Notes under the pieces: model-generated
What the model was told of the DNA's origin: nothing
The model's database searches: none
What the model saw: the letters and a program-made list of their open reading frames with translations, nothing else
Shown: one piece after another, positions 1-64,000 of the stretch
How the letters are laid out: each line of letters opens with the position of its first letter
How positions within the stretch are numbered: the stretch's first letter is position 1
Position numbers and translations under genes: made by a program
Virus record (IMG/VR): IMGVR_UViG_3300017716_001697
Location: 160,001-224,000 of that record
DNA length: 64,000 nucleotides
Direction: 5' to 3' (one strand)
DNA from: a virus
Taxonomy: Duplodnaviria; Caudoviricetes

Positions 1-2406
1 ATGGATGTCATTGAAGACGCTGATGTGCTAAGTGGTTGGAACAGCGAAGCATACGATATCCCTTATATTGTTAATCGTATTAAACGTGTCTTGGGTAAGC
101 AGGAGACTAGACGTCTTTGCCTGTGGGATCAACAACCAAAAGTCCGTGAGTTTGAGCGCGGTGGCAAGACACAGCCTACATACGATTTAATTGGTCGTGT
201 ACACGTTGATTACATGCAATTATATAAGAAGTATAACTACGAAGAACGCCACAGTTATGCACTGAATGCAATTGCAGAAGCCGAATTAGGCGAGAGCAAG
301 TTGCAGTACGAAGGTACATTAGACGAATTGTATAACGACGATTTTAAAACATTCTTAGAATATAACATTCAAGACACACGTTTGTTAGACAGATTAGACA
401 AGAAGTTACAATTTATTGACTTAGCTAATTCTATCGCACATTCGAGCTGTGTGCTAATTCAGACGACAATGGGTGCAGTGGCAGTAACTGACCAGAATGT
501 CTTAATGGAAGCACATCACCGTAATCAAGTGTGCCCTGATAAGAAACACGGCAAGGACAGTGAGGACAACCGTGCAGCGGGTGGCTGGGTGGCAACACCA
601 CGACGCGGGTTACATAAGTGGCTAGGAAGCACCGACATGAAGTCGCTGTATCCATCTGTTATTAGAACGCTTAATATGAGTCCCGAAACAATTGTGGGAC
701 AGATTAGGCTTGATCGTACTAATGCTGCAATTGCTGCACACGAAGCCAAAGGTGGCAAATACACATTTGCATCTTGGTGGAACGATAGATTCCATGTGTT
801 AGAGATGGAAGATTTCTATAATGACGATATTGCTAACAAGCTAACGCTAGAAATGGAGAACGGTGATGTGTTTGAAGTCACTGGTGCCGAATTACGGGAG
901 TTGATTTTTAACGGTGGTAGACCTTGGTGCATAAGTGCAAACGGCACCATCTTCAGAACTGACGTTGATGGTGTAATTCCATCTCTGCTTACTCGTTGGT
1001 ATAATGAGCGTAAGACCCTACAGGGTATTATGACTAATTACACCTTCATTGAAGATAATCCTAAAATCGAAGGCGTTAAAATACCTGAAGATTTGTTCAC
1101 TTTAGCAGACATCAGCGATGTAGAAGCTAAAGCTAACCCATACCTAGAATCAGAGTCATTTAAACCTAAGAAATTGGCGGAATTAGTGACTGACGGGCAC
1201 AAAAAACGTGTGGTTCAATATATGAATCAGCACAATTTGACAGTGAAGGATGGCAAAGCAATTAGCAGAGATCAACCACTGTTAAAGCGCATTATTGGAT
1301 TCTGGGATAAACGTCAGCTTGTTAAGAAAATTAATCTTAACTCTGCTTATGGCGCTTTACTGAATGCAGGAAGCAGGTTCTTTGATCAACGACTTGGTCA
1401 ATCAACTACGCTTACCGGCCGCACAATTACAAAACATATGGCCGCCAAGACCAACGAAATGATTGTAGGGACGTATGACCACTACGGTGATTCAATTATC
1501 TATGGTGATACAGACTCGTGTTATTTCTCAGCATACCCCATGTTGAAGAGTGAAATTGATCGTGGTGAGATTATATGGACTAAGGAAAGCATTGTTGATT
1601 TGTATAACGACCTGGCTAAATCAGTGTCAGCTACATTTCCAGACTTCTTATTGAAGGCGCTAAATGTACCTGTTAAACGCTCAACCGGTGTTATTGCAAG
1701 TTCGCGTGAAGTTGTTGCTGAGAGTGGTCTATACATTGTTAAGAAACGTTACGCCGTATTGATGTATGAAAAAGATGGTATTAGACTAGACGTAGGTGGT
1801 AAGCCAGGCAAAGTAAAAGCAATGGGCCTGGACTTAAAGCGTGCTGATACTCCTAAGTTTGTGCAGAAATTCTTGTCTGACATTTTGATGGATACGCTAA
1901 CTGACAAGGGCGAGAATTACGTTGTAGATAAGATTCGTATATTCAAGCAACAGTTTGAAGATATGAAACCCTGGCAACAAGGTACACCACGTGCAGTTAA
2001 CAAGCTATCTCATTATAGAGAAAAATTGGCAGATGCAGGTATTAAGAAATTGCAAGGTATTAAGGTTGGCAATTTACATGTACCGGGCCACGTGACAGCA
2101 AGTTTAGCATGGAATCATTTGAAATCATTAAATCACGATCAGCACGCAATGAGTATTGTTGACGGTCAGAAAGTTGTTATCTGTAAACTAAAAGAAACTA
2201 CAGAAAACAGACTGACCAGCATAGCCTATCCTGTTGATGAAGCACATTTGCCAGATTGGTTCTTGAGTTTGCCATTTGACAGTGAAGGAATGCAAGACGG
2301 TATTGTTGACAAGAAAGTTGAGAACTTAGTGGGTTGTTTGAATTGGGATCTTAGCAGAACTCAGAAAGAACATGCACACTTGGCAACACTGTTTGACTTC
2401 AGCTGA
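1..2406 (+). CDS. B-family DNA polymerase (T4 gp43-like), 5' truncated by window edge
   Basis: Exo motifs (GWNSEAYD, YNIQDT), region II DMKSLYPS, region III KKINLNSAYG, catalytic YGDTDS, KKRY, GLDLKRADTP. Confidence 0.97.
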   Translation: MDVIEDADVLSGWNSEAYDIPYIVNRIKRVLGKQETRRLCLWDQQPKVREFERGGKTQPTYDLIGRVHVDYMQLYKKYNYEERHSYALNAIAEAELGESKLQYEGTLDELYNDDFKTFLEYNIQDTRLLDRLDKKLQFIDLANSIAHSSCVLIQTTMGAVAVTDQNVLMEAHHRNQVCPDKKHGKDSEDNRAAGGWVATPRRGLHKWLGSTDMKSLYPSVIRTLNMSPETIVGQIRLDRTNAAIAAHEAKGGKYTFASWWNDRFHVLEMEDFYNDDIANKLTLEMENGDVFEVTGAELRELIFNGGRPWCISANGTIFRTDVDGVIPSLLTRWYNERKTLQGIMTNYTFIEDNPKIEGVKIPEDLFTLADISDVEAKANPYLESESFKPKKLAELVTDGHKKRVVQYMNQHNLTVKDGKAISRDQPLLKRIIGFWDKRQLVKKINLNSAYGALLNAGSRFFDQRLGQSTTLTGRTITKHMAAKTNEMIVGTYDHYGDSIIYGDTDSCYFSAYPMLKSEIDRGEIIWTKESIVDLYNDLAKSVSATFPDFLLKALNVPVKRSTGVIASSREVVAESGLYIVKKRYAVLMYEKDGIRLDVGGKPGKVKAMGLDLKRADTPKFVQKFLSDILMDTLTDKGENYVVDKIRIFKQQFEDMKPWQQGTPRAVNKLSHYREKLADAGIKKLQGIKVGNLHVPGHVTASLAWNHLKSLNHDQHAMSIVDGQKVVICKLKETTENRLTSIAYPVDEAHLPDWFLSLPFDSEGMQDGIVDKKVENLVGCLNWDLSRTQKEHAHLATLFDFS

Positions 2407-2411
2407 AGTCC

Positions 2412-2440
2412 TTGACTTTCGTGGTATGCTAAGTTATACT
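2412..2440 (+). promoter_or_regulatory. sigma70-type promoter
   Basis: TTGACT-N17-TATACT upstream of ORF 2480. Confidence 0.75.
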
Positions 2441-2479
2441 GCATGTTATAAGAACCCCTGATAAAATAAAGGAACAAAA

Positions 2480-3211
2480 ATGTTATTAGACGCACTAAAA
2501 GATATTGTAAAACATACTCACACATTGGGTATTATTGAGATGGTTAAGGTAGTAGGATCTACAGCTGACCTAAAGATCGAAACCAAAGATGCAGATAATA
2601 CTGTTATTATCTACGGCAGCATGTATCAGCCAGTTGCAGGGCTCGAGTCCACTACAGGTTTTTCGCAATTAGCAGTGCTTAAAGGATTCATCGGTATGCA
2701 TGATGGTTCTGATGTAAGCCTTGAATCAGAGACACGCAATAATACGAGCACACTATCGTCTATCAAGTTCGACGATAAGGCAGAATTTATTTCGTCTTAT
2801 CGTCTTATGTCAGAGACAATGATTAACGAACAGGTTAAGGTGCCACCATTTAAGGGTGCAACATGGGACGTCACACTTACGCCAACAAAGGCAGCAGTTA
2901 CTCGTCTAAGCGAATGTTCGGGTATCATTGGTGGATTCGAAAAACGATTCACTGTGAGTGTAGACAAAGGTACATTGAAGTTTAGCGTAGGTACCGGCCC
3001 GACCAATACCACTGTGGTGCCGTTCGCAACAAACATTACAGGTACGTTAAAACATCAGTGGACATATCCATTGGCACAAGTGCTTAGTATCTTAAAGTTA
3101 ACTGAGACATCAACTGCTACAATGAGCTTTTCTGATATGGGCGCATTGAAGATTGATATCGACAGTGGTATCGGTAAGTACAGCTACATCTTACCAGCAG
3201 GCAAGTCCTAA
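2480..3211 (+). CDS. Putative sliding clamp / polymerase processivity factor (gp45-like)
   Basis: 243 aa, beta-rich, directly downstream of the polymerase, ends Y-I-L-P like phage clamps; strong AAGGA RBS. Function inferred from size and context. Confidence 0.6.
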   Translation: MLLDALKDIVKHTHTLGIIEMVKVVGSTADLKIETKDADNTVIIYGSMYQPVAGLESTTGFSQLAVLKGFIGMHDGSDVSLESETRNNTSTLSSIKFDDKAEFISSYRLMSETMINEQVKVPPFKGATWDVTLTPTKAAVTRLSECSGIIGGFEKRFTVSVDKGTLKFSVGTGPTNTTVVPFATNITGTLKHQWTYPLAQVLSILKLTETSTATMSFSDMGALKIDIDSGIGKYSYILPAGKS

Positions 3212-3483
3212 TGAGCGGCGCACTCGAACCCGGGTGCCTTGCTGTCATCATACAGTCAGTGGATGGCCATTCTACAGGCATGGTTGTACAATGTGTACGT
3301 ATAGCCGGCGAACATTTAAAGTTTGGTACAGTCTGGCATGTTCGCTGCCGCGACAAACTGATTACAGAATATGGAGCAGTAGGCAACGAAGCTGACGTGC
3401 CGGCAATTTGGCTTAAGAAAATAGAGCCCGGCAGTGACCTACTTGTAACAATAAAAGACATACTAAAAACCGAGAAGATCTAA
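3211..3483 (+). CDS. Hypothetical protein
   Basis: 90 aa ORF, start overlaps upstream stop. Confidence 0.6.
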   Translation: MSGALEPGCLAVIIQSVDGHSTGMVVQCVRIAGEHLKFGTVWHVRCRDKLITEYGAVGNEADVPAIWLKKIEPGSDLLVTIKDILKTEKI

Positions 3484-3490
3484 ATACAAT

Positions 3491-5086
3491 ATGACAAACA
3501 ACAGAACAAACTTTACGGAACGACACCTACACGGCGGTTGGGCAAAGTATCTTCCAGCAATTAGTGGATTTTACACAACACATTTAGGTAAGGATTTAGC
3601 CGATCCTGAATTCATCCCTGATTCTCGCGTACCTAAGGGATTTGAATTCGGTATGCAAGGACTGAACTTCTTTAAAGAAGACAATAATTATTTTAATTAC
3701 AAATTTGGTCTATTTTCAGCAGGTCATGCAGAAAGAAATCTTGCTAAGTGTAATGCCCGCGAACCGATGATTCACGATCGCGATCGTGAGAAGACGATCT
3801 TAATTGGTGACTCGGGTGGATTTCAAATTGCTACAGGTGTCATTAAAGTTGACTGGGCTACAGTGCAAACCCCGGCAGGTGATAAGTTGCGTGAAGAAAT
3901 TCTACGATATCTAGAGCATACATCGGATTGGTCGATGACATTAGACGTGCCGGCGTTCGCGGCAGAGCCACCGCTTAGTGCAAAAACTGGGTTAACAAAA
4001 TTCTCTGATTGTTTAGATGTTACTATGTATAATCTAGTATACTTCATGGAGAATCGTATCCCAGGTAAGACAAAGTTTTTGAATGTATTATCGGGTTCCG
4101 ACGCCGATAATTCCAAAGAGTGGTATGACTCGGTAAAAGTGTTTAGTCAACCACACATGGTCGAAGCGATGGGTTACACAAAAGACCGTACATTCGAAGG
4201 CTGGGCATTCGCTGGTATCAACATGAAACATATGCCGTCAGTGCTTAATCGTCTCTTAAACTTGCGCGATGACGGGCTATTAGCAGACAAAGATTGGATT
4301 CACTTCCTGGGCATTGGTCGACTAGATTGGGCATGTTATTTGACTTCTATTGAACGTGTATTAAGGAAACATTACAATCCCGATATCAATATTAGCTTCG
4401 ATGCAGCATCTCCCTTCGTTGCCGCTGGCGGCTATGCGTTATCGTATAACTATAACAAATTCAGCCCAGGCCAATTAACATATGCAATGGGCCGCGGAAT
4501 CGATGATAAGGGCGAGAAGGGTTCTACAGCAGCTATGCCGTTTCAGAGCCCCATTTATGATCGATTAACAGTTGGCGATATGTGTGTAATGGGGCCTAAT
4601 GATGCAAATAAACACGGCAAGATAGGAAACACAAGTTGGGATACAACGTCGTATGCATTGGTAATGGCACACAATGTTTACAATCATATTCAAGCTATAC
4701 AAGAAGTTAATAGACTTGCTGACGTCGAGTATGCCACAACTGCTAACCAAGATTTTAGACAATGGTTTGCACATCGTGGCAAGAAGATGAAGGCGCAGGA
4801 TACCAACAAAAGTGACTTTATCCCTAACGAAATAATCTTTATGAATAATTTCATTGAAGAACTGTTTGATCCTTCCACAAAAGATCCATACGGTATGATT
4901 GTTACTTATGCTGAATTATTAGAAAAGGTCAGTTTCACTAAGTTGGTAACTAAAAATAAATTAGACAGTAAACTATTTGAACTTGATGTATTTAACGGAA
5001 ATATCAATATACCCGATATTGACCAATTAGCAGTTTCAGATGATACACACTTAGTTGATAAATTAGCAGAAGACGATGAAACATGA
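3491..5086 (+). CDS. tRNA-guanine transglycosylase-fold protein, probably DNA-directed (DpdA-like)
   Basis: TGT motifs GDSGGFQ, MTLD, IHFLGIG, SFDAASP, HNV; Zn-binding Cys cluster not evident; queD and queE nearby. Confidence 0.8.
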   Translation: MTNNRTNFTERHLHGGWAKYLPAISGFYTTHLGKDLADPEFIPDSRVPKGFEFGMQGLNFFKEDNNYFNYKFGLFSAGHAERNLAKCNAREPMIHDRDREKTILIGDSGGFQIATGVIKVDWATVQTPAGDKLREEILRYLEHTSDWSMTLDVPAFAAEPPLSAKTGLTKFSDCLDVTMYNLVYFMENRIPGKTKFLNVLSGSDADNSKEWYDSVKVFSQPHMVEAMGYTKDRTFEGWAFAGINMKHMPSVLNRLLNLRDDGLLADKDWIHFLGIGRLDWACYLTSIERVLRKHYNPDINISFDAASPFVAAGGYALSYNYNKFSPGQLTYAMGRGIDDKGEKGSTAAMPFQSPIYDRLTVGDMCVMGPNDANKHGKIGNTSWDTTSYALVMAHNVYNHIQAIQEVNRLADVEYATTANQDFRQWFAHRGKKMKAQDTNKSDFIPNEIIFMNNFIEELFDPSTKDPYGMIVTYAELLEKVSFTKLVTKNKLDSKLFELDVFNGNINIPDIDQLAVSDDTHLVDKLAEDDET

Positions 5087-5291
5087 TTTACAATCCAGGA
5101 TAGACTCTGTTGAGAATATGATGCGTATTCAACAGAGTTGCTTGGAGCGTGGATATATGCACGGCATGATGAATGGGCTTATATGTGCCCATGCTGCATT
5201 TACTAATACAGATCCGGAGTTTGTTAAAATGCCGCACCGGAAGGTACAGATAAGGCACAAAGCAAGGAAATTACCTTCACGTAATGATTAA
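5076..5291 (+). CDS. Hypothetical protein
   Basis: 71 aa ORF overlapping upstream stop. Confidence 0.55.
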   Translation: MKHDLQSRIDSVENMMRIQQSCLERGYMHGMMNGLICAHAAFTNTDPEFVKMPHRKVQIRHKARKLPSRND

Positions 5292-5342
5292 ATTCTTATT
5301 AGGTGTCTTGTTTTCCACATTAATATAAGCTATAGTCACTAA

Positions 5343-5783
5343 ATGACAAAATACGCAACAAACACTAAGGAACCATCGGAGATGTTTCTTAATTCTATAA
5401 CATCGGGCGGTGGCTCACATTACATGGTCTGCGGCAACTGTGGCCGGACACATTATTGCCCTGATTCGGTTGCTGTAGGAGACGACGGATCTGATACCGA
5501 TGAAGACGATGTATACAAAAATTATCTTCAAGAGGCCCTACTTGACCAAAAGAACGACCCCGACGGTGTAGTGATACATCACGGGGTTGATTTCGTTGCT
5601 ACAAAAGATCTCCGTGGCATAGCTTTTGTATTAGAGTGTCCGTGTAATGGGCTAACAAAATACGAAGAGTTTATTTGGGACAACAAGGATCCTATTCGTC
5701 GATATTTGAAGGCACGGATTGATCAGGAACATGCATGGGCATTAGAACAGTTAACATTAAACAAACTAGCAGGAATAAAATGA
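5343..5783 (+). CDS. Hypothetical protein with CxxC motif
   Basis: 146 aa; CGNCGRTHYC and ECPC motifs. Confidence 0.65.
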   Translation: MTKYATNTKEPSEMFLNSITSGGGSHYMVCGNCGRTHYCPDSVAVGDDGSDTDEDDVYKNYLQEALLDQKNDPDGVVIHHGVDFVATKDLRGIAFVLECPCNGLTKYEEFIWDNKDPIRRYLKARIDQEHAWALEQLTLNKLAGIK

Positions 5784-6169
5784 CTAAACAAAAAGTATGG
5801 CCAACACCCGAAACAGCAGCACGTAAGTTTACGGATGAACAATTGAAAGATATGGTGGAAAGCATGACTACACCGAAGAAACATTTATTCATTGTGGATA
5901 CAATTTCCACATTCCGTCTGCGTTATGTTATCGAGGCAGAGAGTCTGGAACATGCATATGACGAAGTTACAATGGTCGACTCTGGTTGCCCTGAAGATGC
6001 ATTTGATGAAGTGACTCAGTTGCACGTAGGCGAGCAAATTATTGATGGTAGAAAAATTTCTAAGAAGAAGTTCGATAAGATGCTTGTAGAATTAGCAGCC
6101 GATGAACGAGAAAGTTGCTCGCACTGGATGGGCGATAAATTAATCCGCAAAATCGACTATACCCGTTAA
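5780..6169 (+). CDS. Hypothetical protein
   Basis: ATG at 5780 after AGGA RBS, ATGA overlap. Confidence 0.65.
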   Translation: MTKQKVWPTPETAARKFTDEQLKDMVESMTTPKKHLFIVDTISTFRLRYVIEAESLEHAYDEVTMVDSGCPEDAFDEVTQLHVGEQIIDGRKISKKKFDKMLVELAADERESCSHWMGDKLIRKIDYTR

Positions 6170-6170
6170 T

Positions 6171-6554
6171 ATGCAATTTGAAGATTTAAACCTTAAAGAA
6201 CGTCAGGCGTATGTAAAACACCGTACGCAGGCTAATATGCACATGCTACAGAGCAAGAAGGCTAAGAGCTCGCGTAGCAAATTTCACCTTAACATGGCAC
6301 AATTTCACAAGAACGCAATGTGTGAATTGTTACAACTGTTTGAAGCTGATCAAATAATTGCAAAATTACAAAGCGTAGGTGATAAGCCGAAACCAGATCC
6401 TGATTCATGGTGGTCTGCCCCAGCCGGCTTCACTGTTTTAAAACAACAGGTAATAGCACACTCCCGGACGTTGCGTGCGCAGTGGTTTTTAGAACCGACA
6501 TTAGATATAGAAATAATAGGCACATATGGGACTATAGTATGGCCAAAGAAATAA
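6171..6554 (+). CDS. Hypothetical protein
   Basis: 127 aa ORF in tightly packed operon. Confidence 0.6.
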   Translation: MQFEDLNLKERQAYVKHRTQANMHMLQSKKAKSSRSKFHLNMAQFHKNAMCELLQLFEADQIIAKLQSVGDKPKPDPDSWWSAPAGFTVLKQQVIAHSRTLRAQWFLEPTLDIEIIGTYGTIVWPKK

Positions 6555-6790
6555 TATCTCACAAAGATAAATTAGGGCAACCTATTGAAGAAGGAATGCA
6601 CGTTGTAGCATGCCATAGAAATTCTATCTACATATGCAAGGTAACAAAAGTACACCCTAAACAACTCCGAATACACAATGTATCGAAGAAAGGCTATGGC
6701 AGTGACTCGGATGGATGGTTGGTTTACCCCTTCGAAACTGTTATACTTAGTGGTCCAGATGCACTGGCCTATATTCTAAAATATGCATAA
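6539..6790 (+). CDS. Hypothetical protein
   Basis: Likely start ATG 6539; SH3/KOW-like composition (GQPIEEGMHVVA). Confidence 0.55.
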   Translation: MAKEIISHKDKLGQPIEEGMHVVACHRNSIYICKVTKVHPKQLRIHNVSKKGYGSDSDGWLVYPFETVILSGPDALAYILKYA

Positions 6791-7043
6791 TTCTATAACA
6801 AGAAAACTAACAGCAACATGGACCATCGACGAGGTGGATGTGTTCCCTGTTAGACTAACACCGGCAGAAATCAGTGAATTGTCTGAAGAAGAACAGGCTG
6901 ATCTTATTATAGATAAGCTTACAAATCCGCCTGTGAAGAAAACACTTATGGAAGAAATTGCAGACAGGATTGCAGATCAGATGGCAGCAGATATAGATAA
7001 GGCTGTAATGGATGAACTTATGGGCAATTTAGATGACGTATGA
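6783..7043 (+). CDS. Small protein with major-capsid (gp23)-like peptide segments
   Basis: TRKLTATWT and IADQMAADIDKAV flank an EEQADLIIDKL motif shared with the next two ORFs. Confidence 0.55.
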   Translation: MHNSITRKLTATWTIDEVDVFPVRLTPAEISELSEEEQADLIIDKLTNPPVKKTLMEEIADRIADQMAADIDKAVMDELMGNLDDV

Positions 7044-7230
7044 AGAAGAAGCCGATGCGATAATCGATAAGTTAAGATATGCACCTATAAAGCCTATCCC
7101 ACCTTACTTGTCATTTTCGCATTTTTCGAACACACCACCGGTAAATCCTATTGCAGGTAATTTGTGGCTCGATACAGTGTCTTATGTGACTAAAATTTAT
7201 AATGGACGCACATGGGTAATATTGTCGTGA
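7033..7230 (+). CDS. Small protein, EEEADAIIDKL motif plus virion-fibre-like motif
   Basis: PPVNPIAGNLWLDT...KIYNGRTWV resembles tail-fibre/baseplate repeats. Confidence 0.5.
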   Translation: MTYEEEADAIIDKLRYAPIKPIPPYLSFSHFSNTPPVNPIAGNLWLDTVSYVTKIYNGRTWVILS

Positions 7231-7571
7231 ACACGGTATTAACAGAAGAACAAGAGGCTGACGAAATTGTAAGAAGATTACAAACAGCTGGCAGAATAGA
7301 TAACAATGTCCTTACCGCGGAAATTTATATATACCCGGTAAAGCGCATAAGACAGGTACCGATTTATATCATGAGTGAAGCTGAAGCCGAAGCCGAAGCC
7401 GATAAGATAATTGAAAAATTAAAGGCCCCACCAAAAAAGACATTACGCACATTGGGTAGGGAATGGGGTTTTGAGATAACAGACACTATAGAATACTGCG
7501 TTGACTTCGATGCAGAAAAAGAATTAACAGCTATATTGCAAGAAGAAATTTTAAAGGGAATATTGGAATGA
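7212..7571 (+). CDS. Small protein with C-terminal gp23-like segment
   Basis: RTLGREWGFE...DAEKELTAILQEEI in register with T4 gp23 RQLKAAYSIE...DADAELSGILATEI (recalled). Confidence 0.6.
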   Translation: MGNIVVNTVLTEEQEADEIVRRLQTAGRIDNNVLTAEIYIYPVKRIRQVPIYIMSEAEAEAEADKIIEKLKAPPKKTLRTLGREWGFEITDTIEYCVDFDAEKELTAILQEEILKGILE

Positions 7572-8746
7572 GAAAACTATTTTATATGGGTCTTGAAAGT
7601 TATGAAGCAAGATACACCTTGCAATTACAAGATTGGAATGAACGTGTATTCAAGCGTCGTGGCATTGAATATGAACTTGTAACAGGTTCAGAATTAACAA
7701 CAGACAAGAAGATTGTGACAGGTAGCGTGCTCGATGCACATGGCCGTACTTATTACAGTATGATGCAGATGGCCAATCTAATTAAACTGATGAAAGAAGG
7801 CAAGGTTACATGTAACGATATTATCTTCTTTGAAGACATGTTTACACCCGGCATCGAATCGCTGCCTTACATTATGGATCAGATTCCTGTAGAATTTAGA
7901 CCACATGTATATGTGCGTTGCCTAGCTCAGAGTATTGACCCAGACGACTTTGTTAATCGCGAAGGCATGCTGCGGTGGATGCGCCCGTTTGAAAAGATGA
8001 TCGACGCATTTGTTGCAGGTATACTTGTAGCAAGTGAAGAAATGGCAGCACACCTGCGTATTGCAGGTTTCAATGCACGGATATTTGTTACCGGACTACC
8101 ATTTGGCAAAGAAGAAGTAGCTGAGCGAATTCCCGATGTTAAACCAATTGCTGATCGCACTCGTAGAGTAGGTTTTGCAGCCCGCTGGGACGACGAAAAA
8201 CAACCCGATTTTTACATGGATTTAGCTGAACATATGTACACTGTTGATCCTAGTATAGAGTTTGCTATATTCTGCGGGCATCCGGAGTTAAAGAGTAACA
8301 ATCCACGTTATGTTGAGAGAGCAAATAGCCTCGTATCTTCTGGTAAGGCAAACTTCAAGATCTATACAGGTTTGAAGAAGAATGATTATTATGCATTGCT
8401 TGCTGATAGTACCGTTTTATTTAACTGTGCGCTGCAAGACTGGGTAAGTAATACAGTTAGCGAAGCTGACACCTTTGGTACACTTACTTTGTATCCTGCA
8501 TATAGAAGCTTTCCCGAAGTGTTTGCCAATAATGCAGCCAACATGTATATTCCGTGGAGCATCAACGATGCTGCATCTAGATTAGCATCGATGTTCGCAA
8601 GACCCACCGAATACACAACAGGTGCAGTTAGCGACTGGCAGAATGGTACAATCGACAGAACGCTAGATGTGTTTGAGGGTAAAGGTGCACAGTGGGCCCG
8701 CAACACAAACGATTACAGAAAATACGTAGCAACAGCAAAATACTAG
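7568..8746 (+). CDS. GT-B fold glycosyltransferase
   Basis: 392 aa; ARWDDEKQP, EYYALL-like YYALLADS, SNTVSEA, LYPAYRSFPEV typical of GT-B C-terminal nucleotide-sugar-binding lobe. Confidence 0.75.
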   Translation: MRKLFYMGLESYEARYTLQLQDWNERVFKRRGIEYELVTGSELTTDKKIVTGSVLDAHGRTYYSMMQMANLIKLMKEGKVTCNDIIFFEDMFTPGIESLPYIMDQIPVEFRPHVYVRCLAQSIDPDDFVNREGMLRWMRPFEKMIDAFVAGILVASEEMAAHLRIAGFNARIFVTGLPFGKEEVAERIPDVKPIADRTRRVGFAARWDDEKQPDFYMDLAEHMYTVDPSIEFAIFCGHPELKSNNPRYVERANSLVSSGKANFKIYTGLKKNDYYALLADSTVLFNCALQDWVSNTVSEADTFGTLTLYPAYRSFPEVFANNAANMYIPWSINDAASRLASMFARPTEYTTGAVSDWQNGTIDRTLDVFEGKGAQWARNTNDYRKYVATAKY

Positions 8747-8753
8747 GAGCAGC

Positions 8754-8912
8754 ATGAAACAACCAGATCCAAAATTACATCAACGAATTAGTTTCGTTAA
8801 GAGCGGTTTAAGAATTTTAGCAGGTGGCGCATTCATTATGAGCACACTGTGGTTAGGCGGAGTCTTAATCATTGTTGCTGAAATTTTAGGTATTGTAGAA
8901 GAATTAGTATAA
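8754..8912 (+). CDS. Small membrane protein (52 aa, below ORF-track cutoff)
   Basis: MKQPDPKLHQRISFVKSGLRILAGG...AEILGIVEELV; GGAG RBS; two hydrophobic segments. Confidence 0.65.
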   Translation: MKQPDPKLHQRISFVKSGLRILAGGAFIMSTLWLGGVLIIVAEILGIVEELV

Positions 8913-9045
8913 TGGAGAATACACCAAAACCGTTGCCACCACCAAGCAGGTATGTGTGCGATATGTGCGGTGTATTAGCATCCCCGGATAAGCACAGAAA
9001 TTGGTTCTGTAGATTTTTTAAATGGATAGATAGTAAAGGAAAAAT

Positions 9046-9852
9046 ATGAACAGAGACGGACATAACAACGTGGCATTTTTTATCGGCCCAGAAGTAGAGA
9101 AGACACCAGCATTCGCTAAACGGACATTGTTTGTTGTAGGTAGACAAGGCAGTGCAGACATTGAAAAACAAGCCCGCGATAATAAGACACCACACATCTT
9201 TATGGGTGCAAATCATTCATTTGACATTGACCCACGCCACCCTGACGACACAGTAAAAGTTTACTGGGACAAGACAATCACAGCATTGCTAGACAAGGGA
9301 TTCTGGGTAACACTAGATTATGAAGCACACCTGCACGAAATGATGCTTACGATGCTAAATCCGGGTATTTGGCAATCTCGCTTATTTGTACCACTGTTAA
9401 GTGTACGTATTCCTAAGATTGAATCTTCTAGCCCTAACTTAACAGTTAAGATTGATGATGTAGATTTTAAAGCGACTAACCCAGGTGTTTGGTGTATGCA
9501 CTTTAAGGAAGTAACTGATAGCAACAGGTTCACTGACTGGAATGAATACGAATCTGATTCAGTTCTTGCAGAAGCGACAGCAGCGGTTGCCACAGTGGCT
9601 AAGGCACCGGCTCCTGTGCCAGCTAAGCCAGTTATTGAGGCACCGGCTCCTGTGAGCACAGTAGCAGTAAATGATACAGAACTGGGACTAGATGTTGTGC
9701 CGACAACAGCATTGAAGCCAGATGTGGTAGAAACAGTTGTAGCAGATGCAATTAAGACTCCGGAAGATGCGGCAGACGCATACGCCGAAGGTGCAAAAGT
9801 TGACCCACTAGGTGCAGAAGCATCTAAGAAGCCAAAGGCTGGTAAGAAATGA
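9046..9852 (+). CDS. Hypothetical protein between glycosyltransferase and queD; globular N-terminus, Ala/Pro/Val-rich tail
   Basis: 268 aa; stop overlaps queD start; 17-nt direct repeat AGGCACCGGCTCCTGTG at 9602 and 9638. Confidence 0.75.
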   Translation: MNRDGHNNVAFFIGPEVEKTPAFAKRTLFVVGRQGSADIEKQARDNKTPHIFMGANHSFDIDPRHPDDTVKVYWDKTITALLDKGFWVTLDYEAHLHEMMLTMLNPGIWQSRLFVPLLSVRIPKIESSSPNLTVKIDDVDFKATNPGVWCMHFKEVTDSNRFTDWNEYESDSVLAEATAAVATVAKAPAPVPAKPVIEAPAPVSTVAVNDTELGLDVVPTTALKPDVVETVVADAIKTPEDAADAYAEGAKVDPLGAEASKKPKAGKK

Positions 9853-10247
9853 GCAATGTAAAGATGATATGGGTAACTTTCCAGAAAGAAGGTATCCATA
9901 AATATCCGGCCGCATTAACTGACCCAAATCTAAATAAGGGTACAGGCGGGCCTGATAGTTGGCTTGATGTTAGCTTTCTGGGCTATCCACATAGACACAT
10001 GTTTAAATTTAAAGTGTGGATAGCAGTTACGCACGATGATCGTGATATTGAATTTATTCAGTTTAAACGGTGGCTTGAGAATTTATATACACAGTCTATT
10101 CTTGAGTTAGATTATAAGAGCTGTGAAATGATGAGTAACGACTTGTATGATGCAATATCTAAAGAATATCCTAACAGGGAAATTTGGATTGAAGTATCCG
10201 AAGACGGAGAAAATGGTTCATACACAGAGTATAGCACCGGTATTTGA
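9849..10247 (+). CDS. queD: QueD-like 6-carboxytetrahydropterin synthase
   Basis: T-fold size (132 aa), HRH metal motif, DIEF, SCE; context with queE and TGT-like gene. Confidence 0.7.
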   Translation: MSNVKMIWVTFQKEGIHKYPAALTDPNLNKGTGGPDSWLDVSFLGYPHRHMFKFKVWIAVTHDDRDIEFIQFKRWLENLYTQSILELDYKSCEMMSNDLYDAISKEYPNREIWIEVSEDGENGSYTEYSTGI

Positions 10248-10428
10248 TCCTAGATACAAGGCCGTGGTATTTGTTCCACCCAGTGATACTCCGTATTATG
10301 AAAGAGTAGACTGGGTGAGCAATAATACGTCGACTCGCATGGTGGATGTTAAATTCGAAAATCACGGAATGTATATAGCATTTGAAGACGAAAACGATGC
10401 ACTAATTTTTAAGATAAAATTCCTATGA
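10213..10428 (+). CDS. FKLRW-family small protein
   Basis: Ends FEDENDALIFKIKFL; ATG 10213 after GGAG. Confidence 0.6.
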   Translation: MVHTQSIAPVFDPRYKAVVFVPPSDTPYYERVDWVSNNTSTRMVDVKFENHGMYIAFEDENDALIFKIKFL

Positions 10429-10673
10429 CACTAAGAACACTAAAGACATCATTCTGTAAAGAAACACAGGATTGGTCGGAGGCTTACCGCAATATGTGTG
10501 TTAGCGAAGTTATACCAGTGATGGATATAGAGGACAGGTTACGTGTTGTAGAAGAGCGACTACTTATAGTAAATCCACCGGCTGGCAAATTTACTATGTA
10601 TCCTGCATTAGCAGAAGCATATAAAGAGTACAAACTAATAGAAAAACTAACATTAGGAAATAATGAAACATAA
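10425..10673 (+). CDS. Hypothetical protein
   Basis: 82 aa, ATGA-coupled. Confidence 0.55.
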   Translation: MTLRTLKTSFCKETQDWSEAYRNMCVSEVIPVMDIEDRLRVVEERLLIVNPPAGKFTMYPALAEAYKEYKLIEKLTLGNNET

Positions 10674-11631
10674 TATTCTAATCACAGGTGGTAGTGGGTT
10701 CGTAGGATCACAGGTAGCATCGGCATTGACTGATGAAGGACACACAATTACCATTGTAGATCGTGTCGATAAGAAACCGGGTGTCCCCGGTAATATTATT
10801 GTACGTGATTATCAAGAATTCTTTGCGCATAACAGAATACAGTATGATACAGTCATTCATTTAGCAGCCGAGCACCTAGTAGAACAGAGTGTGTCTGAAC
10901 CTGCAAAATATTACGTAAATAACGTGGTAAAAATGAAGGAAATGCTTGATTCTATGGTAGCTACTGGCATCAAGAATATTATGTTCAGCTCTAGCGGTAA
11001 TGTGTATGGCCGCCAAGGTGCTGCAGGATTCCCACTAAAAGAAGACATGTATTACGATCCCGAAAATGCATATGCATCTACTAAAGTTGCAGGCGAAATG
11101 TTAATTAAAGACTATTCGCGTGCATATGGATTAAACTATGTAAACTTTAGATACTTCAATGCAGCAGGTGCAGATCCATTATGCAGGTTTGGATATACCC
11201 AGCGCCCTGCAACCCATGTTATTCCTATCTTGTGCAATAAGATAATGAATAAACAGCCATTTACAATCTTCGGTGACGATTATCACACATTCGATCATAC
11301 GTGTGTTCGTGATTACGTAAACGTCTTTGACTTAGCTCAAGCACATGTTCTTGCCATTGATTTTCTAAACCGTGGCGGCAAAAATGAAACATTTAATGTA
11401 GGAGCCGGCAGTGGCGGTGTAAGTGTAAAGCAATTGGTAGATTGTGCAGGATTTGTATTAGGTGTTACGCCTGTAGTAGAATATGCACCACGCCGCGCCG
11501 GCGATCCAGCGATACTAATAGCAGATATTTCAAAAGCAGAGAAATTGCTTGGATGGAAACCACGATACACAATTAGTGATTCTATTAGACATGCATGGGC
11601 CTGGGAACATAAATTTGGAGGCACACCGTGA
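10663..11631 (+). CDS. galE: NAD-dependent NDP-sugar epimerase (GalE-like)
   Basis: TGGSGFVG, HLAA, FSSS, YxxxK (YASTK), RYFNAAG, CVRDY, RRAGDP. Confidence 0.9.
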   Translation: MKHNILITGGSGFVGSQVASALTDEGHTITIVDRVDKKPGVPGNIIVRDYQEFFAHNRIQYDTVIHLAAEHLVEQSVSEPAKYYVNNVVKMKEMLDSMVATGIKNIMFSSSGNVYGRQGAAGFPLKEDMYYDPENAYASTKVAGEMLIKDYSRAYGLNYVNFRYFNAAGADPLCRFGYTQRPATHVIPILCNKIMNKQPFTIFGDDYHTFDHTCVRDYVNVFDLAQAHVLAIDFLNRGGKNETFNVGAGSGGVSVKQLVDCAGFVLGVTPVVEYAPRRAGDPAILIADISKAEKLLGWKPRYTISDSIRHAWAWEHKFGGTP

Positions 11632-12161
11632 GCATATTTAACGGAAAGTTAACGGCCGCAGCCAGTGCTCCGGTCTATACGACAACAGCCAACACTATGG
11701 CTACCACTTTATACGGTGCTGGTGGCGGCGGAAGCTACATTACAGGTGCTGGTGGCTCAGCGAGTAACTTTACAGGAAATATCGGTACTGTCGGGACCGC
11801 TGGCCAATATATGATCTCAAACGGTACTACCGCGGCGTGGGCCAATAGCAATTATAGAGTATCGCCACTAGTGATTCATGGCAAAGATAATAAGGAGATC
11901 GTCCGGCTAAACGATGACGGCACCGTCACGTGGGCTAATGATATTGATGTCGACGAGGCCGCATTTGCGCTGGGACAATCACTGACACTTAACGTAGAAA
12001 ATTCAGCAGGCTTAACATATGCTGTAAAACAGCGTATGCGTGATACAGTGTTTGAAGAAATGATTTCTATGGCGAAAGAAAAGGGTGGCCTTACAGCCGA
12101 CGACTTGACTTATCTACATCAGGCTGCTAAAATAATGGACAAGCTCAAGGGCAAAGAATGA
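11628..12161 (+). CDS. Hypothetical protein, Gly/Thr/Ala-rich N-terminus
   Basis: 177 aa, GTG start overlapping upstream stop. Confidence 0.6.
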   Translation: MSIFNGKLTAAASAPVYTTTANTMATTLYGAGGGGSYITGAGGSASNFTGNIGTVGTAGQYMISNGTTAAWANSNYRVSPLVIHGKDNKEIVRLNDDGTVTWANDIDVDEAAFALGQSLTLNVENSAGLTYAVKQRMRDTVFEEMISMAKEKGGLTADDLTYLHQAAKIMDKLKGKE

Positions 12162-12364
12162 TAGACAAATTAATATCTGTAAATAGTAGATGGATAGATA
12201 ATGATACCGAACGTGCTACCCGTTGCATTATCGTGCGAGAGATTATATCCGAAGATGGCGAGCTATGGATAAAGTATAGTTCTCATGCACAAGATACTAT
12301 CTACGGTAGTACATACGATGCATTTCTTAAAAGATTCAAACAGGCAGGCAACAATGAAATTTAA
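12158..12364 (+). CDS. Hypothetical protein
   Basis: 68 aa, ATGA-coupled. Confidence 0.5.
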   Translation: MIDKLISVNSRWIDNDTERATRCIIVREIISEDGELWIKYSSHAQDTIYGSTYDAFLKRFKQAGNNEI

Positions 12365-12387
12365 TCAAACACAGTTAGAGGCCAAAA

Positions 12388-12591
12388 ATGTTAAAAGATA
12401 GACGAGTCCTTATCGAGCAGGAAATTAAAAAAGCTCACAATCAGGCAGCTAATATGTATCTAGATATTGTTGTCAGTGGTACCGATGATGATGCACACAG
12501 TCCAGAATACCAAGCGTTAAAGGATAAAATCATAAGTTTGCAGGTTGACCTTGATGTAATCAATACGCTAATCTCCAAAGGTTACGAATGA
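12388..12591 (+). CDS. Hypothetical protein
   Basis: 67 aa, GAGG RBS. Confidence 0.55.
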   Translation: MLKDRRVLIEQEIKKAHNQAANMYLDIVVSGTDDDAHSPEYQALKDKIISLQVDLDVINTLISKGYE

Positions 12592-12845
12592 ACGAGGAAA
12601 CAATTAAAGATCTAGCCATGCAAGCTGGATTCACGGTAACCCGAAATATGCAAGGACCGGTTGATGTTATAGAAGGTCGTGCAGTAGAAGCACGATCAGA
12701 ATGGGTACAAAACATGACATTAGCCCGATTTGTACAATACAGGTCACGATTTACACACTTTACTTTCTATACAATGGCCGCCGGCGTAGATTATACTTTC
12801 GTCCGTTCTGCTATGTTTACCCCTTGCCAAACGGAGACACAATGA
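12588..12845 (+). CDS. Hypothetical protein, MNERI-family-like N-terminus
   Basis: Starts MNEETIKDLAMQAG. Confidence 0.5.
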   Translation: MNEETIKDLAMQAGFTVTRNMQGPVDVIEGRAVEARSEWVQNMTLARFVQYRSRFTHFTFYTMAAGVDYTFVRSAMFTPCQTETQ

Positions 12846-13003
12846 TTCTAACATACGAAGAATGGATTAAGAATCACACAATAACGGTGAACCAAGAATT
12901 GTGTGATGATATGAAAAGATTACTAGGTATTGATGCCATGGCTGAAGCCGAAAGAGCACTGCGTCACGAATACCAGCTATACTTGGAACAACAAAATGTT
13001 TAA
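12842..13003 (+). CDS. 53-aa protein with gp23-like segment
   Basis: ATG 12842 after GGAG; ELCDDMKRLLGIDAMAE resembles gp23 ELAQDLRAVHGMDADAE. Confidence 0.55.
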   Translation: MILTYEEWIKNHTITVNQELCDDMKRLLGIDAMAEAERALRHEYQLYLEQQNV

Positions 13004-13193
13004 ACCTGATCCAAAATTTGGCTGGCATATATATTGGATTGCCCCATTGTTAATAATCGGTGGCATAATCGGCAAGCCATTACACTATCTTGAAAAACGT
13101 AGGCAACGTAAGCATATGGAAAAGATTATGCAGGATCCGGAGATTGTTGAATTGGCTAGACTCGCAGGATTAGTTGAACGTAAACGAAAATAA
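12996..13193 (+). CDS. Small single-pass membrane protein
   Basis: Hydrophobic IYWIAPLLIIGGIIG; ATG 12996. Confidence 0.5.
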   Translation: MFKPDPKFGWHIYWIAPLLIIGGIIGKPLHYLEKRRQRKHMEKIMQDPEIVELARLAGLVERKRK

Positions 13194-13202
13194 TGCTATA
13201 AT
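13174..13202 (+). promoter_or_regulatory. sigma70-type promoter (extended -10)
   Basis: TTGAAC-N17-TATAAT with TG at extended -10. Confidence 0.65.
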
Positions 13203-13207
13203 ATAAT

Positions 13208-13423
13208 ATGAATGAACGAATTGAAGAACTCGCCAGACATGCATTTGTGGCAGGTCTAGATACAGACCCAATTCTGTATTACGAAATAGAAAAATTTGCC
13301 GAATTACTCATTAAAGAATGCGCTTTTCAAGCATGTAATGATTTCGGCAGCGGCGGACAGTTCTATGAGGGTGCTAAGTTTGCAGCAACCCAGATTAAAG
13401 AACACTTCGGAATTAAGGAATAA
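13208..13423 (+). CDS. MNERI/KFAEL/HFG family small protein
   Basis: MNERIEELA...EKFAELLIKEC...IKEHFGIKE. Confidence 0.75.
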   Translation: MNERIEELARHAFVAGLDTDPILYYEIEKFAELLIKECAFQACNDFGSGGQFYEGAKFAATQIKEHFGIKE

Positions 13424-13576
13424 CAATGAACAATATTAATCAGCCTTGGCGCCTGTTGCCAAATCATATTAAACAGTGGGTTAGAGATAATGGATATGTT
13501 ATCCACGAATCCAGCAGTGGCGCAACGTATTACCCAGAGTGGCGCTGTGAATATATAAAATCAGTGGAGAATTAAA

Positions 13577-14467
13577 TTGTTTGGAACTAACGAAATTATC
13601 GGTAAGAAGTATTTTAAAGACGCACCAAAGGACAGCTTGTTTGTTACAAGCATGTTCTTCACGCTCCAGGGCGAAGGCCCCTATGCCGGTATGCCTGCAT
13701 TGTTCATCCGCCTAGCAAAGTGTAATCTGACTTGTTCATTCTGTGACACCTTCTTTGATGACGGCGAGTGGATGACGTTTGACCAAATTGACAATAAAAT
13801 GTTCGACACCATCCGTGAGTATTGGGTCAATCAGGGCAAAGAGGTACCTGAATGGGCTATTCCTAGATTCGACCGGCCCCAACCTAGGTTCAGCTTTCCG
13901 AATATTGTGCTGGTGATGACGGGCGGCGAACCGTTGTTGCAAGAAAACATCACGTCATTCATGCATGACCAACTAAAGACCTTCAAGGCAGTCCAAGTTG
14001 AAAGCAACGGTATCCCTGACACAGAAGTGCCATATGGTGTTACTCTCGTCTGTAGCCCAAAGTGTCTGGAAAAAGATGGCAAGGCAGTAAAGTATCTGGC
14101 GCCATCTAAGACTATCCTTCAACGTGCGGACTGTCTGAAATTTGTGATGACCGCAGAAGAAGGCAATCCATACCACACCGTACCTGATTGGGCACTTGAT
14201 TGGAAGTTTAATACTGGTCGAGAAATCTATTGCTCTCCGATGAATGTGTACAATGACTTTCCACAACAGATTAAATTGTTACGTGCTGAAAAGGGCGTAA
14301 TCACAATGGCAGAGCGCAGCACAGTTGATGAGGTTATCTCGTGGTGGGAAAAGGATTTGCTTAACATGCCAAAGAATGAAGATAATCATAAGTACGTCGG
14401 TCAATATTGTATGCAACACGGTCTGCGCATGCAGATGCAAATGCACCTTTTTGCGAGTTTAGCATGA
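13577..14467 (+). CDS. queE: 7-carboxy-7-deazaguanine synthase (radical SAM)
   Basis: TLQGEG, FIRLAKCNLTCSFCDT (CxxxCxxC), TGGEP, VESNG, CSPK, QMH. Confidence 0.92.
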   Translation: MFGTNEIIGKKYFKDAPKDSLFVTSMFFTLQGEGPYAGMPALFIRLAKCNLTCSFCDTFFDDGEWMTFDQIDNKMFDTIREYWVNQGKEVPEWAIPRFDRPQPRFSFPNIVLVMTGGEPLLQENITSFMHDQLKTFKAVQVESNGIPDTEVPYGVTLVCSPKCLEKDGKAVKYLAPSKTILQRADCLKFVMTAEEGNPYHTVPDWALDWKFNTGREIYCSPMNVYNDFPQQIKLLRAEKGVITMAERSTVDEVISWWEKDLLNMPKNEDNHKYVGQYCMQHGLRMQMQMHLFASLA

Positions 14468-14703
14468 AACTTAATTATACATACGGCCCCGGTACACTAA
14501 CAATTACTAAAATTTTTGAGCCGGGTGAAAAATATATCAGTGCTTATCTATGGGATCGTAAAGATGGCCGAGCAACCAAAGAGTTGGTCGAAAGTATGCT
14601 GCCAGGGTGTAAATTTGTAGGTGTACAACACGGCAGAGTGGCTAGCCCTATAACACTTGCACCTACGTCATGGACTAAGGTATTAGTTGAACGGACGGAG
14701 TAG
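14464..14703 (+). CDS. Hypothetical protein
   Basis: ATG 14464 overlapping queE stop. Confidence 0.5.
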   Translation: MKLNYTYGPGTLTITKIFEPGEKYISAYLWDRKDGRATKELVESMLPGCKFVGVQHGRVASPITLAPTSWTKVLVERTE

Positions 14704-14859
14704 AAGTATGAAATCAAGAATCTACGGACACTTTGGGTCTTATAGCGCAGCATACGAAGCAGTTGGTGAGAAGTTTAAGGAAAGTAGAAACTTTTCTATT
14801 CAGCGCAGCACTGACTATCGTATGTATCCTTATGTGTTAATCTATTACGGAAATTTTGT

Positions 14860-15051
14860 ATGAACGAACGACTTGCAGAACTTATTGAAAAGGCAGATAG
14901 TAAATTTGTGCGTAGAGGCGTACATCTAGTCGAGGTCGTTGATCAGGAAAAATTTGCCGAGACACTCATTCACGAATGTTTGCAGCATCTAACCAACATC
15001 GGTCAGGATTATGCCCGCGAACAATTAGAGAAACACTTTGGAATAAAATAA
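14860..15051 (+). CDS. MNERI/KFAEL/HFG family small protein
   Basis: MNERLAEL...EKFAETLIHEC...EKHFGIK. Confidence 0.75.
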   Translation: MNERLAELIEKADSKFVRRGVHLVEVVDQEKFAETLIHECLQHLTNIGQDYAREQLEKHFGIK

Positions 15052-15242
15052 TGGAACCTGATGCTAAAGACGAAAAGATATTTGAACTACAAGAAGAAAA
15101 CAGATATCTCCGTGGTCAGATAACTTATCTACAAGAACAGCTATCGAGCGCAGAAGACGAGATGGATAGAAAGGTTTTACGATTAGAAGATAAGATTGCA
15201 GACCTAGAAGAACGCCTAGGAGACGCATTATATGGAAGCTAA
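15051..15242 (+). CDS. Small coiled-coil protein
   Basis: ATG 15051; heptad-like E/L/Q-rich sequence. Confidence 0.55.
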   Translation: MEPDAKDEKIFELQEENRYLRGQITYLQEQLSSAEDEMDRKVLRLEDKIADLEERLGDALYGS

Positions 15243-15247
15243 GGTTA

Positions 15248-15463
15248 ATGTTAAAATACGATCTAGTTGAATGGATAAATGTAATACAACCAGAAATATT
15301 GCGACAGGGTTACACCGATATTCCTAATTGCAAATGCGCTAAAATTGCAGGTAACTTCGAACGTGAATTCCACGTAGAGTTCTTATCGCAAGAAGATGAA
15401 GTTTGTTTTGTCTTATTGTTTGGTCGTGGAGTAACAATGGTAAGAACAGATGAAGTTCTATAA
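15248..15463 (+). CDS. FKLRW-family-like small protein (divergent)
   Basis: VEFLSQEDEVCFVLLFG. Confidence 0.55.
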   Translation: MLKYDLVEWINVIQPEILRQGYTDIPNCKCAKIAGNFEREFHVEFLSQEDEVCFVLLFGRGVTMVRTDEVL

Positions 15464-15665
15464 TAAAAATCCTAAGTTACGCGATACGTGGGTTAAGGTA
15501 AAATTCCGATTGCCCTGGCCATTCGTACTTAAAGATGACATGAAGTCGTGGGCTCAACGCCATCCCAGCACAGGCAGATTCTACGGTAAATATAATAGTT
15601 GGCAATTCGAAAACGAGGCTGATGCATTGCTTTTCAAACTTAGATGGGGTTATAATACAGCATGA
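15450..15665 (+). CDS. FKLRW-family small protein
   Basis: WQFENEADALLFKLRWG. Confidence 0.75.
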   Translation: MKFYNKNPKLRDTWVKVKFRLPWPFVLKDDMKSWAQRHPSTGRFYGKYNSWQFENEADALLFKLRWGYNTA

Positions 15666-15877
15666 GCTATCCAGATGAATTTATACACCGAGTTTACAAA
15701 ACTCAGGCTCGAGTTTTATTTAGTATACCAAAACGTCTCGATGAGATTGTTAAATCAGAACCGGATTCTTACATAGACGTTATATACGAAAATCTGAGAC
15801 CAATAATTGTGATTGTCTTTCCTACACAAGAAGACTGTCTAGCTTTTACACTTAAAAATGGAAACAAATATGTTTAA
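15662..15877 (+). CDS. FKLRW-family-like small protein
   Basis: IVFPTQEDCLAFTLK. Confidence 0.6.
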   Translation: MSYPDEFIHRVYKTQARVLFSIPKRLDEIVKSEPDSYIDVIYENLRPIIVIVFPTQEDCLAFTLKNGNKYV

Positions 15878-16499
15878 AATGAAATATGGTTGGCTACCTG
15901 CACACTGGGGTCTTAAGGGCAAGACACGGGAAGTTGCTAAGGCTGAATATGAGTTAGCGGGATACGATCTTGAATATCGTCTTCTAGAAATTAAGAAAGA
16001 TGAACTTTCTGAAAATGATTATGCACAGAAGCAAATCGATCTTTCGTTTAAACATGGTAAGATTACCAAGGCTGAGCAGATGCGTATGCTTGTTGCCCGC
16101 ATTACCGACGAAGGACAGAAGGCATTAGCATCTTTAGAACTTGATTACAAAGAAGGTTTCATAACAGACACCGAATATCAGAAACAAGCTGCTACACTCA
16201 AAGGCGAGCCGTGGGTAACAGTAATTAGTATGGACTTCGGTGGTCGTCAATCTCTAGAAGGTAGTTTTGAATTAGACTGGAATGATTTCTTTGTTGCAAA
16301 CTTAATTAAGGATGGCTACCAGGGCCCAACACCAGACAACATTGTGAACCAGTGGTTCATGACTGTATGCAAGAATGTCGCGCTAGAGGAATTCGACGGC
16401 ACGGGCAATTTCAACGCTGACGCGGATGCCAATTTCGAAACTATGAAACGTTGGAACTCTACGGAATCCTTAGACGGTGTTAGAAAAGGTTATAAATAA
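15858..16499 (+). CDS. Hypothetical protein
   Basis: 213 aa ORF with good codon usage. Confidence 0.75.
   Translation: METNMFKMKYGWLPAHWGLKGKTREVAKAEYELAGYDLEYRLLEIKKDELSENDYAQKQIDLSFKHGKITKAEQMRMLVARITDEGQKALASLELDYKEGFITDTEYQKQAATLKGEPWVTVISMDFGGRQSLEGSFELDWNDFFVANLIKDGYQGPTPDNIVNQWFMTVCKNVALEEFDGTGNFNADADANFETMKRWNSTESLDGVRKGYK
16491..16498 (+). promoter_or_regulatory. T4-late-like promoter motif
   Basis: TATAAATA; also at 21217 and 44235 (+) and 43697 (-). Confidence 0.5.
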
Positions 16500-16771
16500 T
16501 GTGTCATATTCAAACATATTACACTATGAAACGTCGTCGCGGTGGCGAAACCCTAACACCGCGCAATAAGTTGCTATGGCATAGAATGCATTCCTGCCCC
16601 GGCAATGTACACCATAAAGTTCCGCGTGCAAAAATCATTTTCAATCGCCGAGTCAAATATGGTCATGCGTGTTACGTCATGTACTGGCGTTCACACCACG
16701 GGGAGTATCTAGCAATGAAATCCTTTACCGCTAGACCTAGAGTTAAAACTGTAGTATAATTACAACATAAG

Positions 16772-17818
16772 ATGACAAAACCACATACATTTATTCACAC
16801 TGACGGACAGAATTTATTTCATCGTCAAATTAATATGACTAATCCAGCGTTAGGATTAGACAGTGCTATCGGAATGGCACTTCATATGATTCTGTATAGC
16901 ATGAAAAAGGAGTGGAATAGATTCGGTGGAACCCACTGTGTATTCTATATGGAAGGGTATTCATGGCGTAAGCATGTGTATCCACCATACAAGGCAAATC
17001 GTGTCGTAGCTGCGCAATCACTTACAGAACAGGAACAGGAAAATAAAGAAATCCTGCAAGGTGCATTCGATGATCTGGTATCCTTTATTAACGAAGGTAC
17101 CAATATTACTGTTCTAAGGAATCCTAAGGCCGAAGCTGATGATATGATTGCAATTTTCATCGAAGCTCACCCCGATGATAATCATGTCCTGATTAGTTCA
17201 GACTCTGATTTCTATCAACTGTTGCGCTTTCCTAATCTTACAATCTATGATCCGGTGAAAGATATCAGAATTACTCGCGACGGAATCCATGACGATCACG
17301 GTAAACGTCTTGCGTTTGCTGTTGATTCCACAGCTAAGATTAAGGTAGGTAAACCAGATCCCAATTTCACTGTTGATCCGGATTGGTACAATTATGCACT
17401 ATTTCTAAAATGTGTGCGTGGTGATAAGACTGATAATATCTTTAGCGCATATCCTGGTGTTCGTGAAAAAGGTACTAAATCATCAGTGGGCATTCGTGAA
17501 TGCTACAACGACACAAACAAGGGCTATGCATGGAACAACTTCATGCGTCAGAAATGGGTAGACGAGAATTCAATTGAACAGGAAGTGAAAAATTGTTACG
17601 AACGTAACAAGCTTCTTATTGATCTTTCCCAAATTCCCACAGACGTGAAAGAAGAGTGTCTAACTGTCATTGCAGAAACAACTGATCGAAAAAATGTTCC
17701 GGCACTCACAATAGGTACTGGTTTTATGAAATTCTGCGGACGTTGGGCACTAAAGAAGATCGGCGACAATTCAGCAGATTTCATGCCAATGTTGAAATCA
17801 AAATACAGTAACGAATAA
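16772..17818 (+). CDS. rnh: T4-type RNase H / 5'-3' flap exonuclease
   Basis: TDG, WRKHVYPPYKANR, EADDMI, SSDSDFYQL, RGDKTDNI acidic motifs. Confidence 0.9.
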   Translation: MTKPHTFIHTDGQNLFHRQINMTNPALGLDSAIGMALHMILYSMKKEWNRFGGTHCVFYMEGYSWRKHVYPPYKANRVVAAQSLTEQEQENKEILQGAFDDLVSFINEGTNITVLRNPKAEADDMIAIFIEAHPDDNHVLISSDSDFYQLLRFPNLTIYDPVKDIRITRDGIHDDHGKRLAFAVDSTAKIKVGKPDPNFTVDPDWYNYALFLKCVRGDKTDNIFSAYPGVREKGTKSSVGIRECYNDTNKGYAWNNFMRQKWVDENSIEQEVKNCYERNKLLIDLSQIPTDVKEECLTVIAETTDRKNVPALTIGTGFMKFCGRWALKKIGDNSADFMPMLKSKYSNE

Positions 17819-17819
17819 A

Positions 17820-18065
17820 ATGACAACACTAAAATGGATATGCTGCTGGTTATTCTTTTATTCTGGTGACATTGCATCACGAATAATGGTGCGGCGCGCC
17901 GATGATGAGAAATGGTGCGACTTCTGGTATCAAATATATAATGAATGTATGTTGTTATCCAGCAACATACAGGATGATGCCGGTCGAGATCCAAACAAAT
18001 GTGCTGATGTCACGGGCTGGCCGTGGTCGCTGATTAACGAAAAAAAGGAAAATGAATGTCCGTGA
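17820..18065 (+). CDS. Hypothetical protein
   Basis: 81 aa. Confidence 0.45.
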   Translation: MTTLKWICCWLFFYSGDIASRIMVRRADDEKWCDFWYQIYNECMLLSSNIQDDAGRDPNKCADVTGWPWSLINEKKENECP

Positions 18066-18553
18066 AATTAAAACCTATTACCGAAACATCGTGGCTTGTT
18101 ATCGGGGACACTGACGAAATCCGTATCGGATTGTTAACTGAAATTAGAAATCAGTATGTGTTAATGGTAGCTGGCGCAAAACAACAATTCCTTGACAGGA
18201 AGGCAGTAAACAAATACTTCGAAGAAGATGTATTTGGGAATATTGCAGAACCGGTTGCTCAGACAGATACTAAGAAAGATTATTTTATTAACGGTTATCC
18301 AGTTGACTTTGATAACCCTAGTGAAGTGCTAATCAAAGGTAATACGTTACCACTGTTTAGTAAGAAATCAACCAGCGATGTATATTACAGTGCCGGGTAT
18401 TATTGCCTAAACTTCCCTAAGAATTGGATGCCTGCATATTGCCCTAAGTTGTCTACTCTAGGTACATATGAATATGCAGGGCCATTTAAAACTGAAATTG
18501 AAATGCGCTCAAGTCTTACTCGCCTACGGAAAGATAAGAATTTAAAGAAATGA
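18056..18553 (+). CDS. Hypothetical protein
   Basis: 165 aa, AAGGA RBS. Confidence 0.7.
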   Translation: MSVKLKPITETSWLVIGDTDEIRIGLLTEIRNQYVLMVAGAKQQFLDRKAVNKYFEEDVFGNIAEPVAQTDTKKDYFINGYPVDFDNPSEVLIKGNTLPLFSKKSTSDVYYSAGYYCLNFPKNWMPAYCPKLSTLGTYEYAGPFKTEIEMRSSLTRLRKDKNLKK

Positions 18554-18753
18554 GTGAAATTGCTAAACTACGACAACGCTTATCAAATGTAAATAAGCGA
18601 GTCACTGAATATAGGATGACAGTCGATGAAGCTAAAGCTTTGTTGAAGGAAATTGATACTGTCACTGAAGAACAAAAACAAGAACCACCTCAAGTGGTTG
18701 TCAATGAACCCGCTATTATAACTAGAATAATGGATGGCGGCGCTTTTGAATAA
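18550..18753 (+). CDS. Hypothetical protein
   Basis: 67 aa, ATGA-coupled. Confidence 0.6.
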   Translation: MSEIAKLRQRLSNVNKRVTEYRMTVDEAKALLKEIDTVTEEQKQEPPQVVVNEPAIITRIMDGGAFE

Positions 18754-18775
18754 GCCCTTCGGGGCTTATTTTTTG
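18752..18775. terminator. Intrinsic terminator between convergent genes
   Basis: AAGCCC-TTCG-GGGCTT followed by ATTTTT. Confidence 0.8.
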
Positions 18776-19017
18776 GCCGGTAAAACGCTTATAGAAAGTT
18801 TAGGTCTACTCTTGTGCAAGCTGTTTGCTGCAATCAATGCTGACTTTTCTGTAGCAAATGGTTTAATCTTACCACCAGATTTCCATGGATTACCGTTAAT
18901 GGTAATGTAGTAGTTAAGCGGTATCTCTGCAACAGTTGGTTTAACTTCAGCACGATTATCTTGCTGGTCTAGCCATAGCTGATTTACCCTACCTTCGGTT
19001 ATTTCTGTTAATTTCAT
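18766..19017 (-). CDS. Hypothetical (probable late) protein
   Basis: 83 aa, MKLTEI start; GATAAATA on - strand at 19023-19030. Confidence 0.65.
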   Translation of the reverse strand: MKLTEITEGRVNQLWLDQQDNRAEVKPTVAEIPLNYYITINGNPWKSGGKIKPFATEKSALIAANSLHKSRPKLSISVLPAKK

Positions 19018-19089
19018 AGTAGTATTTATCTCAATTCAATAAACTGGTATATTTGATAAATATATGTATACTTATTGGAGATACAGTAA

Positions 19090-19380
19090 ATGGCGCGTCC
19101 AAAACCCACAATAATCCTTGAACACGTTGATTCAAAGACATACAAGGCTGAACAAATTCTCGAAGCTGAATCAGTCTATGCTGTATTCTACCAGGGTAAA
19201 CCTATCAACCTACGTACACTGAGTCATCTTATTTCTTACCCTGGCCCAAAGTACAAGAAGGTCAGTTTTTCTAATTCCGGGCACGCATTTAATTTGGCAG
19301 ATCGCCTAAATAAACAATTCAAAACTGATGAATTCAAAGTATTTAGGCTTGATGTAGGTACACTGTGTATTGAGAATTAA
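19090..19380 (+). CDS. Hypothetical protein
   Basis: 96 aa MARPKPTIILEH...; GATAAATA at 19055 and GGAG RBS. Confidence 0.75.
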   Translation: MARPKPTIILEHVDSKTYKAEQILEAESVYAVFYQGKPINLRTLSHLISYPGPKYKKVSFSNSGHAFNLADRLNKQFKTDEFKVFRLDVGTLCIEN

Positions 19381-20573
19381 TTATCAACTAGTATTAATTG
19401 ATAGCTGCATGTTATGATGGTGTTGTTTGCATCTGCGAAGCAGCGTACATCGATATCCCCGCGTGCCGGAATAGCTAACGGCACGTTAAAATCATTCCTA
19501 TAATGACCGTTTACTACTTCGGCAACATGCACACCTACAAATGGTCCATTATACTGGCGTACATACATTCTTATCTGTGTACCTATATTACCTGACCCAC
19601 TGCGGAAACTAGTAGCATCGCCAAATAATATATAACCAGTCTTATTTCTAGGTATGGTATATTGACTTAATTTAGTCATTCCCATATTAGGTGCAATGTG
19701 TGCAACAACTGTTCCGCCTGCCGACGATATACGAAATAATATATCACCAATGTTGGCAACAGTGGTTACTGAACTAGTGATAACTCCCGAATATATTCTT
19801 ATCCAAGATTTAGTAGTTACTACGGTGCTAGTACCATTTAGTATGATTGTTTCTGATTGCATGTCGTAATTGGCATCTAAACCCTGTATGACAATATTTT
19901 GACTAATATCAGCGACATTATTACTTGCTATATATAACGGTGAAGCCACAGTCCATGCACCAAATGGATATAGTCCCCCTTCTACCCATATGCTTGTTTC
20001 TACATCCTGGTTTACATCGGGATTATAACCGTTTCGTGTAACGATTGCCTGTCCAGTTAGTATACCACGTGCTAGATTCATTTCATAGTCACTGTCTGCA
20101 ATTATTAAATCTGTTGTAGAACTTGCTACTGTCCACGGTCCGGATTGAGTTACTGCGAGTGTACCATTTACTGTTTGGGTGGCAGGAAAATTACTTACTG
20201 ATACCGCTCCACTAATGGGCTGTGTTGCTTGCCAGAATGTACCAGTGACTGCTTGGGTAGCAGGGAAATTGCTTATCGATAGTGCCCCATTTACTGTCTG
20301 TGTAGCAGGGAAATTGCTTATCGATACTGATCCACCGATAGGCATATATGGGACAGCCAATATTCCACTTGTACCTATCTCACTAACATGAGTATGTACA
20401 GGATTAGTAGGTGTGCTTTCAACTTGAACTACTGTGCCTACATTGACACTGCCCGTAATGGTAATGGCATCACTACCCAGATTGACACGTAATTCTGGCT
20501 CCCCTGTTGTTACATTAAATTGTAATGCACTATGTATATTATCGGGGCGGTTAAATGTAGGCGATGTTGCCAT
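19377..20573 (-). CDS. Probable virion/fibre-associated protein with SISNFPATQ repeats
   Basis: 398 aa, T/V/G/S-rich; three S(I/V)SNFPATQ(T/A)V repeats. Confidence 0.6.
   Translation of the reverse strand: MATSPTFNRPDNIHSALQFNVTTGEPELRVNLGSDAITITGSVNVGTVVQVESTPTNPVHTHVSEIGTSGILAVPYMPIGGSVSISNFPATQTVNGALSISNFPATQAVTGTFWQATQPISGAVSVSNFPATQTVNGTLAVTQSGPWTVASSTTDLIIADSDYEMNLARGILTGQAIVTRNGYNPDVNQDVETSIWVEGGLYPFGAWTVASPLYIASNNVADISQNIVIQGLDANYDMQSETIILNGTSTVVTTKSWIRIYSGVITSSVTTVANIGDILFRISSAGGTVVAHIAPNMGMTKLSQYTIPRNKTGYILFGDATSFRSGSGNIGTQIRMYVRQYNGPFVGVHVAEVVNGHYRNDFNVPLAIPARGDIDVRCFADANNTIITCSYQLILVDN
20257..20326. repeat. 25-nt direct repeat at 45-nt spacing inside ORF 19377-20573
   Basis: GTAGCAGGGAAATTGCTTATCGATA at 20257 and 20302. 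Confidence 0.9.
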
Positions 20574-20582
20574 GCTATTCTC

Positions 20583-20936
20583 CTAGAGTGTAAAACATTC
20601 CGGATGGGCCTTCCCGAAGCGTCTCATAATCACGCCAGCTATCGCATTGGCTTGATTTTCTGTCTCGGATCCGTCTGATCCATCCATTTCTTGATTTTCT
20701 AATCTTTGTTTCCAGTGCACAAGTTCGTGGGCAAGTGTTCTGTAGATATCCATTGGGTGCCTGCCTGCAGTTACTACCTGCAAGGAATCGCCTGCAAATT
20801 CACCAAAAGATGATCCGCCACCAACTGGCTCGCTAACAAACTCAATGGACGGTAATTCGTTGATGTCTAACTCGTCCTTGCACAGTTCAAGGAATCGTGA
20901 TGTCATATTTTCTAATAGTACTTCTTTTAATTTCAT
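20583..20936 (-). CDS. Zincin-like HExxH protein
   Basis: RTLAHELVHWKQ with downstream ENQAN; GATAAATA on - strand at 20942. Confidence 0.65.
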   Translation of the reverse strand: MKLKEVLLENMTSRFLELCKDELDINELPSIEFVSEPVGGGSSFGEFAGDSLQVVTAGRHPMDIYRTLAHELVHWKQRLENQEMDGSDGSETENQANAIAGVIMRRFGKAHPECFTL

Positions 20937-20962
20937 ACACGTATTTATCCTAAATTTGATTA

Positions 20963-20991
20963 TTGACTTGTATTTTGTAACATGCTATACT
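20963..20991 (+). promoter_or_regulatory. sigma70-type promoter
   Basis: TTGACT-N17-TATACT with TG. Confidence 0.75.
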
Positions 20992-20996
20992 ACAGC

Positions 20997-21221
20997 ATGA
21001 GTATATTCTTAGAGCAGGTTTCATTTTTTGGTGCAATAATAGGTTCTTTGTTGATAGCACTGAACTTGCCTATTAGTGGATGGGCATTCGTCCCATTTAT
21101 GTTATCCAATGTAGCATCTATAATTATTTTGAAGAGTACAGATGCACCAAAGGTAATAACATATCAGGCCTGGTGGTTTGTAGTGATTAACTGTGTCGGT
21201 ATATTTCGATGGCTGGTATAA
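20997..21221 (+). CDS. Small multi-pass membrane protein
   Basis: Three hydrophobic segments; ATG 20997. Confidence 0.6.
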   Translation: MSIFLEQVSFFGAIIGSLLIALNLPISGWAFVPFMLSNVASIIILKSTDAPKVITYQAWWFVVINCVGIFRWLV

Positions 21222-21228
21222 ATAACAT

Positions 21229-21579
21229 ATGGGATCGCTAAAAGCTGCTATATTTGACGAAGTCAGGGCGCATCACGAAAAGTCTGCGAACCATACTGAT
21301 GAGCAACTTAATCAGTTGATATTTCATCATGGTAGTGGTTTAAGATTAACATTCCCTGGCTTCTTAATTTTAAAGAATATATTTACTGTCTATAGCTTTG
21401 AGATGGACTGTGAATTAAAGGCTAGGCACCAAATTGGTATGTCCAAAATGGAATATCCATATTATATGACTTCGAAGCGTTTAATATTGTTTTCAGAAAT
21501 GGATTCAATGGTTATAAAATTGCACGGTGGCATAAAAGGATTCTTAGAGACATGTTTTAACATGGATAGAGATGAGTAA
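21229..21579 (+). CDS. Hypothetical protein
   Basis: 116 aa; TATAAATA at 21217. Confidence 0.7.
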   Translation: MGSLKAAIFDEVRAHHEKSANHTDEQLNQLIFHHGSGLRLTFPGFLILKNIFTVYSFEMDCELKARHQIGMSKMEYPYYMTSKRLILFSEMDSMVIKLHGGIKGFLETCFNMDRDE

Positions 21580-22027
21580 AGAAGACACACGCGACATTGA
21601 TAGATTTTACGAAGCACTTACGGAGAATAAACAATATGTTCATCACCGTGGCCCACCTACGCTATCGCGGTATGGGAAGACTGTACAATCTAACTGGTAC
21701 TGTGCCTATAGAAAGACTGGTCAGGATATTGAATACAGAAATGCCGAGGGTGAATTACACAGAATATATGGCCCTGCTTATATCGGTGTGGCGTACAAAT
21801 TTGAAGAATGGTACAAAGACGGCGAATATCATAGAGAAGGTGGCCCAGCAGTAACCACAACAGATGCGCAGTATTGGTTCTATGAAGGCAATTTTCATAG
21901 ACTAGATGGACCTGCGGTTGTTAAGAAAGGTCATCCTAAATTATTCTTCATCCACGGGCAGAAATTATCACCTAAAGAATACAAGAAAGAAATTGACCGC
22001 AGAAGGCGGCGTGGCTTAATTAAATGA
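21572..22027 (+). CDS. HRxxGPA-repeat (MORN-variant-like) protein
   Basis: GELHRIYGPA, GEYHREGGPA, GNFHRLDGPA. Confidence 0.75.
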   Translation: MSKEDTRDIDRFYEALTENKQYVHHRGPPTLSRYGKTVQSNWYCAYRKTGQDIEYRNAEGELHRIYGPAYIGVAYKFEEWYKDGEYHREGGPAVTTTDAQYWFYEGNFHRLDGPAVVKKGHPKLFFIHGQKLSPKEYKKEIDRRRRRGLIK

Positions 22028-22242
22028 TTAACGAAGAAATGACCGTGATGGGACTGAAATACAATGTTAGAAAGAATTTCCACGGGTATACGTACTTCAA
22101 GGACAGCGGCTGGAGAATGATTGCAATGTATGATGAATATGGTCAGCCTGTCCCGGAAGACCTGTGGAACAGCATAATGACAGCATCAATAATTGCATCT
22201 CAGTCAGCATATCAACAAAAGAAGAATGAAAAATTCACTTAA
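22024..22242 (+). CDS. Hypothetical protein
   Basis: 72 aa. Confidence 0.5.
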   Translation: MINEEMTVMGLKYNVRKNFHGYTYFKDSGWRMIAMYDEYGQPVPEDLWNSIMTASIIASQSAYQQKKNEKFT

Positions 22243-23158
22243 AACATTAGAACCAAATTTAGTTGGCAGAGATTTTGTCATAGGCGATCTTCACGGCTGC
22301 TTTTCTGCATTTAAAAATCTGACCAGGAACCTTAATTTTAATCCTGAGGTTGACCGCATTATTTCTGTAGGTGATTTAGTTGATAGAGGGCACGATAGTG
22401 TGAGTTGTTTATCGCTTATACGCGAGCCATGGTTTCATTCTGTGTTGGCCAATCACGAAATGATGATGCTTGACTGTTTCTTCGGTGATGGTTCCAATGG
22501 CGGCGATATGTGGTTTTCCAATGGCGGCGATTGGGCAATGGAGGCACACAATGATTACCAATCTACATATGTAACACGTAATGGCAGAATACCCACAGAC
22601 AAGAGCATGGAGATAATTGATCTACTACCGCTTGTGAATCAATTACCATATCTCATCACAGTTAATACTAAGTCTGGGAAAAAGTTTCATATCATCCATG
22701 CTGAATTTATGCCAACAGCAACAATAACTGATGAATTACTAACGGATCCTGCACAGGTTATAAAATTTGCAAACATGGTAGATATAGAGGGGCCGTGTAT
22801 ATTGTGGGCAAGGAAGATGTTTGACGCATTCAATTACGAAAATCTTCAAGAAACAAAGTGGATTAAACGTGTGGTAAAGCGGACACCACATCCGTATAAC
22901 GATAAACTATCACATATTATTTCGGGACACACTATATTGCAGCGGCCAATGACCATTTTGGGTCAAACCAATATAGATACAGCAGCAACAGATTCGTACT
23001 GGGGTCCTATAATCCCGTACGGTCGGAATCGTACAAAACCACGCAACTGGGCAGCATTAACATGTGTGGAACTCGATACATGGAAATTCTATCAGGCCAC
23101 AGAAACTACGTTTAAAGAAGTGGAACCACTTGTAATTAACGAAGAAGATATAGTATGA
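22226..23158 (+). CDS. Calcineurin-like metallophosphoesterase (lambda PP/PphA-like)
   Basis: GDLHG, GDLVDRG, ANHE, HA, GHT, NIDT motifs. Confidence 0.9.
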   Translation: MKNSLKTLEPNLVGRDFVIGDLHGCFSAFKNLTRNLNFNPEVDRIISVGDLVDRGHDSVSCLSLIREPWFHSVLANHEMMMLDCFFGDGSNGGDMWFSNGGDWAMEAHNDYQSTYVTRNGRIPTDKSMEIIDLLPLVNQLPYLITVNTKSGKKFHIIHAEFMPTATITDELLTDPAQVIKFANMVDIEGPCILWARKMFDAFNYENLQETKWIKRVVKRTPHPYNDKLSHIISGHTILQRPMTILGQTNIDTAATDSYWGPIIPYGRNRTKPRNWAALTCVELDTWKFYQATETTFKEVEPLVINEEDIV

Positions 23159-23370
23159 CGGAATCCATGGTGACCGATTATGTTCATATAGGTTTTACAG
23201 GTACCTTGTATCATCCTCTATATCTGCGTACTCCTGGTGCGTGGGTTCTTGCCAACGCAGAAGATCCCGAAATACACCTCTCCGGTTTCTATACCACTGA
23301 CCAGATGGCAAGAATATGTAAAATTGATGACGAAGAGCTTGTTTTCATTAAGTTAAAATATAGCTGCTAA
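23155..23370 (+). CDS. Hypothetical protein, weak FKLRW-like C-terminus
   Basis: Ends IDDEELVFIKLKYSC. Confidence 0.5.
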   Translation: MTESMVTDYVHIGFTGTLYHPLYLRTPGAWVLANAEDPEIHLSGFYTTDQMARICKIDDEELVFIKLKYSC

Positions 23371-23374
23371 CCTG

Positions 23375-23402
23375 TTGACTGTATCCCTGCACCTGTTATA
23401 AT
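23375..23402 (+). promoter_or_regulatory. sigma70-type promoter
   Basis: TTGACT-N16-TATAAT with TG. Confidence 0.7.
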
Positions 23403-23419
23403 ACAGTATAGGAGCATAT

Positions 23420-23626
23420 ATGCAAGTAGATAAAGTCCGTGGTGTGCAGGTTGCCGAAGTAACTCCTGTGCATGTCATTCATAAATTAGCAACAAACGAT
23501 CCACGCGATGAATGGAAGAAGGCGCTGAGTCTCCCCGTCATTCATCCAAAGATTGTACACGACGATTTCTACGGACCAAACGGCAAATTAATTCGTACCT
23601 CATCTTCATTTAGCGTAACTGTATAG
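23420..23626 (+). CDS. Hypothetical protein
   Basis: 68 aa, AGGAG RBS. Confidence 0.6.
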   Translation: MQVDKVRGVQVAEVTPVHVIHKLATNDPRDEWKKALSLPVIHPKIVHDDFYGPNGKLIRTSSSFSVTV

Positions 23627-23633
23627 GAATATC

Positions 23634-24596
23634 ATGATCTGGGAAAATGTAAAGGTAGTGCAGAGCACTGATGAAAATGTAAAGAAGTTTATCTTTACGA
23701 ATGAACTTAATGACAAAGGCGTCGCAGAAGCGGTGCTGTACAAGTATCCTACATATGCAGACCGCACTGTAATTTGTTGCAGCACACAATCCGGCTGTCC
23801 TGTCGGATGTCGTTTCTGCGGCACCGGCAACTTTTTCATCCGCTCACTGACAGCAGATGAAATTGTAGACCAAGTTAAAACATTAATGGATACAACTGGT
23901 GTCAAATCCGAAGATATGGGTCGCCTGCAAATCATGTTCATGAGCATGGGTGAACCACTGTTGAATAAACAAGGGCTCGTAGGGGCACTGCGCCAACTGC
24001 ATGCCTTGTACCCAACCGCGGCATTGTTAATTAGTACATCAGCACCAGATGTCGACTATTCATGGGTACGTCGTATTTCGGCAGAGATTCCTACAGTCGG
24101 ATTACAATTCAGTGTTCACGAGAGCACAGATGCCGCTCGTGACGAACTGGTCCCATTCAAGGCTAAACTCAATCTTGAGCAAATTGCTGAAGAAGGTGAT
24201 TTGTGGTATGGCGCAACCGGTCGTCAACCATTCTTCAATTACTGCGCACACGACAAAAATACATCCGACGAAGATGCACTGCGTTTAGTTGAATTGTTTG
24301 ACCCAAAGATTTGGCAAGCAACAGTTTCTGTTATCTGTGAGCAGGACGAATCCGTTGCCGCAGCAAATCAGCGCCAACGAGAACTTGCCAACACATTCAT
24401 GGGAAAATTGTTGAATCATGGATTCTCAGTTCGTTGTTTTGACCCGGCAGGGCAAGATGACATTGGTGGTGGTTGCGGACAACTGTGGTATGTGCAAGAC
24501 TACGCTAAAAATCACCCGGAAATCACTAAGAAATCGTGTGGCTCGGGTAAGAATAAGGTGCATGCACCACGTGTTATCGAGATTGTACCGGTGTAG
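23634..24596 (+). CDS. RlmN/Cfr-family radical SAM RNA methyltransferase
   Basis: CCSTQSGCPVGCRFCGTG, FMSMGEP, FSVH, C-terminal DIGGGCGQL. Confidence 0.88.
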   Translation: MIWENVKVVQSTDENVKKFIFTNELNDKGVAEAVLYKYPTYADRTVICCSTQSGCPVGCRFCGTGNFFIRSLTADEIVDQVKTLMDTTGVKSEDMGRLQIMFMSMGEPLLNKQGLVGALRQLHALYPTAALLISTSAPDVDYSWVRRISAEIPTVGLQFSVHESTDAARDELVPFKAKLNLEQIAEEGDLWYGATGRQPFFNYCAHDKNTSDEDALRLVELFDPKIWQATVSVICEQDESVAAANQRQRELANTFMGKLLNHGFSVRCFDPAGQDDIGGGCGQLWYVQDYAKNHPEITKKSCGSGKNKVHAPRVIEIVPV

Positions 24597-24597
24597 C

Positions 24598-24855
24598 ATG
24601 ACATATTATGTCTATATAGTTAAAGCGACACGCAAACCGTATCTGGTAAAGGAGGTTAATCCAGCGGATAACCCACATGCAGAAGCAGATAAAGTATATG
24701 CATCGTATAAGCTAATGTATGATGCAGGTATGGCAGTACCCGGTGTATCCGTTCAACTCATTACAGATGAGCATATCGAGCGTGTTAAGAATATAACAGT
24801 GGGTGGATTTGAAATTCACGGTATTAAAGTTATATACCAATGTGGAGGATGGTAA
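24598..24855 (+). CDS. Hypothetical protein
   Basis: ATG 24598. Confidence 0.5.
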   Translation: MTYYVYIVKATRKPYLVKEVNPADNPHAEADKVYASYKLMYDAGMAVPGVSVQLITDEHIERVKNITVGGFEIHGIKVIYQCGGW

Positions 24856-24856
24856 C

Positions 24857-25198
24857 ATGACAATAGGCTATCAATCAATTCTACGCATTCGCAGAGTAGA
24901 AGAGCATGCAAATAAATTAGGATTTAGATTCGCATATTGCAGACACGGATCCAGGGAAAATGATGTGATTGCATTGTATCCCAAGGATGATGCAATGCCA
25001 GATTACCACCGAGATGCCGAATTGTTTATAGGCGATTTAGATAACGTGGAATCATTTTTGCGCGGTATGGATTTTACGACAAATTATTATAAGATACTTC
25101 GCGTAGTGTCTGATAAGAAAGTAACACATGCGGAAAATTTAACACGGCAGCGACAGTTAATCGATAAGCTAAAAGGCGAAGAACCTAAGGTAATATGA
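24857..25198 (+). CDS. Hypothetical protein
   Basis: ATG 24857 after GGAGG. Confidence 0.65.
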   Translation: MTIGYQSILRIRRVEEHANKLGFRFAYCRHGSRENDVIALYPKDDAMPDYHRDAELFIGDLDNVESFLRGMDFTTNYYKILRVVSDKKVTHAENLTRQRQLIDKLKGEEPKVI

Positions 25199-25647
25199 AG
25201 ACTATTTTCTATAAGAAGGATGGTAGGAAATATATTCCTGTCTCTGAATACGACTCCAAGTTTCCTGACAGCTATAGATACGGAAGCTATCTTGTATCAT
25301 CTTCTCCAAATTCATTATCACGTCGCCAGGTTGACCCGGCGTTTGTATTAATGTATGCTGCGACATATTATAGCGAAGATGCAATTGCTAAGGTATTGCG
25401 TGATGCATCAGCTGTAAGACCGAACCGTGCTCCTTTGACACAAGAACAATTAGATGCGTGGAATGCACTAAATGCAGCATTCGGCGAAGATGCCCAAGCT
25501 CTAACATGGCCTGCCGCATATGATGCCGTACGTGCAGCAGGTGACGAAATGGTTAAACAGGCCACTGAAATGTTAGAAAATCCGGCAGTTAAGAATGCGT
25601 ACGACGAATTTATGTTAATATGTAAACTAGTAAAGGAAACAAAATGA
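25195..25647 (+). CDS. Hypothetical protein
   Basis: 150 aa. Confidence 0.65.
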   Translation: MKTIFYKKDGRKYIPVSEYDSKFPDSYRYGSYLVSSSPNSLSRRQVDPAFVLMYAATYYSEDAIAKVLRDASAVRPNRAPLTQEQLDAWNALNAAFGEDAQALTWPAAYDAVRAAGDEMVKQATEMLENPAVKNAYDEFMLICKLVKETK

Positions 25648-25832
25648 TTACAGCAGAAATTAAAATGGGTAAAGAGCACTCGACCCAAGTTCACGGCAAG
25701 ACAATCAATGAAGTACTGAAGAAAATTCAGGAGTTTCATACCATGTCTGAATTTGAACGTGAGCATTACGACAAGAAGGGCTCACTGGCAAAACAGTTGC
25801 GCACCGGTTGGTATTACAAGGAAACAAAATGA
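25644..25832 (+). CDS. Hypothetical protein
   Basis: 62 aa, ATGA-coupled. Confidence 0.55.
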   Translation: MITAEIKMGKEHSTQVHGKTINEVLKKIQEFHTMSEFEREHYDKKGSLAKQLRTGWYYKETK

Positions 25833-26350
25833 CAATTACAGTTAAAGACTTCATGGAATGCACTCAGCATAGAATTTCTGAGACAGCAAAATATATGTGG
25901 GCATGCTACGGCAACCACGCACAACACATGGATTATTGGAATGGTAAGCATGATGAAACAGGCTTCAGTATCAGCATCGTGTATGATACTGTTACTCAGG
26001 TAGTCTACGAAATGGAAGCATGGGACTACCGGCACGAACGTGAATATCGTTGGATCAATCCTGATTATGCTAAGTTGGCAAAGAAAGAAGCCAAGTCCCG
26101 CGTAGTTAAGTATAAACAATCAGCAGATGGTCGCAAATACATTGATCTCGATGTTGCAGGTGATATGCTTAAGAAAGCAACAGCTATTGTTTTGGGCGAA
26201 GAATACGACGACCGTGTGGAAGTTGAGCTCGATCTCGAAGAAGCCCTGTTATTCGAAATGATGAAAATGGCTCACACCAAGGACATGACTCTCAATCAAT
26301 TTGTTGAGTATATTCTTGTACAGGCAATTGCACAACACAAAGTCGATTGA
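25829..26350 (+). CDS. Hypothetical protein, possible C-terminal ribbon-helix-helix
   Basis: ATG 25829; ends MAHTKDMTLNQFVEYIL. Confidence 0.65.
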   Translation: MTITVKDFMECTQHRISETAKYMWACYGNHAQHMDYWNGKHDETGFSISIVYDTVTQVVYEMEAWDYRHEREYRWINPDYAKLAKKEAKSRVVKYKQSADGRKYIDLDVAGDMLKKATAIVLGEEYDDRVEVELDLEEALLFEMMKMAHTKDMTLNQFVEYILVQAIAQHKVD

Positions 26351-26375
26351 TCTATATAGGATTATATAGTATAAT
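26347..26375 (+). promoter_or_regulatory. sigma70-type promoter
   Basis: TTGATC-N17-TATAAT. Confidence 0.6.
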
Positions 26376-26380
26376 AAGTT

Positions 26381-27022
26381 ATGGACAACATACATAACTT
26401 CACAAATCGCACCATGTGCGAGTATGCCAGCATATTTCCTACTGTTGCCTCTGTATTAGACCATCAGTTGTTTACAATAGGTAACGGTTTCGAAATGCAT
26501 GCAGGAATGCCGAAAGAATCTGACGCCATCCACACAATTGACCGTAATGCCGTTATGGATGATAAGGCATGGGGTGAATTGCTAAATCATTGTAAGGAAA
26601 AAGAGCGTAAATGGCAACAGCAGAGCGGCATCGAAAATAATGCCGCTCTGCAAGAGAAATGCAAGAAGTATCGCAGAATCGATGTCGCTGATGCAGACTT
26701 TTCTGAAGCCTCATTGTATAACGATTTACTAAACATGAAGGCAACGTCGAATGAAACATTTGGTGAGGATTGTTTCTTTGTAAGGCCTTATCCCCTAAGT
26801 ATTCAATACAGTAAGATTTATAAGCTCGATAAAGTCACACCACAGTGGTTTATACAGATTGCAATTAATGTGTGTAATGCATGGATTCGATTTTTGTCTG
26901 AATCCATTGATATAGGATATGTTAGCAGTGAACCGGGGTGGGAAGACAAAGAGCATACTGCTAAACATCGCGATATGCTCATTGAGCAGGTTAAGCATTT
27001 ACGCGGAATACATGCTACGTAA
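26381..27022 (+). CDS. Hypothetical protein
   Basis: 213 aa. Confidence 0.65.
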   Translation: MDNIHNFTNRTMCEYASIFPTVASVLDHQLFTIGNGFEMHAGMPKESDAIHTIDRNAVMDDKAWGELLNHCKEKERKWQQQSGIENNAALQEKCKKYRRIDVADADFSEASLYNDLLNMKATSNETFGEDCFFVRPYPLSIQYSKIYKLDKVTPQWFIQIAINVCNAWIRFLSESIDIGYVSSEPGWEDKEHTAKHRDMLIEQVKHLRGIHAT

Positions 27023-27072
27023 TGTGGCATGTCATAAATAGTATTACATTATTATACTCACGGAGACCACAC

Positions 27073-27807
27073 ATGAAAACAGTATCCATTCTTCTAGCAT
27101 CATTGCTAGTATTAGCAGGCTGTGCTAATACCGAATATTCACAATATGTCGAAGCACAGTCGAAAATTGAAGCACAGATTGCAACAGTTAAATCGAACGA
27201 AGCAGTAGCAAGATACAATGCCGAGGCGGCAAAATACAAGGCAATGGCTGATATCGCAGCATCGGGCACCGAAAGTGCAAAAGTTGCCGCAGTAATGGCA
27301 TTGGCGCTAGGTGGCCAACAAAATTCGGCACCAGTGACTGCACCACGTACACAATTGCAAGCACCACCACCAAACCAAGCCTTGGCCTGGGCTAGCGTAT
27401 TAGTACCTAGTACCGTTCAATTGTTTGGTATAGCAGCTAATGCTCGTGTCGCTATGTCGCAGAGCGACAATGCTAGAGATGTTGCATTATCCACTAACAA
27501 TACATTCGCAGGGATGGGCAATAGTATCCAAGCTGCAGGCACTGCAGGGTTAACATCTACAGAGAATGTGGCAATCGCCGGTTTAACATCTAATCAAACA
27601 ATCGCTAATTATGGGTTGACGGCAACGCAGAACACGGCTACAGCCGGCTTGACAGCAACGCAGAATACGGCAACAGCTGGTTTGGCTGCAACACAGGCAG
27701 TAGCAACAACTGGAATGTCATCGTTAGTGACTGTGGCTAATGCACCACCTCAAACTGCTAAGATTTGCTCTGTTAATCCAGTCACAAGTGTAATGACTTG
27801 TAATTAA
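27073..27807 (+). CDS. Lipoprotein with 11-aa tandem repeats
   Basis: GGAG RBS; lipobox LAGC; repeats GLTSTENVAIA/GLTSNQTIANY/GLTATQNTATA x2/GLAATQAVATT. Confidence 0.75.
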   Translation: MKTVSILLASLLVLAGCANTEYSQYVEAQSKIEAQIATVKSNEAVARYNAEAAKYKAMADIAASGTESAKVAAVMALALGGQQNSAPVTAPRTQLQAPPPNQALAWASVLVPSTVQLFGIAANARVAMSQSDNARDVALSTNNTFAGMGNSIQAAGTAGLTSTENVAIAGLTSNQTIANYGLTATQNTATAGLTATQNTATAGLAATQAVATTGMSSLVTVANAPPQTAKICSVNPVTSVMTCN

Positions 27808-27820
27808 GCACCACAATATC

Positions 27821-27847
27821 AAAAAACCCCGCGTGTCGGGGTTTTTT
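27821..27847. terminator. Intrinsic terminator (bidirectional form)
   Basis: AAAAAACCCCG-CGTGT-CGGGGTTTTTT. Confidence 0.85.
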
Positions 27848-27848
27848 G

Positions 27849-27877
27849 TTGACTTTTTAATCAGGATATGTTATAAT
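27849..27877 (+). promoter_or_regulatory. sigma70-type promoter
   Basis: TTGACT-N17-TATAAT with TG. Confidence 0.8.
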
Positions 27878-27897
27878 ATAGTAAGAAAGTAACTAAT

Positions 27898-28197
27898 ATG
27901 CCTAAATTGGAAATTCTTACTGTTGCAGAAAATAGATACAACTCTGACGAATATGCTGCTAAATGGGATGGCAGTGATAGTAAGTGGCGACCTCAATCTC
28001 TACAAGTAAGTATAGGTAAGGATCGCACTTTAAAATTGACGCCCGGAAATCACAGCATGAGTCAGATCAGGATTGAGCGATTTGATATTGATTCAATTGA
28101 TTCGCTAATAGAATATCTGCAAGAAGCTAAGGTATTTCTAAGAGAGCAGGATTTGGTAGATATGTTGACACACGGTAAACGAACTAGGGCATGGTAA
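27898..28197 (+). CDS. Hypothetical protein
   Basis: 99 aa. Confidence 0.6.
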   Translation: MPKLEILTVAENRYNSDEYAAKWDGSDSKWRPQSLQVSIGKDRTLKLTPGNHSMSQIRIERFDIDSIDSLIEYLQEAKVFLREQDLVDMLTHGKRTRAW

Positions 28198-28421
28198 TGG
28201 CAGTACACTTTGATTTTATCGTCGACGATGTTGATGCCGAAAATATCTTCTTCTCTATCCGTAATGATGCACTCCGTAATGATGAACGCATTATGGATCT
28301 CATGACTCAGAAAGATATATCAGATGATTATCGTGCGGCAATGATCGCCGCATGTGAGCGAAGTAAAGAATACACCCTGAGTCTTCTGGAATTAATGAAG
28401 AACACACAAGTGAAGGAATAA
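28191..28421 (+). CDS. Hypothetical protein
   Basis: 76 aa. Confidence 0.55.
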   Translation: MVMAVHFDFIVDDVDAENIFFSIRNDALRNDERIMDLMTQKDISDDYRAAMIAACERSKEYTLSLLELMKNTQVKE

Positions 28422-28423
28422 AA

Positions 28424-28735
28424 ATGGCAGTAAATCGTGAACGTAAAATGGTTCCTAAAGAAGTTTCTACCTTAGATGTAAGCTATACTAATTTGGGATC
28501 ACTACTGAAAGAAGTATCGGAACTGATTGAAGAATATGGCAAAGATGCCGCTGTCAACAAGCAGACGTATCAATATGACGATGGGGAGTATATTGCAGTG
28601 ACTATTATGGTGCCAGAGACTGACACGCAATATGCTGCACGGTTGGCATATGAAGAGAAGTGGGCAAAAGAAGCCGAAGATCGTGACACAGCAGAGTTTA
28701 AACGGTTGCAAGCAAAATTCGGAGCAGCAAGGTGA
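28424..28735 (+). CDS. Hypothetical protein
   Basis: 103 aa, AAGGA RBS. Confidence 0.65.
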   Translation: MAVNRERKMVPKEVSTLDVSYTNLGSLLKEVSELIEEYGKDAAVNKQTYQYDDGEYIAVTIMVPETDTQYAARLAYEEKWAKEAEDRDTAEFKRLQAKFGAAR

Positions 28736-29025
28736 ACGAAGAACGAATTAGGGCTATTGCTAATGCAGCATCGGAGCATGCAGAAAGCACGGTATCGTAT
28801 TACAACGATACTGACGATGGATTAGATTATCCTGCTAAAATGCTTAAGGTAAGAGACTTGAAGTTTGCAGAATTGCTGGTGCGTGAATGCACTGAAGTTA
28901 TTCAACGAGAAGTTAGCTTGAAATATAAAGACGGAGTAGGCGAGACAGAAGAATTTATGGGCGGGCATTATGCAGGTTCTGTGTTGTCACGCGTCAAAAT
29001 CAAAACACATTTTGGAGTTGAATGA
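28732..29025 (+). CDS. MNERI/KFAEL/HFG family small protein
   Basis: NEERIRAIA...KFAELLVREC...IKTHFGVE. Confidence 0.75.
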   Translation: MNEERIRAIANAASEHAESTVSYYNDTDDGLDYPAKMLKVRDLKFAELLVRECTEVIQREVSLKYKDGVGETEEFMGGHYAGSVLSRVKIKTHFGVE

Positions 29026-29183
29026 TGATCGAATCTTTAGAGAGACAAAAGTATAATCGCCCAAGTGACTTTAGCCCTGAGTGGATTACTTTTGGATTTT
29101 ATGAAAATGCTCGGGCCGCAAAACAAATTGGATACGGACATTATCCGATAGCATTTTACGAAGAACTATTAATGAGTAATTAA
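29022..29183 (+). CDS. Hypothetical 53-aa protein (below cutoff)
   Basis: MMIESLERQKYNRPSDFSPEW...; ATGA-coupled, fills gap exactly. Confidence 0.5.
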   Translation: MMIESLERQKYNRPSDFSPEWITFGFYENARAAKQIGYGHYPIAFYEELLMSN

Positions 29184-29185
29184 TT

Positions 29186-29431
29186 ATGAACGAACGAATT
29201 AAAGAATTTTTAGAACAGGCTATCAGTGACGTTGACTACATACGGTTTACTGACAGTGGCGAAATTGATGAATTGCTAAATGATGAGTTATCAAATATGT
29301 ACATTCCGAATTGTTTCGCTGAAAAGTTTGCCGAGCTAATTGTAAAGGAATGTCTTAGTGTGCAGAATAAGTGCCCGCATGATATTGCTGTTGGCAAATT
29401 TGTTAGAGACCATTTCGGCATAGAAAAATGA
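29186..29431 (+). CDS. MNERI/KFAEL/HFG family small protein
   Basis: MNERIKEFLEQA...EKFAELIVKEC...DHFGIEK. Confidence 0.75.
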   Translation: MNERIKEFLEQAISDVDYIRFTDSGEIDELLNDELSNMYIPNCFAEKFAELIVKECLSVQNKCPHDIAVGKFVRDHFGIEK

Positions 29432-29634
29432 CTGGATTTCCGTTTTGCTCTTTATTACCTACACGCCCTGATACAAGGGCTGAGCATAAAATATGGGTAG
29501 ATGCATATATGTCTATGTCAATATGGTGTGCGAAGAATATTGTAGACCATTGGGGAGCAGATGACAAGTCTTTCTACTTTTCGTTTGAGAACGATTTAAA
29601 CCGATTTAATAAACACTTTGGGATCAAGGAATGA
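29428..29634 (+). CDS. Small protein combining FKLRW-like and HFG-like termini
   Basis: FYFSFENDLNRF followed by NKHFGIKE. Confidence 0.6.
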   Translation: MTGFPFCSLLPTRPDTRAEHKIWVDAYMSMSIWCAKNIVDHWGADDKSFYFSFENDLNRFNKHFGIKE

Positions 29635-29861
29635 GAGACGCATACAATCCGTATAATCCATACGCTACTACACAATTTCCACCAATCGACCTATTGTGTG
29701 GCAATGTAGCATACTTTGATCACGAAAGTGGGATGAGCCACCGCTGTAATTACTGTGGCGCTGTCCTGCACAGTATTGGCATGCCAAAGCGTTGCAAAGA
29801 TCTATACGATATGGAAGATGTAGTTAAGAAGTTAAAAGGCACGGTGGATTGGGATGACTGA
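29631..29861 (+). CDS. Hypothetical protein with CxxC
   Basis: HRCNYCGAVLHSIGMPKRC. Confidence 0.6.
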   Translation: MRDAYNPYNPYATTQFPPIDLLCGNVAYFDHESGMSHRCNYCGAVLHSIGMPKRCKDLYDMEDVVKKLKGTVDWDD

Positions 29862-30060
29862 ATCTGAAATTACCCAATTGCGGCTTGCATTAAACACTGC
29901 TATACTTGCATTAGACGACTGGACAAACACATACGCATCGGATTTTTGCGACGAACAACGTGTAGTCGAGGCGTGGAAACGTATAAAAGATAACGGTGGA
30001 ACAGTTGCATATATTTGCGATGCTGTAACACAATGTAAAGAAGCAAGGGATTTATTATGA
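29854..30060 (+). CDS. Hypothetical protein
   Basis: 68 aa. Confidence 0.55.
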   Translation: MTESEITQLRLALNTAILALDDWTNTYASDFCDEQRVVEAWKRIKDNGGTVAYICDAVTQCKEARDLL

Positions 30061-30284
30061 CATATTTTGTAATTCATGTATCGGACAATGGCGCGTCAAT
30101 TAGCTCAATGTGCAAAGAGGAATTGGAGCAAAGCCTGGTCGAGGGATATTGGGGTGGCTCTAACGAAGTATTTAATAAGATGCCTTGCTCCGACATTTCT
30201 GAATGGCCAGAGGGTATGCTGATTATCAGAGGCGATGTTGTAGTTCCTAGAGTAGTCGAAGTAGCAACAAAGTACGAACTATGA
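30057..30284 (+). CDS. Hypothetical protein
   Basis: 75 aa. Confidence 0.55.
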   Translation: MTYFVIHVSDNGASISSMCKEELEQSLVEGYWGGSNEVFNKMPCSDISEWPEGMLIIRGDVVVPRVVEVATKYEL

Positions 30285-30469
30285 ACAAATTTAACATCGG
30301 TGATGTCGTTGCTTTACATAGCACATCCGATCTAGAGCTCGACAGGGCAACAGGTACTGTCGAGGGTTTCCATGACAAAGATGGCGTAATTGTTACGTTC
30401 TTGCCGCCTAGGCCATTAGGCTATAATCCGGCCATTGTAATCACACAATATTGTATTAAGAAAGTTTAA
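30281..30469 (+). CDS. Hypothetical protein (KOW/SH3-like)
   Basis: KFNIGDVV start. Confidence 0.55.
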   Translation: MNKFNIGDVVALHSTSDLELDRATGTVEGFHDKDGVIVTFLPPRPLGYNPAIVITQYCIKKV

Positions 30470-30470
30470 A

Positions 30471-30929
30471 ATGAAAATCGTAACTAAAGTTGGTAACTTG
30501 CTCAATGTGAAGCGAGGACACATTGTACATGGATGCAATGCACAAGGGGTAATGGGCAGTGGTGTAGCACTTGCTGTCAAAAACATGTATCCAGCAGCAT
30601 TCGAAGATTACAGAGGTATCTTCGAAGACGAGGGACTTGAGCTCGGTTGGGCATATCCTTTTATGCCAGATACGGAACCGTTAGTAATATGGAATGCAAT
30701 TACGCAAGAAGGATTTGGCCAACCAACCCGCAATTGTAGTTACGATGCCATTCAGACATGTTTTCAACAAATCAACGAAGCTGTGGCAAACACGGCAGAT
30801 TTGGGTATTCCGCAGGAGATTCATATTCCTGCTATCGGTGCAGGACTTGGCGGTGGTAACTGGGAAATTATCCGCGAGATTATTGAACAGACAGTCACCT
30901 TCCCAACTACTTTGTGGGTTTTGCAATAG
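30471..30929 (+). CDS. Macro domain protein (ADP-ribose processing)
   Basis: GNLL, IVHGCNAQGVMGSGVA, PAIGAGLGGGNW. Confidence 0.88.
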   Translation: MKIVTKVGNLLNVKRGHIVHGCNAQGVMGSGVALAVKNMYPAAFEDYRGIFEDEGLELGWAYPFMPDTEPLVIWNAITQEGFGQPTRNCSYDAIQTCFQQINEAVANTADLGIPQEIHIPAIGAGLGGGNWEIIREIIEQTVTFPTTLWVLQ

Positions 30930-30941
30930 AGATAGATTTCT

Positions 30942-31145
30942 ATGTACGATCGACCATATTATGTTAGTCCGGCGGATATACGTATATTAGATGTCGGACA
31001 GCTCCTTACAGAGGAAATTAAAACTTGGTGTAACGAAACATATGGTCCGGATAACTGGTATGGATCAAATGAATGGAATTCAGCAAGATATATTTTTAAT
31101 AACGAAGAAGATTTAATAATTTTTAAATTAAGATGGCCAACATGA
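30942..31145 (+). CDS. FKLRW-family small protein
   Basis: WCNETYG...YIFNNEEDLIIFKLRWP. Confidence 0.78.
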   Translation: MYDRPYYVSPADIRILDVGQLLTEEIKTWCNETYGPDNWYGSNEWNSARYIFNNEEDLIIFKLRWPT

Positions 31146-31384
31146 ATACAATCTATACACCTAAACTTACCGAGCTAAAGGCTAAGAAGCGTAAGTTTGG
31201 TTTCAAGCTAGACGGTATCGGTATGGGCAGCTTCATCTTTATGGGTGAAGTTATGAAGTTCCTGCAAAATGTACCCGATGACGAATATATTGCTGAAATG
31301 GTCGGATACGGAAGTAGTCACGATTTCCGTCTCTATACAGATGTTGAGGAATTGGCAACACACATCCGCACAAAGTTCTGCTAA
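31133..31384 (+). CDS. Hypothetical protein
   Basis: 83 aa; start lies in the RW codons of the upstream gene. Confidence 0.55.
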   Translation: MANMNTIYTPKLTELKAKKRKFGFKLDGIGMGSFIFMGEVMKFLQNVPDDEYIAEMVGYGSSHDFRLYTDVEELATHIRTKFC

Positions 31385-31389
31385 ACATC

Positions 31390-31695
31390 ATGCGAATCAA
31401 CCTCAATAATCGGTGGTCAACTAACAGCGATACAGATAAACGCCTTATGTACTCGCTTATAGTTGAAATGTTAACAGATTGGAATATCAAACACGAGTCG
31501 ACTGCGGTTAGTAGTTTGATAGAGGGTGTTGCTACCACAGAGTTTCTATCCTGGTTACTAGAGAAGAAAAAGATAACAGCTAAGTATTATAAGATAGAAA
31601 CAATATTTGTTGGCTTTGATGTCGTTGAGGATGAGAATCTGACAGCATATAAGTTGTCAGTTGATTTATCTAATCCAGTTCAATTCTACAAATAA
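31390..31695 (+). CDS. Hypothetical protein
   Basis: 101 aa. Confidence 0.55.
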   Translation: MRINLNNRWSTNSDTDKRLMYSLIVEMLTDWNIKHESTAVSSLIEGVATTEFLSWLLEKKKITAKYYKIETIFVGFDVVEDENLTAYKLSVDLSNPVQFYK

Positions 31696-31755
31696 TCCTG
31701 TTGTATTATGTTGTGCCATACTGTACAATTGCAACACATTAACTAAAGGACTAAC

Positions 31756-32376
31756 ATGTTTCGTAAACTACTCGCAGGAGTAATCCTGTCTGTCTGCGCA
31801 ATGACAGCAATCGCTGGTACAACAGTAATTGACACAAAAGGCCTTAGTGAGGCACAAGTGGCTGAATTGAAGTCTATTGCAGCAAAGGCAGTAGCCGATG
31901 TTGCTAAAACCGCCGAAGTACCTATTGTTCCATCAACACCATCTGCTGTAATGACAATTGCTGCTACGTGGGGTACACAGGCCGCACAAGCTGCCGAAGG
32001 CTTCGCTAAGGCAATCAACATTGCAGCAAAGGAACTGGGTGTAACTGTAAATGATTTCCTACACACAGACGCAGGTAAACTTACCGCTGCGCTGATTGTA
32101 TGGAAAGTGGCCGGTGCTGCAATTTCACATATGTTGTACGGATTTATATTCCTTACAGTCGGTCTTACGTGCATTCGTGTATTGTATGTACGTCTATTCA
32201 CTAATGAATATAAGGAAGTACCTTTTAGTCATCTGTTCGGGCTCTGGTCCGGGGTGAAACTGGTTCGTATTCCTAAAACAATTGGCCAGTTTCGGACAGA
32301 CGGTGAATGGTTTGCATTCTGGGTTCTTATGCTTGCTACGATTGGCGTATTATGGATAGGTGGAGCATTCTTCTAA
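31756..32376 (+). CDS. Membrane protein with signal peptide
   Basis: N-terminal signal (VILSVCAMTAIA) and C-terminal TM helices; AAGGA RBS. Confidence 0.75.
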   Translation: MFRKLLAGVILSVCAMTAIAGTTVIDTKGLSEAQVAELKSIAAKAVADVAKTAEVPIVPSTPSAVMTIAATWGTQAAQAAEGFAKAINIAAKELGVTVNDFLHTDAGKLTAALIVWKVAGAAISHMLYGFIFLTVGLTCIRVLYVRLFTNEYKEVPFSHLFGLWSGVKLVRIPKTIGQFRTDGEWFAFWVLMLATIGVLWIGGAFF

Positions 32377-32380
32377 TCAG

Positions 32381-32408
32381 TTGACAATTACTGTAGTAAT
32401 AGTATAAT
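32381..32408 (+). promoter_or_regulatory. sigma70-type promoter
   Basis: TTGACA-N16-TATAAT. Confidence 0.75.
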
Positions 32409-32430
32409 TAGGGTAACAGAGTTTGCCCTA

Positions 32431-32799
32431 ATGCCATTTAAGGAGTTTATAATGGGTTCAGTAAAATATGAAAAATATCTGCAGACAGATATTGGACGCA
32501 GCCTTATCAGTAAGCATACATGTGATGAAATAAGTCTGTGGAGAATTAGAAGTGAAGGTGACGTCGATTTTGGTGGCGTCGATTTAGGGATTGTTAATGG
32601 TAAGCTAGACGATGTAATTGAATATGCTGTAAATCTGCCCGAATTTTGGTCCTGGGGTAGCGGTGGCTCAATAGACCCTTACGGCCCTATACCGACAATT
32701 ACGGCCGCCAACAATGAAGCAAAAATTGCAAAGCAACGTGAGGTTGTAGAGCTAGAAAAACGGTTACTGATTGCAAAGGCAGAATTGGAGAACATGTGA
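32431..32799 (+). CDS. Hypothetical protein
   Basis: 122 aa; true start probably the ATG after AAGGAG. Confidence 0.65.
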   Translation: MPFKEFIMGSVKYEKYLQTDIGRSLISKHTCDEISLWRIRSEGDVDFGGVDLGIVNGKLDDVIEYAVNLPEFWSWGSGGSIDPYGPIPTITAANNEAKIAKQREVVELEKRLLIAKAELENM

Positions 32800-32972
32800 T
32801 AATTCGTGTACCCAATGATAACTGTGGACCGGAAATTGATACATGGCTGGTTGCAAATGCAGGGTACGGTGGCTACAAAGAATGGCTCAATCCATTCGTT
32901 AGACAGCCATACAGATGCTTCGAAATTTTTGATGAAGAACTTGCAATCATATTCAAACTTATGTGGTTATGA
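32796..32972 (+). CDS. FKLRW-family small protein missed by the ORF track (58 aa)
   Basis: Manual translation from GTG: IIRVPNDNCGPEIDTWLVANAG...FEIFDEELAIIFKLMWL; coupled at both ends. Confidence 0.7.
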   Translation: MIIRVPNDNCGPEIDTWLVANAGYGGYKEWLNPFVRQPYRCFEIFDEELAIIFKLMWL

Positions 32973-33169
32973 ATACAAGAGCCTACTATGCATTATACAA
33001 ATATCATGTACCGTATAAACGGACTAATGATTGGTATCCCACAGTATGGAGAGAATTGAGTGGGTGGTGTGATACTGCATTTGGAACCGGGCATTGGGAA
33101 TATTTTAATGAAAATTTTATGTTCGAAACCGAAGAACAGAAACTCTTATTTAAACTAAGGTGGTTGTAA
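32969..33169 (+). CDS. FKLRW-family small protein
   Basis: WCDTAFG...FMFETEEQKLLFKLRWL. Confidence 0.78.
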   Translation: MNTRAYYALYKYHVPYKRTNDWYPTVWRELSGWCDTAFGTGHWEYFNENFMFETEEQKLLFKLRWL

Positions 33170-33498
33170 TGGCACAAGAATTCGGATTCATTGGTTGGTG
33201 TAAAGAAGATAATCACGATAAGGTCTGGGGATACTTTTATCGCCCTACACCAGATGCAAGCACCTGGGCCCGTAAGAGTAGCGGCTGGAATTGCTGTGTT
33301 TTTTGGGCAAAGCGCGGTGCCGCTATGCGATTTAAAGCTGATGTTACCGGCTGGGAACTCGATAAGTTAGTTAATTCTAAACTTAAGAAAGGATACAGCA
33401 GAATTTATGAACCAAGGCTTTTCGAAATTTGGCCAACCTTTGTCGAAGAGGCAGAAGCTAAATTAATGTGGGACGTTCTTGCAGGAAAGATAAAATGA
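33160..33498 (+). CDS. WGR-domain-like protein
   Basis: DKVWG...VFWAKRG...KLKKGY pattern. Confidence 0.55.
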   Translation: MVVMAQEFGFIGWCKEDNHDKVWGYFYRPTPDASTWARKSSGWNCCVFWAKRGAAMRFKADVTGWELDKLVNSKLKKGYSRIYEPRLFEIWPTFVEEAEAKLMWDVLAGKIK

Positions 33499-33872
33499 AT
33501 GAGTTACAACTGTTTGGTAAGAAAGTGTTTGCTAGGATGAAAATGCGCCGCGGCAAAGAAAGTCTACGCACACGGCTTTGGTGGAGATTTATGCCCGGTA
33601 CCTACATACATATGAATTGGCCTACAGGCCCTGTAAATGTTAAAAATCCATGCGGAGAAATTTTCCTACACATGCCCGGTCCAGACTCAGCTGACCCAAA
33701 TGATCACTGGCGTGCATGGTTAGAACGAGAAGTAGGTAAACAGGGCATGGCGTGGGACTGGGAGGTTGGTTCAATAGGCGGGCCACAAACACATGGTCAG
33801 GATACCGTAGTGATTAAGTTTAGATTCGATAAAGGGAGTGTTGCAACAGCATTCAAACTAATATATGGATGA
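33495..33872 (+). CDS. FKLRW-family protein with N-terminal extension
   Basis: WLEREVGKQG...KGSVATAFKLIYG. Confidence 0.65.
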   Translation: MNELQLFGKKVFARMKMRRGKESLRTRLWWRFMPGTYIHMNWPTGPVNVKNPCGEIFLHMPGPDSADPNDHWRAWLEREVGKQGMAWDWEVGSIGGPQTHGQDTVVIKFRFDKGSVATAFKLIYG

Positions 33873-34227
33873 AGAATTTAGAAAAATAATGCTCCCTATG
33901 ATTCGGAGGATAGCGCCTGCCCTAATTGCGCAAGATATGCTCGGTGTGCAGCCAATGGCGTATCCGACTAAATTATCGTATACTACTGGTGCAGATTATT
34001 CAATTGAAAATCCATTTGAAATAGAGTGGCACTGGGTCCAAACAAGATCGCCATTTATTTTCAGTCTAAAGTTTGGAAAGAAGCCACCACTCACCGATAT
34101 GGAAGACTGGTGTAACGAAGCGTTTGGCGCGGACCAGACAACATGGAAAACGCATCTGTCAAAATACTATTTTAAAGAAGAAGAAATGCGCACCATGTTT
34201 ATTCTAAGGTGGTCAAATGAGTTATAA
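33865..34227 (+). CDS. FKLRW-family protein with N-terminal Gol-like capsid peptide
   Basis: IMLPMIRRIAPALIAQDMLGVQPM plus WCNEAFG...YFKEEEMRTMFILRW. Confidence 0.7.
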   Translation: MDEEFRKIMLPMIRRIAPALIAQDMLGVQPMAYPTKLSYTTGADYSIENPFEIEWHWVQTRSPFIFSLKFGKKPPLTDMEDWCNEAFGADQTTWKTHLSKYYFKEEEMRTMFILRWSNEL

Positions 34228-34453
34228 ATTCGAATTAGAACATTCGTGGTCACATTGTCCAGTCTCGTGGAAAAACTTCATAAGTTCTTTGGATCATCAA
34301 CCAGGCGAAAATGGCGTAAGTATAGAAACCATAAATGGTGCATTGCAACCCTATGATGCTAATTACGTAAAGATGGGAGATATCAATGGTCCATATGTCG
34401 AGTTCAGAGACGAAGCTGACTTACTGATGTTTATACTGAAATATACTACTTAA
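34217..34453 (+). CDS. FKLRW-family small protein
   Basis: WKNFI...VEFRDEADLLMFILKY. Confidence 0.75.
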   Translation: MSYKFELEHSWSHCPVSWKNFISSLDHQPGENGVSIETINGALQPYDANYVKMGDINGPYVEFRDEADLLMFILKYTT

Positions 34454-34470
34454 CAAATTACAGGATTTAT

Positions 34471-35118
34471 ATGCCACAAATTATCGCATGGCAATGTGCT
34501 AACACAAAAAAGGTGTTTGTTGAAAAAGATGATTACACTAAACATCTTCGTAAACTTGCTAATGAGCGTAGAAAAGACAAACGGTATGCAGACCTAAAGA
34601 CCAATTTTTATAATTGGCTTACAGCAGAAAAAGAGAATATTCATTCTGTTACTGAAATTGCATCCTGGGTGTTGCTAAATCAGAAGAAGTTGATGGACGC
34701 ATCTAATGCTCTTAAAATCGGAACATTCACCAATGACAAATATTTTGACGATGATGAATTTATAAAATTCATGTTAGTTGATATGCGTTACTCGCAATCT
34801 GTAAGTAACACTCATTCATGCCCACACAACGGTGTGCAGAACTGGCGTGGTGACACTAAATTAAAAGATGGGACACCTGCACCAAATGGTTATCCCGGAT
34901 GGGCCGGAAACATTAAAGGCGCATTGAGCCGCAACAAGAACAGAATGGGGTCTTATCCATATGACAACATACTAAAATTGATTAGACTACACACCGGCAC
35001 CGGTGGCGGCGGAAATGAAAGTTGGGGATACGATTGCAAGATTTTTCTTGCCGATTGGCCAGGACTCTCAAATCAAGTGTTATTTGACAAATTAAAGGGC
35101 GTAAAAATAACCAATTGA
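34471..35118 (+). CDS. Hypothetical protein
   Basis: 215 aa. Confidence 0.7.
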   Translation: MPQIIAWQCANTKKVFVEKDDYTKHLRKLANERRKDKRYADLKTNFYNWLTAEKENIHSVTEIASWVLLNQKKLMDASNALKIGTFTNDKYFDDDEFIKFMLVDMRYSQSVSNTHSCPHNGVQNWRGDTKLKDGTPAPNGYPGWAGNIKGALSRNKNRMGSYPYDNILKLIRLHTGTGGGGNESWGYDCKIFLADWPGLSNQVLFDKLKGVKITN

Positions 35119-35143
35119 CGTTACCCTGGTATTAACATACAAT
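35115..35143 (+). promoter_or_regulatory. sigma70-type promoter
   Basis: TTGACG-N17-TACAAT. Confidence 0.7.
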
Positions 35144-35183
35144 ACATACATAGCAACTTTTTAACAACTGGAGAAAACACACA

Positions 35184-36278
35184 ATGGCTACACTTGATAC
35201 TTCCCGCGTTGAACGTCCCCGTGATGTACGCACACTTTTGACACGCTGCATGAAGGTGGGTCGTCCTGCAATGATCTGGGGTCCTCCCGGCATTGGCAAG
35301 TCTGAACTGATTGCAGAAATTGGTTTGGAAACCGGGCGCCCTGTTATCGACATGCGTTTGCTGTTGTTGGAACCAACTGACATTAAGGGCATCCCATACT
35401 TCGACGTTGACACAAAGACAATGAAGTGGGCTCAACCTGCAGATTTGCCAACAGATACGCATCTGGCTGACGCAATCCTGTTCCTGGACGAAATTAACGC
35501 TGCCGCTCCTAGCGTGCAGGCTGCTGCGTATCAGTTGATTCTGAATCGCCGAGTTGGTGAATATCACCTGCCTAAGGGTGTTAGCATGGTGTGTGCAGGT
35601 AACCGTGACAGCGACAAGGGTGTTACATATCGTATGCCAAGCCCGCTGGCAAATCGTTTGGTGCACATCGAAATGACTGCTAACTTCGAAGACTGGCAGA
35701 AATGGGCGATCGGTGCAAAGATTCACGCAGACGTGGTTGGCTTCTTGTCGCACCACAAGCAAAAGCTGTTTAACTTCGACAGCAAGAGCCCAGACAAGGC
35801 ATTTGCTACACCGCGTAGCTGGGTGTTCGTTTCGCAACTGATTAGCGACGACATGCCAGAATCGATGAATACATCGCTGGTCGCTGGTACAGTTGGTGAT
35901 GGTCTGGCTACTGAGTTTGCATCGCACCGCAAGGTTGCATCTAAGATGCCTAAGTCGGAAGACGTGCTGTTGGGCAAGGAAAAGACGCTCAATGTCAAGG
36001 ACCTGAGTGCTATGTACTCGCTGACGATCTCTATGTGCTACACACTCCAAGAGTGGGTTGCAAAGGCTAAAGCCAAGGAAGATGGCTTCGACGTTAAGGC
36101 GTGGCACGAATGTGTCGACCGGTTCTTTGAATTCATGATGGACAACTTCCAGACTGAAATGATTGTGCTGGGTGCTAAGACTGCGCTGCGTGACTATCAG
36201 CTGCCAATCAACCATCGTGAACTGAAGAAGTTTAAGGCCTTCCACGACAAGTTCGGTAAGTACATCCTGGAAGATTAA
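35184..36278 (+). CDS. MoxR-like AAA+ ATPase
   Basis: Walker A GPPGIGKS, Walker B LFLDEIN, AGNR, PLANR. Confidence 0.92.
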   Translation: MATLDTSRVERPRDVRTLLTRCMKVGRPAMIWGPPGIGKSELIAEIGLETGRPVIDMRLLLLEPTDIKGIPYFDVDTKTMKWAQPADLPTDTHLADAILFLDEINAAAPSVQAAAYQLILNRRVGEYHLPKGVSMVCAGNRDSDKGVTYRMPSPLANRLVHIEMTANFEDWQKWAIGAKIHADVVGFLSHHKQKLFNFDSKSPDKAFATPRSWVFVSQLISDDMPESMNTSLVAGTVGDGLATEFASHRKVASKMPKSEDVLLGKEKTLNVKDLSAMYSLTISMCYTLQEWVAKAKAKEDGFDVKAWHECVDRFFEFMMDNFQTEMIVLGAKTALRDYQLPINHRELKKFKAFHDKFGKYILED

Positions 36279-36290
36279 TAACAGGCAACA

Positions 36291-36320
36291 ATAAAACCCG
36301 CCTGGTGCGGGTTTTATTTT
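36291..36320 (+). terminator. Intrinsic terminator
   Basis: ATAAAACCCGC-CTGGT-GCGGGTTTTATTTT. Confidence 0.85.
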
Positions 36321-36339
36321 GGTTTAAATTAAGGTAGAT

Positions 36340-36603
36340 ATGAGTTTTGATTTTGGATCGATGCCAACAAAATTCCTTAACCTAACAGGTAGAACGTGGA
36401 ATTATAGTGGCAATAACGATATAAACGGACTGGCTAGACTGACTACTGAAGTAGTTGTCAATATACCGATAGCGGACGTAGCATTTCTCTCAATAAGAGA
36501 TTGGTGCCAGGATAATTTTGGTGACGACTGGATTTATAATTGGAATGAATTCTACTTTAAGCATAAAGAAGATGCACTACTGTTTAGGCTAAGATATCCA
36601 TGA
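36340..36603 (+). CDS. FKLRW-family small protein
   Basis: WCQDNFG...FYFKHKEDALLFRLRYP. Confidence 0.78.
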   Translation: MSFDFGSMPTKFLNLTGRTWNYSGNNDINGLARLTTEVVVNIPIADVAFLSIRDWCQDNFGDDWIYNWNEFYFKHKEDALLFRLRYP

Positions 36604-36830
36604 AATATATAATCACAACAGGTGATGTCGAAGGAAGAGCACACCATTGGTTTGCTGTGTTCCTGGCATACGCATATGATCATACTATAGATGGTGATTA
36701 CAATCTTCAACATCTTCTCGATCGTCATATTTCTAATGCAACATTATCTGTTGACTATTTTAAGATCGGCGACTCGATTGAATTTAAGTCCGAAGCTGAC
36801 TTCTTGGTATTTAAACTAAAATGGTCATAA
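36600..36830 (+). CDS. FKLRW-family small protein
   Basis: IEFKSEADFLVFKLKWS. Confidence 0.78.
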   Translation: MKYIITTGDVEGRAHHWFAVFLAYAYDHTIDGDYNLQHLLDRHISNATLSVDYFKIGDSIEFKSEADFLVFKLKWS

Positions 36831-37042
36831 AGTTTGATCAGGCTGTGACTGATTTGCAGAACAAGTTCTGGATGCAGCCAGTTGATGCATATATATGGGC
36901 AGAGATTAAAAGATTATTGCAAGAAGATTATCCAGGTGAATATGACGTTAACTTGGGATATGATCAGCATGATTATCTACACATTAGTATTGACTTCGGA
37001 AGCCCAGAATATGAAACATACTTTAGGTTAAAATACTCATGA
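36821..37042 (+). CDS. FKLRW-family small protein
   Basis: IDFGSPEYETYFRLKYS. Confidence 0.7.
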   Translation: MVIKFDQAVTDLQNKFWMQPVDAYIWAEIKRLLQEDYPGEYDVNLGYDQHDYLHISIDFGSPEYETYFRLKYS

Positions 37043-37242
37043 TATCATTCAAATACCCTAATGGCCCGTACACACTTCTGTGGCAAGCATATGTTGATGC
37101 TGGCTGGGCAAAAGACGGATTTAAGGGGTTTACTTCTAGACTAATCCCATACGCTACAGTAGAGGGCACAACACAAAAGGGTCTGATCCTGCATTTCGAC
37201 AATGAAGAAGATTTCATTGCATTTAAATTGGGGTGGCTATGA
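37039..37242 (+). CDS. FKLRW-family small protein
   Basis: LHFDNEEDFIAFKLGWL. Confidence 0.78.
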   Translation: MISFKYPNGPYTLLWQAYVDAGWAKDGFKGFTSRLIPYATVEGTTQKGLILHFDNEEDFIAFKLGWL

Positions 37243-37511
37243 GACCAGATTATGTTGTCATGTTAGATTTCAGGTCCAGGGCCGATGATGAAGAAAAAAG
37301 CAAATGGTGCATGAAAAATGTAGGGAAACCATTTACTGTAGTCGATCATCCGTACGAGGGTGTGCCATACGGATTTAATTATGAAAACGATGACGGTAAA
37401 TGGTGTGCATATGTTAATAACACATATGTCTATGGACCCGAGCGGCCAGTTAATACATGGTGTTTTGTTGATAGCATCGATGCAGATGCCTTTAAACTGA
37501 GGTGGATATGA
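37233..37511 (+). CDS. FKLRW-family small protein
   Basis: WCMKNVG...WCFVDSIDADAFKLRWI. Confidence 0.75.
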   Translation: MAMRPDYVVMLDFRSRADDEEKSKWCMKNVGKPFTVVDHPYEGVPYGFNYENDDGKWCAYVNNTYVYGPERPVNTWCFVDSIDADAFKLRWI

Positions 37512-37732
37512 GATCTCACGAAAAGGTGCAATGTGTATACCTAGACGAGGTATTCTACGCAATAGAAGATCTAGGGTGGCAAGGTGTATTTCTTAAATAC
37601 ATGGATTATAAATTTAACAAATTGGTTGCATGGCTGAATGACAACTGTGTCGACCGTGTAGTATTTCATGCCGCAGGATTTGCATTCGAAAACAAAGAGG
37701 ATGCGATATTCTTTAAACTAAAGTGGGCTTGA
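37502..37732 (+). CDS. FKLRW-family small protein
   Basis: WLNDNC...FAFENKEDAIFFKLKWA. Confidence 0.78.
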   Translation: MDMRSHEKVQCVYLDEVFYAIEDLGWQGVFLKYMDYKFNKLVAWLNDNCVDRVVFHAAGFAFENKEDAIFFKLKWA

Positions 37733-37757
37733 CACCTGACATCGATTAGTATATAAT
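37729..37757 (+). promoter_or_regulatory. sigma70-type promoter
   Basis: TTGACA-N17-TATAAT; -35 overlaps the stop codon of ORF 37502. Confidence 0.8.
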
Positions 37758-37763
37758 ATAAGA

Positions 37764-38003
37764 ATGTCAAGATATACACTAAAAACTTTTTGCAATGATA
37801 AGGTGCTAGAGGTGTTCGAACATCGCAACCCGTCTAAACTCCGGGTAATCTTATCACACGATAGATTCCATCATGCAGGTAAAACAGGCCCATTTGGGGA
37901 ACCATCGGCCCATCCAGACAAATTTATTATTGTTGATTCTCAACGATACAGGCTATTCGAAGGCAGCATTGTCGACGCAATAGCATTCTTAAAGAAATTG
38001 TAA
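37764..38003 (+). CDS. Hypothetical protein
   Basis: 79 aa. Confidence 0.6.
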   Translation: MSRYTLKTFCNDKVLEVFEHRNPSKLRVILSHDRFHHAGKTGPFGEPSAHPDKFIIVDSQRYRLFEGSIVDAIAFLKKL

Positions 38004-38015
38004 ATAAGGTAAACT

Positions 38016-38192
38016 ATGGAAGATATTGACAAGACACATGCTATCTTGGTACACGGATTATGTGAAAGATGTAATATAGAACCGGGGACAGATGTGCATA
38101 CATGCCCGTACTCCGAAGAAATAAATGGTGACTACCTCTCTGAGTGCAATTGTTGTAATGATTGCTGTGGGCAATGTTCAGACGACATTTGA
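38016..38192 (+). CDS. Cys-rich 58-aa protein (below cutoff)
   Basis: CERC...HTCPYSEEINGD...CNCCNDCCGQC. Confidence 0.6.
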   Translation: MEDIDKTHAILVHGLCERCNIEPGTDVHTCPYSEEINGDYLSECNCCNDCCGQCSDDI

Positions 38193-38201
38193 ATTTAGTA
38201 G

Positions 38202-38230
38202 TTGACTAACCATCAGCATTGTATTATAAT
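38202..38230 (+). promoter_or_regulatory. sigma70-type promoter
   Basis: TTGACT-N17-TATAAT. Confidence 0.8.
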
Positions 38231-38253
38231 TACTGTAACACATAGGAGTTTAC

Positions 38254-39453
38254 ATGGCAGACAACAGTCCAGAAGCAGTACTAGAACAACTTACACGAGC
38301 ACGAATTTCGTTGTTGCTCCAACAACCATTTTGGGGCACATTGGCCACACGTCTTATTCTGCGTGACAAGACCGACGACGAATGGTGCAAGACCGCAGCA
38401 ACTGATGGTCGCTATTTTTACTACAATCGCGATTTCATTTCTAAGCTGAACAAGCAGGAATGTATTTTCTTGATGGCACACGAAGTTGAGCATTGCGTGT
38501 ATGATCACATGGATCGTCGTGGTAGCCGCAAGCCTAAATTGTGGAATGCAGCCGCAGACTATGTTATCAACTGGGAGTTGCACGAACATAACATCGGCAA
38601 ATTGCCAGACGCAAAGACATCCGGTGTGCAGGCATGTTTTGATCCAAAGTACAAAGGCATGTTTGCTGAAGAAGTGTACGAATTGTTGATGCAAGACCCG
38701 GACAAACAATATCCGGAATTTGATATTCACCTCGAACCAGGTGATGGCAAGGGCGAACCTATGTCGTCCGAAGAACAACGTGTACTCAGCGACGAAATTC
38801 GTAATGCTGTTATGCAAGCCGCTAAAGGCGCATCCGGTGGTAATGTACCGGCTGGTGTAAAGCGCATGTTGAAGGACTTAACTGATCCACAGATGGATTG
38901 GCGCGAAATCTTGAACATGAAATTGCAGTCCATGGTTAAGTCTGATTTTACATGGGAGCGTTGCTCGCGTAAAATGCAAGCAAGCGGTATCTATCTGCCA
39001 GCAACCAAGAATGATTTCAAGGTTAAAGCAGCAGTGGCAATCGATTGTTCCGGGTCAATGGGCGACGATATGTTGCGTGATTTGCTGTCTGAAACCAAAG
39101 GCATTATGCAACAGTTTATGGACTTTGAACTCGAAGTGTGGTGCTTTGATACAAAGGTGTATAGTTACGAAAAATATACACCAGACAACCTCGATGACAT
39201 TGACAGTTACGAAATCAAGGGTGGTGGCGGCACTGACTTTGTGTGTAACTTCGACTTCATGAAAGAGAAGGGTATCGAACCAGAACGCTTCATTATGATG
39301 ACAGACGGTTATCCATGTGGTAGCTGGGGTGATGAAAATTACTGCGATACGTTGTTCCTGATTCACGGTGATCCTGGTCGCAGGTTAGTAGCACCGTTTG
39401 GTATGACAGCATGGTACGAGCCAGATAGTCATTCTCCTGGTAAGAAAAAATAA
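38254..39453 (+). CDS. Putative metallopeptidase + VWA-like domain protein (MoxR partner)
   Basis: TAATDG, HEVEH (HExxH), LWNAAADYVIN; C-terminal IDCSGSM, GGGGTDF, MTDGY. Confidence 0.88.
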   Translation: MADNSPEAVLEQLTRARISLLLQQPFWGTLATRLILRDKTDDEWCKTAATDGRYFYYNRDFISKLNKQECIFLMAHEVEHCVYDHMDRRGSRKPKLWNAAADYVINWELHEHNIGKLPDAKTSGVQACFDPKYKGMFAEEVYELLMQDPDKQYPEFDIHLEPGDGKGEPMSSEEQRVLSDEIRNAVMQAAKGASGGNVPAGVKRMLKDLTDPQMDWREILNMKLQSMVKSDFTWERCSRKMQASGIYLPATKNDFKVKAAVAIDCSGSMGDDMLRDLLSETKGIMQQFMDFELEVWCFDTKVYSYEKYTPDNLDDIDSYEIKGGGGTDFVCNFDFMKEKGIEPERFIMMTDGYPCGSWGDENYCDTLFLIHGDPGRRLVAPFGMTAWYEPDSHSPGKKK

Positions 39454-39461
39454 GGACTAAT

Positions 39462-39704
39462 ATGAAGAAAGTATTATTGGCACTAGTTGCCGTGGCAATG
39501 TTAGCTGGATGTACACAGCGCACCGAACACGGTGCATGCATTGGTGTCACTGAAGATAAAGATCCTGCACTTACATACAAGGTAAGTGCGTGGAATGTAT
39601 TCTTAGGTATTATCTTTGTCGAGACAATTATTGTGCCGTTGGTTGTGGTATTTGATAATATTCAATGCCCATCCGGCAAGAAAATGTCTGCACCGAAGGA
39701 GTAA
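39462..39704 (+). CDS. Small lipoprotein
   Basis: MKKVLLALVAVAMLAGC lipobox plus TM segment. Confidence 0.7.
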   Translation: MKKVLLALVAVAMLAGCTQRTEHGACIGVTEDKDPALTYKVSAWNVFLGIIFVETIIVPLVVVFDNIQCPSGKKMSAPKE

Positions 39705-39705
39705 G

Positions 39706-39984
39706 ATGAATATATTGTTACCAGTTGACGATCAATTTATTGAGCATGTAGCCAAGGCTGTAGGAAAAGATCGTTTGCACAGGGAGGCAGCGGAAATTCT
39801 ACAGGAGGCTGCTGGGCTCGATATTAATGCCACACCGGCACTTGATGCTAAATTTGATCGTGAATTTGACCGTCTGTGGAAGAGTGACGAAGAAGAGTGC
39901 GTGTGGAATAGAGAACATTACAGGGCCGATGCACGTGCCGCTGTCAACCACATTAATTTTCTTTTACTGACAATGATGACTTGA
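39706..39984 (+). CDS. Hypothetical protein
   Basis: ATG 39706 after AAGGAG. Confidence 0.65.
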   Translation: MNILLPVDDQFIEHVAKAVGKDRLHREAAEILQEAAGLDINATPALDAKFDREFDRLWKSDEEECVWNREHYRADARAAVNHINFLLLTMMT

Positions 39985-40009
39985 GGATAAATACATTAAG
40001 GGCAACTTA

Positions 40010-40279
40010 ATGTATCAAACATCACTCTTCTTTAAATTAAAAGATTCGGTTACTTTAGAAAAACATCGGATACTCGAGATATTTTTTAAATCTTGGGTAG
40101 ACGATGTTTGCAACAATGATGTAGATTACACATTAGTGGATGTTTCAGAGGCGCCGCCTGGATCTTTTCAGTGGGAAGAAACATACCGGGTAGACTTCGA
40201 ATATCTAGAAGATGCTTTAGCATTAAAACTCAGAGATGTTCCTTTAGAATTCAAAAGTTATATAGAAATGGTCCATTAG
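40010..40279 (+). CDS. Hypothetical protein, FKLRW-like motif
   Basis: VDFEYLEDALALKL; GATAAATA at 39986. Confidence 0.55.
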   Translation: MYQTSLFFKLKDSVTLEKHRILEIFFKSWVDDVCNNDVDYTLVDVSEAPPGSFQWEETYRVDFEYLEDALALKLRDVPLEFKSYIEMVH

Positions 40280-40285
40280 GACTGC

Positions 40286-40314
40286 TTGACATACCTTGTT
40301 ATACAGTATATAAT
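40286..40314 (+). promoter_or_regulatory. sigma70-type promoter
   Basis: TTGACA-N17-TATAAT. Confidence 0.8.
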
Positions 40315-40358
40315 GTAGGTACGGATTATAAATCCAAAACAAATAAACATAAATTATC

Positions 40359-40967
40359 ATGGCTGATTGCTTATTACTCAACGCTGACGGAATGCCGTTA
40401 TCCCTTGTCCCACTATCTGTGGTAGACTGGACTGTAGCCATGCGTCTGTTGTTTACAGACAAGGTTAAGGTACTTAAAAGCTACGATGATTGGATTGTAA
40501 GATCACAGCATCTGGAAATGCCGGTACCGTCAATCATCATTATGAGTGAACAAGTCAAGTGGACAAAGACGCTGAAGTACAGCAGAACAAACGTCTATTT
40601 ACGTGATGATTTCACCTGTCAGTTGCAGATCACTAGCAGATGCCGTGACAGGCACGGCAAGTCACATATCGACGAATTAACACTCGATCACGTGGTACCG
40701 AGATCGCACGGTGGTAAGACCGTGTGGAATAACGTCACTACATGCTGCAAGGCATGCAATGGTGAAAAAGGTGACGATAAGACTATTGTGCCAAAGAAGG
40801 TACCAGTCAAACCGACCTATTACCAGATTCTTGCAAAGCGTAAGACTTTACCTATTCATATTAAAGATGAAGATTGGAAATTTTACATACAGTGGCCGGA
40901 ACATTTGGTTAAGGTTGTGCCGCACATGCAGGGCACAAAACCAAAACCATTAACTGATGATGAATAA
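40359..40967 (+). CDS. HNH endonuclease
   Basis: NVYLRDDFTCQ, LTLDHVVPRSHGGKTVWNNVTTCCKACN. Confidence 0.9.
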   Translation: MADCLLLNADGMPLSLVPLSVVDWTVAMRLLFTDKVKVLKSYDDWIVRSQHLEMPVPSIIIMSEQVKWTKTLKYSRTNVYLRDDFTCQLQITSRCRDRHGKSHIDELTLDHVVPRSHGGKTVWNNVTTCCKACNGEKGDDKTIVPKKVPVKPTYYQILAKRKTLPIHIKDEDWKFYIQWPEHLVKVVPHMQGTKPKPLTDDE

Positions 40968-40969
40968 AC

Positions 40970-40995
40970 AAAAGGGCTATATGCCCTTTTGTTTT
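40970..40995 (+). terminator. Intrinsic terminator
   Basis: AAAAGGGC-TATAT-GCCCTTTTGTTTT. Confidence 0.7.
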
Positions 40996-41116
40996 GGCCG
41001 TTTTCTGCATACTTAATGGTTAAAATGTCCAATAAAAGGCCGTATTTTTGTGTACGATGGTAAATAATATTAGCATTTAAACATGTTAACAAACCATTTT
41101 TATACGGAGAATTACA

Positions 41117-41416
41117 ATGGCAAAACCAAACAAGAAACAAGTATCGGCACCAGTTGCAGCACCAGTGACAGAGGCCACAGAGGCACCAACTACTACGCTA
41201 GAACCAGTGCAATTAACAATTGCTGATCTACAGTTGTTGGCTCGCATCATTGACCTAGCTTCGCGTCGTGGCGCATTCCAGGCCGGCGAATTGTCGCAAG
41301 TCGGTGATACATACAACAAGCTGTCTAGCTTCCTTACTTATGTTGAAAGCACACAGGCTAAAGATGCAGCTACTGAAGAAGCTGAATCACCAGCGGTTAC
41401 CGAAACAGCAGCATAA
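41117..41416 (+). CDS. Hypothetical protein
   Basis: GGAG RBS; LTIADLQ...IIDLASRRGAF core. Confidence 0.75.
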   Translation: MAKPNKKQVSAPVAAPVTEATEAPTTTLEPVQLTIADLQLLARIIDLASRRGAFQAGELSQVGDTYNKLSSFLTYVESTQAKDAATEEAESPAVTETAA

Positions 41417-41460
41417 ACATCGGGGGTATTATCCCCCTTTGTTTTCTTAAGGAAAATATC

Positions 41461-42219
41461 ATGGCTTTAGAAAATCTAAAGAAGCACCAAGGGCTTCTTA
41501 AAAATACAGGAGTGCGTGTTGCTGTCGTCTTTAGAAAATTACCTAATGATGATAAGACATGTTTGATTGTCGAAACTGAGAGGCTACCCGATAGCTATCA
41601 TGACTATGTTATGCAAGTCCTTAGTTCACGCGAAGCTTCTGAAACAAACGAATTTTACGAAATTCTTAATCGCAGAACATTCCCAGATGGAACTAACTGC
41701 CTTACATCTTTGCACCAACGCGGATTCTTACGTAGGGAACCTGTTACGAATGTAACAATGGTACCACTACCAGGCCAATCGGTCCCACTAGAACTCATTA
41801 ATGCAACTATTGATAAGAAAGTTGACGAATATGTAGCCCGTCAGAAGGCAGAGAGCGAAGCAGCTAATCCAGTAGCCGATCTTATTGCTAGCACGGTAGC
41901 TAGTGCATCGCCATCTGCCAATGCAGAGTCTATTGCTAAGGGATTAATTGTCCAGGCTGAAATGTTAGAAGCAGATGCTGCTGCAAAGCGTGAAGAAGCA
42001 TACACACTGTATCCTGATTCACGCCCGGGAAGAGGCCGCCCAGCATTGCCAGAAGACACGAAAGCTGTCAAGCTTGAAGAACGTAAGGCAAAGCGTAGAG
42101 AGCGTGATCAACGCAAGGCTGCTGAAGCTAAAGTCGAAAAGAAGGACTCAGCAATCGACGCCAAGGTAAAAGCAAAACTAGTTAGAGATGCATCTCCTAC
42201 TCGTAAGACTGCTATCTAA
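41461..42219 (+). CDS. Hypothetical protein with basic C-terminus
   Basis: 252 aa; AAGGA RBS; GRGRP AT-hook-like motif. Confidence 0.75.
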   Translation: MALENLKKHQGLLKNTGVRVAVVFRKLPNDDKTCLIVETERLPDSYHDYVMQVLSSREASETNEFYEILNRRTFPDGTNCLTSLHQRGFLRREPVTNVTMVPLPGQSVPLELINATIDKKVDEYVARQKAESEAANPVADLIASTVASASPSANAESIAKGLIVQAEMLEADAAAKREEAYTLYPDSRPGRGRPALPEDTKAVKLEERKAKRRERDQRKAAEAKVEKKDSAIDAKVKAKLVRDASPTRKTAI

Positions 42220-42286
42220 CCGTGTTAAGTTAGCCGGTATCATTCCGGCTAACTTACATAAATACTTGTAACTGGGAGATACAAGT

Positions 42287-42619
42287 ATGGCAAAAAAAGT
42301 AACAAGTTTCAGTTTCGATAAAGCTATTAATCGAATAGCACGCCCCTCGGTATTCGATCGCATCGTGAAGGAAATAGATGCAAAAGAAATACCAGCGAAG
42401 TATGTAGAACAGATACTTGTTCAGTATTACGACGGTAATGTTGTTGAGCTAAGTGGTAACGAAATAACACATCCTATCCCAATGAACAGAAATGCGCAAT
42501 GGGCAAAGATGGAAGAATCGTTTAAGCGTATGCGCGATGTGAAAGTCTTTATCAACACAGATGTGTTAGAAGAAGACATAAATGAGTTAGTAGAGAAATA
42601 TCTAGGATCATATTGCTAA
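42287..42619 (+). CDS. Hypothetical protein
   Basis: 110 aa; CATAAATA at 42257. Confidence 0.7.
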   Translation: MAKKVTSFSFDKAINRIARPSVFDRIVKEIDAKEIPAKYVEQILVQYYDGNVVELSGNEITHPIPMNRNAQWAKMEESFKRMRDVKVFINTDVLEEDINELVEKYLGSYC

Positions 42620-43695
42620 TCAGCAAATTTAGACTCCAACCAGGCATAGTTATTAATCAACCCGAGCATATCGGGTTGATTCTTATGTGATGTACCAAAC
42701 ATAACGCCAGCCTTTGCACCAGCGATTGCGAAATCACCAAATTCGCGATCATGCCCTTTTTCACACCATATTGCTAAACGTTCTTCTGTTTCGACATCAA
42801 CGCCGTTAGATATTAGTTTAGCAGACAGTTTAGTGCATTCTCTAAACCCGCTTCTCCAAGCAGAGAATGGGTCAACGTTAAACTTAGTGACATTACTTAC
42901 TTCCGGCATAACTTTGAAATGTGGTGATACCGTTGTAGTGAAATCTATTGGTGCACCAGAATATTCCAGCACCATCTGTCTAGGGAACAGCTTGACACCA
43001 CCATATCCGTAAATAAGATCGTTTACTGGATTTCTGGAATACCATACGTGTGTAGAATCTTCATTATATCCGTTGGGCTTATAATCGAAATTAAACGAAG
43101 GTTCGATTTCTGCGTCTGCATCAACAACAAAGAACATATGTGATTCGGCTTTTCTTGCTGCGGCCTTGTGTGCTTCAAGAATACCCTTAACACCGTGAGA
43201 CCGTTTTGCTAAAGGAAATCTATCCTTTAATTTAGCATAGCTATCATCTGCATTGCTTTCATCAAAACTTATGAATACAATGTCTAGTGGCATGTACTCA
43301 AATATCTTACCATACATTACCTTGATAGGCACATTACCTAATTTCATTTGACTGTCGGTATATTTTTCTGCATCGGCCAACACCAAATCTTTATTAAATA
43401 ATCTAACGTTAGAATTGTTATTCCATAGGTGAACCAATTTACTATCCCAGGCCGGTGGCTTGAATGAGAAATCGAACATAGGGAATTTTATTTCTATGTC
43501 ACTGTTTATGACATAGAAGAATTCAGTAGTACTTAATAACGCCATACGATACAGTTCAGCGGCCGATATTTCATCTGACTCTAACTGTATTTTGGCATTA
43601 AAGAATGTGTGACTACCTATTGCATCTGCTACTCGTTTTAATAGATTGGTATATGTTATGAATACGTGTTGTGACATGATGTTATTATAATGCAT
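42616..43695 (-). CDS. Glycosyltransferase-like protein (GT-A, DxD)
   Basis: DIVFIS, HGVKG...AH, FFVVDADA, YGYGGVKLF; internally duplicated domain; TATAAATA on - strand at 43697-43704. Confidence 0.65.
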   Translation of the reverse strand: MHYNNIMSQHVFITYTNLLKRVADAIGSHTFFNAKIQLESDEISAAELYRMALLSTTEFFYVINSDIEIKFPMFDFSFKPPAWDSKLVHLWNNNSNVRLFNKDLVLADAEKYTDSQMKLGNVPIKVMYGKIFEYMPLDIVFISFDESNADDSYAKLKDRFPLAKRSHGVKGILEAHKAAARKAESHMFFVVDADAEIEPSFNFDYKPNGYNEDSTHVWYSRNPVNDLIYGYGGVKLFPRQMVLEYSGAPIDFTTTVSPHFKVMPEVSNVTKFNVDPFSAWRSGFRECTKLSAKLISNGVDVETEERLAIWCEKGHDREFGDFAIAGAKAGVMFGTSHKNQPDMLGLINNYAWLESKFAD

Positions 43696-43714
43696 TTATT
43701 TATAGTATATCAAG

Positions 43715-43743
43715 TTGACAAGGATCAAAAGTGACATTATAAT
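43715..43743 (+). promoter_or_regulatory. sigma70-type promoter
   Basis: TTGACA-N17-TATAAT. Confidence 0.8.
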
Positions 43744-43750
43744 TTAATGT

Positions 43751-44239
43751 ATGAATATACTTCTTGCCCTTGTCATTGCATTATCGTGTACCACAACATT
43801 TGCTGCCGATAACTGGAAGCTTACTGCGGTATTGGGTAACGATAAACCCGTAGGATATGTGTATCACACATCGTCTATGGGTACGCAGACAAATCCAGTA
43901 AACAAGTCATACAGTGGCCTAAGATTAATATGTTCGTTAAAGGGTGGTGAACCAGTTGTTGCATTATATTGGAACAACGGAATGAACATCCGTGAAGAAA
44001 TTCTGGTCACTGTTATAGCAGATAATAAGGCAACAGTACATCCTACACTCTGGGGCTCAGAGGGGGATCTATTGTTTAGAAATGTTGCTGAATCAAAGGA
44101 ACTGTTAGCATTGATTAAAACCAGTAAGGTTGTAAAATTTCAATGGATGGCAGGTGCTGCATCCCAGTACACAACTGCATTCAATGTGGCAGGTATAAAT
44201 CTTAGTGATTTTAACGCAAAATGTAAGACAGAGTTATAA
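43751..44239 (+). CDS. Secreted/periplasmic protein
   Basis: Signal peptide ending TFA-ADNW. Confidence 0.65.
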   Translation: MNILLALVIALSCTTTFAADNWKLTAVLGNDKPVGYVYHTSSMGTQTNPVNKSYSGLRLICSLKGGEPVVALYWNNGMNIREEILVTVIADNKATVHPTLWGSEGDLLFRNVAESKELLALIKTSKVVKFQWMAGAASQYTTAFNVAGINLSDFNAKCKTEL

Positions 44240-44255
44240 ATAGGGGTATAATATA

Positions 44256-44609
44256 TTGGAGCTCTCTATGAGGCATGGTCTAGTGACAGTTGGCATTTCT
44301 TTGGCAGTTGCAGCAGTTGGCGCAGTGTTGGTACTCAATTGGTTAGTTAACGACGACATCGCTAAGTCGTTTTTAATTCATGCTACTGTCGAGCATAGGC
44401 AGAGTGGCATTGGCGAGATGAATGTTGCATTTGAGGACAACGACATCCTGTTAAATGTCAATCTGACTAGACCAATGTCGTGCTACGATGTTATAGACTT
44501 GTTAGGAGTAGAAGATCTCCCTTTGCGTGGAAGAATCTATGTGCCAACATGCAAGATTGTTAAACCGGAATATGTGGTTATTACATATAAGAAACAGGAT
44601 TTGATGTGA
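44256..44609 (+). CDS. Membrane-anchored hypothetical protein
   Basis: N-terminal TM helix. Confidence 0.6.
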   Translation: MELSMRHGLVTVGISLAVAAVGAVLVLNWLVNDDIAKSFLIHATVEHRQSGIGEMNVAFEDNDILLNVNLTRPMSCYDVIDLLGVEDLPLRGRIYVPTCKIVKPEYVVITYKKQDLM

Positions 44610-44869
44610 ATGAATTTGTATTGGCAGAATTCACATTTACACGCGACGGATTAATTGATGGATATAAACTGTTAGGTGAACTAGGTGATGATTTTGTTCT
44701 TATAGGGTCAGCAATAGACATCGAGGCGTACCCGTCATCTACCTTAATCGTATCTGGTAAGTTAAGTTCCTCTATGGCGACTGTGATTAAATTAGGTAAT
44801 ACGGTGCTGGCCGATGCAATGCATGTCTCGTATATCTCAGACGATTTAAAGAATAAGTATCGGCGATGA
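44606..44869 (+). CDS. Hypothetical protein
   Basis: 87 aa. Confidence 0.55.
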   Translation: MNEFVLAEFTFTRDGLIDGYKLLGELGDDFVLIGSAIDIEAYPSSTLIVSGKLSSSMATVIKLGNTVLADAMHVSYISDDLKNKYRR

Positions 44870-45168
44870 AACATTATTGGTCGTGTTGGTTCACTAAAGA
44901 TGAACTGAAAGCTGCTGGAGCATTTGATATTCATCCTGCATCTTTTTGCGGGTCAGGCCTGGTACCATATCAGCCGTCTGGGTATGAACATAATTGGGTG
45001 TTTAAGGCAGATACAGAGTTCGCCACTTTTGTAAAATTAATGAAAGATAAATCTGTAGCAGAAATATCGAACAAACAATTCATGCTATTATATCGAAACG
45101 AATGTGCTACCATTGGGCGTAGATCAAAAACATTCGATGCATTAAACAGTTGCCACCTAGATTTTTAA
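44866..45168 (+). CDS. Hypothetical protein
   Basis: 100 aa. Confidence 0.5.
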   Translation: MKHYWSCWFTKDELKAAGAFDIHPASFCGSGLVPYQPSGYEHNWVFKADTEFATFVKLMKDKSVAEISNKQFMLLYRNECATIGRRSKTFDALNSCHLDF

Positions 45169-45169
45169 A

Positions 45170-45484
45170 ATGCTATTCTACACTGATGCTGTATACTACA
45201 ACCTATTAGAAAGTATGGGGTGCCTATTTCTGGAACAGGTGAATGTAAAACTCCACGGGTGCTCTACACTAAAGTTATCACGCTGGCCCACAGGGTTTAT
45301 CGTCGAGTCAGATGATCAATTTGACGTATATTGCACTATGATGAAAGGCTTTGCTCCTGCTAAAGTCATGGAGGAGGAATATTACGAACTCGTGGAAAAT
45401 GGCATCGTGTTCCTTAGTAAACCACGCAGTAAAGAATTAAGAGAAGGTGTGCTCAAACTTAGGAACCGGCTAAATAATAGATGA
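45170..45484 (+). CDS. Hypothetical protein
   Basis: 104 aa. Confidence 0.5.
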   Translation: MLFYTDAVYYNLLESMGCLFLEQVNVKLHGCSTLKLSRWPTGFIVESDDQFDVYCTMMKGFAPAKVMEEEYYELVENGIVFLSKPRSKELREGVLKLRNRLNNR

Positions 45485-45867
45485 CTATATCTATTACTGG
45501 CATTATTGCTCTCCCTACAAGCCCTTTTCAGGGCACTGGCATAAACGGAATTGTTATTACACCGGGTGTCCCAAGCTACTTCAAAGTTGAGGGCGCTGAA
45601 TTAGATAAGATAGTTGATGTGAATTGGTACCCTATAGATCCTGCGTCAGTTGAGTTTGAAACACGTAAACTGATATTAATGGGTACCACAGTAGGAACAT
45701 TCATGATTAAGGTAACTAACAATTTCTTATCGACCGCCGATCGTGGTGGGAAGATAAGTTTCCGGTTAGACACAGGGGAAACACTAGCATTTCCTGTTAG
45801 GACATATGGCCCTGTATCCTATCAGCCATTGTGGCAGAGTCCGTACGAAGGCCTAAACACCGGTTGA
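45481..45867 (+). CDS. Hypothetical protein, possibly virion-associated
   Basis: 128 aa, beta-rich T/G/V/P composition; CTAAATA immediately upstream. Confidence 0.55.
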   Translation: MTISITGIIALPTSPFQGTGINGIVITPGVPSYFKVEGAELDKIVDVNWYPIDPASVEFETRKLILMGTTVGTFMIKVTNNFLSTADRGGKISFRLDTGETLAFPVRTYGPVSYQPLWQSPYEGLNTG

Positions 45868-45908
45868 GCATGTTAGCATAACTGTGTATAATTACACAAA
45901 GGATTAAT

Positions 45909-46109
45909 ATGCACTTCGATTTTAAATCATTCTGGGATTCGAGCACTGTAGTTGATCAACAACGCCGTGCAGAAGCAATGGCCAACGGCCTTGTGGCAAT
46001 TGGCTATAGCCCTGCTGAGGCAAAAGCCACAGTAGAAATATTTCAGCAGACTGCGTTCTATGATGGGGAGATGGAAGAGTCGTTCAACAATTGTGGCGAA
46101 GACGCATGA
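45909..46109 (+). CDS. Hypothetical protein
   Basis: 66 aa, AAGGA RBS. Confidence 0.55.
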   Translation: MHFDFKSFWDSSTVVDQQRRAEAMANGLVAIGYSPAEAKATVEIFQQTAFYDGEMEESFNNCGEDA

Positions 46110-46891
46110 ATAGGTTGATTCTTACCTTACTCTGCATGTCAGTTGCTACCAGTGTATATGCACGACAACCAGTAAAGAAGAAAATTAGGGCTGTTGTGGC
46201 AGTGTCGGCATTTACTACAGAAAGTTATCTTATAGCTGATAACCAAGGTCTAATACTTCAGGAACGCGACAGCGACCTGCAACGACCAATCGCGTCAATA
46301 TCAAAATTAATGGTAGGGTTACTAGCATCTGAGCAAGATCTCGATGAACAGTTATTGATACCGAAAAAGCGTACAGTTCAAAGCGGCATTCCTTACCGGC
46401 ATGTTAGCATGTCTCGAAAAGAATTGCTAACACTTGCATTAGTGAAGTCTGATAATTTCGCAGCGCAGATACTCTGTGAAAATTTAGATAACTGTGTTGA
46501 ATTAATGAATTCAAAGGCAACCGAACTAGGCATGACACATACTCGCTATGTTGAGCCTACGGGGCTCAGTAAAGAGAATGTAAGCACAGCATCTGACCTG
46601 CTGAAACTAATGCTCAACGTTGCGTCAAACCAAACAATAACATCATTGTCAAGTCTTGCTAGCGCGGAAATTCTGGTGGGTAAGACTACTATGAGAATTA
46701 GGAATACAAACCCGTTGACCGCAAAATTAGACGTATTTTTGTCTAAGACAGGTTTCACCAACCCTGCTGGCGGGTGTTTAGTTATGGCTGTAAATTCGCC
46801 GATTGGGCAACGATTTTTAGTGTTACTAGGCAGTCGCAATGCACATACTCGTATCCCGTCTATGGAAAAATTGTACAAAGAGATGATCTAA
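46106..46891 (+). CDS. Serine D-Ala-D-Ala peptidase (peptidase S11, PBP5/PBP7-like)
   Basis: Signal peptide; intact SxxK (SISK), SxN (SDN), KTG triad; EPTGL. Confidence 0.9.
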   Translation: MNRLILTLLCMSVATSVYARQPVKKKIRAVVAVSAFTTESYLIADNQGLILQERDSDLQRPIASISKLMVGLLASEQDLDEQLLIPKKRTVQSGIPYRHVSMSRKELLTLALVKSDNFAAQILCENLDNCVELMNSKATELGMTHTRYVEPTGLSKENVSTASDLLKLMLNVASNQTITSLSSLASAEILVGKTTMRIRNTNPLTAKLDVFLSKTGFTNPAGGCLVMAVNSPIGQRFLVLLGSRNAHTRIPSMEKLYKEMI

Positions 46892-46931
46892 ACTCGGTTG
46901 ATATAATTACGATTATAGTGTATAATATATT

Positions 46932-47150
46932 ATGATTACGCTAATATACATGGTAGAGCCAGAGAAAGAATTAGCTGAGCGAGCTTGGCTGAAAGAACTG
47001 AAGATTTATCCTTCTACCCAAAAATATTATGATCCAACACACGACTACAAATTAATGACTAGATTTGCAGCCATTGTTTCGCCGGATGCTGCCGTAACAA
47101 TAAAGTTACGTCATCCACTGCAATTCCAGGGCGAGTACAAGCCGCGATGA
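46932..47150 (+). CDS. Hypothetical protein, weak FKLRW-like motif
   Basis: IVSPDAAVTIKLRHP. Confidence 0.55.
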   Translation: MITLIYMVEPEKELAERAWLKELKIYPSTQKYYDPTHDYKLMTRFAAIVSPDAAVTIKLRHPLQFQGEYKPR

Positions 47151-47371
47151 TAGCACTTACATTATATGTAGATGAATATGAAGATCAACAACCATACATA
47201 GATTATGTGAAAGGGCTGGCAGGGGTAACATTCAGGCCATTCAGTCCTGTGTATGTATACGGCGAAGATGAGCCGTTAGGGTTCACGATGATAATTTTTG
47301 CGATAGATGATGAAGTAGCAACAATGCTATCATTGAGATACGGTGACAAGATTGAAACAAGGTCAGCATAA
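47147..47371 (+). CDS. Hypothetical protein, weak FKLRW-like motif
   Basis: FAIDDEVATMLSLRYG. Confidence 0.55.
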   Translation: MIALTLYVDEYEDQQPYIDYVKGLAGVTFRPFSPVYVYGEDEPLGFTMIIFAIDDEVATMLSLRYGDKIETRSA

Positions 47372-47384
47372 ACAAAATAACAAA

Positions 47385-47630
47385 ATGGTAAAGAACTATT
47401 ATATCAGAGTTGATCGAGAGATATTACCTGCATTCTTTGATTTCTGTGCTAGGACAAAATTAGAAGAGCATCACCACTCGACAGGGTTTGTTACAAAGCA
47501 TGCAGGCACTACTTTATTCAGATTGACAATGACTGAATCAGATAGAACAGCAATGGCACTGGCGGTTCCGGTAAGTATAATGCTTGATCCGAACAGCGAC
47601 CGAAATATTAAACAACCCGTAGGAGCATAA
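47385..47630 (+). CDS. Hypothetical protein
   Basis: ATG 47385. Confidence 0.5.
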   Translation: MVKNYYIRVDREILPAFFDFCARTKLEEHHHSTGFVTKHAGTTLFRLTMTESDRTAMALAVPVSIMLDPNSDRNIKQPVGA

Positions 47631-47631
47631 G

Positions 47632-47973
47632 ATGGAAGAAGATCGTACACAGTATACATTCACATTCAACCCGAATGATGAAAAATCATTCAATCGAATT
47701 AAAAGTAGATTGGATCCAGAAGAATATACAGTTGACGAAGAAATTCGCAAGGTTGATGAAGAGCAAGGCAAATATAGCGACCTAACTACCAAAATGACTA
47801 TGGTGCCGGAAGCAGCATCAACATTCCGCTTTGGGATGAAGGAAGTTAAGATCCGTCGGTATCGCACAGAAGCAGAAGAAGCCGAAATTAAGGCCCAGGA
47901 AGAAAAGAACAAGATCTCAATCACCATTAAGGTCGACGGGTGGGATGGTACAGGGCCACTACCTAAGATTTAA
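47632..47973 (+). CDS. Hypothetical protein
   Basis: 113 aa, AGGAG RBS. Confidence 0.65.
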   Translation: MEEDRTQYTFTFNPNDEKSFNRIKSRLDPEEYTVDEEIRKVDEEQGKYSDLTTKMTMVPEAASTFRFGMKEVKIRRYRTEAEEAEIKAQEEKNKISITIKVDGWDGTGPLPKI

Positions 47974-48476
47974 TGGGCTTAACTGAAGAGCAAATCTGCG
48001 AACTTATAGCGTGTAAGGATTTGGATACATTCTGTGCTAAAATAGGGCATCATCCTCTTAAGATGGTGTTCGATCTTAAACAGATTATGTATCCAACCAG
48101 AGCGGACATAATTGTCTATATGCTGTGGTCAGTGATATACAATTTCGATAAAACGTATTTCATTATAGAAAATTCTATAACACAATGCAGAGAGACAATG
48201 CGGCAATTTTATCAGCTAGCTGCTAGACTGCCTATGTGGATGCAACCCGAACCTTGGAAAATGCAAAGTGCATGCATTGATTTTGCAAACGGGTGTAAAT
48301 TAAGGACAATCAGTAATAGCACAAATTTAAGAGGATGGACAATATCCGGTGCTATGATATCCACTGACATTGTTGGTGAGAAGTCACAGAAACTTTGTCA
48401 CGATCTAATACCTGCTATAATATCTAACCGACCTATAATAGAATTCAACAATGGAGCAGAAATATGGGACACATAA
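47973..48476 (+). CDS. Degenerate terminase large-subunit ATPase-like fragment
   Basis: YNFDK...LPMWMQP...IDFANG...LRG...LIPAIISNR parallels T4 gp17 FNKDK...LPDFLQP...IELDNG...VRG...IQPVISSGR (recalled); no Walker A. Confidence 0.6.
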   Translation: MGLTEEQICELIACKDLDTFCAKIGHHPLKMVFDLKQIMYPTRADIIVYMLWSVIYNFDKTYFIIENSITQCRETMRQFYQLAARLPMWMQPEPWKMQSACIDFANGCKLRTISNSTNLRGWTISGAMISTDIVGEKSQKLCHDLIPAIISNRPIIEFNNGAEIWDT

Positions 48477-48745
48477 TGAATAACCGACTTAAAACACTTG
48501 CCGCTGAAGCACATGTTATTGTATATGCAGACAGCCCGGGTAAAGGTCCCGTGGATGTTGCACTCAATCTAAAAGCTTTGGAAAAATTTGCTGAACTGAT
48601 TATCGCAGATTGTTCTAATGCAATAGGTAAGAATATTGTCGGTAGTGTACACAGTGCAGCAGGACCGTGGAATAGTGCGGTTGCAAAATGTCAACAGGTA
48701 TTGCGCGATCATTATACCGGGCACGGAGGTGTAGAGAATGAATAA
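48476..48745 (+). CDS. MNERI/KFAEL family small protein
   Basis: MNNRLKTLA...EKFAELIIADC...LRDHY. Confidence 0.7.
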   Translation: MNNRLKTLAAEAHVIVYADSPGKGPVDVALNLKALEKFAELIIADCSNAIGKNIVGSVHSAAGPWNSAVAKCQQVLRDHYTGHGGVENE

Positions 48746-48880
48746 ACCTAGGGAGCGAATTGGCTACTATATAGGAAGTTTTTTCCTATTGCCGTTAGCA
48801 CTGGTACTAAACATTCTTCGATATATAGAACATGCTAACTATAAACGCAACGAAGCAAGAGAGAATAAGAAGAGACTAAA

Positions 48881-49144
48881 ATGAGTAATCTACACAACAA
48901 TATTAAGAACCCGATAATTAGACAGATAGCAGATGAATGTACGCATCGTAGCGTAGGTGACTTTGGATTAATAATTGTTGGTGGCGTTAAGATTGAAGAG
49001 TTTGCACAAGCAATTATCAAGGAATGTGTTAAACGTATCCTAGATGATTGTAATGCACAGCTTAATTCTGGTGCTACAATTAACCTTGGTGGAATAACGC
49101 AGGCAAAGAAATCAATCAAGAATCATTTTGGTGTAGATGTATGA
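48881..49144 (+). CDS. MNERI/KFAEL/HFG family small protein
   Basis: EEFAQAIIKEC...IKNHFGV. Confidence 0.7.
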   Translation: MSNLHNNIKNPIIRQIADECTHRSVGDFGLIIVGGVKIEEFAQAIIKECVKRILDDCNAQLNSGATINLGGITQAKKSIKNHFGVDV

Positions 49145-49335
49145 ACACGCGAATTAACGAACTGCTGGTAAAGTGTACTCAACCATCCATTGATGGTATA
49201 GGCAACTGGGTTGATCAGGATAAACTTATCAAACTGATTATTGCTGAATGTGCAGATACAATTGATACATGGGGAGATTCTGGGCGGTTTAAAACTTTCG
49301 GCCAAAGGTTGAAAGCACACTTTGACGAAAATTGA
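49141..49335 (+). CDS. MNERI family small protein
   Basis: MNTRINEL...LIIAEC...LKAHF. Confidence 0.7.
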   Translation: MNTRINELLVKCTQPSIDGIGNWVDQDKLIKLIIAECADTIDTWGDSGRFKTFGQRLKAHFDEN

Positions 49336-49354
49336 CACTATTGGTAAATATAGT

Positions 49355-49804
49355 ATGCTTAAATTATTTGTTAAATTACTGTTACTTGTATCTTGCGTAG
49401 CCTATGCACAGCAACCTATAAGAGAAATACAATGGGTTAAGATACACGATCTTACGCATCCAGAATTTACTACATACTTCGATGCTAAGACATTAAATCG
49501 TACAGTTGATAAGGACGGTGATTTTGGTGTAGGTGTTATTGCATATCACAGAGCTGAACCTATTACTGTGGATTTTGGGTTAGGTAAGAAAACTGTTACT
49601 ACGTTTGCTAGACACTATATGGTCGATTGTAAACATGCAAGAATAACTCCGATGGAAGATTTCTATTTCAACAATGCTAATAGATTACCTACAGCACTGG
49701 ACCGCCCAGTGGGTGCAGTTAATTACGAAAGTGCTACCGCTGAGCCAACAAAGATATCAAGAGACAATCCGGTATTTAAAACCTTGTGTCCGACATACAT
49801 CTGA
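49355..49804 (+). CDS. Secreted protein, surface-adhesin-E-like
   Basis: Signal peptide (VSCVAYA); YFD...T...YMVDC pattern. Confidence 0.55.
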   Translation: MLKLFVKLLLLVSCVAYAQQPIREIQWVKIHDLTHPEFTTYFDAKTLNRTVDKDGDFGVGVIAYHRAEPITVDFGLGKKTVTTFARHYMVDCKHARITPMEDFYFNNANRLPTALDRPVGAVNYESATAEPTKISRDNPVFKTLCPTYI

Positions 49805-49810
49805 TTTACA

Positions 49811-49897
49811 ATCTCAGTTTTCGATCTCAGATTTGTATCTCAGATTTGGATTTTAAAATAGGAAAGTTGCACGGGAATCGTGCACGAAAATCGCACG
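49811..49897. repeat. Two sets of 13-nt-phased short direct repeats in an intergenic region
   Basis: ATCTCAG at 49811, 49824, 49837; GCACG at 49869, 49882, 49893. Confidence 0.75.
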
Positions 49898-49950
49898 TAT
49901 AGACACACCCGCTATTTGACTTGTGTACGCATATCGTGTATTATACGTGT

Positions 49951-50478
49951 ATGAATAATAAAGAAGACAACGGCGAACAACTGTTCGAAGAGCTGGCGAA
50001 GTCATACCCAGAATTGATGCAGAAATCGACTATAGGTGAGCACTTAGGTGTCGACGATGGTTGGTTTAATATCATCAATGCATTATGTTCCTGTATCTAC
50101 AGTAAATTGTACCAAGCAAAAAGTAGACTGGCGGGTGCTACAGAATACCCGCGTGATGATGGCGGTGCCTATTTGCAAGAGACTACCGCAGCAGTAGAAG
50201 CCGAGTTAGAAGCATTGCCAGAGATTGTGCAGATAAAAGAAAAATACGGAACGCTGAGATTCTATGTACATAATGGATCAGATCGGGTATATGACTTAAT
50301 CGACTTTGCTGAGACAATGTCCGAAACCACATGCGAGGTTTGTGGTAAGCCCGGTGAAGCAGACCACGGAAGTGGATGGGTTAAGACGCATTGCATCGAT
50401 CATAGGCATCCAGAAAAAAACAGTAAAATGCAGGCTGACGGAAAGGTTTTCGCGGCTATCGACGACGAAAATGCTTAA
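49951..50478 (+). CDS. Hypothetical protein with C-terminal zinc ribbon
   Basis: QIKEKYGTLRFY, TCEVCGKPG, GWVKTHC. Confidence 0.75.
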   Translation: MNNKEDNGEQLFEELAKSYPELMQKSTIGEHLGVDDGWFNIINALCSCIYSKLYQAKSRLAGATEYPRDDGGAYLQETTAAVEAELEALPEIVQIKEKYGTLRFYVHNGSDRVYDLIDFAETMSETTCEVCGKPGEADHGSGWVKTHCIDHRHPEKNSKMQADGKVFAAIDDENA

Positions 50479-50602
50479 AGAATTTCGCGTGTTGCGAATA
50501 CCTGATTCCAATCCTTACAATTGTTGGGTTTAGACAACACCGATCAACTTGACATTGGTCATTTCAAAAAGTTTAATTATTACATCTTGTTACAACTATC
50601 AG

Positions 50603-50631
50603 TTGACAAGTTTCAAGTTTTACTATATAAT
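50603..50631 (+). promoter_or_regulatory. sigma70-type promoter
   Basis: TTGACA-N17-TATAAT. Confidence 0.8.
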
Positions 50632-50912
50632 AAAGGCTTACGGGAGATACTATGCTAGAAGACGAAAACGAAGACTGGTACGACGCTGACGGAAACTGTG
50701 ATGAAAACGGTTGCTTCGACGCTGGTGGCCACTTCTATAGTGAGCGTGGTGCGGCAGCAGGTGATGATTACAAAGATCGCATGCAAGACAGGGATATGGG
50801 GCTCTAATGATTGAGCTTCTGCTGATTGTCTGTGTGACAATTGTCATTCTACCATTAGCGCATGCTAAAGCAGAAGAAATTCACGAACGTGCAAGAAAAA
50901 TGGAAATAGAAA

Positions 50913-51209
50913 ATGACCGTGCCGAACTCGAATAGTATGAAAGAACAGATTGCACGATTTGCCGATATGGCCGGGTGGTATGTGTCAGACGAAGGTGTGA
51001 TATTCTCGAACAATCGTAGCGGCATTGTTAACAATGAGCTAGAAAAGTTTGCCAATCTCATTATCTTGCAGTGTATATCGTCTTGCCGTACTGTAGGTAA
51101 CGTGGCCGAGATTACTAACGACGGCGAAATGGCACGCAAGACTAAGGCTACCGCTAACAGTTGTGAAATGTTAATCAAGCAATATTTTGGAATTACAAAT
51201 GAAGACTGA
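50913..51209 (+). CDS. MNERI/KFAEL/HFG family small protein
   Basis: MKEQIARFADMAG...EKFANLIILQC...KQYFGI. Confidence 0.7.
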   Translation: MTVPNSNSMKEQIARFADMAGWYVSDEGVIFSNNRSGIVNNELEKFANLIILQCISSCRTVGNVAEITNDGEMARKTKATANSCEMLIKQYFGITNED

Positions 51210-51579
51210 ACAATTCATCGACCCTGTCGAAGCACTAGACCGTTTAAAAGTGCTCACCGAAGGGGACAACACCATTGAGGTCTATAAAACCGATGATGGG
51301 TTATATCAGTTGTCGTGGGTGGAAAACGTAAAATACACGGCATTCGATGGTACAGAATACACTGATGAGGTGTGGACTAAAGAAGATGGCACTATGATGC
51401 CCGTCCAAACTATCGAATTAGCCCATGCTCATAACATCATTCGTATGATGCTCAGGAACGAGCGGCTACAGAATATGGATGATTCACTCGTAATCGACCA
51501 ATTAGAGGCACTACTAGACAGCGCAGAGGATGTGATATCTACTGTGCTGACAACTGACTCTAATCGGGTGCTTCATTAA
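51199..51579 (+). CDS. Hypothetical protein
   Basis: WTKEDG...IELAHAHNII. Confidence 0.65.
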   Translation: MKTEQFIDPVEALDRLKVLTEGDNTIEVYKTDDGLYQLSWVENVKYTAFDGTEYTDEVWTKEDGTMMPVQTIELAHAHNIIRMMLRNERLQNMDDSLVIDQLEALLDSAEDVISTVLTTDSNRVLH

Positions 51580-51603
51580 TTTGATAAATAAATAATATAA
51601 CAG

Positions 51604-51632
51604 TTGACAGCATTGTCAAACACTGTTACAAT
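51604..51632 (+). promoter_or_regulatory. sigma70-type promoter
   Basis: TTGACA-N17-TACAAT upstream of tRNA-Arg. Confidence 0.75.
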
Positions 51633-51744
51633 ACATACATCGCAACAAGGAGTCTATTATGCTTAATCAAATTGCAATGTATGTTAACTGGGAATTCATG
51701 GCTTCAGTCGTCATCCCGGTTCTGACTCGACTGTTTTAAACACT

Positions 51745-51820
51745 TCTGGCGTTAGTACAATGGATAGTACAGGGGATTTCTACTCCCTAGATAGGGGTTC
51801 GATTCCTCTACGCCGGACCA
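51745..51820 (+). tRNA. tRNA-Arg(UCU)
   Basis: 76 nt; acceptor TCTGGCG/CGCCGGA, anticodon arm GGGGA-TT-TCT-AC-TCCCT, GGTTCGATTCC, encoded CCA. Confidence 0.93.
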
Positions 51821-51837
51821 CCTAATTGAGAATACAA

Positions 51838-52095
51838 ATGACTATTTTACAAGAAACCAAACGTGTTGATTTCGACCCCGCTATTACCGAGCATCGTCAT
51901 GCTGTGGTAGCGTTCATGAAGCGTACAGCGTGGATGGACTCGCCTTTGCGATTCAATTACGACCCTGACTACGGCAGCGTTGCCGACCAAGTTCGCATTA
52001 AGATGCTGGACTGGTACATCGAGCAAGACACAGGCTTCAAGCCAGCGCCACACAAGAATCTCCCGGTGTTCGAACGCAGGCACGAAGATGTTTAG
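51838..52095 (+). CDS. Hypothetical protein
   Basis: ATG 51838. Confidence 0.6.
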   Translation: MTILQETKRVDFDPAITEHRHAVVAFMKRTAWMDSPLRFNYDPDYGSVADQVRIKMLDWYIEQDTGFKPAPHKNLPVFERRHEDV

Positions 52096-52372
52096 TCCAC
52101 GTAACAAAATTGAAACTGTGACAATGATGGCATCCGAAGTTGAGACAGTGGACACACTGTACGAACTTTGCGATGCTGAATTCAACAGCAGAAGTGATGT
52201 GCATAACAGCTTCCAATCCGCACGTGGTGCAGCGAGCTGGGCACGATACTTCCTATTGCACGAAGTGCGTAAGGTAGCGGCTCGTGAAGATATCTTCTGT
52301 AGCTATCACATGGCATTTGTGGTTGCATCTAAGCTGTCAGAAGTCTGGTTTGAACAGAAAGAAACAGCGTGA
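52088..52372 (+). CDS. Hypothetical protein
   Basis: ATG 52088. Confidence 0.55.
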   Translation: MFSPRNKIETVTMMASEVETVDTLYELCDAEFNSRSDVHNSFQSARGAASWARYFLLHEVRKVAAREDIFCSYHMAFVVASKLSEVWFEQKETA

Positions 52373-52566
52373 CATACGAAAGCAGAAAAGAGCAAGCAGA
52401 ACAAATTCTTGCGCTAACTCTGCTGGATATATCAGTACTCCGGCATGCCGCAGCACGCCAACAATCCATTACACACGAAAAGCATATTGATCATCATTAT
52501 CGCGACGCAATTGATGTGTTAGAAAAGAAAGCTGTGAGCGACAGAGCATATCTTGCTAGGTTTTAG
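52369..52566 (+). CDS. Hypothetical protein
   Basis: 65 aa, GTG start. Confidence 0.5.
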   Translation: MTYESRKEQAEQILALTLLDISVLRHAAARQQSITHEKHIDHHYRDAIDVLEKKAVSDRAYLARF

Positions 52567-52746
52567 GATACGGTATGATTTGTCCGAAATGTGATACACT
52601 GATGGGTGCAATGGGGTATGGTGATGAACGGTGTCCTGCTTGTGGACACACATCATATTCTGAATCTGATGAAGAATTTAATCTTCGCATATACGGTACA
52701 ACATTCCGTGAAGGCGAAGATATTGACACTGAACAAAGAGAATAAT

Positions 52747-53940
52747 ATGGAAATCGAAAATGTAAAAATGTGGGTAGGTGATATGGAAGTAGAGCAAGCA
52801 GCTCTATCCCAAATCCTAAACATTTCCCAACTACCTATCCTTGCTGGACACATGGCTATCATGCCAGACGTACACATGGGTAAAGGTGCCACTGTGGGTT
52901 CTGTTATCCCTACACGTTCTGCAATTATTCCTGCGGCTGTGGGTGTGGATATCGGCTGTGGTATGATTGCAGCAATGACCAACCTTACTGCCGATGATCT
53001 TCCTGACTCATTGTTTTCGTTGCGTAATGCAATTGAAAAGGTAGTACCTGTAGGATTCAACGAACACGCAAAGGGCATCCCTTCTGTATCGGGACCTTAC
53101 GCAGATATCCTGCGCAAGAATTTGCACAAGACAATGGATCAATGGGATCACTTGGCAATGAAGCAGCACCTTGGTCGTGCTGACGAAAAGCGCATTGCTC
53201 GCCAAATCGGTACGCTAGGTGGTGGTAACCACTTTATCGAAATCTGTCTCGATACATCTAACCGTGTGTGGATTATGTTACACAGTGGTTCACGCGGTAT
53301 CGGCAATCAAATCGGCACTGTTGCAATCGAAATGGCTAAAGAACAGGCTGCTAAACGTGCATGGGGTCTCCCTGATGCTGATCTTGCATGGCTGGACGAA
53401 GGCACAACCGAATTCGATGCATACATTGAGGCAATGCATTGGGCACAGGACTATGCAAAATTCAACCGCGATACAATGCTGAATTTGGTTATTTCTGCAA
53501 TGAAGGTAAAGTTTCCTACAATGAAGATTGTTGGCGAAGTTGTAAACTGCCACCATAATTTTACAAGCGTGGAAGAGCACTTCAATGAAAAGATCTGGGT
53601 GACACGTAAGGGTGCAGTTTCTGCGCAGTATGGGCAAATGGGTATTATTCCCGGCTCAATGGGTGCAAAGTCATTCATTGTTCGCGGTAAAGGTAATCCT
53701 GATTCCTACTGCTCGTGTTCGCATGGTGCTGGTCGTAAGATGAGCCGCAACCAAGCTAAGAAGTTGTTCACATCACTTGATCTAGAACAACAAACAGCCG
53801 GTGTTGAGTGCCGTAAGGATGCAGACGTAGTTGATGAAATTCCGGGTGCATATAAGGATATTGATCAGGTAATGGCAGCGCAGGCTGATTTGGTTGATAT
53901 TGTACACACGTTGAAGCAAGTTCTTTGTATTAAGGGGTAA
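52747..53940 (+). CDS. rtcB: RtcB RNA 3'-phosphate/5'-OH ligase
   Basis: MPDVH, AVGVDIGCG, GTLGGGNHF, LHSGSRG, HHNF, PGSMG, SCSHGAGR, DEIPGAYK; likely start ATG 52747. Confidence 0.97.
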   Translation: MEIENVKMWVGDMEVEQAALSQILNISQLPILAGHMAIMPDVHMGKGATVGSVIPTRSAIIPAAVGVDIGCGMIAAMTNLTADDLPDSLFSLRNAIEKVVPVGFNEHAKGIPSVSGPYADILRKNLHKTMDQWDHLAMKQHLGRADEKRIARQIGTLGGGNHFIEICLDTSNRVWIMLHSGSRGIGNQIGTVAIEMAKEQAAKRAWGLPDADLAWLDEGTTEFDAYIEAMHWAQDYAKFNRDTMLNLVISAMKVKFPTMKIVGEVVNCHHNFTSVEEHFNEKIWVTRKGAVSAQYGQMGIIPGSMGAKSFIVRGKGNPDSYCSCSHGAGRKMSRNQAKKLFTSLDLEQQTAGVECRKDADVVDEIPGAYKDIDQVMAAQADLVDIVHTLKQVLCIKG

Positions 53941-53942
53941 TC

Positions 53943-54995
53943 ATGGGATCATGGAACGGAACATGTGCAGTATCTAACCTGCACGTACGAAGCGGGCAAG
54001 AGGTAGCAGTATTCATGCTGCTCGAAAACAAAAGATCAAAATCCTTCTGTTATGGTAATGCATTGTACGATGTATGCCCGTTACCATTCTATGGCAAGTA
54101 TAATGATTACGGTGCAGTAGAAGACTGCCAAGGCCCGGTGTTGCCCATTGTGGTTGACGAAATCAAGCGCCAGCTGTACGAATTTGGCCAAGGCCCGAAC
54201 AGTAGCCACGACATGGTAGTACGCAGGGCCGATTTTGACATTGATCTGTTATTTGAAGCCGACCACGAAGATCGTCTCGGTATTCAATATACACCCTTCT
54301 TCGACGAAGATGATTATGATCTTCGCGAATTGCGTAAAGACGGTGAAAAAGATCAACTTACACCAGATCAGCAATTCGAGCTTGACAGACTAGCCAACAA
54401 ACTCAAACAGGTAGATACATTTAGACGTGTTACACACGTAATTATTCATGGTGATATTTTCCGTGATATCATGAATAAATATTACATCGATGAATATGTT
54501 GGTGACAGCAAAGGTACAACAGGTTATGGAAATAACTATAACCGTGTATTCTTTAAGGATATTCTTGCATCTATTCCTGCATACATCGATGCCTGCAAGT
54601 CTGAAGCGGCAAGAATTAATGCTATGACTGACCCGCATGAACAATGGGCAGAACGAAACATTCCTAAGGATGAATGGAAGAATCCTAATCTTGCAGCAAG
54701 ATGGCTAAACAGCTTCAGTAATAGCAGCGAAGGATTCGGGCTTCTTCGTGTCGACGAATACATTCGCGAATATAAGAATGACGGCCGGTGGGACGAGCTG
54801 ACAGACTTTGTTACAGAAGCGTTAAAGGGTGCATGGGTAAATAGATATATGTCATCCATCCGTAAGCTGTGGTCGAAGCAGACAGGTGCCGGCTCTCAGA
54901 ATGATGAACATGATGGATACAATATCCTGATCCAATCAATGACAGACGTATTGGCGGCCGAGAAGAAGGCGTGGGATGACGAGAACGGGGAGTAG
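53943..54995 (+). CDS. Hypothetical protein
   Basis: 350 aa, directly coupled to rtcB. Confidence 0.75.
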   Translation: MGSWNGTCAVSNLHVRSGQEVAVFMLLENKRSKSFCYGNALYDVCPLPFYGKYNDYGAVEDCQGPVLPIVVDEIKRQLYEFGQGPNSSHDMVVRRADFDIDLLFEADHEDRLGIQYTPFFDEDDYDLRELRKDGEKDQLTPDQQFELDRLANKLKQVDTFRRVTHVIIHGDIFRDIMNKYYIDEYVGDSKGTTGYGNNYNRVFFKDILASIPAYIDACKSEAARINAMTDPHEQWAERNIPKDEWKNPNLAARWLNSFSNSSEGFGLLRVDEYIREYKNDGRWDELTDFVTEALKGAWVNRYMSSIRKLWSKQTGAGSQNDEHDGYNILIQSMTDVLAAEKKAWDDENGE

Positions 54996-55006
54996 TTGGT
55001 AATCAG

Positions 55007-55035
55007 TTGACATTGTTGCTGTGATAGTATATAAT
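55007..55035 (+). promoter_or_regulatory. sigma70-type promoter
   Basis: TTGACA-N17-TATAAT. Confidence 0.8.
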
Positions 55036-55054
55036 TTGTTAACAGGAGAAATTT

Positions 55055-55297
55055 ATGATTTTTACCGAAGACGAGCTTGCTCAAATAGATAAGTTGTTGC
55101 GCTGCAATGCGCCAGATTTGCCAGAGACTGTTGCAGCGGCCAGTAAGTTGGGAGCCGAGTTGAAAGCAAAATACGGGAATGATTTGCGAATACAAGGTAT
55201 GAATGAAGCTAGTGCTTTCTTCAAGGAAGCTCATGCTGCTGCCCGTCCGCAAGAAGAGGCAATAAAGTGGATTAAGAAGAATTCGAAGATTCACTAA
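55055..55297 (+). CDS. Hypothetical protein
   Basis: 80 aa, AGGAG RBS. Confidence 0.65.
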   Translation: MIFTEDELAQIDKLLRCNAPDLPETVAAASKLGAELKAKYGNDLRIQGMNEASAFFKEAHAAARPQEEAIKWIKKNSKIH

Positions 55298-55317
55298 ATA
55301 GTTTGTAAGAATATCGT

Positions 55318-55395
55318 GCGATGGTAGCTTAGATGGCCTAAAGCCCTCGACTCATAATCGAGATATCGTGGGTTCGACTCCCACCCGTCGCACCA
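55318..55395 (+). tRNA. tRNA with CAU anticodon (elongator Met or Ile2)
   Basis: Acceptor GCGATGG/CCGTCGC, CTCGA-CT-CAT-AA-TCGAG, GTGGG-TTCGACT-CCCAC, ACCA. Confidence 0.92.
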
Positions 55396-55715
55396 TTTAA
55401 TAAGGTAATAACAATGTTGTTCATTACGGACAATGGAAATATATAGAGACTCCTGATCACAGTAGCTTGCTATATTTCGCGATTGTTGAATCCTCGACGC
55501 GGATTCGTCTGTGGGTCAATGAGGACTGGTTGCGTGTGACCGGCGCAACAGGTAATAGATATATTTGTGTACGAGACGCTTCAATAATCGTGATTACCAA
55601 CCTTTAAGGTGTATAGCGGTCGTTCCGTTATGTACTGGTAGTGGAAGTATCTCTGCCTACAATCGTTGAGAGACGCCCTAGGCACATCTCTACATCGCGA
55701 CTGCCAACTATTATA
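55396..55715 (+). ncRNA. Candidate structured non-coding RNA after the CAU tRNA
   Basis: No long ORF; hairpins GAAATAT/ATATTTC, GAATCC/GGATTC, TTGCG/CGCAA, GGTAAT/ATTACC. Confidence 0.3.
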
Positions 55716-55759
55716 AAATAGTGCTTGCCCTGATTCCTGTTATATTGTATAATAGGGTT

Positions 55760-56272
55760 ATGAAGCACATACTATTACTACTGGCATTAATCCCTACCAC
55801 TGTAGAATTAGGTAAAGACATCATCTGCCGACGTGACCCACCTAAGATTGATGCTGCACAAGCAAAATGTTTGGCCACTACCATTTACGGCGAAGCTCGC
55901 GGGGAGAGCGAGAAGGGTCAGGTAGCAGTAGCATATACTGTCATGAATCGTGCTGTAAACCGCACATTATGCCAGGTTGCACTAGCACCTAAGCAGTACA
56001 GCATCTTTAACAATAACCCTGAATTACGAGCTGCGGCTACAAGCATGCATATCGAGCCAAAGCAGAAAAATGTCATCGATCAGAAAAGTTGGGATCGTGC
56101 TGTTAAGGTTGCTAACATGGTAATCCAACGTGCAGTCAAGGACCCAACTAACGGTGCAACACATTATCTTGCACCAATCGTAATGAAGGCTAAAAACTAT
56201 CGTTATCCGCGCTGGTCTAGGGAATACAAATTGGTCGCAGTGATTGACGGGCACAAATTCTTCAAAGCATAA
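55760..56272 (+). CDS. Cell wall hydrolase, SleB/Hydrolase_2 family
   Basis: CLATTIYGEARGES...VAVAYTVMNR, KQYS, DPTNGATHY, IDGHKFF; signal/TM N-terminus. Confidence 0.9.
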   Translation: MKHILLLLALIPTTVELGKDIICRRDPPKIDAAQAKCLATTIYGEARGESEKGQVAVAYTVMNRAVNRTLCQVALAPKQYSIFNNNPELRAAATSMHIEPKQKNVIDQKSWDRAVKVANMVIQRAVKDPTNGATHYLAPIVMKAKNYRYPRWSREYKLVAVIDGHKFFKA

Positions 56273-56273
56273 C

Positions 56274-56546
56274 ATGGCTATTAAACCAACTGACTATGTT
56301 GTCAACGTGAGTAAACTGCCAAATATACCTATGGATATGTGGCCCGCGTTCTGGATGAATTTCCAGAGACATATTGAGAAGAATATAAACTGGTCTGTCC
56401 GATATAACGGCGATCGTGTCGGGGACGAAATTAACAAATATCTTAGAAATATCGACGCCGAAATGAAACATAATAAGAAGAATGAAATCATTGTGAAATT
56501 TAAATCCGAAGCTGATTTCTTAATCTTCAAAATGAGATGGCTATGA
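56274..56546 (+). CDS. FKLRW-family small protein
   Basis: FWMNF...VKFKSEADFLIFKMRWL. Confidence 0.78.
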   Translation: MAIKPTDYVVNVSKLPNIPMDMWPAFWMNFQRHIEKNINWSVRYNGDRVGDEINKYLRNIDAEMKHNKKNEIIVKFKSEADFLIFKMRWL

Positions 56547-56794
56547 GTGGATATAGGGTTAACTTCGAAACACTCGAGCCCGATTTACCTACCTATCCTA
56601 CATGTTGGATTAATTTCTGCGACAAAGTACGAGAAGATGATGATTTTGTATCTAGGAGCGGCGGAATGCATTGCGCACTTACTGAGCGTCTCAAATCAAT
56701 TGGTATCAAACGCATAAAAGACCCCGCGCAGTGGGTTATACTTGAGTTCGAATCAGAGGCAGATTTTCTTGTCTTTAAACTAAGGTGGGGTTGA
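56537..56794 (+). CDS. FKLRW-family small protein
   Basis: CWINF...LEFESEADFLVFKLRWG. Confidence 0.78.
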   Translation: MAMSGYRVNFETLEPDLPTYPTCWINFCDKVREDDDFVSRSGGMHCALTERLKSIGIKRIKDPAQWVILEFESEADFLVFKLRWG

Positions 56795-56795
56795 T

Positions 56796-57080
56796 ATGTA
56801 TCGCGTAAACATACAGGAGGTATCCGAAATTGTTGATCACGGTGATGCGTATATTCCTCCGCAGTGGTGGATTAATTTTGAAAAATATGCGAATACGCTT
56901 GTTGACTGGACCGAAGCATGGCGTCGCGATCCTCATGCATTTAATGAATGCTCGCCAGGATTTTATGCAATGAAGGGGTTACTTAGGGGATTAGGTGCAG
57001 ACATTATCGCAGATGGCAGCTATACTCTCTTGTTCGCAGATGAGGCTGACTTCTTGGTATTTAAACTAAAGTGGGGCTAA
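56796..57080 (+). CDS. FKLRW-family small protein
   Basis: WWINF...LLFADEADFLVFKLKWG. Confidence 0.78.
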   Translation: MYRVNIQEVSEIVDHGDAYIPPQWWINFEKYANTLVDWTEAWRRDPHAFNECSPGFYAMKGLLRGLGADIIADGSYTLLFADEADFLVFKLKWG

Positions 57081-57092
57081 TTCATAAACCTG

Positions 57093-57120
57093 TTGACATT
57101 ACTGTGTAAGACTGTATAAT
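57093..57120 (+). promoter_or_regulatory. sigma70-type promoter
   Basis: TTGACA-N16-TATAAT. Confidence 0.75.
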
Positions 57121-57176
57121 TAACTTCTTAGCAAGTAAAAACGTTTAATTTTATTAACACACATAGGAATTAACAA

Positions 57177-57506
57177 ATGACACAACTGAACGCAAAATCC
57201 AATCCTATCGAGTACATGCATTTCCGACCGATCTTCCGTGATGTGTCCGGTGGCGCAACTGTTGCCATCATGCCACGTGCAAGTTTGGGCACTGCATTGA
57301 TCTCTGTTGCTCGCTGCGGCCCAATGGACAACTTCAACAAGAAGATTGGCCGCGATGTTGCTACTGGTCGTCTGAGTGCATACCTGGCAGGTCGCCAATC
57401 TGTTGCAGGCCACGTGCGCGAAATTGCTGTGCCAGACATGCTCAAACTCAAAGAGACTGTTGCGATGGCCCTTGAAAACGAAATGGCTGACAACGATCTG
57501 GCGTAA
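57177..57506 (+). CDS. Hypothetical protein
   Basis: 109 aa; ARC...DNFNKKIGR; AGGA RBS. Confidence 0.7.
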   Translation: MTQLNAKSNPIEYMHFRPIFRDVSGGATVAIMPRASLGTALISVARCGPMDNFNKKIGRDVATGRLSAYLAGRQSVAGHVREIAVPDMLKLKETVAMALENEMADNDLA

Positions 57507-57663
57507 GGCAGTTGACATTGTACGCAAAATAGCGTACAATTAATAGGCAGTGTGAGTGCAGACCCAGAGGGGGCGGTGTTTAATTACATCGCCCTTTCTT
57601 TTTGGCTCTGTTTTAAGTTAAAAATTGCGTATACCAGATAAATAAGTGTAGGAGACTACACTT

Positions 57664-58290
57664 ATGATATGCGAATACGGATGTAATGGGGAGGCCAATC
57701 ATCAATTACTAAACGGTAAATGGTGTTGCAGTAAACGGCCCGCTGGTTGCAAGGTGCTAAAGGCAGTTAACTCGGCAGGTCTGAAGAAAGCGCATAGTGA
57801 GGGTAGGGGCGGATATATTTACAAAGATCTATCTGACGAAACCAAAGCCCGAATGAATTGGGCTAAGGGTAAGACTATTACACCCGATAGCGAAATATTT
57901 ACAGAAAATAGCACATACTCTAACGAGATGGTTAAACATAGAATTGTTAAAGGTGATCTATTAGAATACAAATGCTCTAATCCGAAATGTGGAATAACCG
58001 AATGGTGCGACGAATCTATTGTGTTAGATTTGGATCATATAAATGGTAACAACACAGATAACAGATTATCTAATTTACGATACTTATGCCCAAATTGCCA
58101 TTCTCAGACAGACACATACAAGGGCAGAAATAAGAATACAGGTAAGTTGAAAGTAACCGACACTGAATTGTTGGCAGCATATAAGGAATGCAATAATATT
58201 AGGCAAGCATTAATCAGCGTAGGAATTGCTGCAAAGGGTGGCAATTATGAAAGATTAAAAAAATTAATTAGCAAAACGCTTGCCCTATAG
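57664..58290 (+). CDS. Free-standing HNH endonuclease (homing-type)
   Basis: YKCSNPKC, LDLDHINGNNTDNRLSNLRYLCPNCHS; GATAAATA at 57637 and AGGAG RBS. Confidence 0.9.
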   Translation: MICEYGCNGEANHQLLNGKWCCSKRPAGCKVLKAVNSAGLKKAHSEGRGGYIYKDLSDETKARMNWAKGKTITPDSEIFTENSTYSNEMVKHRIVKGDLLEYKCSNPKCGITEWCDESIVLDLDHINGNNTDNRLSNLRYLCPNCHSQTDTYKGRNKNTGKLKVTDTELLAAYKECNNIRQALISVGIAAKGGNYERLKKLISKTLAL

Positions 58291-58308
58291 CTAAATATGT
58301 TGTATAAT
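58280..58308 (+). promoter_or_regulatory. Promoter for tRNA/ncRNA cluster
   Basis: TTGCCC-N17-TATAAT, with a CTAAATA late-like motif in the spacer. Confidence 0.6.
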
Positions 58309-58358
58309 TAATGCATAGCAGCTGATTACAGTAGCTTGTAGAGATCATTAATAAATTA

Positions 58359-58648
58359 GCGGGTATGGAGAAATTGGTAAACTCACCAGACTTAGAGAAA
58401 TAAAATTTGAGTGCCCGGTCGGAAACGATCGGAGTAGAACCTGTCAAATTCGGCGAACACTTTAACATGTCAACGCCGAGCGAAGCCCGAAAGGGAACGT
58501 GTAGAGACTTGACGGCAGGTACCTAACGCAGAAATGCTACGGTAAAGACAAAGTCCAGACTATCAAACCGAGAGGGTAGCGAAAGCTATAGTAGTAAGAA
58601 AATCTGGCGCCGCAAGGCTTGACGGTTCAAGTCCGTCTACCCGCACCA
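58359..58648 (+). tRNA. tRNA-Leu(UAA), intron-split (exons 58359-58393 and 58599-58648)
   Basis: Acceptor GCGGGTA/TACCCGC; joined exons give CCAGA-CT-TAA-AA-TCTGG; long variable arm; GACGG-TTCAAGT-CCGTC; ACCA. Confidence 0.93.
58394..58598 (+). mobile_element. Group I intron (IC3-like), 205 nt, no ORF
   Basis: P1 ACUU|AGA:UUUGAGU with U-G at splice site; P2 GAAA hairpin; P3 ACCUGUC/GGCAGGU; P4 UUCGGCG/CGCCGAG; P7 G-A-GACUU/AAGUC-C; P8; P9; terminal G. Confidence 0.93.
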
Positions 58649-58743
58649 TATTAGGATACATTGTGCAGACGCGGTAGCTAGCCCAAAAGGGACTTTACTA
58701 GCGACAATGGTGAATGCAGGTACAACAGTGTATCCCAATATGG
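58646..58743 (+). ncRNA. Helix-closed RNA module H1
   Basis: CCATATTAGGATACATTGT / ACAGTGTATCCCAATATGG (18/19 paired). Confidence 0.6.
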
Positions 58744-58744
58744 T

Positions 58745-58927
58745 GCCATATTAAAACGCATAAATGCATTAGTTGCATTGGTAATCTGAATGACGTGGAT
58801 AGCTGCATCTTACCCACTGTCAAACAGAGGACATTGCAGGTGATAGCAAATGTAATGGTTTACAGCTAGGCGATTAGAGTCTGGTAGGTGGGTTCAACTC
58901 CTGCTAATGCGGTTTAACATGGCACCA
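58745..58927 (+). ncRNA. Helix-closed RNA module H2 with T-arm and ACCA end
   Basis: GCCATATTAAAACGCAT / ATGCGGTTTAACATGGC then ACCA; GTGGG-TTCAACT-CCTGC at 58888-58904. Confidence 0.6.
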
Positions 58928-59017
58928 TATCGAAGTACATTAACTGAGTACAAGGCTCAGCGTGCGAATTTTAGTAACTAAGCCTCAAGAGGAAGCTATA
59001 GTGTACTTCGATATGGT
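58924..59017 (+). ncRNA. Helix-closed RNA module H3
   Basis: ACCATATCGAAGTACATTA / TAGTGTACTTCGATATGGT; internal hairpins CTGAG/CTCAG, TTAG/CTAA, CCTC/GAGG. Confidence 0.65.
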
Positions 59018-59031
59018 ATAATGTAGACGTA

Positions 59032-59132
59032 TATTGTAACATACACGGAAGGTAATTGGTCCGTGAAACTCGACTGTGGTGTAATGGTAGCACTCAAAAG
59101 TTCCTGGTTCGAATCCAGGCCCGCAATAACCA
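59032..59132 (+). ncRNA. Anticodon-less tRNA-like element
   Basis: D-arm GTGT-AATGGTA-GCAC, T-arm CCTGG-TTCGAAT-CCAGG only 9 nt later, TATTGT/GCAATA helix then ACCA. Confidence 0.45.
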
Positions 59133-59138
59133 AAGGGG

Positions 59139-59182
59139 GTTCGGCACAACGAGTAGGAGAGATGGTTCGATTCCGTCCGAAT
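59139..59182 (+). pseudogene. tRNA remnant (T-arm plus short helix)
   Basis: GATGG-TTCGATT-CCGTC with GTTCG/CGAAT flanks; no D or anticodon arm. Confidence 0.35.
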
Positions 59183-59190
59183 AGAGTTTG

Positions 59191-59269
59191 CATATTAGAG
59201 GGCATTATGCTTCTATTTAAAAAGGGAGCCTGTGCTGGCACATTGGCACATCTAATGTCCTCTAATATG
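59191..59269 (+). ncRNA. Helix-closed RNA module H4
   Basis: CATATTAGAGGGCATTA / TAATGTCCTCTAATATG (17 bp incl. 1 G-U). Confidence 0.6.
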
Positions 59270-59423
59270 ATGCAGGTAGGCAAATGTGGTAAAGCCGCCG
59301 GTTCGGTCCGGTGAGAGATATGTTGAAGTCTTACATGATGACGGGTAGCTGGGTCGACACAGTCCGTACAGTGGCAGGAGCGATATATTTCGTTTATGGG
59401 TTCGATTCCCATCTTGTATCCCA
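59269..59423 (+). ncRNA. tRNA-like RNA with 83-nt variable-arm insertion
   Basis: Acceptor (G)ATGCAGG/CTTGTAT(C)+CCA, D-arm GGC/GCC, GCCGG-TTCGGT-CCGGT arm, T-arm ATGGG-TTCGATT-CCCAT. Confidence 0.7.
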
Positions 59424-59428
59424 GAATA

Positions 59429-59628
59429 GCCAGGGTAGCTCAGTCAGGCACGAAACTTAAAGGGAAGATGTTGCAACATTCAACGGAGAGAAGTAATGAC
59501 TTAGGAAGGTTAAGTAGTAAGCATCTTATGATACGCGGTGTAAGGTGTGTAGGTGATAGCCAACTATTAAGTAGAGCAACCAGTATCTAACTGGAAGGTC
59601 GTTGGTTCAATTCCATCCGCTGGCACCA
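59429..59628 (+). ncRNA. tRNA-like RNA with ~123-nt D-loop insertion
   Basis: GCCAGGG/CGCTGGC+ACCA, D-stem GCTC/GAGC 132 nt apart, CCAG-TATCTAA-CTGG, GTTGG-TTCAATT-CCATC. Confidence 0.72.
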
Positions 59629-59634
59629 AATTAT

Positions 59635-59749
59635 GCGATGATAGCTTCAGGTTGGTAGAGCGCGTCATTGAATGCCCTATTTATTCTACGTTATGGTATA
59701 TAGGCGAGTGGTCAGGACGAGGTCGCAGGTTCAACGCCTGCTCATTGTA
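59635..59749 (+). ncRNA. tRNA-like RNA with ~40-nt anticodon-loop insertion
   Basis: GCGATGA/TCATTGT, D-arm GCTT/GAGC, CGTC/GACG enclosing 49 nt, AGGTC, GCAGG-TTCAACG-CCTGC; no adjacent CCA. Confidence 0.68.
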
Positions 59750-59753
59750 TAAG

Positions 59754-59861
59754 CCATATGAGAATACACTGTGGAGAGCACTGCGTATGACTGGGAAGGT
59801 TTGAACCCGACTCACATCGTCACTCGGTATCCTGCGGCCGCAACAGTGTATTCCCATATGG
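59754..59861 (+). ncRNA. Helix-closed RNA module H5
   Basis: CCATATGAGAATACACTGT / ACAGTGTATTCCCATATGG (18/19). Confidence 0.65.
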
Positions 59862-59863
59862 TA

Positions 59864-60180
59864 CGAAGGGTAGAAGATGATATCAAAGGCTATTTCCTTT
59901 TTTGATAGACGAAACGCTGTGGCCACGGTGTTAGACTACTTATTGGTTAACCATTGTACCGCCAGATTCCGAAGCCTGTAATCAGGCCTGCCAAACAGTA
60001 AATTGGAGTGTGGGAGGACGCACTTAAAACCATCTCCCGCAGGGTCACCATGTGTTATGAGCGGTGATAGTTTAGCGAACCGGAGTCCTAAAAACCGGAA
60101 GGGTAAAGCAAACTTACCTACAAGTAGCGAAAGGTCTGCTATAGCAGTCAAGCCATCCTAGTCTGGAAAACTAGGGTGCA
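59864..60180 (+). ncRNA. Candidate ~320-nt multi-hairpin RNA
   Basis: No + strand ORF; hairpins TATCAA/TTGATA, GCCTG/CAGGC, TGTGGGAG/CTCCCGCA, TCACC/GGTGA, CCGG/CCGG, GGTAA/TTACC, CCTAGT/ACTAGG. Confidence 0.45.
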
Positions 60181-60348
60181 TTTATTTTAGAAAGATATCC
60201 ATATGTACACTTATGCATGGACCATATTTGGTTATTACGGTGGACCTACTATGACAACAAATTATCAACAACACTGTTCGTGGTACACTGTTGACGATTT
60301 TGGTGATCTCGTACCTGCCACATACAAAATGGATTATTTGGAGACAAC

Positions 60349-60558
60349 ATGACACAGAAAATTTACGGATTAATTGCTGACGGCGGTGACGGAAGTTCTA
60401 GCATGCGTTGGTTTCGATCTTTTGATAAGGTTAACGAATTGCTCGACGAAGAGAATGGGCACGAGGAATATTGGGCGAACGAAGGCGGACCTGCCGAAAG
60501 ACTTACCTTCCCCGATGATCTTAATCTTGAGGAGTGCGGATTCTACTTTAGTGACTGA
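60349..60558 (+). CDS. Hypothetical protein
   Basis: 69 aa, GGAG RBS. Confidence 0.65.
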   Translation: MTQKIYGLIADGGDGSSSMRWFRSFDKVNELLDEENGHEEYWANEGGPAERLTFPDDLNLEECGFYFSD

Positions 60559-60563
60559 AACGT

Positions 60564-60797
60564 ATGACGTACAAATACGTGATTACTGTAGACTATCCTG
60601 AGCGAAGGCATATCTGGGATTGGTGTGTAGAACACATAGGTAAGTCAGCGCATGATACATTTTACTATGATCCGGGACAAGGGCAGTGGCCCAATATTCC
60701 GAAATTCATAATTTATAATCCAGAACATGCTACATTGTTTAAATTAGTATGGGGTGAATATATAAAGGGCAACGTGAAGGCCCCGTGCAGTATATAG
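60564..60797 (+). CDS. FKLRW-family small protein
   Basis: WCVEHIG...IYNPEHATLFKLVWG. Confidence 0.7.
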   Translation: MTYKYVITVDYPERRHIWDWCVEHIGKSAHDTFYYDPGQGQWPNIPKFIIYNPEHATLFKLVWGEYIKGNVKAPCSI

Positions 60798-60874
60798 CGG
60801 CATACCCGTATCTACTGCATAAAGGTATAGACTAGTAATACCACGGCTCTTGGTTGTTATCGGACTAAACAACC

Positions 60875-61011
60875 ACCATATCAAATCATATTGCCCTACC
60901 CATTGGGTAGCAGACAGTGGTTGGAAGGATCTGCTCGTTACTCGCCGCGTTGGATGCACTCGGGTTGCACCGATGCCAACAGACAGTGATTGCAGTATGA
61001 TTTGATATGGT
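60875..61011 (+). ncRNA. Helix-closed RNA module H6
   Basis: ACCATATCAAATCATATTG / CAGTATGATTTGATATGGT (19 bp, 1 G-U); internal CTACCC/GGGTAG, GCAGA/TCTGC, GTTGG/CCAAC. Confidence 0.65.
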
Positions 61012-61120
61012 CATTATATAGAAACAGAATTCTATGTTACAGGCGTGGGGGGTACGAACCACATTAAATAAATAAGTAACTGAAAATCCTGTGCCCCTCG
61101 AGTATGTTTCTATATGGTGA
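61011..61120 (+). ncRNA. Helix-closed RNA module H7
   Basis: TCATTATATAGAAACA / TGTTTCTATATGGTGA (16 bp, 2 G-U). Confidence 0.55.
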
Positions 61121-61248
61121 TGTAGTGTCCTCGAAAGGGACTGTGGCGGGGCGGAACGGATCGTTATACGGTGATGCCCATGAGAATTCAATCCACACGG
61201 AGCAAGAGTAAGTGAACGTGAGTAGCCGACTACCAATCACCATAACCA
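61113..61248 (+). ncRNA. Helix-closed RNA ending in ACCA, overlapping H7
   Basis: TATGGTGAT / ATCACCATA then ACCA; GTAGT/ACTAC; GTCC-TCGAAAG-GGAC hairpin. Confidence 0.45.
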
Positions 61249-61334
61249 TTAGACAGCGGCGGCGCCGGGTGTTATAATATGCTGAGCCTAGTACAAAGGG
61301 TCGACACGCAAGATACATAATTCGCAGCATATTT

Positions 61335-61462
61335 CTTATTGAAGTACATTTTTGTCCACATTTCTCCAGGGAGCGACTGTGGGTGCGTTGTCACTAAACT
61401 ATACGACGCCAACCATCCCTAGACTGTACGTAAGACACACAGTTGGAATGTGCTTCAATAAG
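61335..61462 (+). ncRNA. Helix-closed RNA module H8
   Basis: CTTATTGAAGTACATT / AATGTGCTTCAATAAG; internal CCACA/TGTGG, GCGTTGT/ACGACGC, ACTGT/ACAGT. Confidence 0.65.
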
Positions 61463-61480
61463 ATTTAACACATAAATTAT

Positions 61481-61750
61481 ATGTCACACTCAATGCAACT
61501 TAACATACCAGACCGAGTTTTCGGTAATTGTCATTACCTTGTGGCTCCTCGCATCAGAGAATGGATGGATGAATATAAGTTGCATATCTCGTACTGTGGA
61601 TCTAATTTATCGGGTACAGGATACAACAAGAACGGGGAATCTAATAAAGAATGGTCCTACATGGTGTACAATATCAAAGAAGAAGATGCATCCATGTTTA
61701 AAATCCGATTCCCGGATTGCAAAGTGTATCTTAGTGAACAGGTTGCATAA
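61481..61750 (+). CDS. FKLRW-family small protein
   Basis: IREWMDE...IKEEDASMFKIRFP. Confidence 0.65.
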   Translation: MSHSMQLNIPDRVFGNCHYLVAPRIREWMDEYKLHISYCGSNLSGTGYNKNGESNKEWSYMVYNIKEEDASMFKIRFPDCKVYLSEQVA

Positions 61751-61965
61751 TGGTAACATTTGAGCGTGGTACACACTATTGGCGTCAGATACGTAGGGAA
61801 TTCATTATGACACCAATGAATGCAAGAGCATACAAAGATGGATATGCAACGTATGGAGACTGGCTATTTAAACTAGGTGCAATGGAAGATAAGGCAACTA
61901 ATATAATTTTCGTTAACGACGAAGATGCCACATTAATCAAGCTACAGCATGGTTGGTGTGGATAA
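61750..61965 (+). CDS. FKLRW-family-like small protein
   Basis: IIFVNDEDATLIKLQHG. Confidence 0.6.
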   Translation: MVTFERGTHYWRQIRREFIMTPMNARAYKDGYATYGDWLFKLGAMEDKATNIIFVNDEDATLIKLQHGWCG

Positions 61966-62061
61966 GCTGTGAGGGTCGGCCACCGGGAACCGTAAATACC
62001 AAAGCAGAGGCAATGGAAGTATGTTCGACAAAATAACTATCTACAATCGCGATTGCCAACC

Positions 62062-62310
62062 ATGACTGAAGACGATACATTTCGTAAGTTAACTCAACGC
62101 CCATTTAAGGAAGTTCAGAGACGGATAATAAATGAACAGTTTGGGCGCATTGGCGGCGTTCGTGGATGGTCTGTTAGCAAGGATGGCACTACCCAGGCGG
62201 TAATACTAAAAGAATGCGGATGGACACGCGAAGAATATAACAAAGCTGAAGAACTATCAAATCCGTTATTGTACAAATATTTGAAAATGATTAAAGCTAT
62301 TCAAGTATAA
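62062..62310 (+). CDS. Hypothetical protein (paralogue of next ORF)
   Basis: MTEDDTFRKL...GWTREEY...NPLL. Confidence 0.7.
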   Translation: MTEDDTFRKLTQRPFKEVQRRIINEQFGRIGGVRGWSVSKDGTTQAVILKECGWTREEYNKAEELSNPLLYKYLKMIKAIQV

Positions 62311-62312
62311 TT

Positions 62313-62555
62313 ATGACTGAAGACGATACATTCCGTTTACTAAAGCGAACACCATATAGTGAAGTCCGTAGACTTATATACAAAGCAGAATATAATGTGT
62401 TGATGGGCATTGGCCGCACGTCTGTTACAAAGTCATCTCATATCTTAGCAGCCAATGGTTGGACAAGGGACGAGTACGACAATACAACACGGGACGAAAA
62501 CCCGTTGTTACATGCTTATCTCGATTCCATTAAAGATCTCAAACGGCTTGACTAA
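62313..62555 (+). CDS. Hypothetical protein (paralogue of previous ORF)
   Basis: MTEDDTFRLL...GWTRDEY...NPLL. Confidence 0.7.
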   Translation: MTEDDTFRLLKRTPYSEVRRLIYKAEYNVLMGIGRTSVTKSSHILAANGWTRDEYDNTTRDENPLLHAYLDSIKDLKRLD

Positions 62556-62576
62556 TGTTGTTGCTCGCGTTATAAT
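62548..62576 (+). promoter_or_regulatory. sigma70-type promoter
   Basis: TTGACT-N17-TATAAT. Confidence 0.8.
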
Positions 62577-62582
62577 ATACAC

Positions 62583-63029
62583 ATGGCAAAACCTAAACTA
62601 ACCACAGAAGAACGCGCAATGCGTAAGGCATTGAAACTTGCAGAAGAAGCTAATGCTCGCATGACCTATGAAGCAGAGAAAGCTGCGGCCGATGCAGTAT
62701 ATAAAGCTGGTCTACCAAAACGCTTAATGGATGCACAAGCATTGGCAGGTAGTTGTGGTGTCGCAACACATGTCGAACTTACTGCCACAGGCCCATCAGT
62801 TCGATTCGAATATGAGGATCATTCTCATAAATCATACATCGACGAGACACTAACGTACAAAAGCGAAGAATGGGAAGTTGAGTTCCTCGAGGGTAAGCTT
62901 CGTGACCTAAAGGCTCTACGTGATGCTGCTGCTGCACGATTACTCCTTGCCAAAACAGTCTTCGCCAAGTTAACTGATGATGAGAAGATTGCACTAAAAG
63001 AAAACATCATGTGGCTGCGGCTAACATAA
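62583..63029 (+). CDS. Hypothetical helical protein
   Basis: 148 aa. Confidence 0.7.
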   Translation: MAKPKLTTEERAMRKALKLAEEANARMTYEAEKAAADAVYKAGLPKRLMDAQALAGSCGVATHVELTATGPSVRFEYEDHSHKSYIDETLTYKSEEWEVEFLEGKLRDLKALRDAAAARLLLAKTVFAKLTDDEKIALKENIMWLRLT

Positions 63030-63032
63030 ATG

Positions 63033-63061
63033 TTGACCTAGATTGATATCTGTCGTATAAT
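63033..63061 (+). promoter_or_regulatory. sigma70-type promoter
   Basis: TTGACC-N17-TATAAT. Confidence 0.7.
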
Positions 63062-63091
63062 ACATTTAACGTAACAAAGAAGGATACTAAA

Positions 63092-63265
63092 ATGGCTGGT
63101 AAAGCAAAATCAATCTACCTTACAGTTTGCCCAAAAGGCAATCACAAAAGCGTATTGAAGAAGGTGTTCTTCGAAGCCAAGGCTTACAACGAGTTTGTGG
63201 GCACCGAAGAATTCAAAGCCCAATATCCTAAAGAAGAATTTGACATCATCAAAGAGACATACTGA
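63092..63265 (+). CDS. Hypothetical 57-aa protein (below cutoff)
   Basis: MAGKAKSIYLTVCPKG...YPKEEFDIIKETY; AAGGA RBS. Confidence 0.7.
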   Translation: MAGKAKSIYLTVCPKGNHKSVLKKVFFEAKAYNEFVGTEEFKAQYPKEEFDIIKETY

Positions 63266-63266
63266 A

Positions 63267-63545
63267 ATGGACAACTGTGAAATCTGCAAGGGTGCCAGCG
63301 GTGGGGTTCTCGGCAACGAGAACATCATTGAAGGTGTTGTGATGTGTGATTATTGCAGTGCAGATTTCAAAGGTCCATATCTGATTGGTGGAACTACTAA
63401 ACCATCACCCGGCAAATACAACGTGGTTGTTGAGGGTGTACATACTTTCCTCCCAATATTTGCAACATATGACGGAGAGAATTGGAGTAAGATTCCTTTC
63501 TACGGCACGGGAAAGAAGGCATACTGGTATCCTAACAAGGAATGA
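63267..63545 (+). CDS. Hypothetical protein with two CxxC motifs
   Basis: CEICKG...GNEN...MCDYC. Confidence 0.6.
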   Translation: MDNCEICKGASGGVLGNENIIEGVVMCDYCSADFKGPYLIGGTTKPSPGKYNVVVEGVHTFLPIFATYDGENWSKIPFYGTGKKAYWYPNKE

Positions 63546-63546
63546 G

Positions 63547-63813
63547 ATGAAAGATATTGTATTTGAAATAAATTCACCCGAATATATTACACGGCACCGT
63601 GATGATGACCGTGTAAATGTTGGGAGAATAGGCCCCGGTGGCAATCTGCAAATTGATTACTGGAATACAAAAAAGAAATGGTATATTTCTGCATACCATG
63701 CATATGACAATTGGTCAGCATATGTGGAAATCCCGGGCTCCCCATCAATTGATGAGTTTATTGAAAAATACAAAGTGGGCGATACGGTAGAATCAACAGT
63801 TATTCGGAACTAA
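63547..63813 (+). CDS. Hypothetical protein
   Basis: Likely start ATG 63547. Confidence 0.55.
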   Translation: MKDIVFEINSPEYITRHRDDDRVNVGRIGPGGNLQIDYWNTKKKWYISAYHAYDNWSAYVEIPGSPSIDEFIEKYKVGDTVESTVIRN

Positions 63814-63819
63814 TACAAG

Positions 63820-64000
63820 ATGTCACATAAACTACTCGCAGAAATCGCAGCCGACAATGGTAAGCTGTACAAGATTGCTGTTATCAACCGCGAAGCCATT
63901 AAGGGCAACAATGAATTCTTTGCTGGTCTGCGTTATGCATTGGACAATATTGATACCTTTGGTGTAAAGAAGATTCCGGTTCGCGCTGGCTACGATGGTG
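63820..64000 (+). CDS. Probable ATP-dependent DNA ligase N-terminus, truncated by window edge
   Basis: MSHKLLAEIAA...YALDNIDTFGVKKIP resembles the start of T4-type gp30 ligases; catalytic motifs outside window. Confidence 0.5.
   Translation, partial: MSHKLLAEIAADNGKLYKIAVINREAIKGNNEFFAGLRYALDNIDTFGVKKIPVRAGYDG

Follow-up and report, generated by a model that had tools for sequence, protein, structure and literature searches.

An apparently new family of small RNA modules with a common closing helix, located between phage tRNA genes

The tRNA arrays of phages are commonly treated as plain lists of tRNA genes, and a common view is that they counter defences directed at tRNAs. Small RNAs of other kinds are known from similar settings: the stable RNAs C and D of phage T4 (species 1 and 2) are small non-tRNA RNAs encoded beside the phage tRNA genes, and in E. 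coli the 3'ETS-leuZ and internal tRNA spacers yield regulatory RNAs freed from tRNA precursors by tRNA-processing nucleases, each single, unstructured or simple, and acting by base pairing. Bacterial and phage Y RNAs (YrlA/YrlB, Yrn1; RF02553) are about 100 nt long and join a conserved end stem to a variable, sometimes tRNA-like top; several may lie side by side, they can be excised from a precursor that also contains a tRNA, some bacterial examples carry T arms, and their Rsr-contact motif is GNCGAAN0-1G (PMC4201824). Long helices formed by the sequences that flank an RNA serve as RNase III and Mini-III processing sites in the 16S and 23S rRNA stems and in phage T7 (PMC1540722, PMC4357697); a single set of proximal box and distal box within such a helix suffices to fix the RNase III cleavage site (PMC1540722), and Mini-III cleaves its closing helix at ACC^U (PMC4357697). 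The elements described here resemble each of these systems in part, and they suggest that the tRNA arrays of many uncultivated phages from freshwater and wastewater include, besides the tRNA genes, another class of RNA genes that share one frame and have gone unannotated.

The window, a 64,000-nucleotide stretch analysed as a whole, belongs to an uncultivated freshwater jumbo phage of 364,576 bp. It contains eight modules, H1–H8 (Table 1), each consisting of a closing helix of 19–20 bp and the cargo that it encloses, which across the family ranges from about 20 to 140 nt. A sequence-only reading of the window had proposed these eight helices; a repeat search recovered all of the arm pairs at the coordinates given there, and each folds as the outermost stem. 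The array is thus real, but that reading overlooked the family's wide spread. A search of the whole 364,576-bp genome at E 0.01 with R1, a covariance model derived from the helix, reports H3, H1, H6, H5, H8 and H4 (39–66 bits), H7 and a ninth module at genome positions 3682–3759, and nothing else; the + strand outscores the − strand at every one of these places. Judged by their sequences, H2 and H7 are weak, diverged members.

Table 1. RNA modules and accompanying features in the window (R1, covariance model of the helix)
Feature	Position	Strand	Cargo (nt)	R1 (bits)	Basis and remarks
Sigma-70-like promoter	58280..58308	+			Consensus match only; upstream of first RNA block
Intron_gpI	58339-58574				Rfam, 53 bits
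tRNA-Leu(UAA) with group I intron	58359..58648	+			ARAGORN with introns; helix positions 1-3 of H1 are its 3' CCA, 58646-58648
H1	58645..58744	+	62	50 on +, 32.9 on −	Inverted repeat, fold, R1; 19-bp helix with A.C at bp 8 and U.G at bp 16
H2	58745..58923	+	141	Below reporting at E 0.01	Inverted repeat, fold; diverged helix with two mismatches
H3	58924..59017	+	56	65.7	Cargo of three small hairpins; window member nearest the consensus
H4	59189..59271	+	45	39.2	Cargo of two hairpins; helix starts GCAUAU, not CCAUAU
H5	59753..59862	+	72	44.2	Preceded by a tRNA-like element ending GCCA
Terminator-like hairpin and U-run	60154..60185	+			Consensus match only; after first RNA block
H6	60875..61011	+	99	45	Opens second block
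H7	61011..61120	+		24.8	Diverged, outside model seed; insertion in 5' arm (UCAUUAUAUAG, compared with CCAUAUAG in a related phage)
Sigma-70-like promoter, extended -10	61250..61278	+			Consensus match only; upstream of H8
H8	61333..61464	+	94	40	Helix centre is the consensus UUGAAGUACAUU; outer CCAU/AUGG changed to UCUU/AAGA, compensated on both sides

The collection comprises about 190 distinct modules, almost all of them from uncultivated phage contigs, and from these sequences the closing-helix modules appear to constitute a large and apparently new small-RNA family situated between phage tRNA genes. A tRNA gene lies within 500 nt of 88 of 105 modules, and relative to the nearest tRNA 85 modules are on the same strand and 9 on the opposite one. 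Of 152 places in viral contigs that match the 16-nt arm consensus, 125 are followed by a complementary partner arm 55–150 nt downstream, as against 1 of 121 in cellular genomes, and a scan of the collected DNA for motif plus pairing gave 404 candidate places, compared with 5 in shuffled DNA. Among related phages the copy number runs from zero to about 10, while the arms are near-identical between phages whose proteins have diverged. Comparison of filled and empty sites indicates that a module takes the place of a short spacer between a CCA and the next tRNA, modules being gained and lost between tRNA pairs that are otherwise kept. One complete relative of the source phage has no module at all, so the modules are not required for tRNA maturation as such. 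The sequence-only reading could match the elements to no named family, and this holds: an Rfam search returned no named family for the modules, the literature yielded no description that matches them, a consensus-type member had no BLAST match in 50,697 cultured-phage records, and the array region of the window had no megablast match in cultured phages. R1 would let annotation pipelines for tRNA arrays detect further members.

The helix follows the consensus 5' R-CCAUAUUGAAG(C/U)ACAUU with its complement. Its two ends are nearly fixed (5' R-CCAUAUU...ACAUU and 3' AGUGU...AAUAUGG-U), although most of the sample was retrieved with the consensus arm or selected for pairing, which makes the conservation look stronger than it is; the centre varies freely provided that pairing is kept. 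A U.G wobble at bp 16 is conserved in 149 of 192 modules (78%), and the helix profile is otherwise that of a perfect duplex, with neither bulges nor extrahelical bases. The pattern CCATAT-N-RRR-N-N-RCAYT given by the sequence-only reading agrees with the family consensus of the 5' arm, CCAUAU-UGAAGY-ACAYU, but the reading did not recognize the leading CCA as the 3' terminus of the tRNA upstream.

Several lines of evidence support selection on the helix at the level of RNA on the + strand, as had been claimed from the window sequence. Across 192 modules, with the strand assigned independently from the nearest tRNA, the helices contain 2872 Watson-Crick, 312 G.U, 48 A.C and 32 other pairs, which amounts to a 312:48 ratio of G.U to A.C on the tRNA strand. 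In the window itself, counting positions −1 to 18 of the seven modules other than H7, there are 118 Watson-Crick, 7 G.U (+ strand), 3 A.C and 5 other pairs, and the earlier tally of seven G-U pairs is reproduced. The helix covariance model and covariation check proposed with that tally were both run. In a MAFFT alignment of 70 modules, evaluated against 500 shuffles and slid-partner controls, 96.2% of cells are paired, compared with 84.4% after shuffling; 16 of 19 pairs show two-sided changes, compared with 8.0 in shuffles; and the covariation score of 0.406 was reached by none of the 500 shuffles (0.172 shuffled; slid partners 0.06–0.13). Modules picked by their outer and inner blocks only, a selection that escapes the pairing filter but no other bias, all pair at 5–6 of the 6 middle positions, and this set spans 27 different middles.

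The position of the helix relative to the tRNAs is precise. Helix positions 1–3 coincide with the CCA end of the upstream RNA, within an R-CCA element conserved at 85% (C), 90% (C) and 99% (A), and in 60 of 177 modules helix position 3 is also the last nucleotide of a called tRNA. On the other strand of the helix, UGG(U) either immediately precedes the next tRNA or supplies its first nucleotides, the downstream tRNA beginning within the helix in 16 of the 177. In the source phage, CCA is encoded by 43 of 45 tRNAs.

Enclosed by this frame, the cargoes follow a different evolutionary course. Those of the window (45–141 nt) share 8-mers at chance level only, in keeping with the earlier statement that the interiors are unrelated. 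That they are cloverleaf-like as a general rule did not hold, since 78 of 177 cargoes are single hairpins. Neighbouring modules carry unrelated cargoes on the same helix; between orthologues it is the cargo that is conserved, with a changed helix centre. H3 and its orthologue in a related phage differ at only 2 of 56 cargo positions, whereas their helices differ by six transitions in the 5' arm and five in the 3' arm, including altered positions in the helix centre, with every pair kept. Over 72 same-cargo pairs, the helix centre shows 0.136 differences per site, the cargo 0.068, the inner block 0.040 and the outer block 0.064, and the helix changes comprise 134 transitions and 58 transversions. 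Reading the sequences within cargo classes also reveals compensatory changes in cargo hairpins. Handle and cargo thus evolve independently, as the notion of a constant handle with an exchangeable payload had anticipated, and the family offers an instance of modular RNA evolution that is concrete and open to test.

We interpret the modules as phage-specific small structured RNA genes that are co-transcribed with tRNAs and whose helix acts as a processing and stability handle, a reading that we give about an even chance from the sequences compared here. Promoter-like and terminator-like matches on the + strand, which bracket the first RNA block, speak for it. In the precursor, the helix would tie the downstream leader to the upstream CCA end; cuts at its base would then free both flanking tRNAs, the upstream one carrying its CCA, along with an RNA clamped as a hairpin. 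The cutters could be a host double-strand nuclease of the RNase III type, RNase P acting on the 3' strand together with a cut after CCA, or both. Since both ends of the freed RNA would be buried in the duplex, it would be expected to be long-lived, and the cargo would be the working part of the module. With 19–20 bp and 96% of cells paired, the helix provides the roughly two turns of uninterrupted double-stranded RNA that an RNase III site needs, and its outer and inner blocks may be placed as RNase III boxes would be for a cut after CCA. However, RNase III needs little sequence, which leaves the near-invariant helix ends across many phages unexplained. Furthermore, where a tRNA starts within the helix, the 2-nt staggered cut of RNase III after CCA would clip G1, so that at least in those 16 modules RNase P must make the 3'-strand cut. 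Mini-III's ACC^U is close to the ACCA at the helix base, but a cut after ACC would take off A76. Known RNase III sites are also formed from flanking sequences, yet they differ from the modules, which enclose small and diverse RNAs, overlap tRNA ends at their base and are far more conserved in sequence. Neither RNase III nor a dsRBD protein was found among the proteins encoded by the source phage, and no antisense target for the cargoes was found in the phage genome. The sequence turned up in no RNA run. If the frame is indeed a processing and stability handle, it would parallel in nature the tRNA scaffolds that have been engineered for RNA expression, and it would also point to a set of effector RNAs of these phages, whose targets might expose new host–phage interfaces. 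More tentatively, we envision the CCA-anchored 19-bp frame as a portable cassette, in which the host tRNA machinery would excise and stabilize whatever small RNA is inserted, the inserts forming a fast-turnover library of effector RNAs that serve as sponges, baits or mimics for host proteins, and a common partner would read the helix ends.

The neighbouring RNA systems differ from the modules in structure. T4 rnaC is tRNA-like with a T arm and a short terminal stem; the folds of species 1 and 2 differ from those of the modules, and both rnaC and rnaD lack a 19-bp closing helix and the CCAUAU...AUAUGG ends. The modules are not tRNAs or tRNA pseudogenes either, the Rfam tRNA model matching the flanking tRNAs and none of the modules. 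Compared with the E. coli spacer RNAs, they present one conserved clamp helix that frames many different cargoes.

Somewhat unlikely, in our estimate, is that the helix serves as a docking site for one specific host or phage protein, with the cargo as tether, gate or bait in the manner of Y RNA and Ro60. The near-invariant ends and the fixed U.G exceed what a generic double-strand nuclease needs, tRNA-co-transcribed and T-arm-bearing bacterial Y RNAs exist, T-loop-like hairpins occur in 11 of 177 cargoes, and the GAAG of the 5' strand (AUCGAAG in H3, the only window module with this form) recalls the Rsr motif. Actual membership among the Y RNAs, the analogy drawn by the sequence-only reading, did not survive comparison, however. 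The family has AUUGAAG (A 98%, U 94%, U 84%), of which only GAAG agrees with the motif, and this lies in a fully paired duplex without the bulge of Ro-binding stems; Y RNAs, for their part, lack a helix that starts with the CCA of an upstream tRNA. Y RNAs of the YrlA/YrlB type are bound by Ro60/Rsr (TROVE) and lie on the same strand within a few kb of its gene; the TROVE profile (Pfam) had no six-frame match in six complete or near-complete module-bearing genomes, the source phage's included, while control genomes matched, and the YrlA model RF02553 matched no module at E up to 1, its sole row (24.7 bits; gathering score 69) covering ordinary tRNA genes. Nor does any gene family constantly accompany the modules: the commonest neighbour, PF04308, accompanies the modules at 25 of 78 loci, the source phage genome lacks it, and the 350-aa protein adjoining RtcB does not form a HEAT-repeat ring and has no counterpart among solved folds.

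We consider it improbable that the modules are functionless structural spacers, whose hairpin insulates the tRNAs or delays their maturation by hiding the CCA while the cargo is filler. They do sit exactly between tRNAs with the upstream ACCA sequestered, the shortest cargoes measure only about 20–30 nt, and a complete relative lives without them; but the retention of the H3 cargo while the helix centre changes, the compensatory changes in cargo hairpins and cargo lengths reaching 140 nt fit poorly with filler. Equally small is the probability we assign to the cargoes acting as decoys or sponges against host defence proteins that sense RNA or cleave tRNAs, with the helix delivering them in stable form. 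In favour of this are their residence in tRNA arrays, a cargo diversity and turnover that fit an arms race, and the minority with T-arm-like hairpins. The decoy proposal of the sequence-only reading nevertheless fared poorly: the 7-nt cargo loops are not anticodon-loop-like (Y-U...R in 9 of 36, most of those T-loops), the tRNA model recognizes no module, and RtcB repair is unlinked to the modules, RtcB being missing from 4 of 5 module-bearing genomes.

Least probable of all, and to our minds very unlikely, is that the inverted repeats act on DNA, as a miniature transposon, an attC-like site or homology for shuffling tRNA cassettes, with the RNA fold a by-product: the outline of conserved arms around a variable 20–140 nt centre repeated along a cassette array is shared with attC sites and miniature inverted repeats, and the near-identical arms, variable copy number and comings and goings between conserved tRNA pairs would suit such an element, but the G.U bias on the tRNA strand, the mostly compensated helix transitions, cargoes more conserved between orthologues than the helix centre (the opposite of a transposon interior or attC centre), the unrelated interiors of same-genome copies, the missing R''/R' core boxes (RYYYAAC/GTTRRRY) and extrahelical bases, and the lack of any transposase or integrase family among recurrent neighbours in loci of a few kb all argue against it. 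A miniature transposon with target-site duplications had been raised as a concern with the original description; filled and empty sites show spacer replacement and no duplication.

One minor observation concerns the window. ARAGORN forces the H2 cargo into the shape of an intron-bearing tRNA.

All eight arm pairs claimed by the sequence-only reading were recovered, at the positions it gave, by a repeat search of the window, and in every one of these modules (a variable folded RNA, the cargo, enclosed by a 19-20-bp closing helix) that helix is the outermost one of the minimum-energy fold. Across helix positions -1 to 18, seven modules, with H7 left out of the count, hold 118 Watson-Crick pairs, 7 G.U, 3 A.C and 5 others. 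The cargoes of the window modules are indeed unrelated, having only chance 8-mers in common. A simple genome-wide scan and R1, a covariance model built on the closing helix, agree in placing such elements only in this array and at one further place, and wherever an element was found R1 scores higher on the + strand than on the opposite one. H2 and H7 are diverged members; the ninth module, which lies outside the window (arms UCAUAUUUAAAUGCACU, 27.5 bits with R1), sits just upstream of tRNA-Tyr, where the main tRNA array of the phage starts.

The source record (364,576 bp with direct terminal repeats) is a complete jumbo phage genome of freshwater metagenomic origin, and a look-up among sequencing runs found the array sequence in DNA runs only. 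The whole genome carries 45 tRNA genes plus a tmRNA gene. The genes surrounding the array all lie on the + strand, and there is no convincing ORF within 58300-60200 or 60800-61480.

Features in and around the module array (window positions unless marked as genome positions)
Feature	Position	Strand	Remark
RtcB	52606-53940	+	upstream of array
350-aa ORF	53943-54995	+	directly after RtcB; without Pfam domain
Two ordinary tRNAs		+	upstream of array
HNH endonuclease gene	57664-58290	+	free-standing; directly upstream of tRNA-Leu(UAA)
tRNA-Leu(UAA)	58359-58648	+	split by group I intron, about 58394-58598
Modules H1-H8	58646-61462	+	H2 58745-58923; H7 61011-61120
tRNA-like gene	59018-59190		between modules; uncalled by ARAGORN and Rfam
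tRNA-like gene	59270-59423		between modules; uncalled by ARAGORN and Rfam
tRNA-like gene	59430-59627		between modules; uncalled by ARAGORN and Rfam
tRNA-like gene	59634-59750		between modules; uncalled by ARAGORN and Rfam
Non-module element	61112-61244		between H7 and H8
Ninth module	genome 3682-3759		outside window
tmRNA	genome 30533-30892		outside window
tRNA, anticodon CUA	genome 33705-33780		outside window

The 5' strand of the helix reads R-C-C-A-U-A-U-U-G-A-A-G-(C/U)-A-C-A-U-U-N from position -1 to 18, and the 3' strand N-A-G-U-G-U-(G/A)-(U/C)-U-U-C-A-A-U-A-U-G-G-U. A tRNA gene lies at most 500 nt away in 88 of 105 modules, and the strand is that of the nearest tRNA in 85 cases versus the opposite in 9. 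For 60 of 177 modules, ARAGORN calls a tRNA whose last base is helix position 3, so that its CCA forms the first bases of the helix; in the window, the H1 helix begins with the CCA of tRNA-Leu. A T-loop-like motif lies just upstream in 20 further modules of the 177, and the remaining ones are preceded by other RNAs that likewise end in a hairpin and NCCA. For 52 modules the start of the downstream tRNA is found within 25 nt, and for 16 it falls inside the helix itself. CCA is encoded by 43 of the 45 phage tRNAs. Three alignments of filled and empty sites have the module substituting for a 5-22-nt spacer between CCA and the next tRNA; a fourth pair reflects a deletion inside a module.

Modules that lack an upstream tRNA are often preceded by other recurrent RNAs, not tRNAs, with a short hairpin and ACCA at the end; examples occupy the 40 nt upstream of modules at related loci such as L081, L105, L114 and L121, one class containing GAGGACCGGGAUUCC. 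These sequences suggest that the arrays hold more kinds of CCA-tailed RNAs.

Several lines of evidence bear on whether selection acts on RNA or on DNA. When the nearest tRNA, an independent criterion, decides the strand, 192 modules show 312 G.U and 48 A.C at their non-Watson-Crick helix positions, an A.C on the counted strand being a G.U on the opposite one; U.G stands at base pair 16 in 149 of the 192, and G.U at base pair 11 in 86. The proposed compensatory change held up when 70 modules differing in their arms were aligned with MAFFT: two-sided changes affect 16 of 19 pairs, in 148 cells versus 26.5 for shuffles. The score for covariation, 0.406 versus 0.172, was reached by none of 500 shuffles, and pairing dropped to 28-49% once the partner strand was shifted by 1-3 columns. 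Because the aligned sequences had been picked for pairing, a second test used just the conserved blocks, outer and inner, as anchors; here all 209 modules, representing 27 different middles, have 5 or 6 of their 6 free middle positions paired. A related phage, whose RtcB is 86% identical, has an H3 orthologue that differs at 2 of 56 cargo positions; 6 transitions separate the two 5' arms and 5 the two 3' arms, with all pairs retained. Over 72 same-cargo module pairs, differences per site amount to 0.136 in the helix centre, 0.068 in the cargo, 0.064 in the outer and 0.040 in the inner helix block, with 134 transitions versus 58 transversions. Taken together, a centre drifting via wobble intermediates, helix ends that stay invariant and a cargo that is conserved describe an RNA gene, and are at odds with a transposon or recombination site. 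A MITE with target-site duplication, named at the outset as a refuting outcome, finds no counterpart in the three filled/empty alignments, which lack target duplication. Circularly permuted or split tRNAs and introns fail as well, as taking the modules out restores no gene, and it is the cargo, not the neighbouring tRNA, that separates the two covarying arms; self-cleaving ribozymes were rejected for want of a core common to the cargoes and of any Rfam ribozyme match.

Relatives obtained via RtcB have the same kind of module (arm consensus ACCATATTGAAGYACATT). A 16-nt version of this consensus, searched exactly, occurs at no fewer than 111 loci in viral contigs, and among the matches listed a complementary partner arm follows 55-150 nt downstream in 125 of 152. 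The same 16 nt gave 121 matches in 185,579 cellular genomes, only one with a partner arm, on a MAG contig within a phage-like tRNA array. A motif-plus-pairing scan of the collected DNA returned 404 candidate places versus 5 in shuffled DNA. BLAST found no match to the array region or consensus module in 50,697 cultured-phage records, and no mimicry of host RNA in E. coli genomes. Judged by these searches, the family is large and phage-specific. Its lack of a name was borne out: Rfam covers no module of the window or nine related loci at the gathering score or at E up to 1, and we found no description in the literature. Modules number about ten in one relative's locus, four, three, two or one in other genomes, and zero in a complete 369-kb relative. 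A sub-type at L016:5117-5717 and L018:963-1769 has arms CGCAAUAUUG...CAAUAUUGUG, with the outer CCA/UGG replaced by CAA/UUG; several stand in tandem with common arms, making alternative pairings between neighbours possible.

In the primary transcript, the helix would pair the upstream R73-C74-C75-A76 with a UGGU that either adjoins the 5' end of the following tRNA or overlaps it; once both tRNAs are removed, a hairpin-clamped RNA would be left whose two ends lie in duplex. It is this anatomy that leads us to favour the helix as a processing and stability handle, a reading we give an even chance of being right. The conserved UAUU and ACA blocks would lie approximately where we take the RNase III boxes for a cut after CCA to fall. 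Two boxes of the helix, one proximal and one distal, fix where bacterial RNase III cuts, and a single set of them is enough (PMC1540722). Mini-III, the enzyme trimming the closing helix of 23S rRNA, prefers ACC^U in double-stranded RNA (PMC4357697) and is a precedent for a sequence-specific cut at the base of such a helix. Against the handle, no phage-encoded RNase III or dsRBD was found; the helix ends are conserved beyond generic nuclease need; and in modules whose helix contains the start of the following tRNA, RNase P, not RNase III, must cut the 3' strand.

The main rival holds that the helix serves a specific protein partner in the manner of Y RNAs, with which the modules share a conserved terminal stem and a variable body. 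The suggested Y RNA-Ro60 analogy fails as membership on every testable feature: a TROVE gene is absent from six complete genomes, this phage included, the Rfam YrlA model matched no module, the helix is without a bulge, and the Rsr motif is reduced to GAAG. With a different protein, the modules might nonetheless act in the way of Y RNAs. No candidate protein emerged from the genes examined. A link with RtcB was rejected, the gene being missing from four of five module-bearing genomes; around the RtcB of phiCbK there are neither tRNAs nor modules to compare. The 350-aa ORF is one of a conserved protein family with over 160 metagenomic members; its AlphaFold model is confident (pLDDT 83, pTM 0.82) and alpha/beta, Foldseek gives no PDB match, and the predicted fold is a novel alpha/beta one. 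It was rejected as a module binder on this predicted fold, which is not a HEAT ring. PF04308 (RNase H-like, YkuK type), the commonest protein-coding neighbour (for example L141:7649-8230), was set aside as it occurs at only 25 of 78 loci and is absent from this phage's genome.

No known system fits as a family. The nearest are Y RNAs, rRNA-type processing helices, and the stable RNAs C and D of the T4 tRNA cluster, near in kind and different in fold. We place the modules, as a variant, within a known kind, the stem-closed small RNAs that tRNA or rRNA precursors release, as they would here. That they form a distinct modular RNA delivery system seems to us rather doubtful. Cargoes consist of 1-4 hairpins, with a T-loop-like hairpin in 11 of 177. 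Their use as decoys, as first proposed, finds no support, and we consider it unlikely without rejecting it; as to anticodon-loop decoys, the 7-nt cargo loops are not anticodon-like and show no enrichment. Antisense action on the phage's own genes found no backing either, the longest complementarities in the phage genome (11-12 nt) being equal to those of shuffled cargoes.

Other RNA features accompany the modules. The group I intron of tRNA-Leu(UAA) occupies the site known from cyanobacteria and plastids, and BLAST matches at 72-76% identity place comparable tRNA-Leu genes with an intron in several related contigs. Truncated T-arm/acceptor minihelices are among the uncalled tRNA-like genes, others of which have long insertions in the D loop, anticodon loop or variable region. 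The element separating H7 from H8 has a counterpart with 84% identity at the equivalent place of a related phage genome (G004, about 179579-179709) and is probably another conserved small RNA. The phage tmRNA encodes the tag ANADTFALVA, which we take to resemble betaproteobacterial tags, and the tRNA with anticodon CUA would read UAG.

Follow-up and report, generated by a model that had tools for sequence, protein, structure and literature searches.

In the usual annotation of phage tRNA arrays, the tRNAs are separated by empty spacers. The window (the whole stretch of 64,000 nucleotides that was analysed) comes from a 365-kb T4-like phage (364,576-bp genome) and includes a row of small RNA hairpin modules 3′ of an intron-containing tRNA-Leu. 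These modules are a real, conserved family that matches no described RNA family. A good part of the "spacer" in this locus belongs to a conserved RNA system, whose stem is constant and in exact registration with tRNA CCA ends and whose cargos are more strongly conserved than the neighbouring genes. As for their role, the chances are about even that the array consists of stem-cargo cassettes in which the helix is an excision signal of a polycistronic tRNA transcript, releasing the cargo RNAs.

All the modules and tRNA-type units of the locus lie on the + strand. The tRNA-Leu(UAA) occupies positions 58359-58648 (ARAGORN with introns) and is interrupted by a 205-nt group I intron at 58394-58598 (Rfam RF00028, 53 bits, above the gathering score). 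Its encoded ACCA (58645-58648) provides the first four bases of the closing helix of module H1 (58645-58746; repeat I4), in which ACCAUAUUAGGAUACAUUGU pairs with ACAGUGUAUCCCAAUAUGGU around a 60-nt branched interior. The inverted repeat noted earlier (58643-58664/58725-58746; 22 nt, 91%) and the ARAGORN call agree with the earlier note that H1 begins in the 3′ end of tRNA-Leu, on its CCA. H1 folds at −43.7 kcal/mol (z −5.98), and the covariance model of the family, R1, scores it at 54.6 bits on the + strand vs 38.6 on the − strand. The two outermost pairs of H1 (GC/GC) would compete with the acceptor stem of tRNA-Leu; they are not family-wide, alignment columns 1-3 being unconserved.

H1 is followed by unit B, or H2 (58747-58927; repeat I1, with the inverted repeat noted earlier at 58736-58761/58907-58932), which occupies the place of a tRNA in the array. 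In the minimum-free-energy (MFE) fold, a 17-bp outer helix (58747-58763/58907-58923) encloses a tRNA-like core and is followed by ACCA at 58924-58927. The core, for which ARAGORN gives a low-threshold call at 58765-58912, has the acceptor stem GCAUUAG/CUAAUGC, a T arm, and an insertion in the anticodon region; the Rfam tRNA model does not recognise unit B. On the ACCA that ends unit B begins the helix of module H3 (58924-59017; repeat I3, inverted repeat 58917-58942/58999-59024; z −6.11). This start, and the closure of H3 with UGGU, had been proposed from the sequence and are reproduced by the predicted MFE fold of 58599-59030, in which H1, the outer helix of unit B, and H3 are contiguous with zero unpaired bases between them. 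H3 has the best R1 score in the genome (64.1 bits), and its cargo has a 93% match in the relative G001.

Module H4 (59188-59272; repeat I6; z −5.59; stem GCAUAUUAGAGGGCAUUA...) has no 5′ CCA. It is followed by three aberrant tRNA-like units (59270-59423, 59429-59628, and 59634-59750; ARAGORN with introns at lowered threshold; T-arm repeats D1 and D8), which keep intact acceptor and T arms and carry insertions of 40-120 nt. The first two end in CCA, and their only Rfam match is a weak tRNA-Sec-like one (18 bits). Module H5 (59753-59862; repeat I5; R1 56.0 bits; stem GCCAUAUGAGAAUACACUGU...) begins on a CCA located 5 nt past the end of the acceptor stem in the tRNA-like unit before it. The cargo of H5 includes the T-loop-like GGUUUGAAC, and an 86% orthologue is present in contig G018/L043. 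A 7-8-bp microhelix followed by ACCA (60851-60880) stands, in the alignment with G001, where that relative has a tRNA-Met. Module H6 (60872-61014; repeat I2, inverted repeat 60865-60894/60992-61021; R1 51.3 bits) begins on the ACCA at 60877-60880, as had also been claimed, and closes with UGGU. Modules H7 (61010-61121; repeat I9; z −4.35; R1 20.8 bits) and H8 (61330-61467; repeat I7; z −3.99; R1 24.4 bits; UCUUAUUGAAGUACAUU...) have divergent stems and, like H4, do not start on CCA. The H7 cargo has orthologues in G003 and G018 and clusters with L025.

The folds of the modules are far stabler than those of shuffled sequence (z −3.7 to −6.1). Other elements of the earlier description did not stand: the fold of the supposed helix with ACCA at 59132 has a z of +0.54, the region of the one at 61248 has a z of +1.0 and no closing helix in its fold, and the microhelix before H6 reaches only −1.3, with 22 of 200 shuffles folding as well.

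The closing helix of the family comprises 19 bp with the consensus ACCAUAU-N5-UACAYU ... AGUGUA-N5-AUAUGGU and ends in UGG(U) directly before the following unit, the interiors are variable, and the modules measure about 100 nt, ranging from about 65 to 160 nt. The median helix length is 19 bp from the first C and 20 bp when the discriminator pair is counted (interquartile range 18-20, n=93). A pattern search of IMG/VR gave 58 matches; in about 45 of them, the true copies, the free positions are complementary, and R1 recovers many more, with >100 non-seed matches in other loci. H3, H5, H1, and H6 are clear members by this model, their scores being partly a matter of construction because the seed alignment included them, with the non-seed matches as the independent support; H8 and H7 are marginal, and H4 aligns with the family, yet falls below the threshold. 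In an alignment of 46 modules, 96.3% of the cells are paired and 9 of the 19 pairs have double (two-sided) changes. None of 500 shuffles reaches this level, and pairing in slid controls is 28-48%.

In tRNA orientation, the wobble cells of this alignment are asymmetric, with about 55 G.U vs about 15 A.C. All window modules score 8-20 bits higher with R1 on the + strand, and the T-loops, found in only 16 of the 93 cargos, lie beside the 3′ arm and occur in sense orientation only. Taken together, these three features point to an RNA on the tRNA strand. Nearly all copies belong to the tRNA arrays of uncultured T4-like phages, where they share the strand of the tRNAs and occur several to an array, and a T4-type gp23 is present in all five complete carrier records. 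A search of prokaryote contigs (596 Gb) yielded only 2 true matches, both in phage-like tRNA arrays. In the R1 scan, the main array of the source phage, with its 44 tRNAs, is essentially free of modules. Searched with Rfam 15, the region 58200-61600 yields only the group I intron above threshold, the modules giving chance miRNA and snoRNA matches (E 3-10); 14 related loci yield only tRNAs and one sub-threshold YrlA match outside the modules. No description of a stem-cargo family was found in the literature searched. The modules were also considered as tRNAs and rejected, as neither ARAGORN nor the Rfam tRNA model calls them and they start with CCA rather than end with it.

The registration of the helix with the CCA was assessed in an unbiased test on tRNAs directly followed by a long hairpin. 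In 44 of 58 cases, a UGG is placed to pair with the CCA, where 1/64 is expected; the corresponding p of about 1e-67 ignores shared ancestry, the 44 cases not being phylogenetically independent. Among 87 modules, 43 share their CCA with an ARAGORN tRNA, none is offset by 1-10 nt, and in 12 cases the next tRNA begins on the GG of the module. A canonical tRNA stands upstream of about half of the copies, and the other half does not follow one. CCA-paired tRNAs are 44 of 563 CCA-encoding tRNAs, so that a minority of the tRNAs of each array carries a module. The upstream tRNAs are biased to Lys, Glu, and Gln (27/44 vs 79/545 in the background; Fisher p 3e-14) and also to Leu. These data support, as a conserved feature of the modelled precursor, pairing of the CCA of the upstream unit, usually together with the discriminator, with UGG(U) across the module. 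The earlier proposal that CCA ends are paired in the precursor is thus predicted to hold for H1, H3, H6, and the family; it fails for H4, H7, and H8, which, like the module of L082, have no CCA.

Copies in the same genome have unrelated interiors, as seen in the seven window copies, whereas orthologues are conserved between genomes. The 97-nt cargo of H6 is about 95% identical to that of G001, the stem changes are compensatory, and the flanks differ; the whole module is 88% identical and the neighbouring ORF 68%. In G001, the H6-orthologous module starts on the CCA of the tRNA-Met, the microhelix being found in that place here. A third orthologue (L082) has UCAUAU/AUAUGA instead of CCAUAU/AUAUGG; hence, the CCA is not required for the H6 module. 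H1 is missing after the orthologous tRNA-Leu of G003. The conservation of H6 in G001 suggests that the cargo may be functional in its own right, and it supports the excision reading.

This reading is built on features that were established directly, namely, the helix with its covariation and strand, the exact register with the CCA, the restriction to phages and tRNA arrays, and cargo conservation; from them we infer single-precursor transcription, each cleavage step, the enzyme, and any cargo function. The tRNA array would be transcribed as one polycistronic precursor, in which the closing helix would unite the 3′ end of a tRNA with the 5′ leader of the tRNA that follows, in one duplex of two turns. 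The stem would be cleaved internally by an endonuclease specific for double strands, host RNase III being the most likely one. The upstream tRNA would be trimmed back to its CCA by 3′ exonucleases, and RNase P would complete the 5′ end of the downstream tRNA. The product freed in this way would be a small RNA that carries its own cargo, closed by the stem and resistant to exonucleases. Where a cassette abuts the tRNA with no spacer, CCA pairing would add the outer 4 bp to reach two turns, and, as the CCA lends these pairs to the helix, it would stay masked for as long as the cassette is in place.

In E. coli, a typical substrate of RNase III is two helical turns long (PMC1540722), a length to which the median helix of 19-20 bp (n=93) corresponds. 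A phage-encoded RNase III was not found in 17 records, so the host enzyme would be needed. The proximal and distal box rules of RNase III substrates include a canonical UA/UG distal box and exclude a GC pair beside the scissile bond; the stem has a conserved U.G beside an A-U pair (columns 19-20) and is not confidently matched to these rules. RNase III leaves 2-nt 3′ overhangs. If it cut exactly at CCA|U, this stagger would remove G1 of the next tRNA in the 12 cases in which that tRNA starts on the GG, which would imply a deeper cut or another enzyme. Moreover, the near-constancy of the stem exceeds the known needs of RNase III and could reflect a sequence-specific protein or shared descent. 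It counts against the excision reading that half of the modules have no canonical tRNA upstream and that some have no CCA.

The masking of the CCA could itself be the function, an extension of the maturation switch of the earlier note, the phage tRNAs remaining uncharged and their 3′ ends inaccessible until processing opens them. Such masking would set the timing of tRNA supply, or protect the CCA against exonucleases or host toxins acting on tRNA 3′ ends by modification. The always exact register in the 44 of 58 abutting cases with CCA and discriminator paired is consistent with it, as are the location of RtcB 5 kb upstream in the source phage and the bias of the upstream tRNAs to Lys, Glu, Gln, and Leu. 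Known anticodon nucleases attack tRNA-Lys, -Glu, and -Gln, and this bias ties CCA pairing to the current interest in tRNA-targeting anti-phage defences; a functional pairing would be a new layer of control or protection over phage tRNAs. Masking as the function is, nevertheless, rather unlikely, given the small share of array tRNAs that are CCA-paired (44/563), the near absence of modules from the main array of the source phage, the CCA-less modules (H4, H7, H8, and L082), a conserved cargo that masking does not need, and the presence of RtcB in only 1 of 30 other carriers. A counter-defence or timing device is an improbable variant. Selected tRNAs, chiefly those for Lys, Glu, Gln, and Leu, would be kept as precursors with a duplex-locked CCA, beyond the reach of 3′-end-acting host toxins and exonucleases, and a specific cut would free them together with swappable decoy or regulator cargos.

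Mobile DNA elements, either MITE-like or homing-dependent, might insert with their terminal inverted repeats at CCA|G tRNA junctions and form the RNA helix as a by-product. The palindromic ends (CCATAT...ATATGG), the exact junctions, the multiple copies per array, and an HNH ORF (homing endonuclease) at 57664-58290 suit this origin, and so do the patchy positions, such as the absence of H1 in G003 and the differing upstream neighbours of H6. Its chance of being right is small, since the arms covary and keep complementarity rather than one sequence, the G.U vs A.C asymmetry favours selection on the tRNA-strand RNA, and interiors that are unrelated within a genome and conserved between genomes are the opposite of recent transposition; no transposase was seen beside the array in this window. 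Near-identical copies and uncompensated terminal repeats define MITE-like elements, and the modules, with seven unrelated interiors and covarying arms, were rejected as such. The earlier note suggested that the released RNAs could be mimics in aminoacylation or EF-Tu binding; this has no support for the modules, which never end in CCA, as the CCA belongs to the upstream tRNA or tRNA-like unit. More broadly, tRNA mimics that are aminoacylated or act as decoys for EF-Tu or synthetases are very improbable. Acceptor and T arms and an ACCA persist in unit B and in the aberrant units, T-loops lie next to the 3′ arm in 16 of 93 cargos, and a related array contains a YrlA-like mimic (L015:1245-1358, 34 bits, below the gathering score); however, the hairpin modules have no terminal CCA, a 19-bp stem far exceeds an acceptor stem, most cargos show no tRNA feature, the extra ends with helix and ACCA are not significant, and no orthologues of units B to G were detected in the relatives searched. 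That the modules are functionless, decayed remnants of duplicated tRNA genes and spacers is extremely unlikely. The aberrant units between modules would fit such decay, and the arms of H1 and H3 and the T arms recur at 267-279 nt spacing, suggesting tandem duplication. Covariation, cargo conservation above that of coding DNA, and recurrence in dozens of distinct phages speak against decay, and the unrelated cargos contradict the view that the IMG/VR copies are one recently spread sequence.

Among known systems, the stable RNAs C and D of T4 (species 1 and 2; rnaC and rnaD) are likewise small non-tRNA RNAs among T4-type tRNA genes on the tRNA strand. The start of T4 rnaD is one base past the tRNA-Arg CCA and its end is ACCA, and rnaC holds a T arm. 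The roles of these RNAs are still unknown (PMC3014915). They differ from the modules in having no constant CCAUAU...AUAUGG closing stem and in being two RNAs rather than multi-copy cassettes; R1 finds no match in T4 68000-75000, and inspection reveals no shared stem there. If the stem is a processing signal, it would represent a new phage means of punctuating tRNA transcripts and making defined small RNAs, and the family would offer a far larger comparative data set for this 50-year-old puzzle.

RNase III stems, including the T7 R1.1 type and those of rRNA flanks and rRNA intervening sequences, also are duplexes of about two turns that flank an RNA for release from a polycistronic transcript. 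The modules differ from them in their near-constant stem across phages, their predicted register with the tRNA CCA, and their variable, conserved cargos. YrlA (Rfam RF02553) similarly combines a long stem formed by both ends with a variable, sometimes tRNA-like module, and some cargos have T-loops; when a cargo has a T arm, however, it is on the 3′ side, not the 5′ as in YrlA. YrlA RNAs are encoded beside a Ro60 (TROVE) gene and have the Ro-binding motif GNCGAA near the 5′ end (PMC4201824). The window modules have no Rfam YrlA match, the 364,576-bp genome has no match to TROVE, and the motif is absent from the stem consensus.

The tRNA-miRNA units of gammaherpesvirus 68 and bacterial tRNA 3′ external transcribed spacers also place a hairpin right after a tRNA, with ends set by tRNA end-processing. 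These tRNA-linked small RNAs involve other hosts and enzymes and have no conserved CCA-pairing helix. Permuted (two-piece) tmRNA genes resemble the modules in having, between an encoded CCA 3′ end and the acceptor strand that starts next, a segment whose excision is needed for both ends to mature. The source phage (genome positions 30533-30892) and L028 both have permuted tmRNA genes. R1 gives no match at the gene of the source phage, and the modules were rejected as tmRNA intervening segments because they lie between separate tRNA-type units and not in a tmRNA; they resemble such segments in position and processing logic only. The intervening segment of both tmRNA genes is closed by a 10-11-bp stem of the CAUAUU/AGUAUG type, half as long as that of the modules, which starts 2-3 nt after the CCA and leaves it unpaired.

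The modules H1 and H3 to H8 are predicted stem-cargo hairpin RNAs downstream of a tRNA-Leu gene, each consisting of a closing helix of about 19 bp and a variable interior, the cargo. The earlier note had observed closing helices that start on CCA ends; this is confirmed for H1, H3, and H6, and beyond them it extends to a conserved RNA family that is specific to phages. H1 starts on the CCA of tRNA-Leu, whose 3′ GCACCA opens a 22-nt inverted repeat with a partner arm ending in TGGTGC at 58746. In the minimum-energy fold of 58599-59030, H1, the H2 core (17 bp, 58747-58763 with 58907-58923), and H3 are consecutive with zero unpaired bases between them, and H3 therefore begins on the ACCA trailing H2 (58924-58927). 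H6 starts on the ACCA at 60877-60880. The 2.8 kb after H1 hold six more long-range inverted repeats of 16-30 nt; a genome-wide scan finds such repeats concentrated in the module region, and every module folds with a z of −3.7 to −6.1 against dinucleotide shuffles. In H4, H7, and H8, the family stem is present and the CCA is absent. Three further helix-plus-ACCA ends suggested from the sequence lack statistical support: the fold z is +0.5 for the putative helix ahead of the ACCA at 59132, +1.0 for the region ending near 61248, and −1.3, which is not significant, for the microhelix preceding H6.

Aligned with one another, the arms of the window modules share a common sequence, and a 5-nt block within it differs between modules in a compensatory way. 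A pattern search that fixed only CCATAT, TACA, TGTA, and ATATGG returned 58 stretches from IMG/VR, the five free positions being complementary in about 45 of them. The same pattern in prokaryote contigs (596 Gb) gave nine non-complementary chance matches and two true ones, both of which sit in MAGs, within phage-like tRNA arrays. When 46 modules were aligned, each oriented by its neighbouring tRNAs, 96.3% of the 19-bp helix was paired, and nine pairs had changed on both sides. These values were reached by none of 500 shuffles, and pairing falls to 28-48% when the partner arm is slid out of register. Eight of the helix pairs are invariant by ascertainment, and the evidence for covariation therefore rests on the free positions.

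A covariance model built from the module alignment (R1, with H1, H3, H5, and H6 among its seeds) finds in the phage's own genome only the modules at 218.6-221.5 kb and one marginal hairpin. The latter, at genome positions 3686-3755, has a perfect 15-bp stem (AUAUUUAAAUGCACU...) and a 40-nt interior, scores 24.5 bits, and lies a short distance upstream of the main array's first tRNA; it is the only R1-like match outside the module region. In related loci, R1 recovers well over a hundred further modules, at most nine per array. It finds nothing in chance loci or in T4, and among GAP32, S-CRM01, KVP40, XacN1, and XaC1 it gives only two matches of 18-19 bits, at chance level and both in XaC1. No family of Rfam 15 matches the modules, either at gathering or at E up to 10. 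Searches of the 3.2-kb region and an H5-type module by blastn against 50,697 GenBank phages yield intron and tRNA matches only, and the stem is undescribed in the literature searched on phage tRNA arrays, hairpins, and T4-like noncoding RNAs.

The register of the helix on the CCA is exact. In arrays with tRNAs called by ARAGORN, the first CCA of the module is the 3′ CCA of a canonical same-strand tRNA in 43 of 87 cases, and no module (0 of 87) is displaced from such a CCA by 1-10 nt; in 12 modules the next tRNA begins on the GG of the closing UGG. Since this first scan required CCA...TGG, it was repeated without that requirement, accepting any long-range hairpin at offset 0 after the CCA with at least 13 of 14 pairs. 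Such a hairpin follows 58 of 563 CCA-encoding tRNAs, and in 44 of the 58 its 3′ arm is followed directly by TGG and usually by a further T that faces the discriminator. By chance about one of 58 would be expected, although shared ancestry inflates the formal p-value; about eight of the cases that are not CCA-paired are expected to be false hairpins. The CCA-paired closing helix proposed earlier is thus a conserved property of the family (44 of 58 abutting hairpins), though not a universal one. Modules that do not abut a tRNA are often without CCA, and a third H6 orthologue has UCAUAU/AUAUGA in place of the CCA pairing. In the relative G003, no H1 follows the orthologous intron-bearing tRNA-Leu. 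In the loci L002-L059, tRNAs with a module-paired CCA are of strongly skewed identity: 27 of the 44 are Lys, Glu, or Gln, against a background of 79 of 545 (shared ancestry uncorrected), and another 10 are Leu.

When the helix is read in the tRNA orientation, its G.U cells outnumber its A.C cells by about 55 to about 15; R1 scores 8-20 bits higher on the plus strand than on the minus strand for all window modules, and T-loop motifs occur in the cargo in sense orientation only. A.C does recur on the tRNA strand at one position (N2), so the strand argument is statistical rather than absolute and the wobble pairs alone are not clean. Taken together, the 55:15 ratio, the T-loop orientation, and the R1 scores argue for a selected RNA structure on the tRNA strand rather than a DNA palindrome.

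The interiors are highly diverse and mostly singletons by blastn, yet the cargo is strongly conserved where orthologues exist. H6 is 88% identical to its counterpart in the related phage genome G001 over the whole module; its cargo (60895-60991) is about 95% identical and the stem is altered in a compensatory way, while the adjoining ORF is only 68% identical. The upstream neighbour of H6 is a microhelix in this phage and tRNA-Met in G001. The H6 cargo is recognisably conserved in a third contig (L082) and matches no Rfam family. Orthologues were also found for H5, H7, and the H3 cargo, and a T-loop stands just before the 3′ arm in 16 of 93 cargos. Because the cargos are diverse and nevertheless conserved between orthologues, with the stem changing compensatorily, they have the appearance of separate genes, and the stem that of a common wrapper. 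Within the H1 cargo (58680-58723), two short segments are similar to parts of the neighbouring group I intron (58484-58522; AGCCCGAAAGGGA against AGCCCAAAAGGGA and TGACGGCAGGTAC against TGAATGCAGGTAC), by either chance or shared origin.

Several known RNAs and possible partners were considered for the modules. The nearest precedent is offered by T4 RNAs C and D, stable non-tRNA RNAs of unknown roles in a T4-type tRNA cluster, one of which has an ACCA end and a start one base downstream of a CCA, while the other has a T arm; they show no homology to the modules. The intervening segment of a permuted tmRNA, like the modules, sits between a CCA and the next 5′ end. This phage has such a gene, circularly permuted, outside the window (genome 30533-30892, tag ANADTFALVA), but there the intervening segment of 57 nt has as its closing helix a 10-bp AAUCAUAUUC/GAGUAUGAUU stem starting 2 nt after the CCA. 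The tmRNA gene of the related locus L028 is similar, with an 11-bp stem; in both, then, there is only a shorter, related CAUAUU stem with the CCA unpaired, and not the module stem. YrlA shares the logic of stem plus module, but its defining features are not found here: the phage has no TROVE (Ro60) gene and the stem no Ro-binding motif, which speaks against a Y RNA identity. A YrlA-like tRNA mimic does occur inside the related phage tRNA array of L015 (1245-1358; record of 167 kb); its long stem encloses a T arm followed by a D arm, and its score of 34 bits (local E about 1e-5) falls short of the gathering score of 69. Self-cleaving ribozymes were rejected, as no Rfam ribozyme matches and different modules do not share a conserved interior. 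RtcB, present in the window, was likewise rejected as a general partner, being found in only 1 of 30 other carrier records.

The favoured model for the modules is excision. A cut would be made inside the stem, the upstream tRNA would be trimmed back to its CCA by exonucleases, the downstream unit would be processed by RNase P, and a stem-closed cargo RNA would be freed. Half of all copies have a helix of 18-20 bp, with the first C of the CCA counted as its start; about 15-16 bp would be left if the CCA and discriminator pairs were taken away. In the 12 overlaps, a cut exactly at CCA|U, staggered by the usual 2 nt, would cost the next tRNA its G1, and the cut is therefore placed deeper in the stem. 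RNase III is encoded in 0 of 17 phage records; with no RNase III, no Ro60, and RtcB only rarely encoded, host enzymes are implied. The near-constant stem sequence remains a feature that RNase III alone would not explain. Masking of the CCA until excision, close to what the earlier note had proposed, is supported by the predicted structure and would follow from the excision model; a regulated switch does not follow.

The suggestion that the released modules mimic substrates of aminoacylation or EF-Tu is unsupported, as the modules do not end in CCA. It can apply only to unit B (58747-58927, the H2 core around a tRNA-like interior, then ACCA) and to the aberrant tRNA-like units. Four tRNA-like genes (58765-58912, 59270-59423, 59429-59628, and 59634-59750) have intact acceptor and T arms; their anticodon or D region carries insertions of 40-120 nt, a length insufficient for group I introns. 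Standard ARAGORN and Rfam do not call these genes, and no orthologues of them were detected in the relatives G001, G003, and G018.

The module array is a second, smaller RNA-gene cluster, placed after RtcB, two ordinary tRNAs, and an HNH endonuclease ORF. The RtcB RNA ligase gene (52606-53940; Pfam E 1e-127) lies about 5 kb upstream of the array and is directly followed by a 350-aa ORF without Pfam match (53943-54995). The HNH-type ORF (57664-58290; weak Pfam HNH_3 match) is immediately upstream of tRNA-Leu(UAA) (58359-58648; ARAGORN), which contains a 205-nt group I intron (Rfam, 53 bits) devoid of an ORF. The phage record in IMG/VR, of which the window covers bases 160001-224000, is 364,576 bp long and carries direct terminal repeats and at least 45 tRNA genes, the majority at genome 3.8-56 kb. 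A tRNA with a CUA anticodon in this main array (genome 33705-33780; amber suppressor type, “Pyl” according to ARAGORN) raises the question of TAG recoding in the phage. The major capsid gene is T4-type, and its gp23 match is split into two pieces at genome 341341-342321 (profile positions 1-71 and 127-375, 15 nt apart). The two-piece match recurs in G001 and G003, the two closest relatives of the phage, and points to an insertion, a change of frame, or a domain that has diverged in this gene.

Follow-up and report, generated by a model that had tools for sequence, protein, structure and literature searches.

We identified a gene in a freshwater phage that probably encodes a stable, non-decoding tRNA mimic, kept whole and co-transcribed within an operon, with a long variable arm that would display a conserved loop. 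It adds a variant to the known but unexplained tRNA-like RNAs of phage tRNA operons. The window, which is the whole 64,000-nt stretch of DNA that was analysed, comprises bases 160001–224000 of a phage record that is complete, carries direct terminal repeats and measures 364,576 bp, and coordinates refer to the window unless given as genome positions. The tRNA-like gene occupies 59269–59423 (about 155 nt; base 1 is 59269).

The gene lies in a 1.9-kb non-coding, gene-free stretch that is framed as one unit by promoter-like and terminator-like sites, here called the operon. The first element of the operon is a tRNA-Leu(UAA) that a group I intron interrupts (53 bits in Rfam; also read by ARAGORN in intron mode), followed by helix-closed RNA modules and several abutting tRNA-like genes, at least three of which are altered. 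Spacers between the modules and the tRNA-like genes are 0–5 nt long, and the next tRNA-like gene is 5 nt away. An HNH (homing) endonuclease gene stands directly before the unit and an RtcB gene lies 5 kb upstream of it. The elements around the gene are:

58280–58308, + strand: promoter-like site TTGCCC-17-TATAAT at the operon head, from a consensus scan only
59191–59269, + strand: upstream module H4, with a closing helix of about 17 bp, CATATTAGAGG.../...CCTCTAATATG, abutting the tRNA-like gene, from sequence reading
60154–60188, + strand: terminator-like hairpin and T run at the operon end, from a consensus scan only

The consensus scan also marked a promoter-like site at 59243–59271, which was set aside because transcription would begin inside the tRNA-like gene. 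Further upstream (58646–58648 and 58743–58750), the encoded CCA of the tRNA-Leu doubles as the first three bases of the H1 closing helix, CCATAT, and successive operon modules near 58646–58750 abut with 0–2 nt between them. The abutting modules and the CCA shared by the tRNA-Leu and H1 suggest coupled processing. The gene next after RtcB (53943–54995) encodes a 350-aa protein without a Pfam family, its sole match being phrog_5960 (unknown function); it is also found within a few kb of RtcB in the related phages L005 and L011.

The tRNA-like gene presents a cloverleaf: its acceptor stem has 7 bp, its D arm carries G18 G19 and its T loop is of the TPsiC type. The canonical 7-nt anticodon loop presenting a triplet is absent. 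Its scaffold consists of:

59269, + strand: G-1, able to pair with C73 (59420); it also closes H4 by pairing with C59191 (sequence reading and MFE fold)
59270–59276, + strand: acceptor stem 5' strand ATGCAGG, with 7/7 pairs to 59413–59419, including G3.U70 and G6.U67 (folding and scan)
59279–59296, + strand: D arm with a 3-bp stem GGC/GCC, A13.A22 and loop AATGTGGTAA containing G18 G19, unchanged in both relatives described below (X2 and X3)
59297–59312, + strand: arm at the anticodon position, with a 5-bp stem GCCGG/CCGGT and a 6-nt loop TTCGGT (59302–59307), pair probabilities 0.83–0.88
59396–59412, + strand: T arm ATGGG TTCGATT CCCAT (folding and scan)
59413–59423, + strand: acceptor 3' strand CTTGTAT, then C73, then the encoded CCA (59421–59423) (sequence reading)

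An initial annotation, made from the DNA letters, had described intact acceptor, D and T arms and CCA, a 6-nt anticodon loop TTCGGT and an 83-nt insert at 59313–59395, all of which are borne out by sequence reading and folding. The G-1:C73 pair (59269:59420) and the G3-U70 wobble in the acceptor stem that it had reported are both present, and G-1 is, as claimed, the last base of helix H4 (C59191-G59269). U8 and A9 are also read in the sequence, and the acceptor helix is 8 bp long when G-1:C73 is counted. The phage carries 45 tRNA genes, 43 of which encode CCA, and a tmRNA (genome 30533–30892, ARAGORN). The layout of tat, G-1 ... C73-CCA is common to the tRNA-like gene and the phage's own tRNA-His gene.

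ARAGORN made no call at the locus in its default mode; given the scaffold with the arm trimmed, it calls a tRNA with a two-base 'anticodon'. The canonical tRNA family of Rfam (RF00005) did not match even at E up to 10, and the sole hit was an 18-bit partial tRNA-Sec. We scanned both strands of the 365-kb genome for a strict cloverleaf with an insert (7/7 acceptor pairs, a TTYRANN T loop, a D arm with GG, U8 and a length of 100–330) and obtained three matches, all inside the operon: the intron-bearing tRNA-Leu, the tRNA-like gene and a 118-nt neighbour. The same scan over 1.35 Mb of other phage loci gave two matches. The scaffold is therefore more than a chance match, and it is real. The folding energy of the whole molecule, taken alone, is not unusual (z = -1.2). 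Annotators should be aware that standard tRNA finders miss such genes or, in intron mode, name them suppressor tRNAs.

The claim that the RNA is unlikely to decode holds. The 6-nt loop TTCGGT and its stem are identical in X2 and X3 and provide no usable anticodon, no excision yields a conserved anticodon, and the phage has its own normal tRNA-His(GTG) (genome 9426–9498) and 44 other tRNAs.

The extra material of the gene is placed between the anticodon-position arm and the T arm. The arms of class II tRNAs reach roughly 20 nt, and the arm of this gene is several times longer than in any known natural tRNA, by a factor of about four relative to normal tRNAs. Its parts are:

59313–59395, + strand: variable region, 83 nt between the anticodon-position arm and the T arm
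59315–59325 (bases 47–57), + strand: basal helix 5' strand, forming 11 bp with 59381–59391, pair probability 0.95–0.99
59341–59367, + strand: apical hairpin, pairing 59341–59344 with 59364–59367 (bases 73–76/96–99) and 59348–59351 with 59360–59363 (bases 80–83/92–95)
59352–59359, + strand: apical 8-nt loop GGTCGACA, containing the palindrome GTCGAC
59381–59391 (bases 113–123), + strand: basal helix 3' strand, placed by folding alone

Residues 59315–59391 (about 77 nt) fold as a single rod-like arm in both the MFE and centroid structures, for the reference as well as the X3 variant, and the predicted rod has roughly 26 bp. Between the basal helix and the apical hairpin, the reference fold contains short helices (bases 61–64/108–111 and 66–68/103–105). 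The insert had originally been drawn as three hairpins. The middle one survives as the apical hairpin (59341–59367), while pair probabilities in hairpins 1 and 3 do not exceed 0.01, and the three-hairpin fold is 9 kcal/mol worse than the single rod (-39.2 versus -48.4 kcal/mol).

Two further ideas about the arm were dropped: that it holds a copy of an anticodon loop, as no arm loop has 7 nt, and that the tip loop has a partner in the genome, as matches to the loop occur at chance level. The only other genome copy of GGGTCGACAC is at 61298 of the window, also a match at chance level. Just upstream of it, in a second RNA array, is a strong promoter-like site with an extended -10 (61250–61278, TAGACA-17-TATAAT with TG).

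We compared the gene with two close relatives, X2 and X3, both of which are contigs from public sequencing runs. The X2 contig (228 nt) is identical over 59266–59374 (109 nt). Its upstream flank is unrelated, and the gene boundary at 59266 coincides with a recombination boundary. The X3 contig (2167 nt), from a run labelled cDNA that is probably DNA, covers 58943–59964 with 99 substitutions and 54 gap letters and is about 85% identical. In the region of 58604–58922, a contig of run X3 joins the end of the tRNA-Leu to the start of module H3 via a stretch of 38 different letters, which includes another T arm. This contig is without modules H1 and H2, and the operon array is thus modular and mosaic. 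Both helix strands of H4 are unchanged in X3 and its interior is altered.

Within the gene, the X3 comparison spans 59269–59373, ending before the 3' third of the gene and covering only the 5' strand of the basal helix. The block 59243–59322 is unchanged, so that bases 1–54 of the gene carry no substitution, versus about 11% in the surrounding array. Because the arrays are mosaic, as seen from the other flank of X2 and an X3 contig without H1 and H2, this 80-nt block may reflect recent recombination instead of purifying selection. The adjoining bases 55–105 (59323–59373) hold 20 substitutions and 3 deleted letters. Along the 5' strand of the basal helix, 59315–59322 are unchanged and 59323 and 59325 are altered. 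U59331C (U63C) converts a G.U pair of the rod model to G-C, and the helix 66–68/103–105 is not kept; that part refolds differently, still as a rod.

The apical hairpin retains all 8 pairs in X3. Two compensatory double changes are found, C59342T with G59366A (C74U/G98A) and C59349T with G59362A (C81U/G94A), and pairing also survives A59341G (A73G) and G59348A (G80A). No change falls in the loop GGUCGACA or in the two pairs that close it (12 nt), in a stretch that has otherwise diverged by about 40%. When 20 substitutions were scattered over bases 55–105 in a simulation, the chance of keeping all 8 pairs with at least 6 changed paired bases was about 0.001. In X3 the structure of the insert is conserved in its apical hairpin, and not in hairpin 1 of the three-hairpin drawing, which is destroyed by the loss of 2/4 pairs. 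From these sequence comparisons, the gene is probably under selection. The initial annotation had taken the gene for a tRNA that serves to carry a structured RNA; this fits the invariant scaffold, the fast-varying arm with compensated pairing and the constant tip loop, and we infer the same.

The region holds no protein gene. An overlapping 138-aa frame, used as a query against 5.8 billion proteins, found only itself, and in the X3 contig the indel lengths are not divisible by three and the only + frame acquires a stop. The frame without relatives, the frame-breaking indels and the stop together indicate that the region is not coding.

Beyond X2 and X3, searches of IMG/VR, JGI metagenomes, GenBank phages and 23 related phage records gave no homologue of the gene. 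Searches of the gene with blastn and nhmmer against 81 loci around related RtcB genes found none, and a blastn comparison of the 51–64 kb part of the window with the same 81 loci showed the gene homologue to be absent. Exact-pattern scans of IMG/VR with the 3' end, the D/anticodon part, the apical loop plus T loop, and the insert of the neighbouring gene were empty. A first scan of the JGI metagenomes returned nothing, and a looser one at least 120 matches, which were due to chance or to tandem tRNAs. The loci around the flanking 109-aa and 69-aa proteins held no homologue of the gene, and the GenBank phages yielded only distant relatives of the 69-aa protein. A covariance search had been put forward with the initial annotation as a means of checking it; the single-sequence model (R1), run on the 81 RtcB loci, the 23 whole related phage records and 80 metagenome loci, met only ordinary tRNAs or tRNA pairs.

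In two metatranscriptome runs (X8 and X9), no contig lies on 59260–59387, which counts neither for nor against expression. At 59436–59615, contigs from these two metatranscriptome studies cross the 123-nt D-loop insert of the neighbouring tRNA-Arg-like gene unbroken, with 2–7 mismatches. The tRNA-Arg-like form with its 123-nt insert thus stands in RNA libraries, where DNA carry-over is possible.

We propose that the gene would be transcribed as part of the 1.9-kb operon, from its position between the promoter-like and terminator-like sites. The tRNA body may then let the host RNase P, 3' trimming and CCA repair excise the RNA from its precursor and stabilize it. In bacterial tRNA-His, RNase P cuts one base upstream and G-1 is kept; the G-1:C73 pair probably makes RNase P leave G-1 here in the same manner. 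The arm would be retained in the mature RNA, with stems free to change provided that pairing holds. Variation of the arm stems with pairing kept, together with a conserved tip, points to a partner that recognizes the tip, and the loop GGUCGACA is the likely contact for this partner, be it RNA or protein. A wider conjecture, which we hold as tentative and rather doubtful, is that complete tRNA bodies act as natural expression scaffolds for fast-evolving structured RNAs. The arm would display its palindromic loop, the RNA would be processed like tRNA-His and maybe histidylated, and it would act on a partner from the host or the phage, counter-defence being one example. If this is true, the operon represents a new class of tRNA-scaffolded effector RNAs.

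The tRNA-like fold might instead be a processing handle and nothing more, a cut site for RNase P and 3' nucleases that separates the modules, with an arm that has no role of its own. Such tRNA punctuation is known in mitochondria and in plant t-elements. It would account for modules and tRNA-like genes that abut with spacers of 0–5 nt, for a G-1 common to the gene and helix H4, for the overlap of the tRNA-Leu CCA with the CCATAT start of H1, and for the several tRNA-like genes of the operon that cannot decode. However, a handle needs no 77-nt arm, yet the apical pairing has been kept via two compensatory doubles and the 12-nt tip is unchanged with about 40% divergence around it. We consider this explanation unlikely.

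We give similarly little credence to a tRNA mimic that is aminoacylated or at least bound by a synthetase. It would be a substrate or competitor for the host HisRS via G-1:C73, or less likely for AlaRS via G3.U70, or else a decoy for a host defence directed at the acceptor ends or elbows of tRNAs. In the gene, the bacterial acceptor set for histidine, G-1 and C73, is complete. HisRS charges mini- and microhelices with G-1:C73, a pair that converts an alanine minihelix to histidine acceptance, and plant-virus tRNA-like structures are also HisRS substrates (PMC9976931). Histidylation is possible, by analogy, because HisRS charges such G-1:C73 helices. Genes for HisRS, for any other class IIa synthetase and for a CCA enzyme are absent from the phage genome, so any charging would use host enzymes. 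Against this, the second histidine element, the anticodon GUG, is absent: there is no 7-nt loop and no GUG in the loop. Retention of G-1 hinges on the RNase P cleavage site, and G-1 may equally belong to H4. The mixed identity elements noted in the initial annotation are in the sequence, but of the acceptor sets the histidine one alone (G-1, C73) is complete; G3.U70 is the only element present from the bacterial alanine set of A73, G2-C71, G3.U70, G4-C69 and G20 (PMC9976931), while position 73 is C, 2-71 is U-A and 4-69 is C-G. The second wobble, G6.U67, indicates that wobbles are simply common in this acceptor stem, and U70 and C73 lie outside the compared part of X3.

A decaying tRNA pseudogene or a rearrangement product without function could explain the narrow distribution without a distant homologue, the lack of a close paralogue among the 45 phage tRNAs, for which an origin from a particular phage tRNA was dropped, and the position in a mosaic region beside a homing-endonuclease gene. 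We regard this as very improbable, given that every scaffold helix is intact, including the 8-bp acceptor helix with the encoded CCA, that the first 54 nt carry no substitution against about 11% around them, and that the arm shows compensatory changes.

Least of all do we expect an interrupted tRNA gene, from which a working tRNA would be made by removal of the insert as an intron and ligation of the ends, with the phage RtcB encoded 5 kb upstream as one possible ligase. ARAGORN in intron mode reads an amber suppressor tRNA(CUA) of class II, interrupted between positions 34 and 35 by an intron of 62 nt (59305–59366); the group I intron of the neighbouring tRNA-Leu occupies the same site. Splicing would give a class II molecule whose D stem has 3 bp and whose variable arm has 20 nt, and another tRNA(CUA) exists in the genome. 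But neither the anticodon nor its stem is conserved: in X3 the putative anticodon is altered (A59368T) and ARAGORN then reads UGA, and position 37 and stem positions 39 and 41 are changed, with C29-G41 becoming C.A. The anticodon stem of the model contains a G.G mismatch and has pair probabilities of 0.00, and its 3' splice site would fall inside the hairpin supported by covariation. A group I intron would need more room than the insert offers, no Rfam ribozyme family matches the insert, it shows no bulge-helix-bulge, and the phage has no gene for a splicing endonuclease (tRNA_int_endo). An intron of the group I or bulge-helix-bulge type was therefore rejected. Excision of the whole 83-nt region still leaves a 6-nt loop, and the open-frame statistics of the phage give no signal of TAG recoding. 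A 76-nt tRNA of ordinary appearance with a CUA (amber-reading) anticodon lies outside the window, at genome 33705–33780.

We compared the candidate mimic with known RNAs. The nearest precedent in kind appears to be the T4 species I and II RNAs (RNAC/RNAD), which are stable, have no known function and derive from the same polycistronic precursor as the T4 tRNAs (PMC2330249, PMC9697503). The candidate RNA of this phage is encoded inside an operon of tRNA-like genes, with a promoter-like site ahead and a terminator-like site behind. It has no sequence similarity to the T4 RNAs (no T4-type match in the GenBank phage search), and it is a full cloverleaf with its extra material in the variable arm. 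The gene is a clear and well-defined candidate for the stable non-tRNA RNAs in phage tRNA clusters, whose role has been unexplained for fifty years since T4.

The helical arm between the anticodon and T arms, the 3-bp D stem and the unpaired 13:22 are shared with class II tRNAs (Leu, Ser, Tyr, Sec) and allo-tRNAs. Those RNAs decode with a 7-nt anticodon loop, unlike the 83-nt region and 6-nt loop found here, and the acceptor elements C73 and U2-A71 are not those of Ser, Leu or Tyr. A review that covers the irregular long-arm tRNAs (allo-tRNAs, Mukai 2017) gives class II arms as exceeding 10 nt and reports that polycistrons of irregular tRNA-like sequences occur in soil metatranscriptomes (PMC7609411). 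With the phage tRNA-His, the gene shares G-1:C73 followed by an encoded CCA and the T loop TTCGATT, but it has no GUG anticodon and its body is not specially similar.

Bacterial Y RNAs (YrlA/Yrn1) mimic tRNAs, bind Ro60 and are in many cases encoded alongside RtcB (PMC4201824). They likewise do not decode, combine a tRNA-like D/T core with a long helical module and have an RtcB gene nearby, and D. radiodurans Yrn1 also has a 6-nt 'anticodon loop'. In contrast, the phage RNA ends at an acceptor stem with CCA rather than at the base of a Ro-binding stem, the phage has no gene for Ro60 (TROVE), and the locus matches no Y RNA family of Rfam. The tRNA-like domain of tmRNA resembles the gene in its acceptor/T module, its G3.U70 and the absence of an anticodon. 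The gene differs in its 155 nt without a tag reading frame, the only + frame gaining a stop in X3; neither ARAGORN nor Rfam finds a tmRNA at the locus, and the phage has its tmRNA elsewhere.

In engineered 'tRNA scaffold' RNAs and gammaherpesvirus TMER genes, a tRNA body gives processing and stability to an attached structured RNA. The cargo replaces the anticodon arm in the engineered scaffolds, and hairpins follow the tRNA in TMERs, whereas in the phage gene, which belongs to a bacterial system, the variable arm would be the cargo.

Other tRNA genes with unusual arms were observed in this phage and its relatives. A tRNA-Ile(UAU) of 92–101 nt with a long variable arm of the class II type is found in the phage (genome 53935–54026, outside the window) and in two related contigs (L018:9887–9987 and L020:4678–4778), which is unusual for isoleucine and recalls the allo-tRNA(UAU) group (PMC7609411). 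Conversely, three tRNA-Leu genes of only 77 nt (genome 8754–8830, 10631–10707 and 15366–15442, outside the window) are without the long variable arm expected for leucine, which the other Leu tRNA genes of the phage, of 84–85 nt, do have.
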